A stretch of 61,697 nucleotides of DNA, the filler included, from Stramenopiles sp. TOSAG23-2 (taxonomy: Eukaryota), in assembly GCA_900128395.1 (NCBI GenBank). It is 17 parts of 17 records of this genome, joined end to end, with 100 filler letters (N's around TTAATTAATTAA, not from the genome) between each part and the next. Parts side by side here need not be neighbours in the genome. Positions count along the whole stretch, not along the records: positions 17,517 to 19,006 come from LT652798.1; 16 more parts are not named here. One strand, 5' to 3'. Of this stretch, positions 1 through 61,697 are shown piece after piece (position 1 is the first letter of the stretch; each line of letters opens with the position of its first letter). Position numbers and translations under genes: made by a program. The notes below the pieces were generated by a model, which worked only from the letters and a program-made list of their open reading frames with translations, did no database searches and was not told the DNA's origin.

Positions 1-1445
1 TCCGTTTGACTTACATTTTCCAATAAATTGAGGCAATCCATAGTTGCCCTTTCATTCGTCATAACACCTTCCTCCTTTAAAGCATACGTTAAAACTTTAT
101 TTACAGTTCCCTTCGCTACTATACCTTTTGCCGCTTCTTCATCCCCCGCAACAGCTGTAGACAAAATACTGATACCTTCAATCATAGCTTGGTTCCTCTC
201 AACTACTTTTTGCCTATCTTCAACCTCGCCATTATCTAGAGCGGTATGTTCATCAAAACAATGCTGTGTCAATACTTGCACAGTTACATTGATCATATCG
301 TTTTCTGCAAGTGCGGCGGCATCCATGGAGCTTATCATTTTCAACCCGCTAATAGCAGAGGATGCATCCGATTCGTCCGTTCCAAGAAGGGTTTCTTTGA
401 CAACGTTTTTTACAAGTTCTTCAACTCCTGCTGATTGAACACGATCTTTAATGGTTTCATAACCTACTTTTTTAATCATATTTCCAAGGGCTTGCATTCC
501 AATCTGTTGCACATGGTCGTTTTCAGGATGTTGTTTCATCTTCCATACGACCAATTCAATAGCAGTCTGTTCAACCAGTGCCTCGCTCATTGTTGTGGAG
601 ACCGCAGACGCATCCCTGATGCATTCTATAGACGTAATAGCACTATCCGGCTCGGTTCGTAAAACATTACACACCCATGCAGCTGAGTTCAACGAAGGGT
701 CCACCTCTTGATGTGAAGCATATTTGCCTAAACTTTTCATAGAGGAGTCCAAAAGATCCTTCTTCATTACCGGATCTTGAACTTGCCCTGCTTTTGATAT
801 GACAGTGACAAGAGCATGTGCCAATGGGATCTTTGAAGCAGTTTCAGCATTATCAGCATTGGTCAACGCAGATGTTAAAGTCTCCATTGTTTTTACCAAT
901 GTAGACAAATCTTCCTCGTTTATATCTTCAAACGATTGTTGCGATCCCTTGACAACATCTGTTGCAGAAAGCTCTATATCCTTGTTTGACATTACATGGC
1001 CTAATAATTTCGAGTATTCAGATTCTAGCGCCCGATCATTACCGCCCATGCCGAGCGAGTTACAAACAATTTCTTCACTATTCTGTCTACGCAATAAATT
1101 ACGGCCTTCCTCATCACCAGCAATTTTGTTTAGAGCTTTTGCAGAGGAAAATACCGCGTTGCTGAATGCGCGATCATCGCTATGTTTTTCAATTACTTGT
1201 AATAAGTATCGTCCAGCTCCTTTTTTAATTGTTGCCTCTACACCTTCTTTCTTCCCAGAAATTGCTAATAGCGTTTTAGTCGCCTCCCCTACTATATAAG
1301 CATTGTCGCCATGCGCTCGTAATGACGATACACATGCTTCCACACCACCCTCTTTTACCATTGTATCGATAGAATCTTCATCAGTACTTAACATGGCAAT
1401 AAATTTTAAACCAACTGATATAGACGTATCAAATGACGGATGAAA
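1..1445 (-). CDS. Armadillo/HEAT-like helical repeat protein, internal fragment (absent from ORF track)
   Basis: Manual translation of the minus strand gives an open frame with ARM-like repeats (MVKEGGVEACVSSLRAH, IELVVWKMKQHPENDHVQQIGMQALGNM). The plus-strand ORFs are antisense shadows. Confidence 0.75.
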
Positions 1446-1494
1446 GGGCAACTATGGATTGCCTCAATTTATTGGAAAATGTAAGTGAAGATGA

Positions 1495-1594
1495 NNNNNN
1501 NNNNNNNNNNNNNNNNNNNNNNNNNNNNNNNNNNNNNNTTAATTAATTAANNNNNNNNNNNNNNNNNNNNNNNNNNNNNNNNNNNNNNNNNNNN
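1495..1594. other. Artificial contig linker N44-TTAATTAATTAA-N44 (first of 16; others start at 3089, 4682, 6275, 7868, 9461, 11053, 12645, 14236, 15827, 17417, 19007, 20597, 22187, 48099, 60220)
   Basis: Identical 100-bp spacer carrying stop codons in all six frames. Flanking contigs are ordered by length (1494 down to 1490 bp). Confidence 0.99.
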
Positions 1595-2513
1595 TATTAT
1601 ACATATAAATAGCGTAGGAGACGCATAGTAAGAGAATAGCATTAGGAAGAGTAGAGGAAACTGTCAATCAGAGATTCGTTAAGATGTGGTGCCCAGAAGA
1701 GGTGCATAATGAATGAATACACATACATATATATTAATATATGTATGTGTAAGAGGATGTGGAGAGAGATATAAATATATAGAAGTACAGAGTGTATACG
1801 AGAAACGAGAAGTAATAATATCATAACTATATAGCGTAAACAATCACTATACTATTCACATACCAAGACGAAAATCTAGACAAATACTAGACAAATACTG
1901 GGGGCCGTATCAAATATCGGAATATATTAGAGCAGCAACACGACAGCAAATGCCGAGAAATAGTAAAGCAATTAAAGAAAGGAGAACAGGGAAACCAAAG
2001 ATTCACGAGAATGTTTAACTTGAATGAAAAGAATATCTTGGAGTATCAAGCAGTAGTTCGATTCCGAAAATCAGATAGATTTAATAGATTGGAACGACGA
2101 AAACCGCAAATTGTGATACCAGCTTCGATGGTAAATGACGTAATCGAATACTATAAACATACATTCAAACGAACGTTTATAAATAAAGTTCTAGAAAGGA
2201 AGAGAGGTAGTATTATACATATAAATAGCGTAGGAGACGCATAGTAAGAGAATAGCATTAGGAAGAGTAGAGGAAACTGTCAATCAGAGATTCGTTAAGA
2301 TGTGGTGCCCAGAAGAGGTGCATAATGAATGAATACACATACATATATATTAATATATGTATGTGTAAGAGGATGTGGAGAGAGATATAAATATATAGAA
2401 GTACAGAGTGTATACGAGAAACGAGAAGTAATAATATCATAACTATATAGCGTAAACAATCACTATACTATTCACATACCAAGACGAAAATCTAGACAAA
2501 TACTAGACAAATA
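1595..2513 (+). mobile_element. Miniature or internally deleted LTR retrotransposon (TRIM-like): 303-bp LTRs at 1595-1897 and 2211-2513
   Basis: Direct repeats that appear identical. PBS-like TGGGGGCCGTATC starts 1 nt after the first repeat (1899). Polypurine tract AGAAAGGAAGAGAGG (2193-2207) precedes the second. The internal frame EQQHDSKCREIVKQL...QIVIPASMVNDVIEYY resembles the Ty3/gypsy segment before the integrase zinc finger. Confidence 0.7.
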
Positions 2514-3657
2514 ATCTTCCTTTACCTTTACCTTATTCCTTATTCAATTCTGGATAATATATAATAATGTTTTCCAAAACACATCATTATAGAATCATAC
2601 GTTCATTCCCATTCAACAAAAAAAATAGATCTATATATAGGGATATTGTAGTTGGTAGTATATAAATATCCACATCCCCTTCCACTTGGTGATACCCGTT
2701 GTTTGATCGATCTAATTTATATTGTTGTCAAATTATACTATAAACGTGTTTAATTACATTTGCATGTGTATTAATACAACCATAGCATTTTCTTATACAA
2801 TCTAGACAATCACTGCTATCAGAAGTTTTTCCTTTCTTTTTTTTCTTGTTTTTTTCTTTTTTTTGAGTTGTCTCCCGCGGAATCTTCTTGAAGTCTTCTC
2901 CTTCTTCCCAGGAGTTGTCTCCCGGAATCTTTGTTTAGATTTAGATTATACGAAGAAGTTTCGGTACTATATACTATATTAAAATATATAAAATGTTCTC
3001 TTACTCATATATTATATAAATTTCTTTTACTCCCGTTCATTAACATCTCAAATCAAAAATGATTTTTAAATACTTATTTATTATACTGNNNNNNNNNNNN
3101 NNNNNNNNNNNNNNNNNNNNNNNNNNNNNNNNTTAATTAATTAANNNNNNNNNNNNNNNNNNNNNNNNNNNNNNNNNNNNNNNNNNNNAAATTGATGGCG
3201 GAGTATATTAGAAAAAAATGTTCACAAGGGAAGAAAACTTAAACACGATTTTTTATGATGAAGAAGTAAAATCAATTTACTCGTAAAAATAAAAAACTTT
3301 ATCATAATTTTAAATTAAATAAAATTTTAATATACTCGTATTTTATTAATATATTTTTATTTAAAAATATATTAAAATATTTAAGCTAAAAAAATAAAAA
3401 ATATTAATGTACACACTGAAATATATAAAAAACAAAATCTCGTATAAATTAGATAATACATAATATATATATATTATACTCTCGTACATTTTTTACTGAG
3501 TTAATTGTTTCACATAATGATTTGCACTTGGACTAACTTTAATCGAACCTGGTTCATCCTTAGCCCAATCTCTAACATACGTACTTTTAGCTCTTCCAAG
3601 CCCACCTTTCGGTGACAATGCACTACCATCAGTGTTTAAATTATCCTCGTACATTTT

Positions 3658-4681
3658 TTACTGAGTTAATTGTTTCACATAATGATTTGCACTTGGACTA
3701 ACTTTAATCGAACCTGGTTCATCCTTAGCCCAATCTCTAACATACGTACTTTTAGCTCTTCCAAGCCCACCTTTCGGTGACAATGCACTACCATTAGTGT
3801 TTAAGTTATCACCTAAACTATTTTCTGTTAATTGTGTTGATCCTTGTGTAGTTAAATTGTTTCCTAATGGTAATGTAGCAAATGATCCATGGCCTTGTGT
3901 CTTTGGAAATTGAGGTGGAGGCAAGCGCTTTAATGGTTCTTTTGTAATAAATGGACGATCACGGGGTGGTCTACTCGACATTTGACCAAGTGTTTCCCTT
4001 CGTTCTCGTGATGTTGGTTTATGTGGCAATGGTGCAGGTGTTGGATCTTTACCTTTCACGTTTGAACCCCAATCTGCAGCCTTAATTAATTTGACATTTT
4101 CATCATCCTCATCTTGCATACTTGTTTCTGGCAGACGTGCTGCCTGTGCAATTGGCGATGGTGGACCTATACCATCATCTTCTGCAAGCAATGCCAACAT
4201 GTCTGCATTTGATGCATCCATAGTTTCACCAACTTTTGTTTGAACCTTGTCAACATCATTCTCTGCCCCAACTGTAGTTTGCTCTTGGTCTCCAGCAGGC
4301 TGTGATACCATCGTTTGATGCATTTTATATGTTGCACGGCTCATTTTTTTCGGATCTTCTAACAATTGCGGACCTTGTTTTGCCCCATCACCTTCTTTCA
4401 GGGCAACTCCAGCTTGCACATCCATAATTTGAAGCAAGGATGGCTGTTGGGAAGTTGATTCTTTGAAAAATTCACCCCCCCCCCTCAGCATTTTCTGATG
4501 ATTGTCTTTTCTTTTTCTTCTTTTTGCTTTGTTTTTTAGTTGGTGATACTGTGCTAACTGGTGCAAGAATTTCATCATTACCACCTTGTATTGTGACATC
4601 CATTGAATACGCATATGGTGGCATTTTCTCTGGTTTCATTTGTTGAATAACAATAACATTACCATTCCTATCAAATACAAA
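3658..4681 (-). CDS. Hypothetical low-complexity protein, 5'-truncated, with apparent frameshift at poly-C 4475-4484
   Basis: 318-aa ORF. A different upstream frame (FVFDRNGNVIVIQQMKPEKMPPYAY...ENAEGGG) is open from the contig edge and joins at a 10-nt homopolymer. Confidence 0.55.
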
Positions 4682-5218
4682 NNNNNNNNNNNNNNNNNNN
4701 NNNNNNNNNNNNNNNNNNNNNNNNNTTAATTAATTAANNNNNNNNNNNNNNNNNNNNNNNNNNNNNNNNNNNNNNNNNNNNATGTCACCACCAATGTCAC
4801 CCAATGGTGCATCGCCACCATACCAGTAGATGAACACTCCACACATCGGTATTCGTCGATCTGGTAGTAGTGTGTGTGGTATGAATGGTGGTACATTTTC
4901 ATATTATGGAATGTCACCTAGTCCAAGTGCAAGTCCACCAATTGGGTAATGTCCCCACCAAATTGGGTATGTCACCACCATACCAGTGGATGGAAGAGAT
5001 GAGAGACGCGTACGCGTATAGTGTTAATATATTTATATAAAAAAACACAATTTCCTTTTTTTTGAGTAAACATATATAAAAATATATATAAGTTTGATGA
5101 TGATTTCTATCTTAGATTATATAAAGAGTAAATTAAAAGCATTTCTATTTAAATTATATAAATTCATTTATTTTTTTACAAGTGTTTTTTATATATACAT
5201 TTATGATTTTAAAAGAAA

Positions 5219-5485
5219 TTATTCACTGTCTTCTTTCAATCGTTTTAATGATACAGTTAATACTTTGCCATCTATAACATAATTATGCATATTATCAATT
5301 GCATTTGCTGCATCATTTGCTTCTTCATATTGTACAAATGCAAATGAATGATTATCTACTTTTTTAATACTCTGTATTGGTCCAAAAGGTATAAATAAAT
5401 TTTCAATTTTATTTTCTTCCAAATTATTAATATTCCCAACAAAAATGACACGGCGTTGTTTTGTCGCCAATGTCATGTCTGTCAT
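5219..5485 (-). CDS. Single-RRM RNA-binding protein (cyclophilin E/PPIE-like RRM, no PPIase domain)
   Basis: RNP2 IFVGNI, FIPFGPI, RNP1 SFAFVQY, DAANAIDNM. Confidence 0.8.
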   Translation of the reverse strand: MTDMTLATKQRRVIFVGNINNLEENKIENLFIPFGPIQSIKKVDNHSFAFVQYEEANDAANAIDNMHNYVIDGKVLTVSLKRLKEDSE

Positions 5486-5712
5486 CTTTCTTCTTCTTTC
5501 CAATATATATTACTATCTATTATATATATATATATGTATATATGTATATGTTTACTAATTTCTTTATCATATCTGTTCTACTGTGATGTTCTTTGTTCAT
5601 TCAAAATATAATTGATTTGAATTGCATTTTTATGCTTATAAATGACGTTGTTGTATGTGTGTAGACAGAAGAACAAAAAGAAAAAGTATAGATATCAAAA
5701 TCAAACAACACC

Positions 5713-6274
5713 ATGTTTCATATTAATAAAATATTAAAACGAACAAGATGGAAAAATGAACAAATGAAATATATTTCTACTACTACTACTACTACCAAGA
5801 CATCGTCTTCATCACCTGAAGCAAAAGAAATAAATGAATTAATGAAACGTTTACCATTTTATAAAGATAATATTGAACAACATATTACACAAATTGAAAA
5901 TGATGATTTAAACCGTGGAAAAATAGAATTTGCATTACCACCATCTTTAACCGTGGAAGAATGTAAAACAATAAATAATGTAAAATACAACACATGGGGA
6001 GATTATTTCATTGGTAGAAAATGGGATGAAAAATGCATCAACAATCGATTAACATTACAAACACTTAGTGGTGCGTTATCAACAACATTAACAATATATG
6101 ATGCAATTTGGTGGTCTTTCATGGAGAAAAAAAAAGAAAAAGAAAATATGAATAATAATAGATTGTTGTCTTCTTCTTCTTCTTCTTCTTCTTCACCATA
6201 TTATGAAATACATATAATCGGTGCTGCAAATGAAAATGAAGGTGCATTATTAAATTCTGGATGGGTGTTTGAAG
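5713..6274 (+). CDS. MSS51/ZMYND15-like protein, 3'-truncated, with a possible mitochondrial leader
   Basis: LSTTLTIYDA...IHIIGAANENE matches my recollection of the MSS51 C-terminal domain. The N-terminus is basic and Thr/Ser-rich. Confidence 0.55.
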
Positions 6275-7610
6275 NNNNNNNNNNNNNNNNNNNNNNNNNN
6301 NNNNNNNNNNNNNNNNNNTTAATTAATTAANNNNNNNNNNNNNNNNNNNNNNNNNNNNNNNNNNNNNNNNNNNNCTCTCTCTACTTACATAACTTCTTAC
6401 TTACTGTATCAAAAAAGTTTAATTCATTAATTTATTATTTTTTTAGTTCTTCATTATACCTGGTGGTACGTGCGTACTCTGTGTTCCTGTGATTGTGTCT
6501 CATGAGGCAAAATGCATGCAGCAAAATCATTTTTTATTAAGATACGAATACCATTGTAACATAGGAATAGAATTAATCCGATTAAGGGATTACCCCTCAC
6601 TGGTTTAAGGCCTTTTTAAATGACCCTTGTCATAATGCATCATCTTACCAGAACAATTTCTTTTGCCAATACAAGAATCTGTAGATTGTTTTTCAGCATT
6701 AGTATATTGCCTTTTGTAAACATCATTTTCATTACTGTTGGTATTTCTTTTTCTTTTGTTGGTTTCTTTTTTCTTGCATTGGCTCTTTTTGCTTTTACTT
6801 GCGTTGTTGTTGGTTGCAGCAATTGGACATCATCATTGTCATTATTTTCAATGATTGTATCTTCTTGCATCAATGTGATTGTTCAACAAGATCAGGCAGA
6901 ACCTCACAACAATGTTAGAAATTATTATTATGGTGCTAGCCAGCTGGCCAGCTAGAGCTAGTAGTCTAGCTAGCCCAGCTAGCTACTAGCTCGAGCTATG
7001 GTTTATGGGCTGCTGCTGTTACTCTGGACACCAGAGATTTTCCTTGCCAGCTTGCCAGTACCCTGACAAGGAAAACCTCTGGTCCAGAACGCCAACATCC
7101 ATTATGAATAGTGTTATTTTTTTCATATTTTTTAGTGTTTTTCCACTTTTTAAATAGGATCTTAGTCTTGGCAGTCTACAAAGGATTATTTTTGTTCTTA
7201 TTGTAATTAGTATAGACACCTATCAAAATGAAATAATATTTAAGGATTCTCGTCTAAAATGCCATGAAAACATAAACGTTCAGAAAAACAACATATATTT
7301 CAGATACAAACACATATACAAAAATATATATAGATACATAGACAGATATATTATAGAATATGATTAATTTAAATTAGATACTCTATGAGATAATTGTTTA
7401 TATCATGATTTTTATTATTAATATGTTATATATAATAATATAAATCCATTTATTGAAGACAACTGTTTATAAATTAAATAATACAAGATAAAATTGAACA
7501 GTTGCAAATGTTATTTATAAGATATATATATACTGCTACTAATAATAATATATGTATAATTAGATGTTAATTATGAAAATGTAATTGGTTATGTATTGTA
7601 AAAAGTTATT

Positions 7611-7691
7611 CAAACTGTCTCCAAATTATTGTTTCATTTGGTAGGAAATAATAAATCCTACCAAACAAGCTAAAAATTTCCAGACAGTTTG
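7611..7691. repeat. Imperfect palindrome (foldback)
   Basis: TTTGGTAGGA/TCCTACCAAA (7637-7665) and CAAACTGTCT/AGACAGTTTG (7611-7691) share the same centre at 7651. Confidence 0.75.
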
Positions 7692-8757
7692 TACAACTTG
7701 TTACAAACCATAATAAAGTCTGTGTGTATAAATCTACATTTAAAATTTTCATATCTATATATATACATCAATAAATATAAATACTGACATTCTTTGTCAA
7801 TAAAATAGATATGTAAAAGTTTCTATTAGTGTTCAATGCTATTCCCATACTATTCGCATTCTCAGGTNNNNNNNNNNNNNNNNNNNNNNNNNNNNNNNNN
7901 NNNNNNNNNNNTTAATTAATTAANNNNNNNNNNNNNNNNNNNNNNNNNNNNNNNNNNNNNNNNNNNNAAAAAAGAAAAAAGAAAGCAGCAGTTATATATG
8001 TTTCTTTTCAAATGTTTCTATATTTCAAAAAAAGAAAAAAAATGTTCAAAATGTACACACTAAAAAAAGAATAATAATAATCTTCAATTTTTTTTTCACG
8101 TCAATTCTTTATAATCAAAGTATATATATATATATATATATCGTATATTTTAAAAGATTTAAACCGATTCACGTAAAAGTAAGTTATCTCTCTCGTATAT
8201 ATATATATATTGTTCAATAATTATCTTTTTCATCACATTCTCTCTCTACACAAGAGACGACATCTATTTAATTTCAATTCTATTTTTCAAAATATTCATC
8301 CATTTTTTAGCTTCTTTTTCTGTTTGTTATTTATAACCGCTCCTCCTCCATATATGTCCATCGTATTCGCCTGTTGCCTGCCTTAGGGCATGGGCCTTGC
8401 CAGCTTGCCCAGGGCTTGCCTGGCTTGCCTGTTGCCTTGCCATCTAGAGGTAAATATACAGGCCCATAGCATTGTAATTTGTTAATAGCTAGCTCTATAG
8501 CTCTCTAGCTATACCGGTCTTGCCGCCGTTGGTCGTCCACTTCTTCGTACTTATTTAACTTGTGGTATACTAAATATTAGGAATTGCATCTATCAAATAT
8601 ATACAATGGTACGTCTATATCTATATCTATAGCAGGTGAATACGACAGACAAGGTTTTTGGAAATAGGCTCCTCTATCGCTTTTAGACTACAGTAAGTTA
8701 TAAGTACCTTCTACCTTTTTTACCTTCTATCGAGCTGTAATAATTCATCCCTTTCCA

Positions 8758-9082
8758 ATAGTGAATAGTGTTATATTTTGGATTGACCGCAAAAATATCA
8801 TTGAAAATAGTTCGGATATATATAAAACTAGATATCCCAAAATGGAAATCTTGGTAATTTAATGCATTGAAATCATAATTATATAGTAATAGAATTGATT
8901 TCATCTTAAATATTTTGACATTTAATTTCCTATTATAGATTTTCAGCAGATCAATAAAAATGTCTCTGTAAATCTGTCTATATATATATATACCATTATA
9001 GATTTTCAGCAGTATAATATACCTTAATACTATGCTTTGCTGCTCGCAAATGTACAGTTAACAAAATAACACTATTCACTAT
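8758..9082. mobile_element. Candidate MITE bounded by 17-bp inverted repeats ATAGTGAATAGTGTTAT
   Basis: Exact inverted pair at 8758-8774 and 9066-9082. The motif recurs at 16255-16289 and, degenerately, at 7099-7120. No clear target-site duplication. Confidence 0.45.
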
Positions 9083-9660
9083 GGGGGAAATATTGTATTT
9101 GACACGGTTTAGAGGGTAGCTAGCATTTAAGGTAGTTTGCTTAAGTAGTTAGTAAAAGTAGATTTAGTCTACATCGTCGACTGTAATTCTTGATATTACC
9201 AGGCACATACCACTATATTTAAAAATCATCTAATTTGAGTTTTTAATAATAAATGAATGAATAACAACAAGAAGGATAGAAAAGGTAGAGTTAGAAGATC
9301 TATTCACTATCCATCTCCGTCTACTGTATATAATATAACAACAATTCAATATATATGTAAAGAAAGATGGCAGATTTAAAGTCACCATTGAGACAAGCGG
9401 CGAAGTCGTTAGGATACGAACATTGGGATTTATTATTGGTGGAGGATAATTTACCATTTCNNNNNNNNNNNNNNNNNNNNNNNNNNNNNNNNNNNNNNNN
9501 NNNNTTAATTAATTAANNNNNNNNNNNNNNNNNNNNNNNNNNNNNNNNNNNNNNNNNNNNGAATAAAAATTTAACGATATTTGGATAAATAGGGTCAATT
9601 TATACTAAAAGAATACAAACTAATAAATTTAATAATTCCACAATAATTTTATTATGTGTT

Positions 9661-10260
9661 CTTTGGTGCTTCATACGAAATCGGTAGGCGTGTTTCACCG
9701 TATACTAATTTTTATTGTGATATTTATACTTAGGTATCTGATGTCAGAAAATATTATATTTTATTTTTAACTATTTATAATTTGAAAAATTACGGTGCAA
9801 TAATCGCCAATTAGTAGGTGTGTTTTTTAGTATACTAATTTTTAACTGTGTTGTTTGTACTTGGGTATCCGTCTCAGAAATTTTTTTGATGTTTTATTGA
9901 TAAAGTACACGAAAAATTCAATTATAAATAGTAATAGTGTTATTTAATTGACAAAATTATTTGACAAACTCAGTTTGTCAAAAAAAAATTATTTTTTACC
10001 AATTTTATTTTTAACTATTTATCATTTGAAAAATTACGGTGCAATAATCGCCAATTGGTAGGTGTGTTGTTTAGTATACTAATTTTTAACAGATGTTGTT
10101 TGTACTTAGGTATCCGTCTCAGAAATTTTTTTTTTGTTGTTTTTTTTGATGTTTTATTGATAAAGTACACGAAAAATTCAATTATAAATAGTGTTATTTT
10201 AATTTAATTGACAAAATTATTTGACAAACTCAGTTTGTCAAAAAAAAATTATTTTTTACC
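9661..10260. repeat. Non-coding tandem repeats (three ~90-bp units, two of them inside a ~245-bp duplication) with hairpin TTTGACAAACT-C-AGTTTGTCAAA
   Basis: Units near 9661, 9791 and 10036; hairpins at 9960-9982 and 10220-10242. Confidence 0.75.
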
Positions 10261-10929
10261 AGCCTATATATTTTATACTTAACACTACCAAGGCCTATTG
10301 CATGCTAAAAATACTATCCCCACTATGAGATAAAATATTTAAACATGTCCTATAAAAAAATTTACCAAATATATTAGCATGGAATTACAGGGGCGTGTGC
10401 CATGTAAAAATTATATCCGCACTATGAGATATTATATCTATTTTTATTTCTTTTCAACACAATATATTAAAAAATGAATACCTGGAATAATGATAAATAT
10501 AATATTATTATACTCCGTATAATATTTTTTATTATTTTTAAATATGCGCAATATATATTACGAGTTTAAGTATAAATAAAAGAGAATTTTTTATATTTTA
10601 CGAGTATAATAAATATTTTTAAAACTATATTTTTATTAATTTGATTTTTAATAAAATAAAATATTTATAAAATATGGAGAGCGCTGAGCTAAGAGTCAAT
10701 GAGAGGGTTAGAGAGTAGGGTATAAAAATTTNNNNNNNNNNNNNNNNNNNNNNNNNNNNNNNNNNNNNNNNNNNNNNNNNNNNNNNNNNNNNNNNNNNNN
10801 NNNNNNNNNNNNNNNNNNNNNNNNNNNNNNNNNNNNNNNNNNNNNNCGTGTGTTCCGACCATCATTGACCAAGTCATTCATTTACTCTCTTTTTGAGACA
10901 TCCATGTCAAAAATGTGCTAGTTTTTTAC

Positions 10930-11051
10930 ATTTTACGAATTTGGAAAAAAAAATTTCAAAAAAAGAAAAACGTAGGAACACGGAAGCCCCGGGCTTGCAT
11001 GTTCCTACGTTTTTTGTTTTTCGATTTTTTCCCGAATAAATCCGTAAAACG
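10930..11051. repeat. Long inverted repeat / hairpin
   Basis: AAAAACGTAGGAACA (10966-10980) pairs perfectly with TGTTCCTACGTTTTT (11000-11014) around an inner AAGCCC-C-GGGCTT stem. Imperfect arms extend to the contig end. Confidence 0.8.
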
Positions 11052-11152
11052 TNNNNNNNNNNNNNNNNNNNNNNNNNNNNNNNNNNNNNNNNNNNNTTAA
11101 TTAATTAANNNNNNNNNNNNNNNNNNNNNNNNNNNNNNNNNNNNNNNNNNNN

Positions 11153-12600
11153 GATCGTTCAACTCCAACGCGGCTTGTCGTCTGTTGTTCTCGTTTCTGT
11201 TGCGGTGTTGAGGCGCTGGCGCTAAGAATGGATTCTCGTCGTCTTCGGGAAGTTGTCTTTTCACGACATCTTGGTAGTCCTCGAAAGAGATATGCGCGAA
11301 CATATTCGCGGCGTTTTTTCCTTTGTATGAATCGAGATTCGTGCTTCGCGTCATTTGCCACGTCACGGGGTTCAATTCCGCGTAGATTTTATCACGCTCG
11401 TCTTCCTCACGCTTCCACTCCTCACTATTCGTCGGTCTGTTCAAAATAATATTCAACCTCTTATATTCGTCGCACACCCTTTGCGCGATGGGTTTCATCC
11501 AAGACAAAATTCGATCCGGTCGCCACAAGTAATGATGTCTCTCTGCAAAGAGTTTGCACGCAAATTCATAGCTCGCATTATTGACTTCGGTACTCTCCTT
11601 GATTGTCTTTTCGAAGTATTCCGAGCGCTCGATAATTTCAAACCATTCCACGTCTCGCGTTTTCAAGTCGAGTTTTTCGACTAAGAAGTGTAAAGCTAAC
11701 GGGTGTTGCATTATAGCTTGACGCATGGCCTCGTCGGCTACATTTGATTTTGTTTTGCTCTGTTCGTCTTGCAACTTCAAACACATGGCATAGGAGTAAA
11801 CAAAGTTTGGTCTATACCACATGTCGAACGGCGATACTCTTCGTTCTAACACCGACGAGAGGAACTCTTGCAACCACTTTAACTTTTCCTCGTCACCACA
11901 TCGAAGCGCCACGTAATCAATGATGAATCCGACGCAAAAATAATCTTTGGGCTCGACGCCAAAGAGAAATTTGGACATCTCTAACGCGGCATTGTAACAG
12001 CCTCGTCTGGTCAACGAACAACACTGTTTGAACAACGCTTTTAAAAACGTCTTTTCCCTGGATTGGTCCCACATCTCGATGATTTCTTCTAATCTCTCTC
12101 GACGATCGCTCAGTTCGTCCGTCATGTCAAAAATGCTCTCGTGTTCGTCTTCGTCATCAATGAATGCTTGGCATGGCGGATCGATGGGAATCCTCGCCGT
12201 CCCTTTCTTCACGTCTGCAATGAAATCTTTGTGAAACGACTTCTCAAACGCCGCTAAACACTGCTCGATAGCGTCTGACCCTTTATCTGCGTCACCAACT
12301 ACCATATGCACGTCGCTAATTGCCAACAAGGACTCCGCGTGTAAAGGATACTTCATCAAAAGATGCGTAATTGCTCTCGGATCGTGCGTTTCTCTCGCTT
12401 TCTCGAACAACTCGTTCGCGTCTTCATACGCAGCTCCGGTTGAGAACTGATAATAGGATATTTCATCATTATCTTCTTCATCGTACGCCACATCGCCTCT
12501 AAACTTCTCCTCCACTCTTTTTGTCTTCTTCATCGCTAACCCAATTGCCCGCGACTTGTTCGACCATCCCGCTTTCGGTTTCGCGAAGACGCTACTACCA

Positions 12601-12634
<34 letters not shown>

Positions 12635-12644
12635 GATTACTACT
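11153..12644 (-). CDS. TCF25: TCF25/Rqc1 ribosome quality-control protein, partial
   Basis: YPLHAESLL, LTRRGCYNAALEMSKFLF, IIDYVALR, PNFVYSYA motifs. Confidence 0.85.
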
Positions 12645-13700
12645 NNNNNNNNNNNNNNNNNNNNNNNNNNNNNNNNNNNNNNNNNNNNTTAATTAATTAA
12701 NNNNNNNNNNNNNNNNNNNNNNNNNNNNNNNNNNNNNNNNNNNNCTTGTACGATGTTGTGCATAAGTTCCTATACTAGAATGATTGCTATTTGTATATTC
12801 ATACCCGTTCATATTTATCAATTTGATGACGAGATAACGTGACAGTTGTTGTATGTTATTTCCTGTTCTTCAATATTATTTTCATACATATACATATATA
12901 CTGTGGATAATTTTATATCCTCGCCGTTATATTCATTTTCCAACAGTTAGATGCATTATTATTGCACTATTGGTAACATATTATATAGTATAAGTCTTGT
13001 AACGCAACTAACTACTTCTGGCCTGCCAGGCCTGCTGCGCCTGGTAGAAATGTACAAATAACTGCTGCTATAATATAAGATCCAGTTTTAGGTTTTTTAG
13101 GCATATCTGGCATACTGGCATACCAGTTACCAGTTTAAGTTAGCTTAGTAGTACAGTATCATCACGCTACTGTACTTTTTAGATAATGCTGTTGTCGTCT
13201 ATTATCCAGATTGGAATTACCATGACACCATGACACCAGCAAGTTTCTTTTCCCCCGTAAGTATAACTTAATTGTATACATAATTACTATACTATATATT
13301 TATATTGCCCCTACCCCTAATAGAATACTACGGATTTAACACCAAATTCCAACTTTTTTATTATTAGCGAATCAGATACAGACTTTGTAATGTATTTTTT
13401 ACTCAAGACGTTGTTCTCCCTGTACCAGGTAATAATTAATATAATAATACTAGTAATTTTTCATCATGATGATGTTACTACTACTGTTATTTATTATATT
13501 ATAATATGTATATATATTCGAAATTATTCATAGTATAAGTCACCTTACTATAGATTGAGAAATTTGTTGTCCTGGAAAGAAATTGTATTTAAAGTTGCAG
13601 TGTAGTTGATATCGTTCAAGCATAGTGTCTTTGTGTATTGTTTGTGTGTATACCACATTCAAATTATTTTTGCTAACCATATTTTTGTGATAGTTACAAA

Positions 13701-14235
13701 ATGTATACAACAATTCAAACAGTGTTTTATGTTTTCATTAGTCAGATAATATTGACTAAAATAATTGTAGTTAATAGCCAAAGTACTGTAGCCATATCCG
13801 ATTGTCAAAATGGATGTAGTGGTCACGGTGTTTGCTCTAATAGCCCCTACTTTATTTGTAGTTGTGATGAAGGTTGGGGAGCAACTACTGATCTTGCTGA
13901 CTATAAAACACCTGATTGCTCTTTGCGTTCATGCCCTGGTGGAAGAAGTTGGTTTAGTATACCTACTAGTACTGTTGCAGCACATTCTATGAAAGAATGT
14001 TCTGGGAATGGCGTTTGCCAACGAGATTTAGGAGAATGTCTATGTTTTCCACCATGGACAGGCGCTGCTTGTGATCGAATAGAATGTTTCTCGCAATGTT
14101 CCGGTCACGGGAAGTGTTTAACAATGCGAGAATATGCTTCACTTGATACAGCATTTCCTTTGACGTCTAGTGCTGGCTCATATACTGGTTTAGACGATAC
14201 AACGTGGGATGCCACTTTAGTTTCCGGTTGCCACT
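13701..14235 (+). CDS. Secreted EGF/tenascin-like protein of the stramenopile mastigoneme (SIG/Ocm-like) type, 3'-truncated
   Basis: Signal peptide; CSGHGVC...DCSLRSCPGGRSW...AH..KECSGNGVC.R..GEC.CF..WTGAACDR..C...CSGHGKC. Confidence 0.75.
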
Positions 14236-14335
14236 NNNNNNNNNNNNNNNNNNNNNNNNNNNNNNNNNNNNNNNNNNNNTTAATTAATTAANNNNNNNNN
14301 NNNNNNNNNNNNNNNNNNNNNNNNNNNNNNNNNNN

Positions 14336-15222
14336 ACAAATGTGTCATGCCATATCGTCGTTCTGTATTTAAAGCTACATCGAAAAATTTTTACGATGGT
14401 TGGAGTTCGTTGAAAGAATTGGTTTTTAACCCTGAATATCCTTCAGCTGAGGGATTGTATACAAATGCAATTGTTAGCTTGCCATTAGTTAATAATTTTC
14501 TAATAGGATTTCCAAAACGTTTTAATGGTATTCGACATCGGGTAAAAGAACATCCTGAACCAGGCGTAAGCGATACAACTATTATTACTAGCAATGGTGA
14601 TGGATTAACATGGAATAGAGAATTCAAAGCTGCATGGTTACGCCCTGGAAGATCGACCAGAAATTGGTCTCAACGATCAAATATGATAGCATCTGGGATT
14701 AGATTTGATAAAAATGAATGGAGTTTATATGGAACAATGCATTATCAATGGGATGATTGTCACATGCAGCGTTTATCAATACGTCCATATGGATTTGCAT
14801 CGGTGTATGGATCCTATGATGGTGGTAATATAGTAACATCTCAAATTGTATTTTCAGATAATATTATTAAAAAAATGGCATCCGAGGATGATAAAAGTAA
14901 ACTTGTTTTGAAAATAAATTATGCTACATCAGCATTTGGATCTATTATGATTGAATTATTAAAAAGTGAAAGTAAGGCTACTAATAATGATGATAATGGG
15001 AAATCGTCATCGGATGATGTAACTAAATTATTGCAATCAAAGACTATGTATGGTGATGATTTAGAGGAAATTGTTATATGGGAGAAAACGAAAGAAGGAA
15101 GTGGTGGTGGTGGTGATGATATTAAAGATATTATTTTGAATTCAAAGAAATCGGGACATATGCTATTTTTGAAATTCAATTTAGAAGATGCCGATGTATT
15201 TGCATGGAAATTTGATGTTTGA
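14336..15222 (+). CDS. Bacterial-type beta-propeller glycoside-hydrolase-like protein, C-terminal part
   Basis: LYTNA..IGFPKRF..SD...S.DG.TW.R....WLRPG..NW..RSNM...SLY..HY...R..GFASV..GG..VT..L.INYATSA.GS pattern, which I recognise from uncharacterised bacterial (PVC-type) proteins. Confidence 0.6.
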
Positions 15223-16725
15223 GGGTGTTATTTTACACGTATCATCACATAAATTAAATTTTGGTGTTCGTGTGTGTAAAAATAAAATTACAAAAAAAAT
15301 ATTTGTACGAATTCGTAATGTATCTCAATATCATACCGCATTTACAGTACGAATACTTGTTTTATCTCCCCCCTCTACTCCTGAATGGAGCAATTGTGAT
15401 TCTCCTCATCATGTAAATCTATATCCGGATGTGGTATAGGATGGATTTCTCATAAATTAATGAAATATTTATTTTTTTTGGGCCAACGTTACTTTTGGCA
15501 TTTGCATTTTGTCAAAAATACCATAGTCAATAGTCTAGTATGTACAAACATACCTATTATAATTAGGTAGAAAATCTAGAAAGCACCCCCACACACACAT
15601 GTGCTCCTCATCATAAAAGTTGAAAAATATTTTTGTCATGTGTCATATACAAAATATTTCTCATCTTATTAGTATGGATATTGGTACACTGACATTCCAA
15701 TCACTTTTCATTTTGTATACTATCAAGTGACATTTGACTCTATTAAAACAATTTTTCAACCTTAATAATTTTTCAATCAACCTTAATATTTTTTTATTTT
15801 TTTTTTGTTTTTGTTTGTTCGTTGGANNNNNNNNNNNNNNNNNNNNNNNNNNNNNNNNNNNNNNNNNNNNTTAATTAATTAANNNNNNNNNNNNNNNNNN
15901 NNNNNNNNNNNNNNNNNNNNNNNNNNTTATAGTTCCTAAAGATAGTATTATATCTATGTATCATTTTCCATTATATTATGTCTATTTATTTCATTATTAT
16001 TATTCTTTCAAGTACCTTAATTATTACATATTATTTACTTTATTATTAGTTATATTTAGTTAGTAATTTTAAGTGATTCATAATTTTTAACTTATCAATT
16101 GTTGTTTTATAGTAAGAACCTATTCGTAAGAATGTTTTGGGATTATAATGCTATTCCTATGCTAATATTTCGTTTGGTCGAAATTTTCGGATATTTGCTA
16201 TTTTTTCACAAATATATGAAAAATAAAATTGGCATTTTAGAAAACGATATTTACATATTTCCCCCATAGTGAATAGTGTTAATTTGTTAGTGCACAGCTT
16301 ACCAGGCTTACTGGCTTACCACAGGCTTTTTTTTACCTACCCTCGTCGTCGTAAAAAATTAGTTTTTTGACTATTTAAGTACGAATTTAATACTCTAAAG
16401 GAGTATATCATAATATCATATTTAACGACAGCACAAAGCACAAAGCACACAGCCTTTTTTTTCTTCTTCAGCATAAGCTAAGGAGCACATAAAAGCACCA
16501 CAACAACAACTTTGTTGATGAAACAACTACACTGGTACACTACAAAAAAAAAAAGTACCACCCACCAGACTAATATACATGTATTCTGGTATTCTGGTAT
16601 TATTGGCAACGCACCAAATATTAAATGTAAAAATTAACTGTTGTCCAGCTGGCCAGAAAATAAGAGAAAAAGACAAATAATAACGGGAAGCAATCATTCA
16701 ACATTCCTTGTTTCCATCTGAATGA

Positions 16726-17416
16726 ATGCGTACTGTTATAACCAACATGATATTCCACCACCACTATCACCACCACAGAAACCCATCATTTGCCATCATC
16801 ATCTTTTGTATAATAATAATAATAACAATTTCATCTTCGATACTAACCTTCGTAACATCAACATTTTCTTCAACAAATATCAAGAATATAATAAACAATC
16901 ATAGTGAGCAACAACTTGTGTATACTATTCCCATTACAATCATCGATCAAAATTTAAAGAAAAACTTTCATCTAAACCATAAAAATTTGCCACTCGCTCT
17001 AGAATACGCAACATTGTTTTGCACAGAGAATAATATCCATGATAAACGATGTCCACCACAAATTGTAAACAAACTTATTATCGATAATCATATCAAATAT
17101 AATGAAAAACAAATAAAAAAAATTTTGAAAAATAACTATTTCACATTGGAAAAAAAGATTGAAATACACAAGTTAAATGAAAATGTAAACACACAGTACG
17201 ACAATTACAAATTATTGTCGTACATGAATGGAAATAAATGTTTTTCGATGACAGATACTAATAATGCAGAAATCATACAATCAGAAGAAACAAATATAAT
17301 AAATACAATTTCCAAGTTAACACCTGCTCAAATTGAATTCAATGAATTATTTGGTCTTTCTGCATTTCAGCAACTTGACGTAACAAATGCAATTAATTGC
17401 TATAACATGTTACTCC
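16726..17416 (+). CDS. Hypothetical protein with N-terminal transmembrane anchor, 3'-truncated
   Basis: Open frame runs to the contig end; hydrophobic stretch FAIIIFCIIIIITISSSIL. Confidence 0.5.
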
Positions 17417-17516
17417 NNNNNNNNNNNNNNNNNNNNNNNNNNNNNNNNNNNNNNNNNNNNTTAATTAATTAANNNNNNNNNNNNNNNNNNNNNNNNNNNN
17501 NNNNNNNNNNNNNNNN

Positions 17517-19006
17517 TTCACAGATGATTTACTTCTTCCATTATTTGTACCACGTAATTCATTCCATTTCTCACGTAATTCACCACATTTTTTAATAATA
17601 TTTGCATTCCACATTGTACCAATTGCTAATAATGTAAAGCCAGTGTAAGTAAAGATAATAGTAAATAAAATACCAATTGGTGATAAATTAAACATATTTT
17701 CATCTGCTAATGGTACGCAATTATCACAATTACATGGTTCCACTTGATCCGGTGGTGTGCCACCTTCAATCGTTTCCTTTACAATGTATTTCAACGTATC
17801 ATTTGATAATTGTGGATATTCTGGCCAATATGGTGGTAACATCCCATCTTTTTCTTGATATTGCCAATCTGCTGGTGCACTGTTGTTTCCAGGTACGCAA
17901 CATGGTATCGTGCAAACAAATTGTGTACTGGATAACAAACAATCTGCACTCCATGATACATTTACACGTGGAAATAAACCATATTGTGCAGAAGGATCAC
18001 CACACCATGGCCATATATTTGTATCATTTAATACATGCCGTGTTAAATCAGCACAGATTAACGGTGCAGCAATCATTGTTAAAATAAATGGTCCATATTT
18101 TTGACAACATGTACCAAAACGATATTTAATACCATTTGCTATAAAGATATTGACAACAATCATCATTGTTACTGTAACGCCAAATGAAATATAATGCCCA
18201 AGTGTTCTAGCAAAACCACTAACAGTTCCACTAACTAAACTAACCACAAGGGCAGGCCAACATCACGCACCAATTAATGCAGGTATCGATAGAACCAGGC
18301 TGTGGTGAATGGTTTGTATTGTGTTGTTAGTAATTTTTTGATTATTATTATTATTATTAATGTTTATTATATATATATAGATATGTTGTATATAGAAACA
18401 AAATTTACATACGTTGCAATCGAAAAGATTAATGATTTACGTTCAGCTGCTTCATTTTCTGTTTTAGAATTTGCTTCATCCTCTGTATCTAATGTTAACA
18501 TGGTTCCGTAAGACGTTGCATCTTCGTCTTCATCACCTAAACTATCTCCATTTAAAGCTTTTTTAATTAAATTATATAAGTTTTCTTCTTTTAAATTTGT
18601 ATCAACAAAACCTTCATTTTGTGTTGTTTTTGAATGTACTAATACGTTATTAATAAACACTTCGAAATTACCAGTAGCACCTTCATCTTTCTTACCAACA
18701 ATATTTAATTGTTTAATATTTCTAATAAACTTTTTTTTTATTTTACCCGCTAAGTCCTCAAACCTAGGGGCGTAACCTCAGTCACCACAATATTGTACAA
18801 TAATGTTTACGTTCTATATAATATGTTGGAATAATAATAATTTATATTTTTTTACGTTAGTAAACATGATATATATATATAGGTACATTGTACATAATAA
18901 CTTACTGGTTTTGCAGATAATGCTTGATATGCATGATCTCTACTTCCACCATTGGATACTACTTGTTTTGCTATCCATGAATCGGATGTATGAATTTGAT
19001 GTGTCG
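17517..19006 (-). CDS. Candidate two-Sec selenoprotein: SelW/Rdx domain fused to a multipass membrane domain; exons 19006-18906, 18813-18413, 18299-17517; both ends truncated
   Basis: Introns 18905-18814 (GTAAGT..TACTAAC..TAG, phase 0) and 18412-18300 (GTATGT..TACTAAC..CAG, phase 2) give one frame. Its only stops are TGA 18780-18778 (VQYCGD*GY) and TGA 18265-18263 (IPALIGA*CWP). Rdx signature GNFEVFINNVLVHSK...GFVD. Confidence 0.85.
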
Positions 19007-19454
19007 NNNNNNNNNNNNNNNNNNNNNNNNNNNNNNNNNNNNNNNNNNNNTTAATTAATTAANNNNNNNNNNNNNNNNNNNNNNNNNNNNNNNNNNNNNN
19101 NNNNNNCCTACTATAGTAAAGCTCTAATGCACCTCTGCAAACTAATACTCTACAAGCACAAGTGTAGGTTTCTATCCTTCCACCATGTTCGAACGTTGAA
19201 CGCGTTGGATCAGAGTTAATATATACTGCAAATTTTCGTATCATATCATATCATACTAATACGCCGTTCACCGTTCACACACACCGCTGCCCCCTTTTTA
19301 CTATATATTTCAAACTTCAAACCAAATGCACAGATGCACCACGACAACTATCCATCCTCCCTTCTTATCACATTTTTACACATTTTTTATTTTTATATAT
19401 AATATACGAACGTCGTATGAAATATACATATATAACCATCATTATATACACATT

Positions 19455-19790
19455 TCATTCATCTGCTGGAAAACAACGTATATTTTCATAACTTGCACTT
19501 TTCTTTTTCAAATAATCAAATTCTTTTATTTTACATAATAATGGTGTAGCGACAGACATTTTATATGTGCAAGTAGATGTCTCTGTAATACCCATTATAT
19601 AAGTATGTTGTGAATTTGAACATTCGTATTCAACAAAAACAGCACGTGGTTCATTTGTCAAATCACAACTTGTACCTTTTCCATAATATTGTTTTAATTT
19701 AAAAAATGGATGTGCTCTTTTAAGTGCCGTACCATCAGTTACCATCGCTTTATTTTTATCTTTATCAAATATTCCTAATGTAAATTCCAT
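19455..19790 (-). CDS. OS-9/ERLEC1-like MRH lectin, C-terminal fragment
   Basis: QYYGKGTSCDLTNEPRAVFVEYEC...ITETSTCTYKMSVATPLLC. Confidence 0.75.
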   Translation of the reverse strand: MEFTLGIFDKDKNKAMVTDGTALKRAHPFFKLKQYYGKGTSCDLTNEPRAVFVEYECSNSQHTYIMGITETSTCTYKMSVATPLLCKIKEFDYLKKKSASYENIRCFPADE

Positions 19791-19831
19791 TGTGATTGCA
19801 TCATCTTGATTATTTGATTTTTTATTTTTTT

Positions 19832-20596
19832 CTACGTGAAATTGACGTATCTCATCCAGCTGCTAAAAGTATGTTGGAATTATCCCGTGCACAAGATGAA
19901 GAAGTTGGTGATGGAACAACTAGTGTTATCGTATTGGCAGGGGAGATGTTGGCAGTTGCACGTCCGTTCCTTGAAAGGAACATGCACCCAATCATCATCG
20001 TACGCGCATACAACCAAGCGTTGCAAAAGGCATTAGAAGTTTGTGAAAGTATGGCAAAAACGGTTGATACATCAAAACGTGAAGTATTGTTAAATGTAGT
20101 ACGTTCATGCGTTGGTACTAAATTTGTAAGTCGTTGGGGTGATTTTTTATGTGATTTAGCATTGCAAGCCGTGCAACAAGTTACCATCGATTTGCCAAAT
20201 GGCAAGAAAGAGATTGATATCAAACGTTATGCAAAAGTTGAAAAATTACCAGGTGGTGATTTAAGTGAATGTAGGGTATTAAATGGCGTCATGTTTAATA
20301 AAGATATTACACATTCTAAAATGAGACGTTCAATTAAAAATCCACGTATTTTACTTTTGGATTGTCCATTAGAATACAAAAAAGGTGAAAGTGATGTGAA
20401 CATCGAAGTTATGAAAGATGATGATTGGGATAAATTATTAGCATTGGAGGAAGATTTCATCAAAGACATGTGTGCTAAAATCATTGCATTGAAACCAGAC
20501 GTTGTCATTACGGAAAAAGGTTTAAGTGATTTAGCACAACATTTTTTAATTAAAGCAAATATTAGTTGTATCAGGCGTATCCGTAAAACCGATAAC
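19832..20596 (+). CDS. CCT3: T-complex protein 1 subunit gamma, internal fragment
   Basis: LREIDVSHPAAKSM, QDEEVGDGTTSV, IDIKRYAKVEKLPGG, LLDCPLEYKKGES, RRIRKTDN. Confidence 0.95.
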
Positions 20597-21133
20597 NNNN
20601 NNNNNNNNNNNNNNNNNNNNNNNNNNNNNNNNNNNNNNNNTTAATTAATTAANNNNNNNNNNNNNNNNNNNNNNNNNNNNNNNNNNNNNNNNNNNNTTAG
20701 TTTATATATAGTATCTTTTTTCTATGTCCAATCCAGCAATGTGTTTTTCTTGATGAAGAAGTTGTTGCAGGGCAACCAGGTTGTTTGTTGTTGTTTTGGT
20801 TGTTGAATTTTTTGTTGTTTATGTTCTCTCCAGAAGATGAAGAAAAAATGTAATGCTGTGCCGTTATATTTTTATAACAGTCCTATTGACAGCGTAACTT
20901 AATAATTAAACAATAATAATAGGGGGAAGAACACTATCTTCAGTGGTACAATTTGTGATTAGCTTTATATAAAAATAGATTTTGATGTACCTCCTCCAAA
21001 ATAATATCTTGTGCGTGTGTGTATTTTGTACGAAGTACTTCGTATACTTTACGAGAAGTATATATATAACATATTAAAAAAGGAGTATACTTGTTACTTT
21101 TATAAAATATAACATCATTTTTTTTTAATATTT

Positions 21134-22183
21134 TTATTGGACTTTTGTATCACTTTGTAATGCATCATTTTCTTTCGTGTCAGTATCCTTAGCATCTTCA
21201 CTTTTTTTTTCAAGATCACTCATGGAGGCACCTTCCTCTGTTTTTTCACTATTTTTTGCATCTGCTTTCACTTTACTGTCCTTATCAATTTGCGTATATT
21301 CTACTGTATCCCCAGCCTTTGCTTTTTTATTTTCTATTTCTTTGATTTCTGCGTCGCGCTCATTTTTCTCTTGTAACTTTGTTTGTTCCTCTACTAATTT
21401 TAGGTTTTCTACTCGTGCTTTTTTAGCTTTTTCCTCTTCCACTCTTTCTTTCTTTTCACCTTCCTCTTGTTGACGCATAACCTTTTCACGGTCAATAGTT
21501 TGAAACTTTGGCTTTGGCATATTATCCGCAGTACAGATACATTTGAACAATGGAACTTTAATTGCGTCAAAACTTGTTACTTCAGTACCATCCATAGTTT
21601 GTTCTGGTCCAATACCATATGCTTTATAAATTCGTTCAGAATAACCATTACGTGGTAGAGATGGGAACTCATAATTCTTTAAGAGTGGGCATGCTTTTTC
21701 TGGTTCAACGCGTGCAAATAAATTACGTAATTTCCAGTATACCTTATTGGCGCCACCTTTGATTTGGCTTAAGCAATTGTTGATACGTAATCTTGCTTTT
21801 GCTATTTTTAATAAAGCAGCTTCTGCTAATTTTTTCTTTTGTTCTGCCGCGTTACCATCACGTAATTTTTTACGTTTTTCCATTTCTTTTTTTAGTTCAT
21901 GTTGTTTTTCGATTTTTTGTTCTTCCTTTGCAATAGAATCGTGAACTTCTCTTAGCTGCCCGGAGATCATATCTTTTGCCTTTTCTACCTCTGCCATTTT
22001 CTTTGTAATTTCACCAAGATCTTTAATATTCAAAGGTGGATCGCCTTGACGCTCATTTGCTTGTAGAAATGTTATACGGTCTGCTGGGAATCTAAGTTTA
22101 TTACGATATTTTAGTTGTGCATTTGCTGTAGTAGCTAATAAACAACTTGTTAATACAAGTGCAATTATAATTTGACGTGCCAT
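21134..22183 (-). CDS. Secreted coiled-coil protein of unknown function
   Basis: Signal peptide MARQIIIALVLTSCLLATTANA; two charged coiled-coil regions around a small Cys-containing core. Confidence 0.7.
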   Translation of the reverse strand: MARQIIIALVLTSCLLATTANAQLKYRNKLRFPADRITFLQANERQGDPPLNIKDLGEITKKMAEVEKAKDMISGQLREVHDSIAKEEQKIEKQHELKKEMEKRKKLRDGNAAEQKKKLAEAALLKIAKARLRINNCLSQIKGGANKVYWKLRNLFARVEPEKACPLLKNYEFPSLPRNGYSERIYKAYGIGPEQTMDGTEVTSFDAIKVPLFKCICTADNMPKPKFQTIDREKVMRQQEEGEKKERVEEEKAKKARVENLKLVEEQTKLQEKNERDAEIKEIENKKAKAGDTVEYTQIDKDSKVKADAKNSEKTEEGASMSDLEKKSEDAKDTDTKENDALQSDTKVQ

Positions 22184-22286
22184 GGGNNNNNNNNNNNNNN
22201 NNNNNNNNNNNNNNNNNNNNNNNNNNNNNNTTAATTAATTAANNNNNNNNNNNNNNNNNNNNNNNNNNNNNNNNNNNNNNNNNNNN

Positions 22287-22721
22287 AATGGCTACAGAGA
22301 TGATATGACATTGAAAGAAATGGTGAGTCAAGTCGGTAGAAATAGTGATGGTGATGAATGTTGGACACCTTTAATAATAGCTGCAGAGAACGAACATTTC
22401 CAAGTAGTTAAATATTTGATTGAACAATGTGAAGCTGATCCTAATATTGCAAATAGGCATGGATCGAATGCATTACATTTAGCAGCATATAAGAACAGAA
22501 CGAATACTGATGTGATTGAATTGTTATTAACTCATATGACTCTTGATAGCATTAATAAGAAGAACAGGGGGGGATACACTCCCCTGGACGGGGCATATCA
22601 TAATGATAGTCCAATTCGCCAAGAGATCATTGCACTTTTTCGTTTAAAAGGTGGAAAAGCAAATTATTTTGATGAAAATGGTAGATGGGTAGGAGAAGGT
22701 AATGGTGATTTAAATCATTAA
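22287..22721 (+). CDS. Ankyrin-repeat protein, 5'-truncated
   Basis: TPLIIAAENEHFQVVKYLI, NALHLAA, GYTPLD repeats. Confidence 0.9.
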   Translation, partial: NGYRDDMTLKEMVSQVGRNSDGDECWTPLIIAAENEHFQVVKYLIEQCEADPNIANRHGSNALHLAAYKNRTNTDVIELLLTHMTLDSINKKNRGGYTPLDGAYHNDSPIRQEIIALFRLKGGKANYFDENGRWVGEGNGDLNH

Positions 22722-22952
22722 AACAGAAAGAGAGATATATAAGAGTGGTGTGTGTAGATGTGTTCGCATTGCATGAATGTTGCTTGTACATTTAGTTTAA
22801 AAATACATTTCTATATATATGTTTTACATTCTGTGTACATGTTTTATCATCCTCTCTGACTCTTTTCAATCTTCTACACTCACTCTTCAATTGATGATTC
22901 TCGCCTTTCCACAATTATTGACTTTCTGTAATAGTATTGAATTTGAATGAAG

Positions 22953-23092
22953 TCCCCTGGACTGTGCATATCGTAATAATCATAGTCCACTTCGCCAAGA
23001 GATGATTGCACTTATACGTTTAAAAGGTGGAAAAGCAAATTATCATGTGATGAAAATGGTAGACGTGTAATGAGAGGTAATGGTGATTTATA
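22953..23092 (+). pseudogene. Diverged, frameshifted second copy of the ankyrin gene 3' end
   Basis: CCCCTGGAC..ATAGTCCA.TTCGCCAAGAGAT..ATTGCACTT..CGTTTAAAAGGTGGAAAAGCAAATTAT matches 22580-22720 with substitutions and indels. Confidence 0.7.
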
Positions 23093-23353
23093 AAACGATT
23101 AAAAAAAAACGAGAAATTATTTTTATGCACACACACACTACACTTTATACTCTTTTGAGAGAAATTGACACACAAATACTTTCATATTGTATATATCTAT
23201 ACCCATCCATCTCCGAGAAATTATTTTTATGCACACACACACTACACTTTATACTCTTTTGAGAGAAATTGACACACAAATACTTTCATATATATTACAT
23301 ATCTATATATAAATCCATCTCCCGCTCTCTTTCTCTCTAGATACACACACACA

Positions 23354-24435
23354 CTATTTTACTTCTTTACAAACATCTTCATCATCATTCTTCGTCTTCA
23401 TCATGAAATTTCTTTGTCGAAATAAAGTTTGAAACGAAACATTGCCATGTATAACAACTTGATCATCTTCAATTTCCTCTTGCACTTTTAAATTTTTAAA
23501 TGCAGCAAATGGTTTTTTCTCCATGCAACCAGAAAAATTAAATTTCTTTCGTTTTGCATTTTGATATATACCTAAATATCCTAAACTATGAGGATGTGTT
23601 AATAATAATTCTGGATTCTTCAATAAACGTGAATTAATTTCAACTAAAAGTCCAGTTAATGGTGATGTAATCTCATATTCTTTATTATTATCATTTAAAT
23701 CAATAATTGTGCAAAATTTATCACCAGGTTTGCATTTAATACCACCATTTTTACTTTTACCACTTGTTTTAATATCCGCAACGATGTTTTTATCATTTAA
23801 ACTATGATTACTATATTTCACTTGAATACGAGTTGATTTAAAAATTGGATGTGTCTCTGCTAGACCGACCATTGCAATATCGTTAGGATGTAAAAATATA
23901 TACCGATCGTTTTTACAATTTGTAGGATCATTTTTATCAGTCGGATAATATAATTGCCAAAAAACTCTTGCAACATACGAACAATTTTTTGGATTTTTAT
24001 TCATGACTTTCTCTCGATTAGCCATATCAATACGATTCTGATCTAAGCGTACGTGTAAGTATCTGCATTCACTTCCATATTTACACGTATTTGTCCTTAG
24101 AAAATCAAAACATTCTTTTTTTTTTCTATTACCACGACGTCGTGGATTTTTCTTATTATTATTGCCATTATTATTATTATTACCATTATTATTATTTAAT
24201 TTTTGTTTTTTAATTAATTCTTGTTGTTCTTCTTTATTATTTTTTTTTTCATCATTTGTAATTGTCGTTGTTGTCGTCGTCGTGGAGACATCAATTATTT
24301 ATTATTATTTAATTTTTGTTTTTTAATTAATTCTTGTTGTTCTTCTTTATTATTTTTTTTTTCATCATTTGTAATTGTCGTTGTTGTCGTCGTCGTGGAG
24401 ACATCAATTGTTTTATCATCGATTTTTCTTTTCAT
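23354..24435 (-). CDS. ABITRAM: CCCH zinc finger plus Abitram (FAM206A/Simiate, GCV-H-like) protein; interrupted by a 113-bp duplication
   Basis: HPNDIAMVGLAETHP and GLLVEINSRL..NPELL...GYLGI; upstream in-frame CFDFLRTNTCKYGSECRYLH. The ATG at 24435 is in frame once one 113-bp copy is removed. Confidence 0.7.
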
Positions 24436-24841
24436 CTTTCTATATTTCTATATATATATATATATTCTTTTACTATTTCTTTGACTATATGTGTGATATT
24501 TTCCTTTTATTCATATAAAACACACGCGGACCAACAATTATTTTATAACACACACGTAAAAGCTATCATATGTATATTAGAAGCTATAAGTGAACAAAAA
24601 AAATATAGACATAATAGATCCAATTATTATAAAGATATACATTGTATCAAATAATATAGTATATATACACATACACATATACATAAATTTTGTGAAAAGA
24701 AAGTGTGTGTGGGGGAGAAAAAAAATAAAAATGACTAGTGTAGTAATATACATTGTATCAAATAATATAGTATATATACACATACACATATACATAAATT
24801 TTGTGAAAAGAAAGTGTGTGTGGGGGAGAAAAAAAATAAAA

Positions 24842-25897
24842 ATGACTAGTGTAGTATCTTCAACAAATTCCCAGAATGGGCCAACAACTGATACAACAAA
24901 TAAATTACCAATAATATTAATTGTTGGAAAATCAATTGAAAATATTAACAAAATAACAAATGCATTGAAAACCCATCATTTTCAAAATTGCATTGCTGGC
25001 GATAATATTAATAGTGGCACCAATACCCATGGTATTTTTGATACATTTACTGCTGATATTGTGACGAAATATTATACTGCTTCTGTTAATGTATGGACTC
25101 TTATTAAATCACCTGATGAAATATTGGGAAAATATATACCTGATGGGTGTAAGGCAATTATATCTACTTACGACGCTTTAACGTTAACACAGAGTAGCTT
25201 GGAAAATAGTGCAAAATCTTGGATTGACGCATGTAAAAATCGTGTAGGAACTAAAGTCTTTGCATTGACATATGTTGATTCAAAGGAAATAGAAACTGTC
25301 AAGTGTTTAGATAAGTTAAATGACTGGACATTTGATAATCAAATTGAATATGTAAAAACAAATATGAAGGAGTTAAAACAAGATAAAACAAAACGTGAAA
25401 AAGAAGGTATTGCTAGAGCCTATGAATGTTTAGAAACAACAATGTGGCCCAATATGAAAAGGGCTAGTAGACGAAGTAGTAGCAACAATACCAATGCCAG
25501 TAATAATAATAATAAGAATAACAATAATAATAGCAACGCTAGTAATAGTAATAACCAAAATAAACAACAAGAACGACAACAAGCACCATTACCAGAAAGT
25601 CTCAATGATGATAATATTAAAAAAGATGGCAAAGTTGCTGTTGATGAAAAACCAGTGGTCATAACAGAAGAAGAAATAGCACAAGCAGAGAAAGAAGTGA
25701 ACGATGATAAAAATGTCATTAATGAAACAGAGGAATTAATGGGTTTAATTGCAAAAGCAAAAGATATTCGTGAAGCAAGTTTAAATGGCAGTATGACAGA
25801 TGCTGAACGATATGAACAAGCAGAAAAGACTGCCATGCGTCTAGCAGAGTTATTCGATTTAATGGGTGGTGGTGAATTAAATGAAATAATGGGTTAA
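24842..25897 (+). CDS. AAGAB: Alpha/gamma-adaptin-binding protein p34 (AAGAB/Irc6)
   Basis: IVTKYYTASV, W..DNQIEYV, EKEGIAR..E.LETTMW..M, D.ER...AEK.AM motifs. The upstream part of the 435-aa ORF is duplicated UTR. Confidence 0.8.
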   Translation: MTSVVSSTNSQNGPTTDTTNKLPIILIVGKSIENINKITNALKTHHFQNCIAGDNINSGTNTHGIFDTFTADIVTKYYTASVNVWTLIKSPDEILGKYIPDGCKAIISTYDALTLTQSSLENSAKSWIDACKNRVGTKVFALTYVDSKEIETVKCLDKLNDWTFDNQIEYVKTNMKELKQDKTKREKEGIARAYECLETTMWPNMKRASRRSSSNNTNASNNNNKNNNNNSNASNSNNQNKQQERQQAPLPESLNDDNIKKDGKVAVDEKPVVITEEEIAQAEKEVNDDKNVINETEELMGLIAKAKDIREASLNGSMTDAERYEQAEKTAMRLAELFDLMGGGELNEIMG

Positions 25898-26288
25898 AAA
25901 AAAAAAAGAAAGAGCGATGTGTGTACTGATAATGAAAGAGGGGGGTAACATCAATTAATATCCGTGTACGTCCATACAACAAGTATATATATGAAATCTA
26001 AAGAGAATAATACATATATATATACATCTTCGTAAAATACAGCAGAAGCATATATGGTTTTTATAAAAATATTAATACTGTATGTGTGTGTAAAATCTTT
26101 TTTCTCCGTGTATGTATGTGTTTGTGTGTGTGTGTGATTTCAAACATTGAAGAACGTTCGAATTGTATTTACAATTCATAAGCATAACACTGTTTTATCC
26201 ATTTTTAATTGGTTATAATTGTACGTGTTCTTATACGTATATATACTTTTACAAACTAATACAATAGTCAATACATATAATACAAACA

Positions 26289-28628
26289 ATGGGATTATGT
26301 GCTTCTTCTAGCGCTCCACCTGTTCCACCAGGTGATGCTCATTCAGGAGACAAACTGAATAGCTTAATGAGGAAGACCGTAGCTGACGCTGAAAACGTTA
26401 CCGAAAAAGCTGTTGAGATTATGATGAAAGCAAGAAGACGTATGGTTGTTCATGATCAAGCAACAGCCATCGACAAAAATTTTGTCTTTCCTATGATATC
26501 TAAATCTACTAAAGAACGAAATTTTTTAAGACAATGTTTAGAGGAGACATTTTTTCTCTTTAAAGAGTTAGATACAGACTCTCAAGAGAAAATGCTTGAT
26601 GCTATGGACAAGAAAGACAAGATTGAGACAAGAGACATTATTATTAAGCAAGGTGACGAAGGTGATTTTATGTACGTCGTTGAAGCTGGTCGGTTTGAGG
26701 TATTGAGTGACGATATTAAAGTAGGAACAAAAGGAAAAGGTCAAATGTTTGGAGAGTTGGCATTGCTGTATCAATGTCCTAGAGCTGCAACAATTAGGTG
26801 TATCAGTGGACCTGCCATCCTTTGGAAGCTTGAACGCAAAGTGTTTACCAACATTGCCAATAAAGTCAATGCTGCTGCTTCCAAATCTAACTTTGAGAAG
26901 TTATCAAAATGTGAATTGTTGAAAGATTTACGTCCATCTCAACAACGTGCAATTGCAGATGTATTAGTGCGTAAAGGATATAAAAAAGGGGAAAATATCA
27001 TCTTAAAAGGTGACAAAGGAACAAATTTTTATATCATCGATGAGGGTAGCGTTATTTGCATCAATGATGGAGATAACGGGCAGACAGATCTAGTATTAAA
27101 TGCTGGACAATATTTTGGTGAAATAGCGCTTACGCAAAACGTCCCGCGTCAACGAACAGTTCGTTGTAGAGAAGATACTACCTGCTTAATTTTGGATAAA
27201 ACAGATTTTAACAATTTACTAGGAAATTTACAAGATGCAATCGATGCAAATATGGGACAACGTGTGTTGAAATCTGTGGAAGTATTTAATAGTCTAACCC
27301 CTCATATGCATAATTTGCTAGTCGATGCATTTAAAGAAAGGGTTTATAAAGGTGGTGATACAATTATTAAACAAAACGATGTTGGAGATAGTTTTTTCGT
27401 AGTCAACCAAGGAACCTTGAAATGTTTTGTAGAGGAAGAAGGTAAATTAAAAGATACATCAAAAAGATTTCAATCTGGAGAATATTTTGGAGAGACAGCG
27501 TTGCTAGATGGGAAACCACGTAATGCAACCATTATTGCAGAAGGTGGTCCAAAAGATCGTATTCGTTTATTTCAATTGATGAAATCTGATTTTGATAGGC
27601 TTCTTGGCCCAGTCAAAGCATACATTGAAAAAACATCGCAGGAAAGAAAGGAATTATCAAAGTTAAAAAAGATTGCATTGGATGAATTGAAAGTTATTCG
27701 TAATCTGGGACAAGGTACATTTGGGTTAGTGAAACTTGTTGAATATGATGGCAAACACTATGCGTTGAAATGTTTGCAAAAAAAGCAAATTGTTCGATAC
27801 AATTTAGTAGATAATATTTTATATGAAAAACGAATGATGGAAGAGAGTAATCATCCATTTGTATTGAAACTCATCAATACTTTCCAAAATCAAGATCGAT
27901 TGTATATGATGTTAGAAGTAGTACCTGGTGGTGAACTTTTTGCTTTTTTGCAAACGCGTGGTGGTTTTGTTCCTACCAATCATGCTCGCTTTATTTCAGC
28001 ATGCGTAGTTTCCGTATTTGAATACATGCATTCAAAAGATATTTGCTATCGTGATTTAAAGCCAGAAAATTTAATGATCGATGCGCAAGGCTACATTAAA
28101 ATGGTTGATTTCGGTTTTGCAAAAGTTGTTACTTCCAAAACATTTACGCTATGTGGAACTCCAGAATACATGGCGCCAGAAATTTTATTACGTCGTGGAC
28201 ATAATAAAAGCGTTGACTACTGGGCTACTGGAATTTTGATTTATGAATGTGAAACTGGAAATACGCCATTTGCAGATTATGAAAATTATGATAATGCTGT
28301 TATTTGCCAAAAAATCTTGCGATCGACCTTGAAATTTCCATCTGATATAAACAAAGACGCAAAATCACTGATAACGCGTTTGTTACATCGTGACGTATCG
28401 AAGCGATTCGGATGTATGGCACGGGGTACAAAGGATATTAAGGAACATGATTATTATAATTACGGAAGTTTTAATTGGAATCATTTGATTAGTAAAAAAT
28501 TAAAAGCACCTTATGTTCCTAAAGTTTCAAAAGCCAAAGGAATTTCAACAGAAAATTTCGCTACAGTTCATGCTGATGGAAAAGTTGAACCATTTAATGG
28601 CAATGATGCGGTTTTTTCCGAATTTTGA
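26289..28628 (+). CDS. PKG: cGMP-dependent protein kinase (three cNMP-binding domains plus AGC kinase domain)
   Basis: MGLC acylation motif; three FGE..L...PR.AT-like cassettes; LGQGTFG, YRDLKPEN, DFGFAK, TLCGTPEY; C-terminal FSEF. Confidence 0.93.
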   Translation: MGLCASSSAPPVPPGDAHSGDKLNSLMRKTVADAENVTEKAVEIMMKARRRMVVHDQATAIDKNFVFPMISKSTKERNFLRQCLEETFFLFKELDTDSQEKMLDAMDKKDKIETRDIIIKQGDEGDFMYVVEAGRFEVLSDDIKVGTKGKGQMFGELALLYQCPRAATIRCISGPAILWKLERKVFTNIANKVNAAASKSNFEKLSKCELLKDLRPSQQRAIADVLVRKGYKKGENIILKGDKGTNFYIIDEGSVICINDGDNGQTDLVLNAGQYFGEIALTQNVPRQRTVRCREDTTCLILDKTDFNNLLGNLQDAIDANMGQRVLKSVEVFNSLTPHMHNLLVDAFKERVYKGGDTIIKQNDVGDSFFVVNQGTLKCFVEEEGKLKDTSKRFQSGEYFGETALLDGKPRNATIIAEGGPKDRIRLFQLMKSDFDRLLGPVKAYIEKTSQERKELSKLKKIALDELKVIRNLGQGTFGLVKLVEYDGKHYALKCLQKKQIVRYNLVDNILYEKRMMEESNHPFVLKLINTFQNQDRLYMMLEVVPGGELFAFLQTRGGFVPTNHARFISACVVSVFEYMHSKDICYRDLKPENLMIDAQGYIKMVDFGFAKVVTSKTFTLCGTPEYMAPEILLRRGHNKSVDYWATGILIYECETGNTPFADYENYDNAVICQKILRSTLKFPSDINKDAKSLITRLLHRDVSKRFGCMARGTKDIKEHDYYNYGSFNWNHLISKKLKAPYVPKVSKAKGISTENFATVHADGKVEPFNGNDAVFSEF

Positions 28629-29802
28629 GTATAGATGGAGTATATCAAATAGAGTATCCGCATGATACCGCATTTTGGTCGAAACGGAAGTCGTTATAAA
28701 GCACCGCCGGAAATGGTGTATATAAAAACTTTTTTTCCTCTACGGGTAAATTAAAAAAAATAAAATCTTTATGATTATGATATGATGCATGTAATGATGA
28801 TGGTTAAAATCTAATAATATAATAAATGATAGCTTGGTGTATAAATGATATGCATATATTATATGCATATGATACGAAGTAATATATTCTTTACAAGAGG
28901 TATCATACGAAAGTAAAAAAAAAATTAAAATTATAGATTACGCGAGAGAAGTGTGTAAAATAATTATTATGATTACGCCAATATATTTTATGACACATTT
29001 AAATATGATAATATACGCGAGAACCGCTTTTCGTATTATTTTTTACGAGGTACGAACTCTAGAGTTCGTGTACATATATTTTTAATTATTTTTAAAACAA
29101 TAAATTTTTACATTCGGTGATGAATTCTATGATGCTCAAATACTCTATCTCAGAAATAATAGAGTCAAGATCCTAGTATCATATATATAAATAGTAAAGC
29201 TCTAATGCACATCTGCAAATATATTTTTTTATATTTTTAATTAGACTAAAAATTTTTACGACTTTTATATTTACGAGCGTATGACCCACACTGACTCCAA
29301 TATCGTTTCCTAGTTGTACTTCTACAACAAAAGTACAAAAATATTACGATCGTAATACACGAAGGTCTTCAATTTAGATATCATATATTAGATATATACG
29401 CATCATATAATTCGGTATCAGTATTATTATTATATGTGCATTTCAGTATGATGATATTTCATTGCTTTTATCTGATAAAATTTTGTGTTAGTAAAATCAA
29501 CTGGGTATGATAATGAAAAGATACATTTGCAAGAGGAAGGTACATCTACATTTCAATTGTACAACGTCATGTGTAATGGATATGTAATATATATATATAT
29601 ATATCCAATATTATTTGCTCCGAAAACAGTTTGATATCACCGCTGGTAATTACTCCAGCATCCTAAGAGATTCCCACCTGTCAATTATCGTCATTGCATA
29701 ACTTAAAGAAATATAAATATTACTAGAAGTACAATTGATGTATATATATATATATTAATAAGGACATTTATATACATAAGTTCATCTGAATTTACACTTA
29801 CC

Positions 29803-31632
29803 TTATGATATTATACAATCGAAAGCGTCGCTAGCACAACCTCTATTATTTCTGTCTACATCATTATCTTTTATATCCCATGGTTCCTGAAGTATTGGAT
29901 GGTCGATTGGATTAACATTATTATCTTCTAACACTAAAAAGATATCATCATCGTCCTCAACTGTAAATTCATTCAATAATTTATTTTTTGCATCCTCATA
30001 TTCATCCTCGCTATCATGGTGATTAGAATCTTCATCATCATCATCACTTGTAAGCTCCTCTTTAACAGTATTTCTAGAAGTTATGGTTGGTGCAGTTACT
30101 ACTGTTGTTGCTGTTGCTGCTACTGCCGTTGAATGTGTTCTTCTTGTATAATTATTACTATTATTATTCTCAATAGTAATATTGGTATTGTATTTACTAT
30201 CAAGTTCATTATCATCACGATTGTTGTTACTAATATCTTTACTTTCCTGATCAGACGTCACACTCATCCTTTTTTCAACAGTTGATTTTATAGTCACAAT
30301 ACTAGCTAAATCCATTTTTGGTTTATCCCCGATAGCAATTTTTCTTACTTTTTTCCAATTCATTTTTTTAGTAGCTTGTTTATTCAGTATTGGAACAGCT
30401 GGCGTTGTATTTGCATGAGCTATATTTTTAGTTTCATCAACCATGACGTAGTCATCATCTTCGCTAACACCTTTTACCTCATTAGACGTTTTCAACTCAT
30501 TGGAAGTCTTTACTTCACTTTCTAATTTTTCATTTTTTCGATTTAATGATTGTTGTAATGGTGATATATCTTCTTTTGTATCTTCGTAATCCCTTTGCAT
30601 ACGTGAAGAAGATGACAATTTTGATGTTGGTGAAAGTGGTTTCTGCGGTGGGGGGTCTGTTACATCATCTCTGTTTTCATCTAAACTTTTAATATATTCA
30701 AATGATCCACGCAAGGCTTCGGATGCTGTCGGTCGTGCTTCAGGTGTATATACATATTTTCCATATTTCAAACAAACCTCATCGACGGACGGGCCTGTAC
30801 CACCATATTCTTTCGGCAGATATTCCTTATCAACTTTTGATAACAAAACTTTTTTATAATCGGATCCAAGAATCTTAATTTTTGCGCATGTTGCAGCGTC
30901 TACAAATGTGGTAACAACTCTCCAAACCATCTTAAATACCCATGGTGAGTTAATAATGTACATACCACCATTTTGTTCTGGATAATTGTCGCCTAGTTGG
31001 CTCGCTATAGTACGCATGAATTCCCATACGCTTGGCTTCATCATGCTCATTCCAAATCCCTCTAAATCAATAATAGAAAAATATTCTTCTACATGATGTT
31101 TCTTCCTCGCACGTTGAACACCATTTAACCACTTACTTCGTTCCATCATAGCAACTTCAAAATTTACAAAAGTATCGACATCAATTTTCGTCAGTAACTT
31201 TGTGACATCCAATTTTCCAACTTGCTTGACATAGACTAGTCTACCGCATTTATCTTCGCCGCAAAATCCTTGTGGATAAAGTGGTAGAACTTCCTTTTCT
31301 AAATCTAGACCTAACAAATCGTTGTAAGAAGTGGCTGCTTTTTTATCAATGTCGAACGAAATGCGCCAGGTAAGGTGATTTCTAATCATTTTCTCCACCT
31401 CTGCGGAATCAAAATCGCGTGCTCGACACCAACGTAATGCACATGTTTCAGGATGCTCCCCAGGTATTAATAAGTTCGCATATTCGTTCTCCCAATCAAA
31501 CGTATCTACAATTTTCTTAAGCACTTTCTTTTCTTTCGAAGTAAGATGCCCTTTCCTACCTTTTAATAGATTAACATCACGTGCCGGATGATCCTTAAAT
31601 TTTTTATACTCCAGAGTATTTGCTTTACTCAT
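29803..31632 (-). CDS. Sec14/CRAL-TRIO lipid-transfer protein with disordered tail and C-terminal CaaX (CIIS)
   Basis: LRWCRARDFD, EDKCGRLVY, IIDLEG, DNYPE...YIINSPW.F...W, LPKEYGG. Start placed at the first ATG (MSKANT). Confidence 0.9.
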   Translation of the reverse strand: MSKANTLEYKKFKDHPARDVNLLKGRKGHLTSKEKKVLKKIVDTFDWENEYANLLIPGEHPETCALRWCRARDFDSAEVEKMIRNHLTWRISFDIDKKAATSYNDLLGLDLEKEVLPLYPQGFCGEDKCGRLVYVKQVGKLDVTKLLTKIDVDTFVNFEVAMMERSKWLNGVQRARKKHHVEEYFSIIDLEGFGMSMMKPSVWEFMRTIASQLGDNYPEQNGGMYIINSPWVFKMVWRVVTTFVDAATCAKIKILGSDYKKVLLSKVDKEYLPKEYGGTGPSVDEVCLKYGKYVYTPEARPTASEALRGSFEYIKSLDENRDDVTDPPPQKPLSPTSKLSSSSRMQRDYEDTKEDISPLQQSLNRKNEKLESEVKTSNELKTSNEVKGVSEDDDYVMVDETKNIAHANTTPAVPILNKQATKKMNWKKVRKIAIGDKPKMDLASIVTIKSTVEKRMSVTSDQESKDISNNNRDDNELDSKYNTNITIENNNSNNYTRRTHSTAVAATATTVVTAPTITSRNTVKEELTSDDDDEDSNHHDSEDEYEDAKNKLLNEFTVEDDDDIFLVLEDNNVNPIDHPILQEPWDIKDNDVDRNNRGCASDAFDCIIS

Positions 31633-31844
31633 CTTTGTACAAAATTTTATACTCGATCCTAGTAACAAAAATTTTCCCCGTCCGTTCCACTGTACGAAAG
31701 AAAGAGAAGAAGCGAAGAAAAAATCCTCAGTTTGCACACGTTTCCCATTTTTGCAAATAAAATAAACTAGAACACATTAGAAGCGAATTTATTTATACTA
31801 AATAGTATATCAATCATTTCCCTATTATCGAACGAATCCCAAAA

Positions 31845-31916
31845 AAAAAATTGAGGAGTGCCATGCTATTTTCATGTTACATTTATCATAGAAATAGTAT
31901 GGCTCCTCCTTTTTTC
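31845..31916. repeat. Imperfect hairpin in the divergent intergenic region
   Basis: GAGGAGTGCCATGCTATTTTCATG pairs with CATAGAAATAGTATGGCTCCTC. Confidence 0.6.
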
Positions 31917-32273
31917 CAAATCCTGACTTTTAGAAAAAAGGGGGCGAAAGATGGTCCAGAGCTTCAGACTTTTTTATCTTCACCACTTTTTTTTTATCTT
32001 TTTAAAAAGCAAACTCTACTTTACTAATGATATTTTCATATTAATTACTACAATAAATTAGGGTTATTTTTTTTACAAATTAAAAAAAATACATTTATAT
32101 CAACGATAGTTTCTATTGACAATATATATATATATATACGTATATACGTTATGGCATAGATACAAATAGTAGATTATACAAATCGATATATATATTTATA
32201 TTTATAGTTTAGGATTATAGATACATAGTAATTGTACTATCCATATACATATTCCTTTCCATTGATAAATAAA

Positions 32274-35200
32274 ATGAAATTGAAATTCCTAACCTTATTG
32301 TTATTGATTGCATTGTGCTTACTTAGCACATTTGCTAAACATGACGACCCTAAGGAGGATGCTGAAAAAAAAGAAGATGACGATGATAAAGCAGGTCGTA
32401 TTATAATAGATTGCGTCAAGAAATGCAAATGTGAAAATACACTAGTGAATATCCAAAAATGCATGAAAGTAGCACAAGATGCTGGCTTAACACCATCGGC
32501 TGATGAACTTTCCAAAGAATTCTCAACCTGTGCAAAGGAGAAACTTTTAGCAAAAGCTGCAAGAGAAGCAAGTGGTGAAAGTGAATTTGGACCAAACAGA
32601 AACATGCCAAACATGACTACTGTATTGGATGACGATTTTTCACGTGCAAAGAATGCAACTCATTTGAACCCAAACTATTGGGAAACTTTCCCATCTAATG
32701 AAGAGAAGAGAGTTACCAAACTTGACAGTGTAGGTGTTAAAGTAATGAGCTTTAAATACCAAGAATCAACGCCAGATTTGAGTTTAAAACTTAAAGAGGG
32801 ATATGGATGTACTGGACGTCACACAAATGACACAGCAACAAAACAAAAAACTATGTTTGCATGTCAAAAGTGGTGTGCAGCAGAAGCTAATGAAGATTTT
32901 GATTTACCACTGAAACATCGCCGTTATAAAAATGTTTCCTCTGGTTGTGAATTCCAAGGTTCAACCGGTAAAGAGAATTGCGTTCTACGAGTAACTTGTA
33001 AACCAGCCAAAAAACAAGGTTTTGGAGGAGCAAACTTTGGCTACAAGGCTGTAGTAAAGACTTTAGGTGCACGTGTTAGCAAGAATGCTGTTGTATTCAT
33101 GGGTAATAGCCACAATATCTCAGGAAAAGGTGTATCCATGGATAGCACTGGTCATAGAGCACTTGTATCGAAACCACTTAACTTGAAAGATGGTGGTGTA
33201 ATATCATTTTGGTTAAAAGACGGACCTGATGATGGTGGTGCCATGTGCAAATGGGACTACGAAAAGTTACGAAGAGAACATATGGAGAAACAAGCACGTA
33301 AAAATGCGGAAGAGAAAAGGAGAAGTGATTGCTACAATCGTGGGCCTAAAGGAAAAGGTTGCAGTGGACACGGTTATGGTAAATATGAATCAGCATGTAA
33401 CAATAACTGGTATTGCACAAAAGAAGAAGATCCAAAAATCAAATTTGATCCAACTTGTGAATGTTCATGTAACAGCGGTTGGGTTGGTAAAAGATGTGAA
33501 ATTCGCTACACTACTGGTTACTGCCGTAGTGTTGGTGATCCACATCCAAACACTGCTGATGGAGTTTATTACAATGTTTACGATGCCGGTGAATTTAAAT
33601 ATTTCGAACATCCAGAAAGTACAACTGAAGTACATGCGTTATATCGTATGGCACATCCACGTATCGCAGCAACAGCAGCTGTAGCAGTACGTGTGTGTCA
33701 AAAGAAATTGAAAGAGGAAGATCGTGGTAAATGTGATATCATTTCATTTGAAGCACCAAATTGCCGTTATGGTAATTACAAAATCTCTGTAAGCGAAAAT
33801 GGTAAATGTACCCAAGGTAACTTGTGGGGACGACATTATCGTACAAAAAATACCGGGGTATACTTCCATCATCCATGGGATATTTATGCACCAGATGGTA
33901 CAAGAATGCATACACCAGGTTGGTGGAGATATGGTTGGGCGCATCATAAACATGGAGCTGGAGGATGTCGGAACGGTGGAAATTGTAGAAGTTGGTATGG
34001 TTGTGGAAACTGGGGTGGATATTTAAATGCTTACCTCTGGATCAGAGCACCGTATGATGGTAGAACCGTTGGTGTATGTGGAAATTTCGGTGGAAACAGA
34101 GGACGTGACTACAATGTTATGTTTAATAGCCAGGGGCATAGACATCATAGTCAATGGAGCTCATCATACAGAGACAAAGTATCTGTAAAGGCAGAAGATT
34201 CTTTCTTTAAATGTGGTTCCACATACGATGTTGGATACAGATACAGTCCATATAGATTCAAATCGTTGAAAGCTAACCAAATGGTTTCTGTTGCGCAAAA
34301 AATGGCAATGTCTACCGAGCTTCTTGCGCAAGAATTTGCTGAAGACAAATTAATGAATAAAGATGCAGGTGAAAACCCAATGTTAACAAGGAAACAAGCT
34401 GAAGTTAAATGCAAAGCTAAGAACAAAGCTAGTGGTGGTGCACCAATGACGGAGGAAGCTTTAAATAATTGTGTTCAAGATATGATGATGGTAAATGATG
34501 ATTCCGTGAAAAAGAACGCTGTAAAAGAATCAGAAGAAGAAATCGAAGAGGCATTTGAGGAAGCAGAAGCAGATGAAAAAGATGAAAAACAAGAGCTTGC
34601 AGCGGAAAGGAAACTTTTCAAACCAAGTCCAGTTGATCCTGTTTTGCAATACTGTACCGGTAATTGCGAAAGAGATAGTAACTGGAAACAAATACGTGCA
34701 ATCACTAACAAGATTTACAGTGATTTCGTACAAGATTGGAAAGAATTCACTGCTAAAATCCCAAATGATGCAATGACTAAAACGACTCGTATTAGATTTT
34801 ACCAGAAGAAACACGAATGTTATTGTTGCGATATATTTGCCATTAATGATGTCAAAATCGTTACTGGAGGATGGCCTATTCGTATCGCCGCTGATAAAGC
34901 ATTTACATTGTATGGTGACGGTAAAGAACTTGGCAAAGGTGAATGGTATGAACCAGCAAAGGATACATACCGTTATCGTGTAAACCAAAAGACGAAAATC
35001 TTTGGTGTCAAGATTGAAGGTGCAGATGAAGGCCGAATGGGTGTCATCGCGAGTATCGGCGATTCTATCGTAACAAGTTCCAGTTGGCGCTGTAAGACTG
35101 GCTTGACTGCGCAAGAAGCAAGAGATTTTACCAAGCCATCCTTTGATGCGGCATTATGGCCACCAGCATTTGAAGAAGGTAATAACGGTATTTTACCATG

Positions 35201-36032
35201 GGGTGAAAGACCAGGTATTGCAAAATCTGCTTTCTGGATCTTTTCTGCTGATGCATATAAAATGAAAGGTACAACTGCATATTGCCGTGTTGATACCAAT
35301 GATGCATGGCATAGTTATAGTAAAAAACATTTAGCAGCTAGTCGATGGTCTTGTAAAAGCATGCAAAATCGCCAATCGCCATATGTCATCAATTTGAATT
35401 CGGATACCATGTCTATGGTTGCCATTGCAAATGGTGAAGACTCAAGAACCCATTTCTCTCCTAAAGTTGCAATTAGTGCATCCCGAAAAGGATATGAGGA
35501 AAATAGTATTCTTCTTCGTATTAAAGTGAAAGCAATTATGGAGAAAACTGTTGTTGGGGAAATGATCAAACAAGCTATGCTTCGTTTAATGATTACAGAT
35601 GCATCGGATAGAAGCTTAAAAGTTTGCCGAAATTTAGCAGCATACTCTGCTGGAACTGTTACATATGAAACTCGCCCAAGATATGATGATGATTGCCAAG
35701 ATGTAAAAGCGACTAAAGAAAATGACTGGGCAGCTGTCGATTTGACTGAATGGATGCGTGATTGGGTAACCGATCCAAAGAAAGCTAATTTTGGTATTAC
35801 CATAAGAGGACAAAGTAGAAACTTAGTATCAATAGCTTCACATTTGCATACGGATGCTAACATGAGACCACGTTTAAGTTTATCCTGTCATGGTGATCGT
35901 GTTGCTGCTGAAGCCGTCTTCAAAGAGAAACATGTTTCTTTAAAAACAACAGTAGCAAAAAAACACAAAAATGTTAAAGTTAATAGCCCATCCATGAAAC
36001 TTAGAAGTCATCCTTCTAAATTGAGGAAATAG
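32274..36032 (+). CDS. Large secreted multidomain protein (reelin-like, EGF, VWD, lectin-like, DNRLRE/CBM96-like)
   Basis: Signal peptide; EGF CECSCNSGWVGKRCE; VWD CRSVGDPH...TADG..Y and TVGVCGNF; C-terminal AMLRL..VDLTEWMRDW..P..NFGITI..RPRL.L. Confidence 0.85.
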   Translation: MKLKFLTLLLLIALCLLSTFAKHDDPKEDAEKKEDDDDKAGRIIIDCVKKCKCENTLVNIQKCMKVAQDAGLTPSADELSKEFSTCAKEKLLAKAAREASGESEFGPNRNMPNMTTVLDDDFSRAKNATHLNPNYWETFPSNEEKRVTKLDSVGVKVMSFKYQESTPDLSLKLKEGYGCTGRHTNDTATKQKTMFACQKWCAAEANEDFDLPLKHRRYKNVSSGCEFQGSTGKENCVLRVTCKPAKKQGFGGANFGYKAVVKTLGARVSKNAVVFMGNSHNISGKGVSMDSTGHRALVSKPLNLKDGGVISFWLKDGPDDGGAMCKWDYEKLRREHMEKQARKNAEEKRRSDCYNRGPKGKGCSGHGYGKYESACNNNWYCTKEEDPKIKFDPTCECSCNSGWVGKRCEIRYTTGYCRSVGDPHPNTADGVYYNVYDAGEFKYFEHPESTTEVHALYRMAHPRIAATAAVAVRVCQKKLKEEDRGKCDIISFEAPNCRYGNYKISVSENGKCTQGNLWGRHYRTKNTGVYFHHPWDIYAPDGTRMHTPGWWRYGWAHHKHGAGGCRNGGNCRSWYGCGNWGGYLNAYLWIRAPYDGRTVGVCGNFGGNRGRDYNVMFNSQGHRHHSQWSSSYRDKVSVKAEDSFFKCGSTYDVGYRYSPYRFKSLKANQMVSVAQKMAMSTELLAQEFAEDKLMNKDAGENPMLTRKQAEVKCKAKNKASGGAPMTEEALNNCVQDMMMVNDDSVKKNAVKESEEEIEEAFEEAEADEKDEKQELAAERKLFKPSPVDPVLQYCTGNCERDSNWKQIRAITNKIYSDFVQDWKEFTAKIPNDAMTKTTRIRFYQKKHECYCCDIFAINDVKIVTGGWPIRIAADKAFTLYGDGKELGKGEWYEPAKDTYRYRVNQKTKIFGVKIEGADEGRMGVIASIGDSIVTSSSWRCKTGLTAQEARDFTKPSFDAALWPPAFEEGNNGILPWGERPGIAKSAFWIFSADAYKMKGTTAYCRVDTNDAWHSYSKKHLAASRWSCKSMQNRQSPYVINLNSDTMSMVAIANGEDSRTHFSPKVAISASRKGYEENSILLRIKVKAIMEKTVVGEMIKQAMLRLMITDASDRSLKVCRNLAAYSAGTVTYETRPRYDDDCQDVKATKENDWAAVDLTEWMRDWVTDPKKANFGITIRGQSRNLVSIASHLHTDANMRPRLSLSCHGDRVAAEAVFKEKHVSLKTTVAKKHKNVKVNSPSMKLRSHPSKLRK

Positions 36033-36641
36033 ATTTTTCAAAACAAGTTATATATATATGTTAGTTAGCAATTAGGTCAGTGTTGGAGAGATTTTCGAAG
36101 TCGTATTTTAATTTTTACTAAAAAAAACTTAGAAGTCATCCTTCTAAATTGAGGAAATAGATTTTTCAAAACAAGTTATATATGTTAGTTAGCAATTAGG
36201 TCAGTGTTGGAGAGATTTTCGAAGTCGTATTTTAATTTTTACTAAAAAATATAAAAAAAATTTATTATTTTATAAAAATATATAAAAAATAAAAATACGA
36301 AGTATATTATATTATATCATCCATCATAGTATGCATAAAACTACCAGAGGTCAATAGCGTATACCATTTCAATTTATACCAAACTTTCTTCTCGTCTATG
36401 TTCATGCGTCCTAGTTTCCCTTCTTCTATCCCATTCATCCTTTCTTGAAATTGCTGATAAATATGCTTTAGCACTTAACTTAGCACTGACACAGCAGTGG
36501 ATATTTTTACATTGACTCTTAGCTCAGCGCTCTCAATATTTTAAAAATATAAAAAATAAAAATACGGAAGTATATTATATTATATCATCCATCATAGTAT
36601 GCATAAAACTACCAGAGGTCAATAGCGTATACCATTTCAAT

Positions 36642-38638
36642 TTATACCAAACTTTCTTCTCGTCTATGTTCATGCGTCCTAGTTTCCCTTCTTCTATCCC
36701 ATTCATCCTTTCTTGAAATTGCTGATAAATATGCTTTAGCACTAGCTACTATTATATCAATATTTGCACCAACGCCCATAAATTGTCTTTTTCCCTTCTT
36801 CTATCCCATTCATCCTTTCTTGAAATTGCTGATAAATATGCTTTAGCACTAGCTACTATTATATCAATATTTGCACCAACGCCCATAAATTGTCTTTGTT
36901 TCAATGCATTTGATTGCGGGTTTTTCAACGTTGGTGCAGCATCTTCTGGTGCAATTCTAACAGTTACGGTACCAATGGAATCAACACCAGGGCTTAAAAC
37001 ACGTATCGAATATTCAGTCATTCTACAATTTATTTTCGTAATATTGTCTATAGCTCTAAATACGGCATCAACAGGACCGCTACCAAGGCTAACATCGCTG
37101 TATTCCTTTCCATCAATATCTCTAATTGTTATGGTTGCCGTCGGTTTGACTTGATCTCCAGCTGTCACATGCAATCCAACTAACTCCCATCTAACAACCG
37201 GGTGGTAAATTTCATCAAATATTACTGCTTCTATATCACCATCTGTTACAACCTTTTTCTCATCCGCTATTTCTTTAAATTTTAAAACCAATCTATCAAT
37301 ATCGCTCATAGTTAGATTATCATATCCTAACGCATCGAGTCGATCTGCATATGCACTTCTTCCACTGTGTTTTCCTAATACTAAATTATTTTTAGTTACA
37401 CCTACTGATTCTGGATCAATAATTTCGTAACTTTGACGATGTTTCAATACACCATCTTGATGGATACCAGCCTCATGTGCAAATGCATTGATGCCAACAA
37501 TCGCTTTATTCGGTTGAACTACCATACCAGTTAATGAGGAAACCATTTTACTTGTCACAGTTATACGCCGTGTATCAACGAAACAATGTACTGGGAATTT
37601 TTCTGGCCTAGTTGCAATTGCCATCACGACTTCTTCTAAACACGTGTTACCTGCACGTTCTCCAATACCATTGCACGTCAATTCAACTTGGCGAACACCG
37701 TGGGTTATGGCTTCAAGGGTATTTGCAGATGCCAATCCTAAATCGTCGTGGCAATGTGCGCTGAAAATTACATTTTCACTTCCAGGACAATTTTCTTTTA
37801 AATATGTAACAAGTGCACCTAATTCATGTGGCAAGATATATCCGACTGTATCTGGGACATTTATTGTAGTTGCTCCAGCATCGATAACAGCAGTAATAAC
37901 GTCGACTAAAAATTTAGGATCAGTACGACATGCATCCTCTGCGGAAAATTCAACGTCTCCTGTATTCGTATCGAGAAGATCAAGCGCGTATTTAACAGCA
38001 TTGTAACTTCGTTCGATGCATTCATGGCGTGATATGTGTAATTTATGTTCAAGGTGTATATCACTTGTTGCTAAAAATGTATGAATGCGATGTAAAGGTG
38101 CTTCTTTTACTGCACGATAACAACTTTCGATGTCTTTTTCCTTTGCACGTGCTAAACCAGCAATTCGCATTGGATTTTCTTGTGGGCGAAACTCTTGTCC
38201 TATGTTTCCAACTTCCTTTGCAATCAATTGAACCGCTTCAAAATCTCCTGGTGAAGAAATTGGAAATCCAGCCTCGCAAATATCTACACCTAATAATGCT
38301 AAATTTCTAGCAATTTTTAATTTTTCCTCGACATTCAACGTAGCACCAGGTGACTGTTCACCATCCCTAAGTGTTGTATCAAATATAAAAAGTCGATCAG
38401 TATTTTTTTCATCACCAACAGCTTTTATATCATCCGCATTTAACGGTGGTGGAGCAGCACTTGTGGTATAATTATTCCATACTGTTTTTATATTTTGGTT
38501 GTCATTTTTATTACAAAATAGTGTTATTTTTTTACCATAATGTTGATAATTATTATTTTTTTTAAAAAATAATTTTTTATTCGACATGTATCTACATGAT
38601 GATGATAATTGAGAAGGCTTCAAAAATTGTTTCAACAT
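36642..38638 (-). CDS. leuA: 2-isopropylmalate synthase with organellar (likely mitochondrial) presequence; true C-terminus ...RRRETRTHEHRREESLV lies in the duplicated copy
   Basis: IFDTTLRDGEQSPG, HCHDDLG, NGIGERAGN, AHEAGIHQDG, LGKHSGR, GSGPVDA regulatory domain. Confidence 0.95.
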
Positions 38639-39616
38639 CTTTTTTTATCAATGCACTGTATTCTTAAATAAAAAATAATTTTTTATTCGACATGTATCTA
38701 CATGATGATGATAATTGAGAAGGCTTCAAAAATTGTTTCAACATCTTTTTTTATCAATGCACTGTATTCTTAAATATCAGTTTATAGCCATATATATATA
38801 TAGATAGATAGATAGATTATATATGTCTATTTAATGTCTAACAACCAATTACAAATAAGAAACAGTAGTTATAATTCTAATAATAATATAAATAATAAAA
38901 AACGCATAAACGAGATGATCGCACGATCGACGATCGGCGTGTCATGAGAAATGTCTTATTATGGTTTCCCAATGCTATTCCCCTACTAATACAGCTTTTA
39001 GCTATTGCCAGATTGCACAATGAGGCTTTTATTGTGAATTTAGCTTTTCGCTCAAAAAAAAGGCGTCAACAAAAAACAACTCTAGAAAAAAACGATGTGT
39101 ATTATCTTCGAATACAATGCTATACACATACTATTTTTAAAAATCAATAGTGTATCGTTTTAATTATTAGACAGGATCGAGGCTGTCCCCAAAAAAAAAA
39201 GTTAAAAAAAAAAAGTAAAAAAAAAGAGTAAGATATTTTCTCTGACTCTAAATAACTCTCTCACAAAAATCATATATAATACCAGGTGACGAAATTAGCA
39301 CATTACTGTACCTGGTCGGTATACTATGATTATTGTAATCCTGGTAATGCTGGACTGCACTAACCAGTATTACACATCATGTGGATATTTGATGGATACA
39401 TAAACCATATATTATACATAAAACGAATACAAGCATCGTGAAACATATAAAATATTATTTGCTGCGTACAAAGATATACATACATACATGTGCGTAGATA
39501 TATACATCTAGATAAACATATTAACATCTATATATATATATATACCACAATTTTCATTTTTTCATCAATTTGCCAGAGAAATTTATAATTTACGTACATA
39601 CGTATTAGAAAGAAAG

Positions 39617-40655
39617 ATGGGAAACGAAATCACAATGTGTGTAGAGCCTGAAAATGAAGCTGCTGAAAGACGTTTTTGGAGAAAAGAATATCATGGAAAT
39701 GTTAATTTTATTAATTTTAAAAACAATACAGAATCTGATGTAAACAGTGTGGGAAAATTCAAAGTTGATAATGAAAGTCGATATGAACGGATTAACATTG
39801 GTGATTTTGGTGTCTTAAACGATGATGATTTTTTAGCAGAGGAAGGTGATCAATTGTCCAACGCAATGGAGGAAGATGTGAAAAGTAAAATTTCATCTTT
39901 GTTTATATCAACCTTTCCATTGTCCATGTTAAATGAACCATCAAGACAAAAAATTTTAGGTTTAATGTAATGATTGATAGGAATGGATATGCAAAAGTAA
40001 TCGATTTAGGATTTGCAAGAATATTGAAATCTGGGGAACGCACGTACACCTTCTTAGGCACTCCAGAAATGTAATGATTGATAGGAATGGATATGCAAAA
40101 GTAATCGATTTAGGATTTGCAAGAATATTGAAATCTGGGGAACGCACGTACACCTTCTTAGGCACTCCAGATTATATGGCACCGGAAATCATACGTCGTA
40201 TGGGTTATGGATTTAGTGTTGATTATTTTGCATTAGGAGTTTTAATATTTGAAAAAATACATGGATATTCATTATTTAGTGATAAAGGAAAGCATCGTAA
40301 TCAAAGTCATTTGTTTCAACATTGTGTTGAATGGGGTCAAGATGAGAAAAAACAACAATTGAAACAATTAAACAAAGTAGATCCAGATGCGGTCGATATT
40401 ATACTACAATTGACGCAAAGAAATGAAAATCGTAGATTAGGAGCAGGACGAGGTGCAAAAATAATTAAAGAACATCCATTTTTTTCGAATTCAATTGATT
40501 TTGAGGACTTACGAAAAGGAAAATATAAGCCAGCAAAAGATATATGGATACCACCATCCGATATGAAGAAAGTTATTAATAACTTTAGGAAAAAATATCG
40601 ATATCAAGCACCAGAGGAATATGATGGTGATAATAATTGGTGTAAACATTGGTGA
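39617..40655 (+). CDS. Second PKG/PKA-like kinase with its middle missing (N-terminus joined to kinase C-lobe near 39965)
   Basis: MGNEITMC start, then NVMIDRNGYAKVIDLGFA, TFLGTPDYMAPE, RRLG, HPFF. The junction coincides with a ~104-bp tandem duplication. Confidence 0.7.
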
Positions 40656-41476
40656 ATATTGATGAAAAATGTGAAAATAAGCATTAAATAAAACGAAAAA
40701 AATATAATAAAACCGAAAAACGGTACACCAGAGGAATATGATGGTGATAATAATTGGTGTAAACATTGGTGAATATTGATTTGAAAAGTGTGAAAATAAG
40801 CATAAATAAAACGAAAAAAATATATAATAAAACCGAAAAACGGTAAAAGAAATGTGAGAGGAAGAAAACTTTAATGTGTGATGTGTGTGTCTTTTTAAAA
40901 ATACAATGTGTTGTGTGGGGCAAATTGAAACATACGAAAGCGTATATATATATATTAAAAATATAAAAATTATTATATATATATAAAAAATTCTCTTTTA
41001 TTGGTGTAAACATTGGTGAATATTGATTTGAAAAGTGTGAAAATAAGCATAAATAAAACGAAAAAAATATATAATAAAACCGAAAAACGGTAAAAGAAAT
41101 GTGAGAGGAAGAAAACTTTAATGTGTGATGTGTGTGTCTTTTTAAAAATACAATATGTTGTGTGGGGCAAATTGAAACTATACGAAAGCGTATATATTAT
41201 TAATGATATTAAAAATTATTATATTGAAATATAAAATATTTTTTTTACGGCTTCGTATATTTTTTTAAAAATATCTTTTTATATATTTTTCAAAATACTC
41301 TCTATCATAATAGAATACTGAAAAAAAATCATTTTTGAGGCAATCCATATTTTGCATACAAACTTATTTGTGCAATACTTGCAGCTAAGCCGGCTAAATT
41401 TGGACCCCATACATAAGCATCATCAATGACGAAGAACCCGTAACTACTCCAACAAACACAATTGATAAAAAAAAAA

Positions 41477-42394
41477 TCATTTTTGAGGCAATCCATATTT
41501 TGCATACAAACTTATTTGTGCAATACTTGCAGCTAAGCCGGCTAAATTTGGACCCCATACATAAGCATCATCAATGACGAAGAACCCGTAACTACTCCAA
41601 CAAACACAATTGATAAATGTTGCTAATGTAAATGCAACTGGTAAACTATTAGTATTTTCATCATCAATAACTGTTTTAATAGCTCCTAATGGCCCTCCAA
41701 ACATAGTTGCGACAATACCACAACCAAAGATTCCAATTGTATCAATAGCAGCAGCAGTATCCATTGTAGTAGCAACACTTATACAAAAGCCAATACCAGC
41801 AACAACGCCGCCATAATATGGGATCATATTTTTTTGCGTATATAAACTATATGTATATGTATAATAAGCACCAAAGAAAAATCCTGAAATATTTGGTAAT
41901 ATAATAGTTGGATCTCCTTTAAGCATGCCGTATATAACCCATAAGGCCCCATTCACTGTCATAGCTGCATATGGAATTGGACTTACATCTCCTGTGCTTT
42001 TATCAGTCTTAAATTGTTTCATAGCTGCTAAAGGTGCTAAAAAAACAAATTGACATGCAATTGGAGGAGCAACTTTGAGAAAAGTTACAATAGATGCAGG
42101 GAGTGCAACACTTGAAGTTGCCGTGACAGGGGATATTGCTGTTATTGGTAAAGAACCACATGCTGCCAATGTTGAGTTATTGAAGGTAAATAAGTTTGAT
42201 ATTGAGGACGAGGAAAGTTGTTGTATATGTTCGTCTTCTTCCTTATCCAAGAAACATATCTTTTTATTATTATTACAACTATTATCTATTAATTTATTAT
42301 AATTTGCAACAGCAGCTTTATAATTCAATTTACTTTTTGCATGTTTAATGAAAGAACGCTTTGTCGTTGTTTTTAATATCGTAGATAAAAACAT
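41477..42394 (-). CDS. SWEET: SWEET (MtN3/saliva) sugar transporter with ~95-aa N-terminal extension
   Basis: FLAPL...KSTGDVSPIPY...NGALWVIYG...PN; MFGGPL..IKTVI...T.SLP...W..YG..I.D.YVWGPN..G. Confidence 0.9.
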   Translation of the reverse strand: MFLSTILKTTTKRSFIKHAKSKLNYKAAVANYNKLIDNSCNNNKKICFLDKEEDEHIQQLSSSSISNLFTFNNSTLAACGSLPITAISPVTATSSVALPASIVTFLKVAPPIACQFVFLAPLAAMKQFKTDKSTGDVSPIPYAAMTVNGALWVIYGMLKGDPTIILPNISGFFFGAYYTYTYSLYTQKNMIPYYGGVVAGIGFCISVATTMDTAAAIDTIGIFGCGIVATMFGGPLGAIKTVIDDENTNSLPVAFTLATFINCVCWSSYGFFVIDDAYVWGPNLAGLAASIAQISLYAKYGLPQK

Positions 42395-42499
42395 AATTAT
42401 TGTACTTTTCCTCGCTAAATATTGTTGATATTTAAATGTATTTGTTGTTCTTTTTTAATGTTTGGTATATTTTCCTATATTTCAATCTGTTTATTCTTT

Positions 42500-45400
42500 T
42501 TATTCTTTTTGTATTTTTAATTCCAGTTGTGTTAATAATTTCATTTGCTCCAATTGTCGTTTTAAATCATTGTTTTGCACTTTGTATTTCTCCCCATCAT
42601 CATCTGCATTGCCACCACTGTTGCGAATACGAGTTTTTAACTTTTGAACTTGTTTTCCTAAATCTTCCATAACAATTTTATTTTCCTCTGACATAATACG
42701 TTCTTGTATCAATGAATTTTCTAAATTTTCAACGTTAATTCTGTACATCTCTTCTTCTGTCATTGTAACAATTTCATTGGTTTCTTTTTTGCTAAATTTT
42801 AAAGGGTTGTCGTGCTTGCTGCCTATGGGAGCACCGTATACTTCAACTTCTACTGATTCTTTGGATAATACATGGCAAAAACTTGGTGTAATTTTTTTCT
42901 CAAATAAAAATGTTGATTTTGGAAAGGATGGATTTTTCGTTTCTTTTCCACATGCTTCTGTTTTGAATATTTCATGCCTATCCGTGCCATCATCATCGTC
43001 GTGATCATCCATTGATGATGGAAATTTAAATTGTGCATATACATTGCTACACATTTCTTCTGGCAATGATTGTGCAGATATTATATGCACATTAAATTTA
43101 AACAATTGATTTGTAAAATCTTTAATATTTTTCTCCCCTTCGTCATGAATACTATTTAATTGTAAATCAAGTTCATTGACTGAAATTGGTGCAATCTTTA
43201 TACTAATTGATCCACAATTATTACCACGATAATCAATTAATGGTATTGTATCTTCAAAATCTAAAAAGTATGATAATGAGTCTAAATATATTAATGATCG
43301 TCCTAGTAATTGATGTTGCATGTAATCACTAAATGGATCTTTCGTTTTACTATATTTAATTTTCATTGTTGATATCGATTTACGCTTGTTTGATTTCGTA
43401 TCAACTGTATACATATATTCATTATACATTTGTCGCATTAAATGTAAACGAAGTATAAATTTATCATGGTTCCATACCACTGGTATATTATGTTTCTTCT
43501 TTTTTGAACTTGATGGTTGCATCAATTCAATGTATACATCATTATCAAAAACTTTCAATTGAAAATCTAAATTTTTTTTATCAAATATATTTAAATATGT
43601 CTTTCCCTCGACAAGTAATGGCAAGATGCTGTATAATTTTGTTAATAAATTGTTAAATCTACGTTTATACAAATCGCATTTCGTACTTTCAGTTTTGTGA
43701 TATGTCAACTCATCCTCTAATCTTTTTTCCAAACGCTTCCTTCGCGTGCGTATCTTTTCAGCTTCTATTCCTTTTGCTGAACTTAATTTTACTTTACCTT
43801 CGTTGATCATAAATTCAATTTTATCCATTTTTTCTCCAATTTCATTTACTTTAGTTTCAAAAACTTCAATGTCCTTTAAGCCTGCCTTAGTATATTTTGC
43901 AAGATCTTCATCAAATAATTCTTTTATGGCGTAATACCAATCGTAATTTGTATTATTCTTCGAAATGTCATTATTGCTTTCTTTTTCCTCTTTGGCTTGT
44001 TTCTTTCCCTTCTTTTTTCCTTTTATAGCTGCTTCTTCAGGCTCTGGTATTTGTACTAAAAATACTACATCATTGCCTAAAATTAAACGATCGTTATGCT
44101 TTAATCTTGGTGGAATTGCTTTGCGTGGAATTGCCCCAGGTGTTTTCGGTGGCTCATATAGTGTAATCAATTTACCATTAACATGTGATTTACTTTCTAA
44201 ACCATTTAGAAATATTAAATACCCTTTGTCATTTTTAATAGTACAATGTTCATTATCGACTTTTAATCCATTCATACTTATGTCACAACTTTTACTTGTA
44301 TTACTTGTACCTTTCAGACCAATTGTTGTTTCGCCTTTCGGTAATAAATATATAAATTTGTTTGATATATTTATTGCATCTTTATGTAAACTTATTAAAT
44401 GTGGTGTACGAGATAAAATATGTTCATTGATACTATCTGACAAGCCATACTTAAACAATACATCAATTTGTTTTTGTATCCTCTCATTAGATATTTTGCT
44501 TTTTTCCTCATCAAGTGTATTTAACTCGTCTAACCATGATACATCTTCTTCCATTTGCGTATTTAATTTAGATTTATATAATTCTAATTTTAATATTTTT
44601 TCACGTTTATCTAATGCATTTTTTGCTTTTTCCTCTATCGTTAAATTGCCAAATTTACTTTCCCCTGTTTCACTACTTTCTTCATCATCTTCATTGTTGC
44701 TCCCGCCATCTTTCGTCTCTATTTCTTGTTTTAATTTTTTTTCCGTCGTATTTAACTCTTTCATTAAATAGATCATTTCAGCATTTAAACCTTTAATCAT
44801 TCTATATGTTTTATTTTTATTTGGCACGGCACGATTACGTATAAATCGAACGTTCGACAAGAACGTCAACGTATTAAATGTTTCTAAATAATTCAAATTG
44901 GATGGTGCAATCGTACCAAATACATATGTATGGCTATTACCACCAAAACAATTTTTTATAATCTTAGTCAATGTTGAATTACGATATGGAACTGGCAATG
45001 GTTTATGTGCATTAACAGTATTGTTTTGCGATATAATTTTCACAACATGTTGAAATGAATTTATGGATGTATTGACATTTGTTTGGCTAAACATTTTATC
45101 TGTCTCTGCATCAATTAATTTGCCACCACGATCACTGCCAGCTAAATCAATTATACTGATTGTGCTACTTAATTCATCTATATTCATGAAATAATCTTCA
45201 TCTGTTTCAATATCTAACTCTGTATTTTCAATGATTTTTGTAAAATTGATCTCTACTATTGTATGTTTACGTGTATGGTCATTTAAATGTTTCATTGTAT
45301 AAATTGTTTGAATTTGTCGTCCACGATTTATCATAGCATTTAAACTGCTTACATCATTCACACATGTTTTCGTTAAATTTTTGATATATAATCCATGTCT

Positions 45401-46105
45401 AGGATGTTGTTTTGTTTTTAAACTATTGACATTATCATCACTATTGTTATAATTAGTATTGCTAATGATGTTATCTGGATTTAATAAATCAATAATATTT
45501 TCATCATATATCTCATACATGGAAACTTCTACTACAAACCTTGTCAATAAATATCTATCTTTCCCACGACCTTTTCCTTTTTCTTTGTTAATGCGATCAA
45601 ACATATCATTGGATAGGTTAGATATGAGACCTGGTGTATTCTTAGCTCCATTCAATGTATACGATTTACCACTACCAGTTTCTCCATATGCTAAAATATT
45701 GATATTATAACCATTAAACATATTTTCAATAACGTTTGAACCAAAGTTTGCATCTTTCCATATAGTATTTTGCGTTGCATATGATGGTGCAGTTTTTGGT
45801 ACAAAAGAATTGAATACTTTATTAAATGTAAAGTTTTGAAACGTATTGTCCTGCACATTCTTTAAACGTACCGTATTTGGCATTTGTGATTTATTATCAT
45901 TATCATTCACTTTACTGTTACTTTTTTGGCCACTACTGCTTTTATTTTTATTATTATTATTATTTACTTCTTCTACGTTTCTTAATTGTATAATACATTT
46001 CACACCTTCTTTAATTTCCTTGTTTTTCTCCATATCGACTTCATAATCATATGCATATGGTCGCACACGTATGTATACTTGTACTTTATTGTGTGCATTA
46101 TCCAT
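42500..46105 (-). CDS. Kinesin-3-like protein (motor, coiled coil, FHA, C2-like) with divergent switch motifs
   Basis: VYIRVRP, AYGETGSGKSYT, VPYRNSTLT, FGGNS.T; FHA ..HC.I....HVNG..LKHNDRLILG. Confidence 0.88.
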   Translation of the reverse strand: MDNAHNKVQVYIRVRPYAYDYEVDMEKNKEIKEGVKCIIQLRNVEEVNNNNNKNKSSSGQKSNSKVNDNDNKSQMPNTVRLKNVQDNTFQNFTFNKVFNSFVPKTAPSYATQNTIWKDANFGSNVIENMFNGYNINILAYGETGSGKSYTLNGAKNTPGLISNLSNDMFDRINKEKGKGRGKDRYLLTRFVVEVSMYEIYDENIIDLLNPDNIISNTNYNNSDDNVNSLKTKQHPRHGLYIKNLTKTCVNDVSSLNAMINRGRQIQTIYTMKHLNDHTRKHTIVEINFTKIIENTELDIETDEDYFMNIDELSSTISIIDLAGSDRGGKLIDAETDKMFSQTNVNTSINSFQHVVKIISQNNTVNAHKPLPVPYRNSTLTKIIKNCFGGNSHTYVFGTIAPSNLNYLETFNTLTFLSNVRFIRNRAVPNKNKTYRMIKGLNAEMIYLMKELNTTEKKLKQEIETKDGGSNNEDDEESSETGESKFGNLTIEEKAKNALDKREKILKLELYKSKLNTQMEEDVSWLDELNTLDEEKSKISNERIQKQIDVLFKYGLSDSINEHILSRTPHLISLHKDAINISNKFIYLLPKGETTIGLKGTSNTSKSCDISMNGLKVDNEHCTIKNDKGYLIFLNGLESKSHVNGKLITLYEPPKTPGAIPRKAIPPRLKHNDRLILGNDVVFLVQIPEPEEAAIKGKKKGKKQAKEEKESNNDISKNNTNYDWYYAIKELFDEDLAKYTKAGLKDIEVFETKVNEIGEKMDKIEFMINEGKVKLSSAKGIEAEKIRTRRKRLEKRLEDELTYHKTESTKCDLYKRRFNNLLTKLYSILPLLVEGKTYLNIFDKKNLDFQLKVFDNDVYIELMQPSSSKKKKHNIPVVWNHDKFILRLHLMRQMYNEYMYTVDTKSNKRKSISTMKIKYSKTKDPFSDYMQHQLLGRSLIYLDSLSYFLDFEDTIPLIDYRGNNCGSISIKIAPISVNELDLQLNSIHDEGEKNIKDFTNQLFKFNVHIISAQSLPEEMCSNVYAQFKFPSSMDDHDDDDGTDRHEIFKTEACGKETKNPSFPKSTFLFEKKITPSFCHVLSKESVEVEVYGAPIGSKHDNPLKFSKKETNEIVTMTEEEMYRINVENLENSLIQERIMSEENKIVMEDLGKQVQKLKTRIRNSGGNADDDGEKYKVQNNDLKRQLEQMKLLTQLELKIQKE

Positions 46106-47148
46106 GGTGTAATATATATTATAGTTCTATATTCTTGATTGTTCGTCTATGTATCAATCTTTCTCTGATTCTATGGCAATACATTTGTGCACTTTTCTCT
46201 TTCCTGGCTTTGTCAATATATATATATATGTCTATGTATCAATCTTTCTCTGATTCTATGGCAATACATTTGTGCACTTTTCTCTTTCCTGGCTTTGTCA
46301 ATATATATATATATTATAATTATTGCTTTTTCCATTATTTTTTTCCTAACGGCTTGTCTTCTTCTTTCGTCATCATCGTCTCGCAAAAATTATCAAGACT
46401 CCAAATTACATTAACACAGCAGGTGTTATAATATTACCTCCTCTCCGACCTGGGCACCTGGTATAATAATTGGATAACAATACAAAATGGAAACCTCCAA
46501 ATGTGTGATTATTATGATGAATCTAAATCCAGAAGAAAAATCAGAAAAAATCAAAAAAAAAATTTGATAGGCATAATTTTAATAGTCTGATTATTATAGT
46601 TGTTTTAATATGGTGAAAGTGACACATGGTGCCATGCCCCAGGCAGAGTTTGGTATTATGTGTACACCTAGCAAGGACACACGCCGTAGGCGTGTGTACA
46701 GTCAAATTAAGGAAGAAAAAGAAGAAAAGGAAAAAGAAGGGGAAAAAGAAGAGATTGTTAATGGTATATATATACTAATTGAATGGAGATTTGTGAACTG
46801 GAGTATGCTAATTTACAATATTCCTTTAATTTTTATATGTTTTTCTACCTGCTATTCCATTATAAATTTATTTACATCGTCAATTTTTAAATTTTGATTA
46901 AAAATTTCCGAAACACAGCATAAGTGTCAATCATCGTTAAAAATTGTAAAAATTCAAAATATAGGATCCAAAAAATGAGATTTAAATTGAATAATTTTAA
47001 TCCTATTGTTATTAGTTATAATTTTTATTTTTCGTTGTTTTATTTATTATTTCCCATTGTTATTAGTTATAATTTATACTATACCATGAAAAAATTATGA
47101 TATGATACACCAACTTATATACATATACATATATATGCAAACAAAATC

Positions 47149-47943
47149 ATGAATCGTTTTATAATGAAAAACGCACCACCACTAACTAAAAAGAGTGCAC
47201 AAACAAATACAAGAACCACTGCAAAGAATGGCGCTGCAAAAAATCGTGCAACACAGTTAGAAAGAACAACTTTACATGAGGATATCTTAAGCCACATTAA
47301 ACGCAATTTACCGAAGCCACAAGCAGATGGAAGACTAAAAATGCATAGTAAGGAAGAAAGGGCCTTGCAGTTTTTACCTGGAGATAGAAAACGGTCACGA
47401 ACAAAGATGAATAAATTACTAAAAGACAATTACGATGAAAATAATTTAATAGATGATTTTCCATCCCTACCATATATTAATATACCACGCATTAAATATG
47501 CGCAACTATATGTTGATAATGTTCTTATCTTTCCTGATGAAGACGTACAAAAAATATTTTTGGAATTAAACGACGTCATTGTTTTGATTCCTGAAATAAG
47601 CGCAAGGACGTATATGTTAACCCAGGATCGATACAAAAAGTCCAACGGTGTTTTAGTTTGTTGCCCAAAATGCAATACAAATAGTAATGTGAAACCTGTT
47701 GGATTTGCAAGACATACATTTCGAGTTTATGATATCAATGCAGTCTACAATGCTATAACGTATGAATATAAATGCCAGAGATGCAAAAAAGTAAATGATT
47801 CTACAAGTGGAAGTAGCGGAAGTAATATGCTTGGTGGTAGTATATATACTACATCAAAGTTTACGTCCATAACAATAGTCGAAAACTATGTTATATCGAA
47901 GCTTTGTGTGAGTACAAAATTAATAAAAAAAAATAAGATGTAA
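47149..47943 (+). CDS. Cys-cluster protein fragment (DUF6729-like), possibly a DNA-transposon remnant
   Basis: CPKC...GF....RVYD....Y...T..YKCQRC spacing; the ORF decays into low-complexity sequence. Confidence 0.4.
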   Translation: MNRFIMKNAPPLTKKSAQTNTRTTAKNGAAKNRATQLERTTLHEDILSHIKRNLPKPQADGRLKMHSKEERALQFLPGDRKRSRTKMNKLLKDNYDENNLIDDFPSLPYINIPRIKYAQLYVDNVLIFPDEDVQKIFLELNDVIVLIPEISARTYMLTQDRYKKSNGVLVCCPKCNTNSNVKPVGFARHTFRVYDINAVYNAITYEYKCQRCKKVNDSTSGSSGSNMLGGSIYTTSKFTSITIVENYVISKLCVSTKLIKKNKM

Positions 47944-48409
47944 AAAATGTATATATTTTAATTATTTTTGCTCCACTACATCCTATTTTTCAAATACAAA
48001 AATAATACCAAACTTCAAAGTAAGAATTTCCGAAAATATAAAGAAAAAAAAATTCCAAATATTTCCTCTAATTTGATAGCATAAAAATGTTCTTGTTANN
48101 NNNNNNNNNNNNNNNNNNNNNNNNNNNNNNNNNNNNNNNNNNTTAATTAATTAANNNNNNNNNNNNNNNNNNNNNNNNNNNNNNNNNNNNNNNNNNNNGG
48201 ATGTGCATAACTTTTATTATTACTGTAATAGATATTGCATGTATTAGAATATACAGTAGAAATAATAATAATAAAAGCGATATAACTCGATCAGCAAAAC
48301 CTTGATATTTTCCCAATGCTAATCGCTACTTACTTACTAATAGGAGATATCATCAATTAAGTATACATCTTTCTTTACATAACAACTTGTACCATCAATT
48401 ATTTTTAAG

Positions 48410-49331
48410 CAAATAGTTTGTAACAGTTAGAAATCCAAAGGCAGCGTCATGTAATCGAAACATTGAAAGAGTCTAAAGCCATTACGAACCAAACCATTTT
48501 AGAAATGCGAGAAGCAAATGAGAAATTGTCGACGGAAAACAATGGTTTGCGAGATATCATTGATGGTAAACACGATGAATTAAAAAGCTATGCTCATACA
48601 CACGGCGATTTGAAAGCAAGACTTGAAGGATATGAGGTACTTATTCAGAAACAAGAAGAGGATATAACATCATTGCAAAGCGAATTGTCAGTACATGTGG
48701 AACGCATAAAACACCTTGAAGACAAAAATGTAGAAACGAAAGGTCATTTGGATAGAAAACACGAGGAAAATCAACACGTTATCGAAGAGTTGAATGAAAG
48801 TAACACACATTTTGTAACATTAAAAGAAAGATGTGAGCGTTTAACAGCATCTTTGCAACAAGCTTTGACAGACAAAAAAACGTTAGAAAAAGAGATTGGA
48901 CATCTCATGGTAAAGAGAAACAAAAGTTAAACCACAAAATTGAAACGATGGGAGGGATTTTGAAGAGCCAACAGAACGAGAAAGAACAAGCTGTTACAGA
49001 GAAAGAAGCATTGGAAAGTTCGATTAGACGTGATAGCATTATGCATAAGAAAATTTTAGATGATTTAAGATTATCTACAAATAACAATATGGGAGGGAGT
49101 AGGAATAAAAGAAGTACTTACCGTCCTTTGTCTTACGATGATATGAGGACGACGGAAGAAAGTGAAAAATTTTCACTTTCCACTTCTGCAATAAGTAAAG
49201 CTTTGGAAGATGTAGATCATGGTTTATTAACATTTGTTAGTGAGGAAGAGGCTGCTGAGGAGGAATTAAGAAGGATTCATGGATTATTGGGAGTTGATCC
49301 GAATGTAAATTCACCTTTTCGAACGTATTGA
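48410..49331 (+). CDS. Coiled-coil protein, last exon, with apparent 1-nt frameshift near 48907
   Basis: Two consecutive heptad-rich ORFs. The second frame is open across the junction (GKEKQKLNHKIETMGG). Acceptor-like TTTTTAAG at about 48409. Confidence 0.55.
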
Positions 49332-49735
49332 AAAAATGTGTTTTCTTTACTTCAAATAAAAATTAAATTTTTTATAAAAATTTTAATTTTTAATTATAAT
49401 GTACATAAATATACATTTCAAATGATCTACGAATCGTATAACTTTCGTATTTTTTAAGATAAATCCCTTGAGAAAAAAAATAAAAAAAATAATACGCTTC
49501 ATATATATATATGTACGAAGCGTACGAAGTTCGTACATATTATTAATATACGAAGTATATAAAATATTATATTTTTGATGATTAAAATTATATACGACTC
49601 GTATTATATTTATGATATATATATAAAAAAAAACAAAAATTTTTGCTTCAAGATATACTTACACACATATGTATAGTTTGTGTTTGCAGTAAAAAAAAAT
49701 GCACCAAATCACCCACCCATCACAAACACACAAAA

Positions 49736-51595
49736 TTACATCTTACTCTTAATCACCTTATTGCCTTGATAAATTTTACTTATAATTTTCCAAGTGCCAT
49801 CTTCCCCTTTTAATAAATGGAAATGATCAGTGAAATGTGTATCCCCATTAAAATATTCTTCCGTTAATGATCCAATTGCTGCATTTCCAGTGATGTGAAT
49901 ACTATCATTTAAAACAATCCCTTTATAATTTGATGGATGTTTCATATTTGGAACCATTTTAAAAAATACTTCTGGTGTACCAATATAAACTCTGCTATCA
50001 CTAAAACCATTCATTTTACTATCATCTCGAAATATTTTACGTATACGAGACTCATCATTTGCAGCAGTAGCATCAATATATTCTTGCAATACTGCTTTTA
50101 CATTATTATGCTCCGTTGTTGAACCATTTAATAATATATTCAGTGGTACAGGATCACCCATTTTTCCATTGAAACATTTTGACACAATTTTAAATTTACC
50201 ATTTTCACGTAATAAATGAAAATAATCAACAAAACTAATGCTTCCACTATAACCATTTTCGACAATATAACCTGATGCAACATTACCATTAACATGTATG
50301 TCATCGCTTACCATACCTTCATACGTAGGGGAATGTTTTGCCTTTTCAATCGAAGTGAAAAAAGGTTCAGGCGTTCCAAGCATACAATGTGAGCCAATAT
50401 AACCATTCATTATAGCAGCAGAGCTATGAAAAACATTACGTAATCGTTGCTCACTTTTAGCTACTGTACCATCAATGTACTCTTGTAATACAGCTTTCAC
50501 TTGATCTTTATCTGATTGTGTACCAGAACCATACGTTGCAATTGTTGCAGCTGTTAAATTTGTACTAACATCATCAACTTTGGTTGCTTTAGCAAAATTC
50601 TTTTTACTATCATTTTTACCTCTTTCAATATTATCATGTCCTGAGGGTCCCATGACTCCACCCTCTACATTTGTTGCTACTTTTGCCCCACGCAAAGTGG
50701 CTTGTGAAGTTAATTCCTCCGGCGCAAATAAAACAATACAACGAACTTCCATACTTTCTCTTGTAGGGTCATGTTTTGCATTTGGATTATCGAATCCAGT
50801 ATGCAGACTACCACGAGATCTGGTAGGATCACTATCATAAATTTTTAATATTATTGCTTCATCTTTAGTCATATCAGAAAACCAATAATATTGATGGTTA
50901 TTGCTTCTTCTTACTGTATATGTTTCTCCAGTACGATGTGGATATACTAAATCTTGTACACACATATCTTTGTTATAATCTAATGACTCATATGAACAAC
51001 AAGCTAAAGGCCAAGAATTTCCTCCATCCCATCTTCTCCACACATTCATTAAAGCAAAACGATAATTATTTAATAATAAATCATGTATTTTATCTTCTCC
51101 AAGAAGTTCTCTTGTTCGTCTAGGCCCAGATAATAGAGTATGATCGTTGTGTGGACGGTTAAAAGCGTACCCAGCAGCTTTTTTTTCTTTTGCTAAATCC
51201 AAGTTACGCACAACATAGTCAAAAGGTAACACTTTTGTTGCACCTGTTGCTTTTTTAAGAAAATTTGCACATTCTTGTAAATATATGCTTTCCACTCTTG
51301 CTTTTCGATAGAAATCATCACGTTGCATTTTTGTTGGGGAAGGCAAAATTGTAAAACCTTGTGTATCCAAATCAACTAAATTTTGTATCGGTCTAGCATC
51401 ATAGACAGGACGTTCGAACGGTGTGAAATACGAAAAAGTATGCCTGGATTTGTTCCGCTTTTCAACTTCTTTATCAGTCGAACGTAAATCTCCATAACAA
51501 GGCCTAGCATCACCATGTTCTTGTGAGAAACGCTCGATATCGAAATAATTAAATTTGACTTTTACTGAATTTAATGATTTTTGTTGCAATGCCAT
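49736..51595 (-). CDS. CmcJ/NvfI (AsaB-like) oxidoreductase fused to two lumazine-binding/NTF2-like domains
   Basis: TGATKV..FDYVVR, HND.T, NVWR, WPLA.C, RTGETY, YYWFSDMT.DE...LKIYDS, HTGF..P, RESMEVR; then two repeats of VKAVLQEYID...F...MNG...F.D.FHLL...G..KI.SK. Confidence 0.82.
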   Translation of the reverse strand: MALQQKSLNSVKVKFNYFDIERFSQEHGDARPCYGDLRSTDKEVEKRNKSRHTFSYFTPFERPVYDARPIQNLVDLDTQGFTILPSPTKMQRDDFYRKARVESIYLQECANFLKKATGATKVLPFDYVVRNLDLAKEKKAAGYAFNRPHNDHTLLSGPRRTRELLGEDKIHDLLLNNYRFALMNVWRRWDGGNSWPLACCSYESLDYNKDMCVQDLVYPHRTGETYTVRRSNNHQYYWFSDMTKDEAIILKIYDSDPTRSRGSLHTGFDNPNAKHDPTRESMEVRCIVLFAPEELTSQATLRGAKVATNVEGGVMGPSGHDNIERGKNDSKKNFAKATKVDDVSTNLTAATIATYGSGTQSDKDQVKAVLQEYIDGTVAKSEQRLRNVFHSSAAIMNGYIGSHCMLGTPEPFFTSIEKAKHSPTYEGMVSDDIHVNGNVASGYIVENGYSGSISFVDYFHLLRENGKFKIVSKCFNGKMGDPVPLNILLNGSTTEHNNVKAVLQEYIDATAANDESRIRKIFRDDSKMNGFSDSRVYIGTPEVFFKMVPNMKHPSNYKGIVLNDSIHITGNAAIGSLTEEYFNGDTHFTDHFHLLKGEDGTWKIISKIYQGNKVIKSKM

Positions 51596-52153
51596 ATTTC
51601 TGTTATTTACTTTTTCTCCTTTACAACTATATATATTATATATGTTTTATATATGTATTATATATGTATTATATATATACTATATACAATATCTATTAAT
51701 ACAAACGAATATATATGTATTTTATATGTTGAATGAGAGCTGGGCTGTGTGGGAGAGAGGTGCAACAGAAGAAAAGAAGAGGGTGAGACGCAGACCGCAG
51801 ACCAGGCGGCAGACCTTGCGCTTGCCAGAGTAGGCTGGGTAGGCTGGGTAGGCCTGATGCAGCATCACAGAGACGCTCATTTCATTTTTTCTTTTAAGGG
51901 AATTCCAGAATTCTGGATGCTCTATTGATCGGATCGGCGGACAAAAAAAATTTGAAATTTAAAAAATGATGATGATGATGAACATGATGAATAACAACAA
52001 AAATATATAAAAAATATATATAATAATACTTCCATTACCATTTCTATCTTTAATTTTGTAAAAAGAATAGAAGAAAATTAACATAGATAGATAACAAATT
52101 ACTACAAAACCTTTTTTTTTTTTATTCCCAACACAATCGCATATAATATAATA

Positions 52154-55100
52154 ATGAAAAACAATAATAGTCGTCATGAAAACAATAAAAGTCCATGGGA
52201 TACGGCAAGTATTTTGTCCAAAGCATTTTTTTCTTTCGCAAATCCAATGATGATAAAAGGCTTTAAAGACCCATTAAATCAAATTGATTTAGATGAATTA
52301 CCAAATAACGAAACAGCTGATGTTGTCATTGAAAAATTAAGAATTAATTGGAGAAAAGAATGCGCTTCTAGTCGTAATAGTAAGAAGAAACCTTCATTGC
52401 GAAACGCTATTTATAGTACATTTCGTCGAGATATATTGCTGAGTGGATGGTGGGCATTGATGGAATCAGTTTGTCGAATATGCCAACCTTTATTATTAGG
52501 ATATCTATTGACATGGTTAACAACAACAAATTCCAGTACTACTGGTGATGCGAATATGTATGACAATAATAATAATAATAATTCAATGCAAGAAGGTTTA
52601 CTGTGGGGTTTAGCATTATCTTCAGTTGGCTTTATACAAATTGTTGTACATCATCGTTTATATTATTTAACAATGTTTTGCGGTGCAAAAATTCGTATTG
52701 CTTGCAGTGGCTTGATTAACAGAAAATTATTGAAGCTACACTCCTCCTCACTATTAAATGCATCTAGTGGCAAATTGATTAATTTAATAAGTAATGATGT
52801 TATGCGTTTTGACATGTTTTTGCCTAGATTGCATTTCGGTTGGACTGCACCTTTAGAAATCCCAATCATTGCATTTTTATTATACATAAGAGTTGGATTT
52901 GTTGCAACGATTTCAGGAATAGCATTTTTGTTCTTAACTGTACCATTACAAATGTATTTTAGCAGAAAGTTAGGCCAACGTCGAAAAATTACTGCTGGGT
53001 GGACAGATAAACGAATGAAAACAACTGCTGAAATATTTTCTGGCATATTATCAATCAAAGCATTTGTATGGGAAGAGCCATTTTCTAAATTAATTGATAT
53101 ATATAGACGAAAAGAACGAACGTCTATTTTTCATGCAATGACTATGAAAAGTTTGAATACTGCGATATCGTTTTTTGCCCCAAATGTTACCATATTGATA
53201 ATCATTTGCACATATTGGTCGCTTGGTAACAAGTTGACAATTGCACTTGTTTTTTCCACTTTGGCATTGATACATGTGTTGAGATTAACTATTGGAAAGA
53301 ATTTATGTTTTTTCTTGGAACAGGTAGGTGAAGCAATCACTTCCGTGCAACGTATAGAACATTTTCTTTTAATGGATGAATACATTGACATAAATGATCA
53401 TAATAAAAAAGGAAAGATGGAAAAAGATCAAAAAGAAACACTTGTAGAAGAGACAACGCTAACATTAACAAATGCTAGTTTCAAATGGAATAAAACAGAT
53501 GATAAAAATGCTCTGGAAGATATATCATTTAAGTTATGCGAGAACGATTTATGTGTAATAGATGGAGCTACTGGATCTGGAAAAAGCGCATTGTTACAAG
53601 CAATACTAGGAGAATTAACAATAAATAAATCGAGTGCAATGTCACATATACATAACATAGCATATTCCTCTCAAAAAGCATGGATATTTTCTGGTACGAT
53701 CAAATCAAATATATTATGGGGTGCATCATCTGATGGAATCATAATAGAAAATGTTGAGTCCTCAGATGAAAATAATAGCATCAATAATAATTCTTCTCCT
53801 TTTGATGAGGTGTGGTATAAAAAAGTTATACACGCGTGTTGCTTAGAAAAAGATTTAGAACAATTACCAGATAAAGATGCGACTGAGATTGGGGAAAAGG
53901 GAGTGAATTTATCCGGCGGGCAAAGAGCGCGTATTGGACTAGCTCGGGCAGTCTATGCAAAAAAAAAATTAATTCTTCTGGATGATGTGTTAGCAGCATG
54001 TGATTCAAAAGTAGCACGTCGTATATTTCGTAATTGTATTTTAAAACTATTGAAGGATCAGTGCGTTATACTTGTAACTCACAGTAAAGAATACCAAGAA
54101 TTTGCTACTAAATGTTTAACATTAAATGAAGGTAAATTGATCAACTTCAAAAAAAATGATAATATATTAAATGCAAAAAATGGAAAAGAAAAAGACGAAA
54201 TTGTTCAGCTAAATTCCATTCTGGTTAATGATGTAACCAACAATGGCAAAAAAATAGCTCATGTTTTAGTTCCAGAAGAAGAACGTGTGAAAGGCAAAAT
54301 TGAAACTGGTACTTTTTACAAGTATTTACATGCAGCTGGAGATGGACTTGTCCTAAGTGTTGGTTTTTTATTAATAACCACACAAATTTTATCTTTTGGT
54401 GCTGAATTTACATTGAAAACTTGGACAGAATCTAAGAATCCAAATAATGATCGGGATTATTTAAACATTTTCATTATTTTCACAGCTTTTGTAGTTGTGT
54501 TGTCATTTTTAAGAGCTGTATTGTTTTTCCATGCAGCATTGCAAGCATCCACTTCCATACATAATCGTGCTTTTACAAGTGTAGTCCTTTCGCCATTGAC
54601 ATTTTTTGTGCAGAATCCATTGGGGCGTATTTTAAATAAATTTAGCAGTGATTTAGGACAAGCAGATGAAACATTGCCTACAACATTATATAGATGCCTG
54701 GAATCTTTGATATTGTGTTTTGGATCTCTTGTAATATGTTGCATAGCAGTTCCATGGATTTTAATCATTGTACTTCCATTATTTTATTTTTTAATTCGAT
54801 TAAGAACATATTTTGTATGTACTGGTCGGGAATTAAAACGATTGGAATCATTGAGTAAATCGCCTTTATTTGTTGCATTTGCAGATTCATTGCATGGTTT
54901 AGTCAGTATACGTTCATTCAATAAAGTCAATGAAGTGACGTTGAAATTTGAAAATAATTTAAATGAAAATTTAAAAGCATGGTATTCATGGCTACTTGCT
55001 AATAGATGGGTTGGCACGAGGCTAGACATAACTTCCTGGGTCATTTTGCTATTAGTTACTTTCGGTGGTGTATTGATGTCATCTGCAAATGCCATTGATC

Positions 55101-56017
55101 CTGGTATGCTTGGATTTGCTATTACATATGCCATACAATTAAGTGGTGTCTTTCAATATATGATACGCTTATCAGCACAAGTTGAGACGCAAATGACCGG
55201 GGTGGAACGAGTGATGCATTATGCTGACAATCTAATAGTAGAAGAAACGGAAGAACAAGTCTCTAAAGCTGTATTGGATGATGATAAGACATGGCCATTG
55301 AAGGGTGGTATTCATTTTAAGAATGTCAGTGTAAGATATAGAAAAGATTTACCTGCAGTTTTAACACAAATAAATTTTAATGTCAAAGGCTCGCAAAAAG
55401 TAGGAATTGTAGGCAGAACTGGAAGTGGCAAGACTAGTTTAATTAATGCACTGTTACGTTTAAATGAAGTATTTGAAGGAAATATTTACATAGACGATGT
55501 TGATTCTAGTGAAATCTCATTAAAATTATTACGAAGGAATATTGGATTTGTACCACAAGAGCCAAATTTATTTGCAGGCACATTGCGCTTTAATATTGAT
55601 CCATTCAATAAGGCAACTGACGAAGAAATATGGAATACATTAGAAAAATGTAATTTAAAAAAAGCGGTTGACTCACTTGACATGCCAATCCAAGAAAGTG
55701 GTGGAAACCTTAGTGTTGGGCAGCGACAATGTCTTTCATTAGCACGAGCTTTATTACACAATGCTAAAATTTACATAATGGATGAAGCTACAGCAAATAT
55801 CGACAATGAAACTGATTTGTTGATTCAACAGATGGTCAAAACAAACTTTGCTGATAAGACTATATTGACAATCGCACACCGTTTAGATACGATCATGGAT
55901 TCTGATGTTATACTTGTATTAGATCAAGGGAAAGTCATTGAACATGGATCACCAACAGAGTTACAAAGTCGAGAGGGCAGTACATTTAAAAGCATGTTGC
56001 GACAGCATGATGAGTAA
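52154..56017 (+). CDS. ABC transporter subfamily C (MRP4-like), full length
   Basis: TMD-NBD-TMD-NBD layout; GATGSGKS, IGEKGVNLSGGQRAR, GRTGSGKT, NLSVGQRQ, DEATA, TIAHRL. Confidence 0.96.
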   Translation: MKNNNSRHENNKSPWDTASILSKAFFSFANPMMIKGFKDPLNQIDLDELPNNETADVVIEKLRINWRKECASSRNSKKKPSLRNAIYSTFRRDILLSGWWALMESVCRICQPLLLGYLLTWLTTTNSSTTGDANMYDNNNNNNSMQEGLLWGLALSSVGFIQIVVHHRLYYLTMFCGAKIRIACSGLINRKLLKLHSSSLLNASSGKLINLISNDVMRFDMFLPRLHFGWTAPLEIPIIAFLLYIRVGFVATISGIAFLFLTVPLQMYFSRKLGQRRKITAGWTDKRMKTTAEIFSGILSIKAFVWEEPFSKLIDIYRRKERTSIFHAMTMKSLNTAISFFAPNVTILIIICTYWSLGNKLTIALVFSTLALIHVLRLTIGKNLCFFLEQVGEAITSVQRIEHFLLMDEYIDINDHNKKGKMEKDQKETLVEETTLTLTNASFKWNKTDDKNALEDISFKLCENDLCVIDGATGSGKSALLQAILGELTINKSSAMSHIHNIAYSSQKAWIFSGTIKSNILWGASSDGIIIENVESSDENNSINNNSSPFDEVWYKKVIHACCLEKDLEQLPDKDATEIGEKGVNLSGGQRARIGLARAVYAKKKLILLDDVLAACDSKVARRIFRNCILKLLKDQCVILVTHSKEYQEFATKCLTLNEGKLINFKKNDNILNAKNGKEKDEIVQLNSILVNDVTNNGKKIAHVLVPEEERVKGKIETGTFYKYLHAAGDGLVLSVGFLLITTQILSFGAEFTLKTWTESKNPNNDRDYLNIFIIFTAFVVVLSFLRAVLFFHAALQASTSIHNRAFTSVVLSPLTFFVQNPLGRILNKFSSDLGQADETLPTTLYRCLESLILCFGSLVICCIAVPWILIIVLPLFYFLIRLRTYFVCTGRELKRLESLSKSPLFVAFADSLHGLVSIRSFNKVNEVTLKFENNLNENLKAWYSWLLANRWVGTRLDITSWVILLLVTFGGVLMSSANAIDPGMLGFAITYAIQLSGVFQYMIRLSAQVETQMTGVERVMHYADNLIVEETEEQVSKAVLDDDKTWPLKGGIHFKNVSVRYRKDLPAVLTQINFNVKGSQKVGIVGRTGSGKTSLINALLRLNEVFEGNIYIDDVDSSEISLKLLRRNIGFVPQEPNLFAGTLRFNIDPFNKATDEEIWNTLEKCNLKKAVDSLDMPIQESGGNLSVGQRQCLSLARALLHNAKIYIMDEATANIDNETDLLIQQMVKTNFADKTILTIAHRLDTIMDSDVILVLDQGKVIEHGSPTELQSREGSTFKSMLRQHDE

Positions 56018-56221
56018 AAAATTAATCGTACGTTGTTTTAAAATAAATGTATGTTTTTGTATTTCGTCCTCCTAGAGCCGCCAGCTAGCACACAACCAGT
56101 GTAAAACCTATGGGCGTGGTTTGGGGAAGAAAAAAAGTGGAACATATAGTCCACACTTCGCTTCGGTTCCACCAACCATCTGGTATACATTATGTAATTT
56201 TATACGATTCGTAAATATATT

Positions 56222-58951
56222 TTAAGATACCCCTTTCTTTTTTTGATATTGTTTTACCGCACCAGGTAATTTTCTACTAATAGATCTTGCCGCTAATTTT
56301 TTCACTCCACATCTCATTAAATCTTCCATTCCAATATGTATCAAATCATCGACTTGATCCGGTTTCATTTTCTCAACAAATGCATCGTCACATGATTTTG
56401 CCATACCACATTTATGCAAAATGGATAAAATCGTTGCAATCCGTTCAGCTTTTTCTTCTGCCAATTTTTTCATTAACGCAATTTTTTCTAAACGACGTTT
56501 TTCTTCTCTTGCATCTGCTTCTAATATCCATGAGGTGAAATCTGTCACTTCCGTAGAAGCATATGCCGTCAAACCTTCAGATAATGTTTCATCACCACCT
56601 CGTAATGCTAATTTACTAGAGTCATTATTATAGTATTGTCCAAGCCGTTTTATGGTTTGATCGGGTGCCCAACCACTTGCTATTAGTATCATAGTAATTT
56701 TGCGATGGCATCTTAATGATGCATAGTGTAATGCGGTAAATCCATTCTCATCTACAAAAGTGTTATTGTAATCAATAGCTGGTTGTACAGGTTTACATTT
56801 AATGATTCCTTGATCTACGTGTAATTGATAACCGTGAAAACACGCGGCAAGAACGCATTTGCCAAGCCATTGTTTACGATGCTGTGTTTGTTGCAATGTA
56901 TCGCAGACTTTATCACCTTCCTCTTCTGCGTCGTACGGCTCAATCCCTAATGCCTCTTCCTCCTTTAATCGTTCAAGTTTTGCTCTCTCTTCTTCTTCAA
57001 TTCTTTCACGCTCGACTCTATTTATATTCCCTTTACTGACATCTGAATAAAACTTCGATTTCCGCGCATCTTCAATAGCCTTTTCTTTTAGCATAATATG
57101 TGTATCAATCGATTCATCAGCATCTGATGGTAGTTTTGACTCTTCGTCACCGTCTATAGCCTCATTATTTTTTTTACTATTTACAAATCCCCTAGCACAC
57201 CACAACAACAGGTGATTTTCCATTTTCGTAGCTGGTCTTGTTGTCGTTGTCATATCTCGAGCTAGACTTTGCTTTGTTTTCCATTTTTGTGATTTATGAC
57301 CCGCAGGCATTGTAGTGTGTATTATTGCTGCAATTTTATTTAATTTATTTCTTTCTGCAAAATCTACTGCACTCTTACCATCCCCACTTGTTGTAAATTT
57401 ATTCACATTCCACCCATTATTAATTAAGCAGCGGGCGATGGCAACACCAATGTTTTCAAAACCGTCCAAAACCAATGGACCTTTACGTGAACATAAAGAA
57501 TGCAAGGCAGTCATACCAGTACTATTGCACCAATTACGGTTATAATGTATTGCTTTCAACAATTTTCTAGTTTGCCAACTACCATATTTATCATAGTGAT
57601 AAAATATTTCATGCCCTTTTTCCACTGCTAATTGTACTACTTCATAATTAAATCCATATGCAGCATAATATAATGCCAAGTTTTGCTCTTCAGTTGCTGG
57701 TATAGTCGTTGGTATCGTTTCTGGCACAATTTCAGTTACAGCATGTGTTTTCTTTTTTTCTATAATTTCTAATTTTTCCTCCGTAGTTTCTGATTTACCC
57801 CCATCCTCTTTTTCTTTTCCTTCTGCATTTCGTGTCATGTCTTCGTCAATTAATTCTTTTTCTACCTGTTCTTCTTCTTTTGTGCCACCATCTGCAAATT
57901 TTTGCTCTGAATCTTGTTTTTCTTCTGAAGCTTTCCCTTCATCTTCTTCTGCATATTTTGATTCTAACATATCTTCTTCTTTCTCTTCCTCCTCGTCCTT
58001 CGCATCTTCACTTTCTTGTTTTTCATGATCCTCCACTTCCTGTCCTTTACCCTCGTCGTTTCCTACTACTACTTCTTCATCTTCTTCCATGATTTCATCG
58101 TCACTACTTTCAACAATTTCATTTTCCACTACTAAATTGAAAAAATGCTCCACTTCTTTCCATATTGACGAAGTATATCTAACACTTTCTACTTGTGGTC
58201 TATGATCAATATTTGCACCAAATTTTAATAATGGAACTTCATCACTTGAGCGATGATTCCACAACAATTCAACAATACGCTTATATTGTTTCTGCCCATA
58301 CAATAATGCAATATCTATCGCAGTTTGACCAAAAACATTCATTTTTGCAGGATTCCAACCCGCTTGTAACAATAAACGAGATATTTGATAATGATGATGA
58401 GAACCTTCCTTTGCAGCAATGTGTAAAGCAGTATTTCCTGTGACTGATTCTGCCCATGCATAATCATATATACGTTTATTTTTTTTACGTCGTTTTTTTA
58501 CATCATCTATTGCAATTGCATCATCAGTCATCTTTGGCCTACCTTTATCATCCATTATAATTATATTGCCTGTCGTAATTGCATTTCTTACTATATATAC
58601 TGCACCTTGTTCAACTGCTATGTACAAGGATAAATTAGGTGCACCAAACATATTATATAATAAACTACAGACACTTTGAGTTTGTTCTTTGAAATTTTCT
58701 TGTAAACTAGTCTTTTTACTAATTGCATCTTCAATACCTTCGATTAAATATTCCTTCGCATGTTCTTGAATATACTCTTTCAACATTTTAATTGTTTGCC
58801 GAGGCCATAATCGATATTCATGCCTTTGCCTTTTTAAACTAAGTACAAAACTATATATATCTTCTCCACGTTTTGCAGAGAATGGAGTTAGCGGCGACCG
58901 TTCTATTTCCCATGAAAATTCACTTGTTTTTTTTGTCTTTTTTGTTGTCAT
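56222..58951 (-). CDS. Protein with three dispersed ankyrin modules, an acidic tract and a possible C-terminal SAM-like domain
   Basis: GNTALHIAA..LLQAGW, GMTALH..LINNGW, GFTALHYA..LIASGW; C-terminal DDLIHIGMEDLMRCGVK. Confidence 0.8.
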   Translation of the reverse strand: MTTKKTKKTSEFSWEIERSPLTPFSAKRGEDIYSFVLSLKRQRHEYRLWPRQTIKMLKEYIQEHAKEYLIEGIEDAISKKTSLQENFKEQTQSVCSLLYNMFGAPNLSLYIAVEQGAVYIVRNAITTGNIIIMDDKGRPKMTDDAIAIDDVKKRRKKNKRIYDYAWAESVTGNTALHIAAKEGSHHHYQISRLLLQAGWNPAKMNVFGQTAIDIALLYGQKQYKRIVELLWNHRSSDEVPLLKFGANIDHRPQVESVRYTSSIWKEVEHFFNLVVENEIVESSDDEIMEEDEEVVVGNDEGKGQEVEDHEKQESEDAKDEEEEKEEDMLESKYAEEDEGKASEEKQDSEQKFADGGTKEEEQVEKELIDEDMTRNAEGKEKEDGGKSETTEEKLEIIEKKKTHAVTEIVPETIPTTIPATEEQNLALYYAAYGFNYEVVQLAVEKGHEIFYHYDKYGSWQTRKLLKAIHYNRNWCNSTGMTALHSLCSRKGPLVLDGFENIGVAIARCLINNGWNVNKFTTSGDGKSAVDFAERNKLNKIAAIIHTTMPAGHKSQKWKTKQSLARDMTTTTRPATKMENHLLLWCARGFVNSKKNNEAIDGDEESKLPSDADESIDTHIMLKEKAIEDARKSKFYSDVSKGNINRVERERIEEEERAKLERLKEEEALGIEPYDAEEEGDKVCDTLQQTQHRKQWLGKCVLAACFHGYQLHVDQGIIKCKPVQPAIDYNNTFVDENGFTALHYASLRCHRKITMILIASGWAPDQTIKRLGQYYNNDSSKLALRGGDETLSEGLTAYASTEVTDFTSWILEADAREEKRRLEKIALMKKLAEEKAERIATILSILHKCGMAKSCDDAFVEKMKPDQVDDLIHIGMEDLMRCGVKKLAARSISRKLPGAVKQYQKKKGVS

Positions 58952-59531
58952 TTTTGATGTTGTATATATATATAAATCAGACTTTGATGTGGATAGAAAG
59001 AAGACTGGTTAATTGGTAGATTATTATGTTTTTTATGTTGATGATTTCAATATTGAAGTTTAATTTTATTAGTTAGTCTGTTGAATGGAAAACAACTGTT
59101 ATATGAAAAAAATACTGTTGTCATATGTACGTAGAAAGTAGTAAAGTATTATTATTTACTATTATATGTGCACAAAACAATACCACCAGCAGGCCAGAGT
59201 AATAATAGGTCTAATAATAATATTTTCAAAATTATTTTTTTGTAATATGTCGTCGTATAATACTTACAACTAAACTTTTTTCACAGAAAAGGTGCCAAGA
59301 AAAATGATTAAAAAAGGAGGGGAGGAAGATGATAGCGTCAAAATATGAGAAGAACTGTAATATCACATTAGGATAGGTGTATAGTAATACAATGGAAAAT
59401 AATATATATATATTATTTAAAAACAAATAATACAATTAATAAATAGTAAGAGAGGAAGATAATACACAGATATACATATATATATATATATATTATATAT
59501 ATAATAATAACGAGAGGTATATAAATCAATC

Positions 59532-60110
59532 ATGAAGACGGCAACGAAAGTAATTATATTGCTACTTGCAACATTATGTATAGGAGAAATTGTTGTATCA
59601 GTTAGACTTGGCAATCAAGCTGAGGAAGGTAGTTTACAATTTAATAGTATGGGAACTATCAGAGGTGAAGGAGACGTGGAACTTCCAAAAATTCCAGAAG
59701 GTAGTGCACTTCAACGATGTCGTTTCAAATGCGATAATTTAGCATTTTTGCCAAAAGATATGGCAGGAAATGTATCTAGTGAACATTGTTATTTAGGATG
59801 TTTATGGTTTAGTGAGCTTGGATGTACTCCACTTCCACCAGCTGTTCCACATATTAATCAACCTTTGTTAGATATGGTACCACCACCACCACCAAAACCA
59901 ACTGGCGGTACAGGCTCAACTGGCTCAACCGGTGGAACTGGTGGAACTGGCGCAACAGGAAGTAGTCAACAAGAGAAAGGTGCAGTAGCAGCTTTAATGA
60001 AAAAAACAGAAAAATTATTAAAGAAAACCAAATTAGAGACAACGAAAGCGAAGAATAAACTTTTAAATAGTGCTGCATCCGGAGGTGCTTCTGGTGCAAC
60101 TGGAATGTAA
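59532..60110 (+). CDS. Secreted protein with Cys cluster, poly-Pro and GSTG/GATG repeats
   Basis: Signal peptide; C-x3-C...HCYLGC; TGGTGSTGSTGGTGGTGATG. Confidence 0.6.
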   Translation: MKTATKVIILLLATLCIGEIVVSVRLGNQAEEGSLQFNSMGTIRGEGDVELPKIPEGSALQRCRFKCDNLAFLPKDMAGNVSSEHCYLGCLWFSELGCTPLPPAVPHINQPLLDMVPPPPPKPTGGTGSTGSTGGTGGTGATGSSQQEKGAVAALMKKTEKLLKKTKLETTKAKNKLLNSAASGGASGATGM

Positions 60111-60319
60111 AAATGATTTTTTATAAAATAAATTAAAAATGTCAAAAATACGATATATAATATCTCTCACAAATATGTATTTTAAAAGTATGTGTGTCAC
60201 ACATATACAAGCCATGAATNNNNNNNNNNNNNNNNNNNNNNNNNNNNNNNNNNNNNNNNNNNNTTAATTAATTAANNNNNNNNNNNNNNNNNNNNNNNNN
60301 NNNNNNNNNNNNNNNNNNN

Positions 60320-61697
60320 AAAAAACCATCATGGTTTAGTCGGAGTAAAAAGAAAGGTCCATGGTACAGTAAATGTCATGATCCATCGAAATATATTGGA
60401 ACGTCTGAATTATTCGAGTATCATTATGGATTATTGCAAGCTGGGCAATCAACGAAGATTCAATATTGTCAATGCTTCGTTTATGCTGGTGTAACGGCAA
60501 CGATTGGGCGTACATTAGGAATTCCAACACGTATCATTACGACGTTTCAATCTGCACACGATACCAATGGTGATCGTAGTATTTCTAAATTTTATGAAAT
60601 AAACGAACAAGGTGTATATGAAGCAATTAATAATCCAAATAGAAACCATGGCGTTGGTCATAGTGATTCAATTTGGAGTTTCCATGTATGGAATGAAATG
60701 TATATGCAACGACCAGATTTACCAAAGAAACGACGTGGTAAGAGACGATATACAATTCGTGATTGGAATGCAGTTGATTCAACACCACAAGAGAAATCAC
60801 ATGGTGTATACCAAATGGGACCAGCACCAGTTGCAACCTATCTTAAGAAAAATAAAGATGGATGTTATGATAGTCAATTTGTCATTTCCGAGGTAAATGC
60901 AGATGTTACATTATATGTACGTAAGAAAGGCACGCAAGATGAATTTAAACAGCAAGGTATGCCATATGAAACAGATCCATTTGATGATGCATTGGCTACA
61001 GTTGGTTGCATTATCACGACATCGAAACCAGGATGTGATTTTGCTAAGGACGATGCAAGTGATAATTGTAAAGAAGATGTTACGACACAATATAAAATGC
61101 CAGAACCAAGTCGTCCAGGCAAACCAAGTAAATCAAGTAAAATATGTATAGATATTAAAACTGGTGAGAAAAAACCATTGGTACCTAGTAGTGACGTAGC
61201 TAGTAGTTTCTTAGAAGCAAAAGTAGCAACAGATATTATGGCACCAATGAAACTTGTTAGGAAAGATACTAAAGATAAAGATGTTGTATTTAATGTGCAT
61301 TTTCCAAAGGGCCGAATGAAAATTAATAGTACTAGTATGGTTACTGTTACTGTTAAAAATACGAATCCAACAGAAAAAAGAACTATTTCTCTTGTTGGCG
61401 TTGCATATGGAATTGATTATAATGGGCAACGTATTGTTTATAAAAAATTAAGAAGTAGGACAGTATATGCAAAAATTGCATATAAAAGTGAAGATTCCAA
61501 AGCATTGAAACCAGGTGAAGAATTTAAATTTAAATTACCAGTTCCATTGAACCCACGAGAAATGGAAATGATTGGTATGGAAGGAACAAAAACAAAAAAT
61601 ATTGAAATTTCACTTTCTGGTAATGTGGAAGAGACCAAGATGATTTTTATGAAAGAGAAACGGAAAAGAATAGATGGTGATGTTGAGGAGTTGTAAA
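60320..61697 (+). CDS. Animal-type (factor XIII-like) transglutaminase, partial
   Basis: YCQCFVYAGV (catalytic Cys), LGIPTR..T.F.SAHD, SIWSFHVWNE (His), RPDL, W.AVDSTPQE (Asp), GPAPV, FV.SEVNAD. The frame is open from the contig start. Confidence 0.92.

Follow-up and report, generated by a model that had tools for sequence, protein, structure and literature searches.

The 1490-bp contig at positions 17517-19006 of the window (the whole 61,697-nucleotide stretch of DNA that was analysed) likely carries a genuine three-exon gene, transcribed and spliced, from an uncultured, AT-rich marine protist. The gene is read as encoding a selenoprotein in which an Rdx (SelW-like) domain is joined to an MSP-type membrane domain, with one selenocysteine (Sec) codon in each domain. 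This account, including the best explanation of the fusion given below, is considered probable as a whole.

On the minus strand of the contig, the three exons fall into a single frame once two GT..AG introns are removed (Table 1). This is the structure given in the original prediction, which had merged three fragments across two introns with TACTAAC motifs, and it is upheld by direct reading of the strand and by exact joints in RNA. The spliced frame has 427 codons and contains no TAA or TAG. Two in-frame stops are left after splicing. Both are TGA and both lie in the redox motifs to which they had been assigned (CGD-U and GA-U-C-WP). Homologues that lack introns align across the spliced junctions with no gap. 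Intron 2 interrupts a Thr codon (ac/c) within the first hydrophobic segment. The product of exon 1 contains a ..DSW.. motif that is common to four intron-less homologues (L018, L045, L064 and L028), and exon 1 is found within RNA contigs.

The start codon, the final 13 codons and the 3' UTR are absent from the window, the last of these as had been anticipated. They are supplied by a related contig, L036, from another assembly. The ATG start codon falls 4 nt past the end of the contig, and L036 has ATG-T directly upstream. The contig itself is one among many pieces of approximately 1.49 kb, and the linkers between pieces have the form N44-TTAATTAATTAA-N44. The neighbouring piece carries CCT-gamma, which has relatives of no named source at 88-100% identity; among named sources, stramenopiles come nearest at about 65% and fungi reach 63%, a difference too flat to assign a lineage.

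Table 1. Features of the gene, in positions of the window.
Feature	Position	Strand	Description
Exon 1 (partial)	18906..19006	-	Codes for an N-terminal extension ahead of the Rdx domain
Intron 1	18814..18905	-	92 nt, GTAAGT..TAG, TACTAAC at 18862-18856
Exon 2	18413..18813	-	Rdx/SelW domain, acidic linker and beginning of the first hydrophobic segment (from translation)
Rdx (SelW-like thioredoxin-fold) domain	18595..18804	-	Pfam match, exon 2 residues 4-73
Sec codon 1	18778..18780	-	TGA in C-G-D-U; position 47 in the full-length product (L036 reading)
Intron 2	18300..18412	-	113 nt, GTATGT..CAG, TACTAAC at 18332-18326
Exon 3 (partial)	17517..18299	-	MSP-type membrane domain; final 13 codons and stop lie past the contig end
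Sec codon 2	18263..18265	-	TGA in the invariant P-A-L-I-G-A-U-C-W-P turn; position 182 in the full-length product (L036 reading)
Hydrophobic segments S1-S4	18029..18435	-	Drawn from charge bias, conserved columns and the helices modelled by AF2 for homologue L112
S1	18435-18266	-	Contains intron 2; U-C turn comes next
S2	18259-18209	-	Followed by conserved R-x-x-G-H at 18208-18194
S3	18193-18128	-	Followed by a basic loop at 18127-18095
S4	18094-18029	-	Carries conserved D-x-x-R-H
Cys-rich loop	17681..18028	-	116 residues, 8 Cys, 5 N-x-S/T sequons; exoplasmic side inferred
Last transmembrane segment	17680-17609	-	Part of 17519..17680
Basic amphipathic C-terminal tail	17608-17519	-	Truncated by the gap

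The metagenome contig L036 is 95.7% identical across the whole contig. Its product begins with ATG, is 443 aa long, has Sec at U47 and U182 and ends at a TAA stop, and 423 of the 427 residues encoded in the window are identical in it. Compared with L036, identity is 97-100% in the exons and 85-90% in the introns. Intron 1 is 85% identical with an indel of +10 nt, while its flanking exons are 99-100% identical. Compared with L010, exons 2 and 3 are 80-82% identical and the introns 49-57%; exon 1 does not align. Compared with L102, the exons are 69-79% identical and the introns 34-40%. Both TGA codons are retained in all three contigs although adjacent synonymous changes are present, and in the same comparison the sequence 3' of each TGA is under clear constraint.

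The two exon joints (18299-18413 and 18813-18906) are exact in contigs from all four poly-A/oligo-dT runs, which belong to four separate studies. Both junctions had been proposed as a pair to look for on one transcript, and two RNA contigs (1509 and 1638 nt) each carry the pair with TGA unchanged. Neither TGA is altered by any of the 12 variant positions listed for the RNA contigs. This evidence consists of assembled metatranscriptome contigs and not of raw reads. An odd contig from run X20, in which 18291 is joined to 18727 via 310 foreign letters, was taken as a relative or a chimera.

The exon 2 product matches the Pfam family Rdx (PF10262) with an E-value of 5.1e-13 and a score of 49.5 bits against a cut-off of 22.6, and the match covers positions 2-66 of the 74 in the profile. 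For the homologue L112, an AF2 model has pLDDT values above 85 at residues 1-90. The N-terminal domain of this model is most similar, among solved structures, to mouse SelW (2npb; Z 12.5, rmsd 1.9 A, 87 of 88 residues), and the next-best matches are 2fa8 and MIEN1. The fold test was made on the domain of L112 and not on that of the window. The SelW/Rdx assignment of the original prediction is thus confirmed by the Pfam match, with additional support from the fold of a homologue.

The membrane domain contains five hydrophobic segments and most likely crosses the membrane four times. In the AF2 model of L112, long helices span residues 102-127, 146-175, 184-213 and 261-285. Of all motifs in the family, the stretch between the intron 2 junction and the second TGA is conserved best. 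The first membrane helix is closed by a G-A-U-C-W-P turn that is invariant. Across the family, the Cys-rich loop is acidic and bears the sequons. In a representative library, 319 relatives of the exon 3 product are found at E<=1e-3. No Pfam family is matched by the exon 3 product, and a profile search of solved structures in the PDB with the membrane domain gives nothing below E 0.1. Fold comparison of the domain returns generic helical bundles only (Z <= 7.4), and a search of the ESM Atlas with the database protein P0027 gives no usable match. The Pfam family DUF1218 is matched by one distant member only (E 0.004).

In the portions of the two MSP papers that were available (Lobanov et al. 2007, PMC2375036; Jiang et al. 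2020, PMC7539508), MSP is a protein of unicellular eukaryotes that is predicted to lie in the membrane, has two Sec residues and occurs almost solely in the Sec form. The present gene is similar in that it has two Sec codons, a multipass domain, the Sec form, no Pfam model and no known function. In addition, the homologue P0257 comes from Chlamydomonas sp. UWO 241, which matches the reported presence of MSP in Chlamydomonas. None of the database matches bears the name MSP. The exon 3 domain fits the published MSP family: the resemblance suggested originally holds for the shared family traits but is not backed by an alignment to any protein named MSP.

No SECIS element is present in the window, where the 3' UTR is absent. 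It had been described as invisible for that reason, but one is present in L036, which is 96% identical, and in further relatives. In six contigs (L036, L010, L102, L045, L004 and L018), an ATGA-Y, a perfect 8-bp helix and a Y-GAG are located 50-116 nt past the stop. The helix sequences differ across the six contigs yet remain complementary (covariation). The apical parts are unequal in length in the three SECIS regions that were compared. An inner ATGA in L036 was rejected as the SECIS; comparison with L010 and L102 points to the outer element. Two crude scanners are positive for 46 and 39 of the 107 downstream regions of the family. In the controls, reverse complements are positive in 7 and 9 of 107 and shuffles in 9 of 107. 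The Rfam model SECIS_1 has one sub-threshold match in 20 loci (L116, 27.3 bits with a threshold of 35); a miRNA match from the same search is put down to chance. Because Rfam gave only this match, the SECIS calls rest on the pattern scans made here and on covariation. Both UGAs would be decoded as Sec through a single SECIS in the 3' UTR.

The reading of both TGAs as Sec is borne out by motif context, RNA and relatives. TGA is found in the membrane motif of at least 120 metagenome stretches. Cys occupies the second Sec site in 5 of the 24 database homologues that display the motif. In 48 database proteins, metagenome gene callers print W at the TGA sites, which would be consistent with reassignment of TGA to Trp. 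P0231 is the product of locus L077, where its two W residues are encoded by TGA. A reading in which TGA is reassigned to Trp or Cys, or in which the gene is decaying as a pseudogene or arose as a chimera in assembly, is nevertheless extremely improbable and already largely refuted. The Trp that adjoins the second Sec codon is encoded by TGG, and a search with a TGG version of the membrane motif matched 50 stretches, with no relative among them. There are only two TGAs among the 443 codons, and both are within redox motifs. The sequence past each TGA is constrained, SECIS elements occur 3' of the genes, and the same layout recurs in RNA and in three independent contigs (L036, L010 and L102). 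TGA also acts as a normal stop elsewhere in the window, as had been claimed. A 786-aa PKG-like ORF with three cNMP-binding stretches and a kinase domain terminates in FSEF-TGA at 28626-28628, at the conserved C-terminus; its alignment reaches approximately 5 residues from the C-terminus of solved PKGs. A tRNA search of the window found none. The locus could also be read as two separate products, a SelW gene that ends in a retained intron 2 (...ISIYI) and a membrane protein that starts after the second TGA. Readthrough of the 5' splice site of intron 2 meets a TAA 15 codons on, and database ORF calls begin right after the TGA. The closest database proteins (P0003-P0006) start a few residues after it, and this is the split that had been expected of ORF-based annotation. 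Two separate products are given next to no credence, since intron 2 is spliced exactly in contigs of every RNA run and two contigs link all exons. Moreover, the first hydrophobic segment is complete only across the junction, a single ORF holds both domains in intron-less homologues, and the region from the junction to the TGA is the one most conserved in the family.

The gene is not a one-off. In a tblastn search, 14 loci have the same Rdx domain ahead of the membrane domain, and all of them keep C-x-x-TGA. These 14 loci, out of 120, correspond to 11 of the 95 distinct sequences and have the Rdx domain and the membrane domain with TGA at both positions, which is the outcome that the original prediction had proposed to look for by tBLASTn. 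The Rdx-fused members fall in two clades. Three changes are needed to place the fusion on the tree, of which the well-supported branches force only one.

A second Cys/Sec motif is present on the contig in 64 of the 95 distinct relatives, and 31 have no second Sec on their own contig. The motif lies in an N-terminal arm with C-x(1-6)-U in 46 sequences, in an Rdx domain in 11 and in a C-terminal C-x(1-3)-U in seven. In shifted-frame controls, the N-terminal motif is found in 20-25 of 95. A stricter acidic N-terminal motif, which was defined after data inspection, is found in 42 of 95 sequences in frame versus 1 and 2 in the shifted frames. Fusions to Trx, Grx and TrxR-like domains are also present among the relatives, and Cys-form homologues possess a second Cys pair too. 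Two Sec residues are normal for the family, and the second was not created by the fusion; most relatives already pair U-C with a C-x2/4-U arm. This arm is short and soluble, and the Rdx domain replaces it in the present gene. Several soluble redox modules are interchangeable in the family, and the Rdx domain is one of them.

The membrane U-C pair may be the fixed redox centre of the family and would cycle between selenenylsulfide and selenol/thiol. An exchangeable soluble redox module would service this centre. The Rdx domain would be this module in the present gene. Relatives would have in its place a short acidic C-x2/4-U arm, a tail with C-x-x-U at the C-terminus, or a thioredoxin, glutaredoxin or TrxR-like flavoprotein fused to the protein. 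This explanation is considered slightly more likely than not; its electron flow, direction, substrate and topology are all inferred, and contact between the domains is untested. The Rdx domain is predicted to be cytosolic and the U-C turn to lie near the outer leaflet beside the Cys-rich loop. The prediction rests on the AF2 secondary structure and on basic charge in three places, namely ahead of the first helix, in the loop and in the tail. With the two centres placed in this predicted way, direct contact between them is not evident. The membrane redox relay of the original prediction gains support from module swapping, because the Rdx domain is interchangeable with other redox modules. It remains an inference, and the predicted topology shows no evident contact.

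The fusion could be real without any exchange of electrons between its domains. The Rdx domain would then be membrane-anchored like SelT, with substrates in the cytosol or at the membrane surface, and U-C would work with the Cys-rich loop across the membrane. This is compatible with the inferred topology, in which the Rdx domain and tails are cytosolic and the U-C turn faces the exoplasmic leaflet. It is also compatible with the AF2 model, in which linker pLDDT is about 60 and whole-model pTM is 0.67. On the other side, the soluble module is always of the thiol/selenol redox kind, whichever its type and at whichever end of the protein, and independent functions would not require this. Cys-form relatives also switch both centres jointly. 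A fusion without electron exchange is quite unlikely on this evidence. A broader proposal, which is possible but also unlikely, is that MSP is a eukaryotic transmembrane selenol/thiol conduit and a functional counterpart of DsbD/CcdA. Cytosolic modules (SelW/Rdx, Trx, Grx, a TrxR-like flavoprotein or a minimal CxxU arm) would feed electrons to U-C, and U-C would pass them to the Cys-rich exoplasmic loop, to oxidised lipids or to surface substrates. If this were true, the long-sought role of SelW-type proteins would be the servicing of membrane-embedded redox centres. The preferred reading remains the more limited one, in which an exchangeable module services the U-C centre.

To our knowledge, neither the SelW/Rdx family nor the MSP family has an established biochemical function. 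The fusion is a hint that the two families, both still poorly understood, act together. As an expressed and recurrent fusion, it provides a testable hypothesis for both, namely that the Rdx CxxU is the redox partner of U-C. The presence of Trx, Grx, TrxR-like or minimal CxxU modules with the same role in other MSP genes strengthens this hypothesis. The close database proteins are all either fragments that start past the second TGA or proteins in which TGA is read as Trp, which illustrates how genes of this kind are lost in annotation. The MSP family has no Pfam model despite hundreds of relatives in marine metatranscriptomes. In the open papers, without supplements and in the parts of them that were available, no Rdx-MSP fusion was found, and MSP occurred only in PMC2375036, PMC7539508 and a table of PMC7435645. 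A two-Sec 'SelW-like' protein of O. lucimarinus was rejected as a precedent; it is a UxxU SelW.

The Rdx domain of the gene resembles those of the SelW/Rdx family (PF10262; SelW, SelT, SelH, SelV and MIEN1/Rdx12), in which a CxxU opens a thioredoxin-like fold. SelW is a small soluble protein with a single Sec. Unlike SelW, the Rdx domain described here has a 35-residue N-terminal extension and is covalently linked to a multipass membrane selenoprotein. SelT is an Rdx-fold CxxU domain that is held at the membrane and has one Sec. Its hydrophobic stretch lies within or beside the Rdx domain, and it has neither an MSP domain nor a second redox centre. Besides U-C, the usual form of MSP has either a CxxU tail at the C-terminus or a C-x2/4-U arm that is short and acidic; a whole Rdx domain takes this place in the present gene.

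In DsbD/CcdA and in VKOR-thioredoxin fusions, a soluble thioredoxin-fold module, which is either fused or separate, works beside a Cys pair in a helical membrane domain. These systems are a functional analogy only, as no sequence or fold similarity to the membrane domain was found. MSP differs from them in having an adjacent U-C pair at a helix turn, and transmembrane electron transfer has not been shown for it. GST-MSRA of Emiliania huxleyi is a transcript-supported fusion of two selenoprotein families and is termed the first such fusion in the available part of its description (PMC7539508). It is likewise a natural fusion of two selenoprotein families, but the families are different and both are soluble. 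In animal thioredoxin reductase, the C-terminal GCUG arm is flexible and shuttles electrons between a buried centre and substrates. This arm belongs to a different family. In other MSP members the CxxU arms and tails are similar to it, and in the present gene a folded Rdx domain takes their place.

On the minus strand, read directly, the fusion gene (piece 17517-19006) contains the two canonical introns with TACTAAC branch points that the original prediction described, the second of which divides a Thr codon. The three joined exons form the predicted single frame of 427 codons without TAA or TAG, in which the only TGAs are the two at the CxxU and UC positions (U, Sec). The related metagenome contig L036 is 95.7% identical to the entire 1490-bp piece and supplies the missing ends, with an ATG 4 nt beyond the piece and, at the other end, 13 more codons before a TAA stop. 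Its protein is 443 residues long, Sec occupies positions 47 and 182, and 423 of the 427 window residues are identical to it. Exon 1 (18906-19006) encodes a small motif before the Rdx domain, hydrophobic-x-[ST]-x-D-S/G-W-x-x-K/R, that is common to the whole clade, including L018, L045, L064 and L028.

Features of the window and of related loci (L) and database proteins (P)
Feature	Position or members	Strand	Details
Intron 1	18905-18814	minus	92 nt, GTAAGT...TAG, TACTAAC 42 nt before 3' end
Intron 2	18412-18300	minus	113 nt, GTATGT...CAG, TACTAAC 26 nt before end
TGA 1 (C-G-D-U)	18780-18778	minus	in-frame in spliced exons
TGA 2 (G-A-U-C-W-P)	18265-18263	minus	in-frame in spliced exons
CCT-gamma (TCP-1) fragment	19796-20596	+	on piece adjoining fusion-gene piece in window
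PKG-like ORF	26268-28628	+	786 codons, single exon, FSEF-TGA end at 28626-28628
Artificial chain	1-22286, 48099-48198, 60220-60319		N44-TTAATTAATTAA-N44 linkers
C-terminal thioredoxin fusion	P0177, P0144		MSP-type membrane domain
C-terminal glutaredoxin fusion	P0026, P0281		MSP-type membrane domain
C-terminal full pyridine-nucleotide-disulphide oxidoreductase (TrxR/GR-like flavoprotein)	P0084		MSP-type membrane domain
Compact Rdx clade	L074, L077, L084, L112		support 100
Window-gene Rdx clade	window gene, L036, L010, L028, L045, L004, L018, L064		support 93

The fusion-gene stretch is present in 20 of the 24 public runs listed; 10 are recorded as RNA, seawater/marine. In each of the four poly-A/oligo-dT runs checked, from four studies, the contigs, which are assemblies and not raw reads, show exact joints of 18299 with 18413 and of 18813 with 18906. 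Two RNA contigs (1509 and 1638 nt) span exons 1-3 with both joints, placing both predicted junctions on one assembled contig, and overrun the piece at both ends. The intron-less form in poly-A libraries is the expected product of spliced mRNA. Both spliced junctions also align gap-free to the intron-less homologues L004, L018, L045, L064 and L028, where an N-terminal extension, Rdx, linker and membrane domain form one ORF. Compared with L036, the exons are 97-100% identical and the introns 85-90%, with a 10-nt indel in intron 1. The gene has more distant versions in L010, 80-82% identical in exons 2 and 3 (exon 1 unaligned) and 49-57% in introns, and in L102, 69-79% identical in exons and 34-40% in introns. 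The fusion gene is clearly real and expressed.

A 414-nt RNA contig from public run X20 links 18291 and 18727 via 310 other letters; it may stem from a paralogue or a relative, or be chimeric. L102 seems to carry an extra intron within the Cys-rich loop (about 2889-2970, minus), and a 28-residue insert in P0004 reflects ORF callers reading through this apparent intron. In L064, the residues past the final membrane segment are unrelated and the frame meets another TGA, for which an unspliced intron or a frameshift in the contig is the probable cause; a SECIS element was looked for at the expected place in this locus and not found.

The in-frame TGAs could be stops, reassigned codons or Sec codons. 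TGA had been described as a normal stop elsewhere, and the PKG-like ORF bears this out. It combines three stretches for cNMP binding with a kinase domain, can be aligned with solved Plasmodium PKGs up to ~5 residues from their C-terminus, and ends there in TGA, so TGA is a stop in this assembly, with the caveat that this ORF sits on a different contig from the fusion gene. Among the 16 window ORFs that reach 200 codons, 9 end in TAA, 4 in TGA and 3 in TAG. Trp is printed at the membrane Sec position in 48 database proteins, as a reassigned codon would be; in the one matched to its contig (P0231, the product of L077), both W residues are TGA. Directly after the second Sec, Trp is encoded by TGG. 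When the membrane motif is back-translated with TGG, 50 stretches match and none encodes a relative, against at least 120 stretches in the pattern search of metagenome contigs with TGA. Five database homologues have Cys at this position. Both TGAs and the GT..AG ends of intron 2 are preserved in L036, L010 and L102 despite adjacent synonymous changes, and neither TGA is among the 12 variant positions listed for the RNA contigs. By these sequence comparisons, both TGAs are Sec codons and neither stops nor reassigned.

The Rfam SECIS model helps little with these protist loci, giving only one sub-threshold match in 20. A conserved 3' UTR element is present in L036, L010 and L102, in which ATGA-Y is followed by an 8-bp helix, an A-rich apex that varies in length, the complementary strand and Y-GAG. 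Each folds so individually, and the element includes an A-U to G-C exchange. The same ATGA-Y/helix/Y-GAG layout lies 50-116 nt past the stop in L045, L004 and L018, whose helix sequences are quite different, yet perfectly complementary. Two crude scanners find candidates downstream of 46/107 and 39/107 family genes (reverse-complement controls, 7/107 and 9/107; shuffles, 9/107), and textbook SECIS elements are numerous among the candidates. The 3' UTR of the window gene lies outside the piece, as originally stated; the element is seen in relatives and not in the window itself. The 1638-nt RNA contig reaches 283 nt past the piece, long enough that it may contain the element.

The short one-Sec MSP forms (~183 aa) of L002, L005, L009, L023, L052, L054, L068, L069, L083, L093, L106, L110, L114 and L119 make up a tight group with textbook SECIS elements ~130 nt after the stop. 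One of these contigs bears the name human gut metagenome, which makes a gut protist a probable carrier of the MSP family.

Both proposed domain identities are supported. Exon 2 matches Pfam Rdx (PF10262) with an E of 5e-13. An AlphaFold2 model was made of the compact homologue L112, not of the window protein (mean pLDDT 84.5). Its N-domain fits mouse SelW (2npb; Z 12.5, 1.9 Å, 87 residues), ahead of an Agrobacterium SelW-like protein and MIEN1. Exon 3 falls into no Pfam family, the PDB offers it no relative by sequence, and its only fold matches are generic helical ones. At E<=1e-3 it has 319 relatives in the representative library. The family hallmark is an invariant P-A-L-I-G-A-U-C-W-P stretch; the following helix carries a near-invariant Arg and His, and an Arg-His-x-x-x-Asp run and a Trp close to the end are likewise near-invariant. 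MSP has been described as a two-Sec protein predicted to be membrane-bound, backed by a 75Se band and found in Dictyostelium, Chlamydomonas, Volvox and Ostreococcus (Lobanov et al. 2007, PMC2375036), and is reported to occur almost only in Sec form (Jiang et al. 2020, PMC7539508). One membrane-domain homologue is from a Chlamydomonas species. The exon-3 family fits MSP on these shared features, without alignment to any sequence named MSP. A weak match of P0047, a distant member, to Pfam DUF1218 (E 0.004) raises the possibility that MSP is remotely linked to that plant tetraspan family.

The 120 translated loci give 95 distinct sequences. A complete Rdx domain with CxxU is present in 11/95, so the predicted fusion is shared with relatives. 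A short N-terminal Cys-x(1-6)-Sec arm lies 38-124 residues ahead of the membrane Sec in 46/95, nearly always with x2 or x4 spacing, acidic residues before and Pro after. The loose motif also matches 20-25 shifted-frame controls; a stricter pattern, picked after the data were seen, matches 42/95 in frame versus 1 and 2 in shifted frames. Seven of the 95 have a C-terminal C-x-x-U tail instead of the arm. The remaining 31/95 have no second Sec on the contig, some being truncated and some genuine short one-Sec forms. A second Cys pair is also present in Cys-form homologues. Other MSP-type membrane domains carry C-terminal thioredoxin, glutaredoxin or oxidoreductase domains. Proteins with two Sec are thus the rule in this family, and Rdx belongs to a set of exchangeable soluble redox modules on a constant membrane U-C centre. 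Loci L115 and L019 are also listed among these C-terminal fusions (TrxR/GR-like, thioredoxin or glutaredoxin), and L115 has a thioredoxin (WCGPC) together with a terminal C-x-x-U tail. In the membrane-domain tree, the Rdx forms fall in two clades; a single origin of the fusion is not excluded.

The window consists of many ~1.49-kb pieces and a few longer ones. The chain holds 14 pieces of roughly 1.2-1.5 kb, 13 of them 1490-1494 bp, with sizes falling slowly along it, and the fusion gene fills exactly one. Since the pieces are artificially joined, its neighbours in the window are not its genomic neighbours. GC is ~30% throughout. The CCT-gamma fragment has a 100%-identical full-length protein in public assemblies (P0287) and metagenome relatives at 88-100%. 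Its nearest named relatives are stramenopiles (~65%), barely above fungi (63%), which indicates an uncultured protist lineage without a close named relative. Transcripts of the source lineage recur in marine metatranscriptomes.

Both parent families are already known, and two Sec in MSP are already in print. No mention of an Rdx/SelW-MSP fusion or of module swapping was found in the literature searched, which did not cover subscription papers and supplements. In an algal survey, GST-MSRA is called the first fusion of two selenoprotein genes (Jiang et al. 2020, PMC7539508). The two-Sec SelW-like protein of O. lucimarinus is a UxxU SelW. The Rdx-MSP fusion is useful as a lead to the function of two selenoprotein families that are still orphans.

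Because the soluble modules are interchangeable, they may give electrons to, or take them from, the membrane U-C pair. This exchange is inferred from fusion alone (guilt-by-fusion) and is only slightly favoured. The first hydrophobic segment has basic residues directly before it, and both the C-tail and the loop that follows the third segment are strongly basic; the long loop, which carries the N-x-S/T sequons, is acidic and rich in Cys. In the L112 model, U-C lies where helix 102-127 breaks off, ahead of a short helix (132-141) that continues into one of 30 residues. The simplest reading, which rests on charge bias and the model and not on coordinates, would place both termini in the cytosol, with four crossings and the U-C turn towards the outer leaflet beside the Cys-rich loop. 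Module swapping favours the membrane redox relay first suggested, and this topology speaks against a direct relay. With U-C near the outer leaflet, the two centres might work independently, or else the U-C centre would be alternately accessible from both membrane sides, by analogy with a DsbD/CcdA-like conduit.
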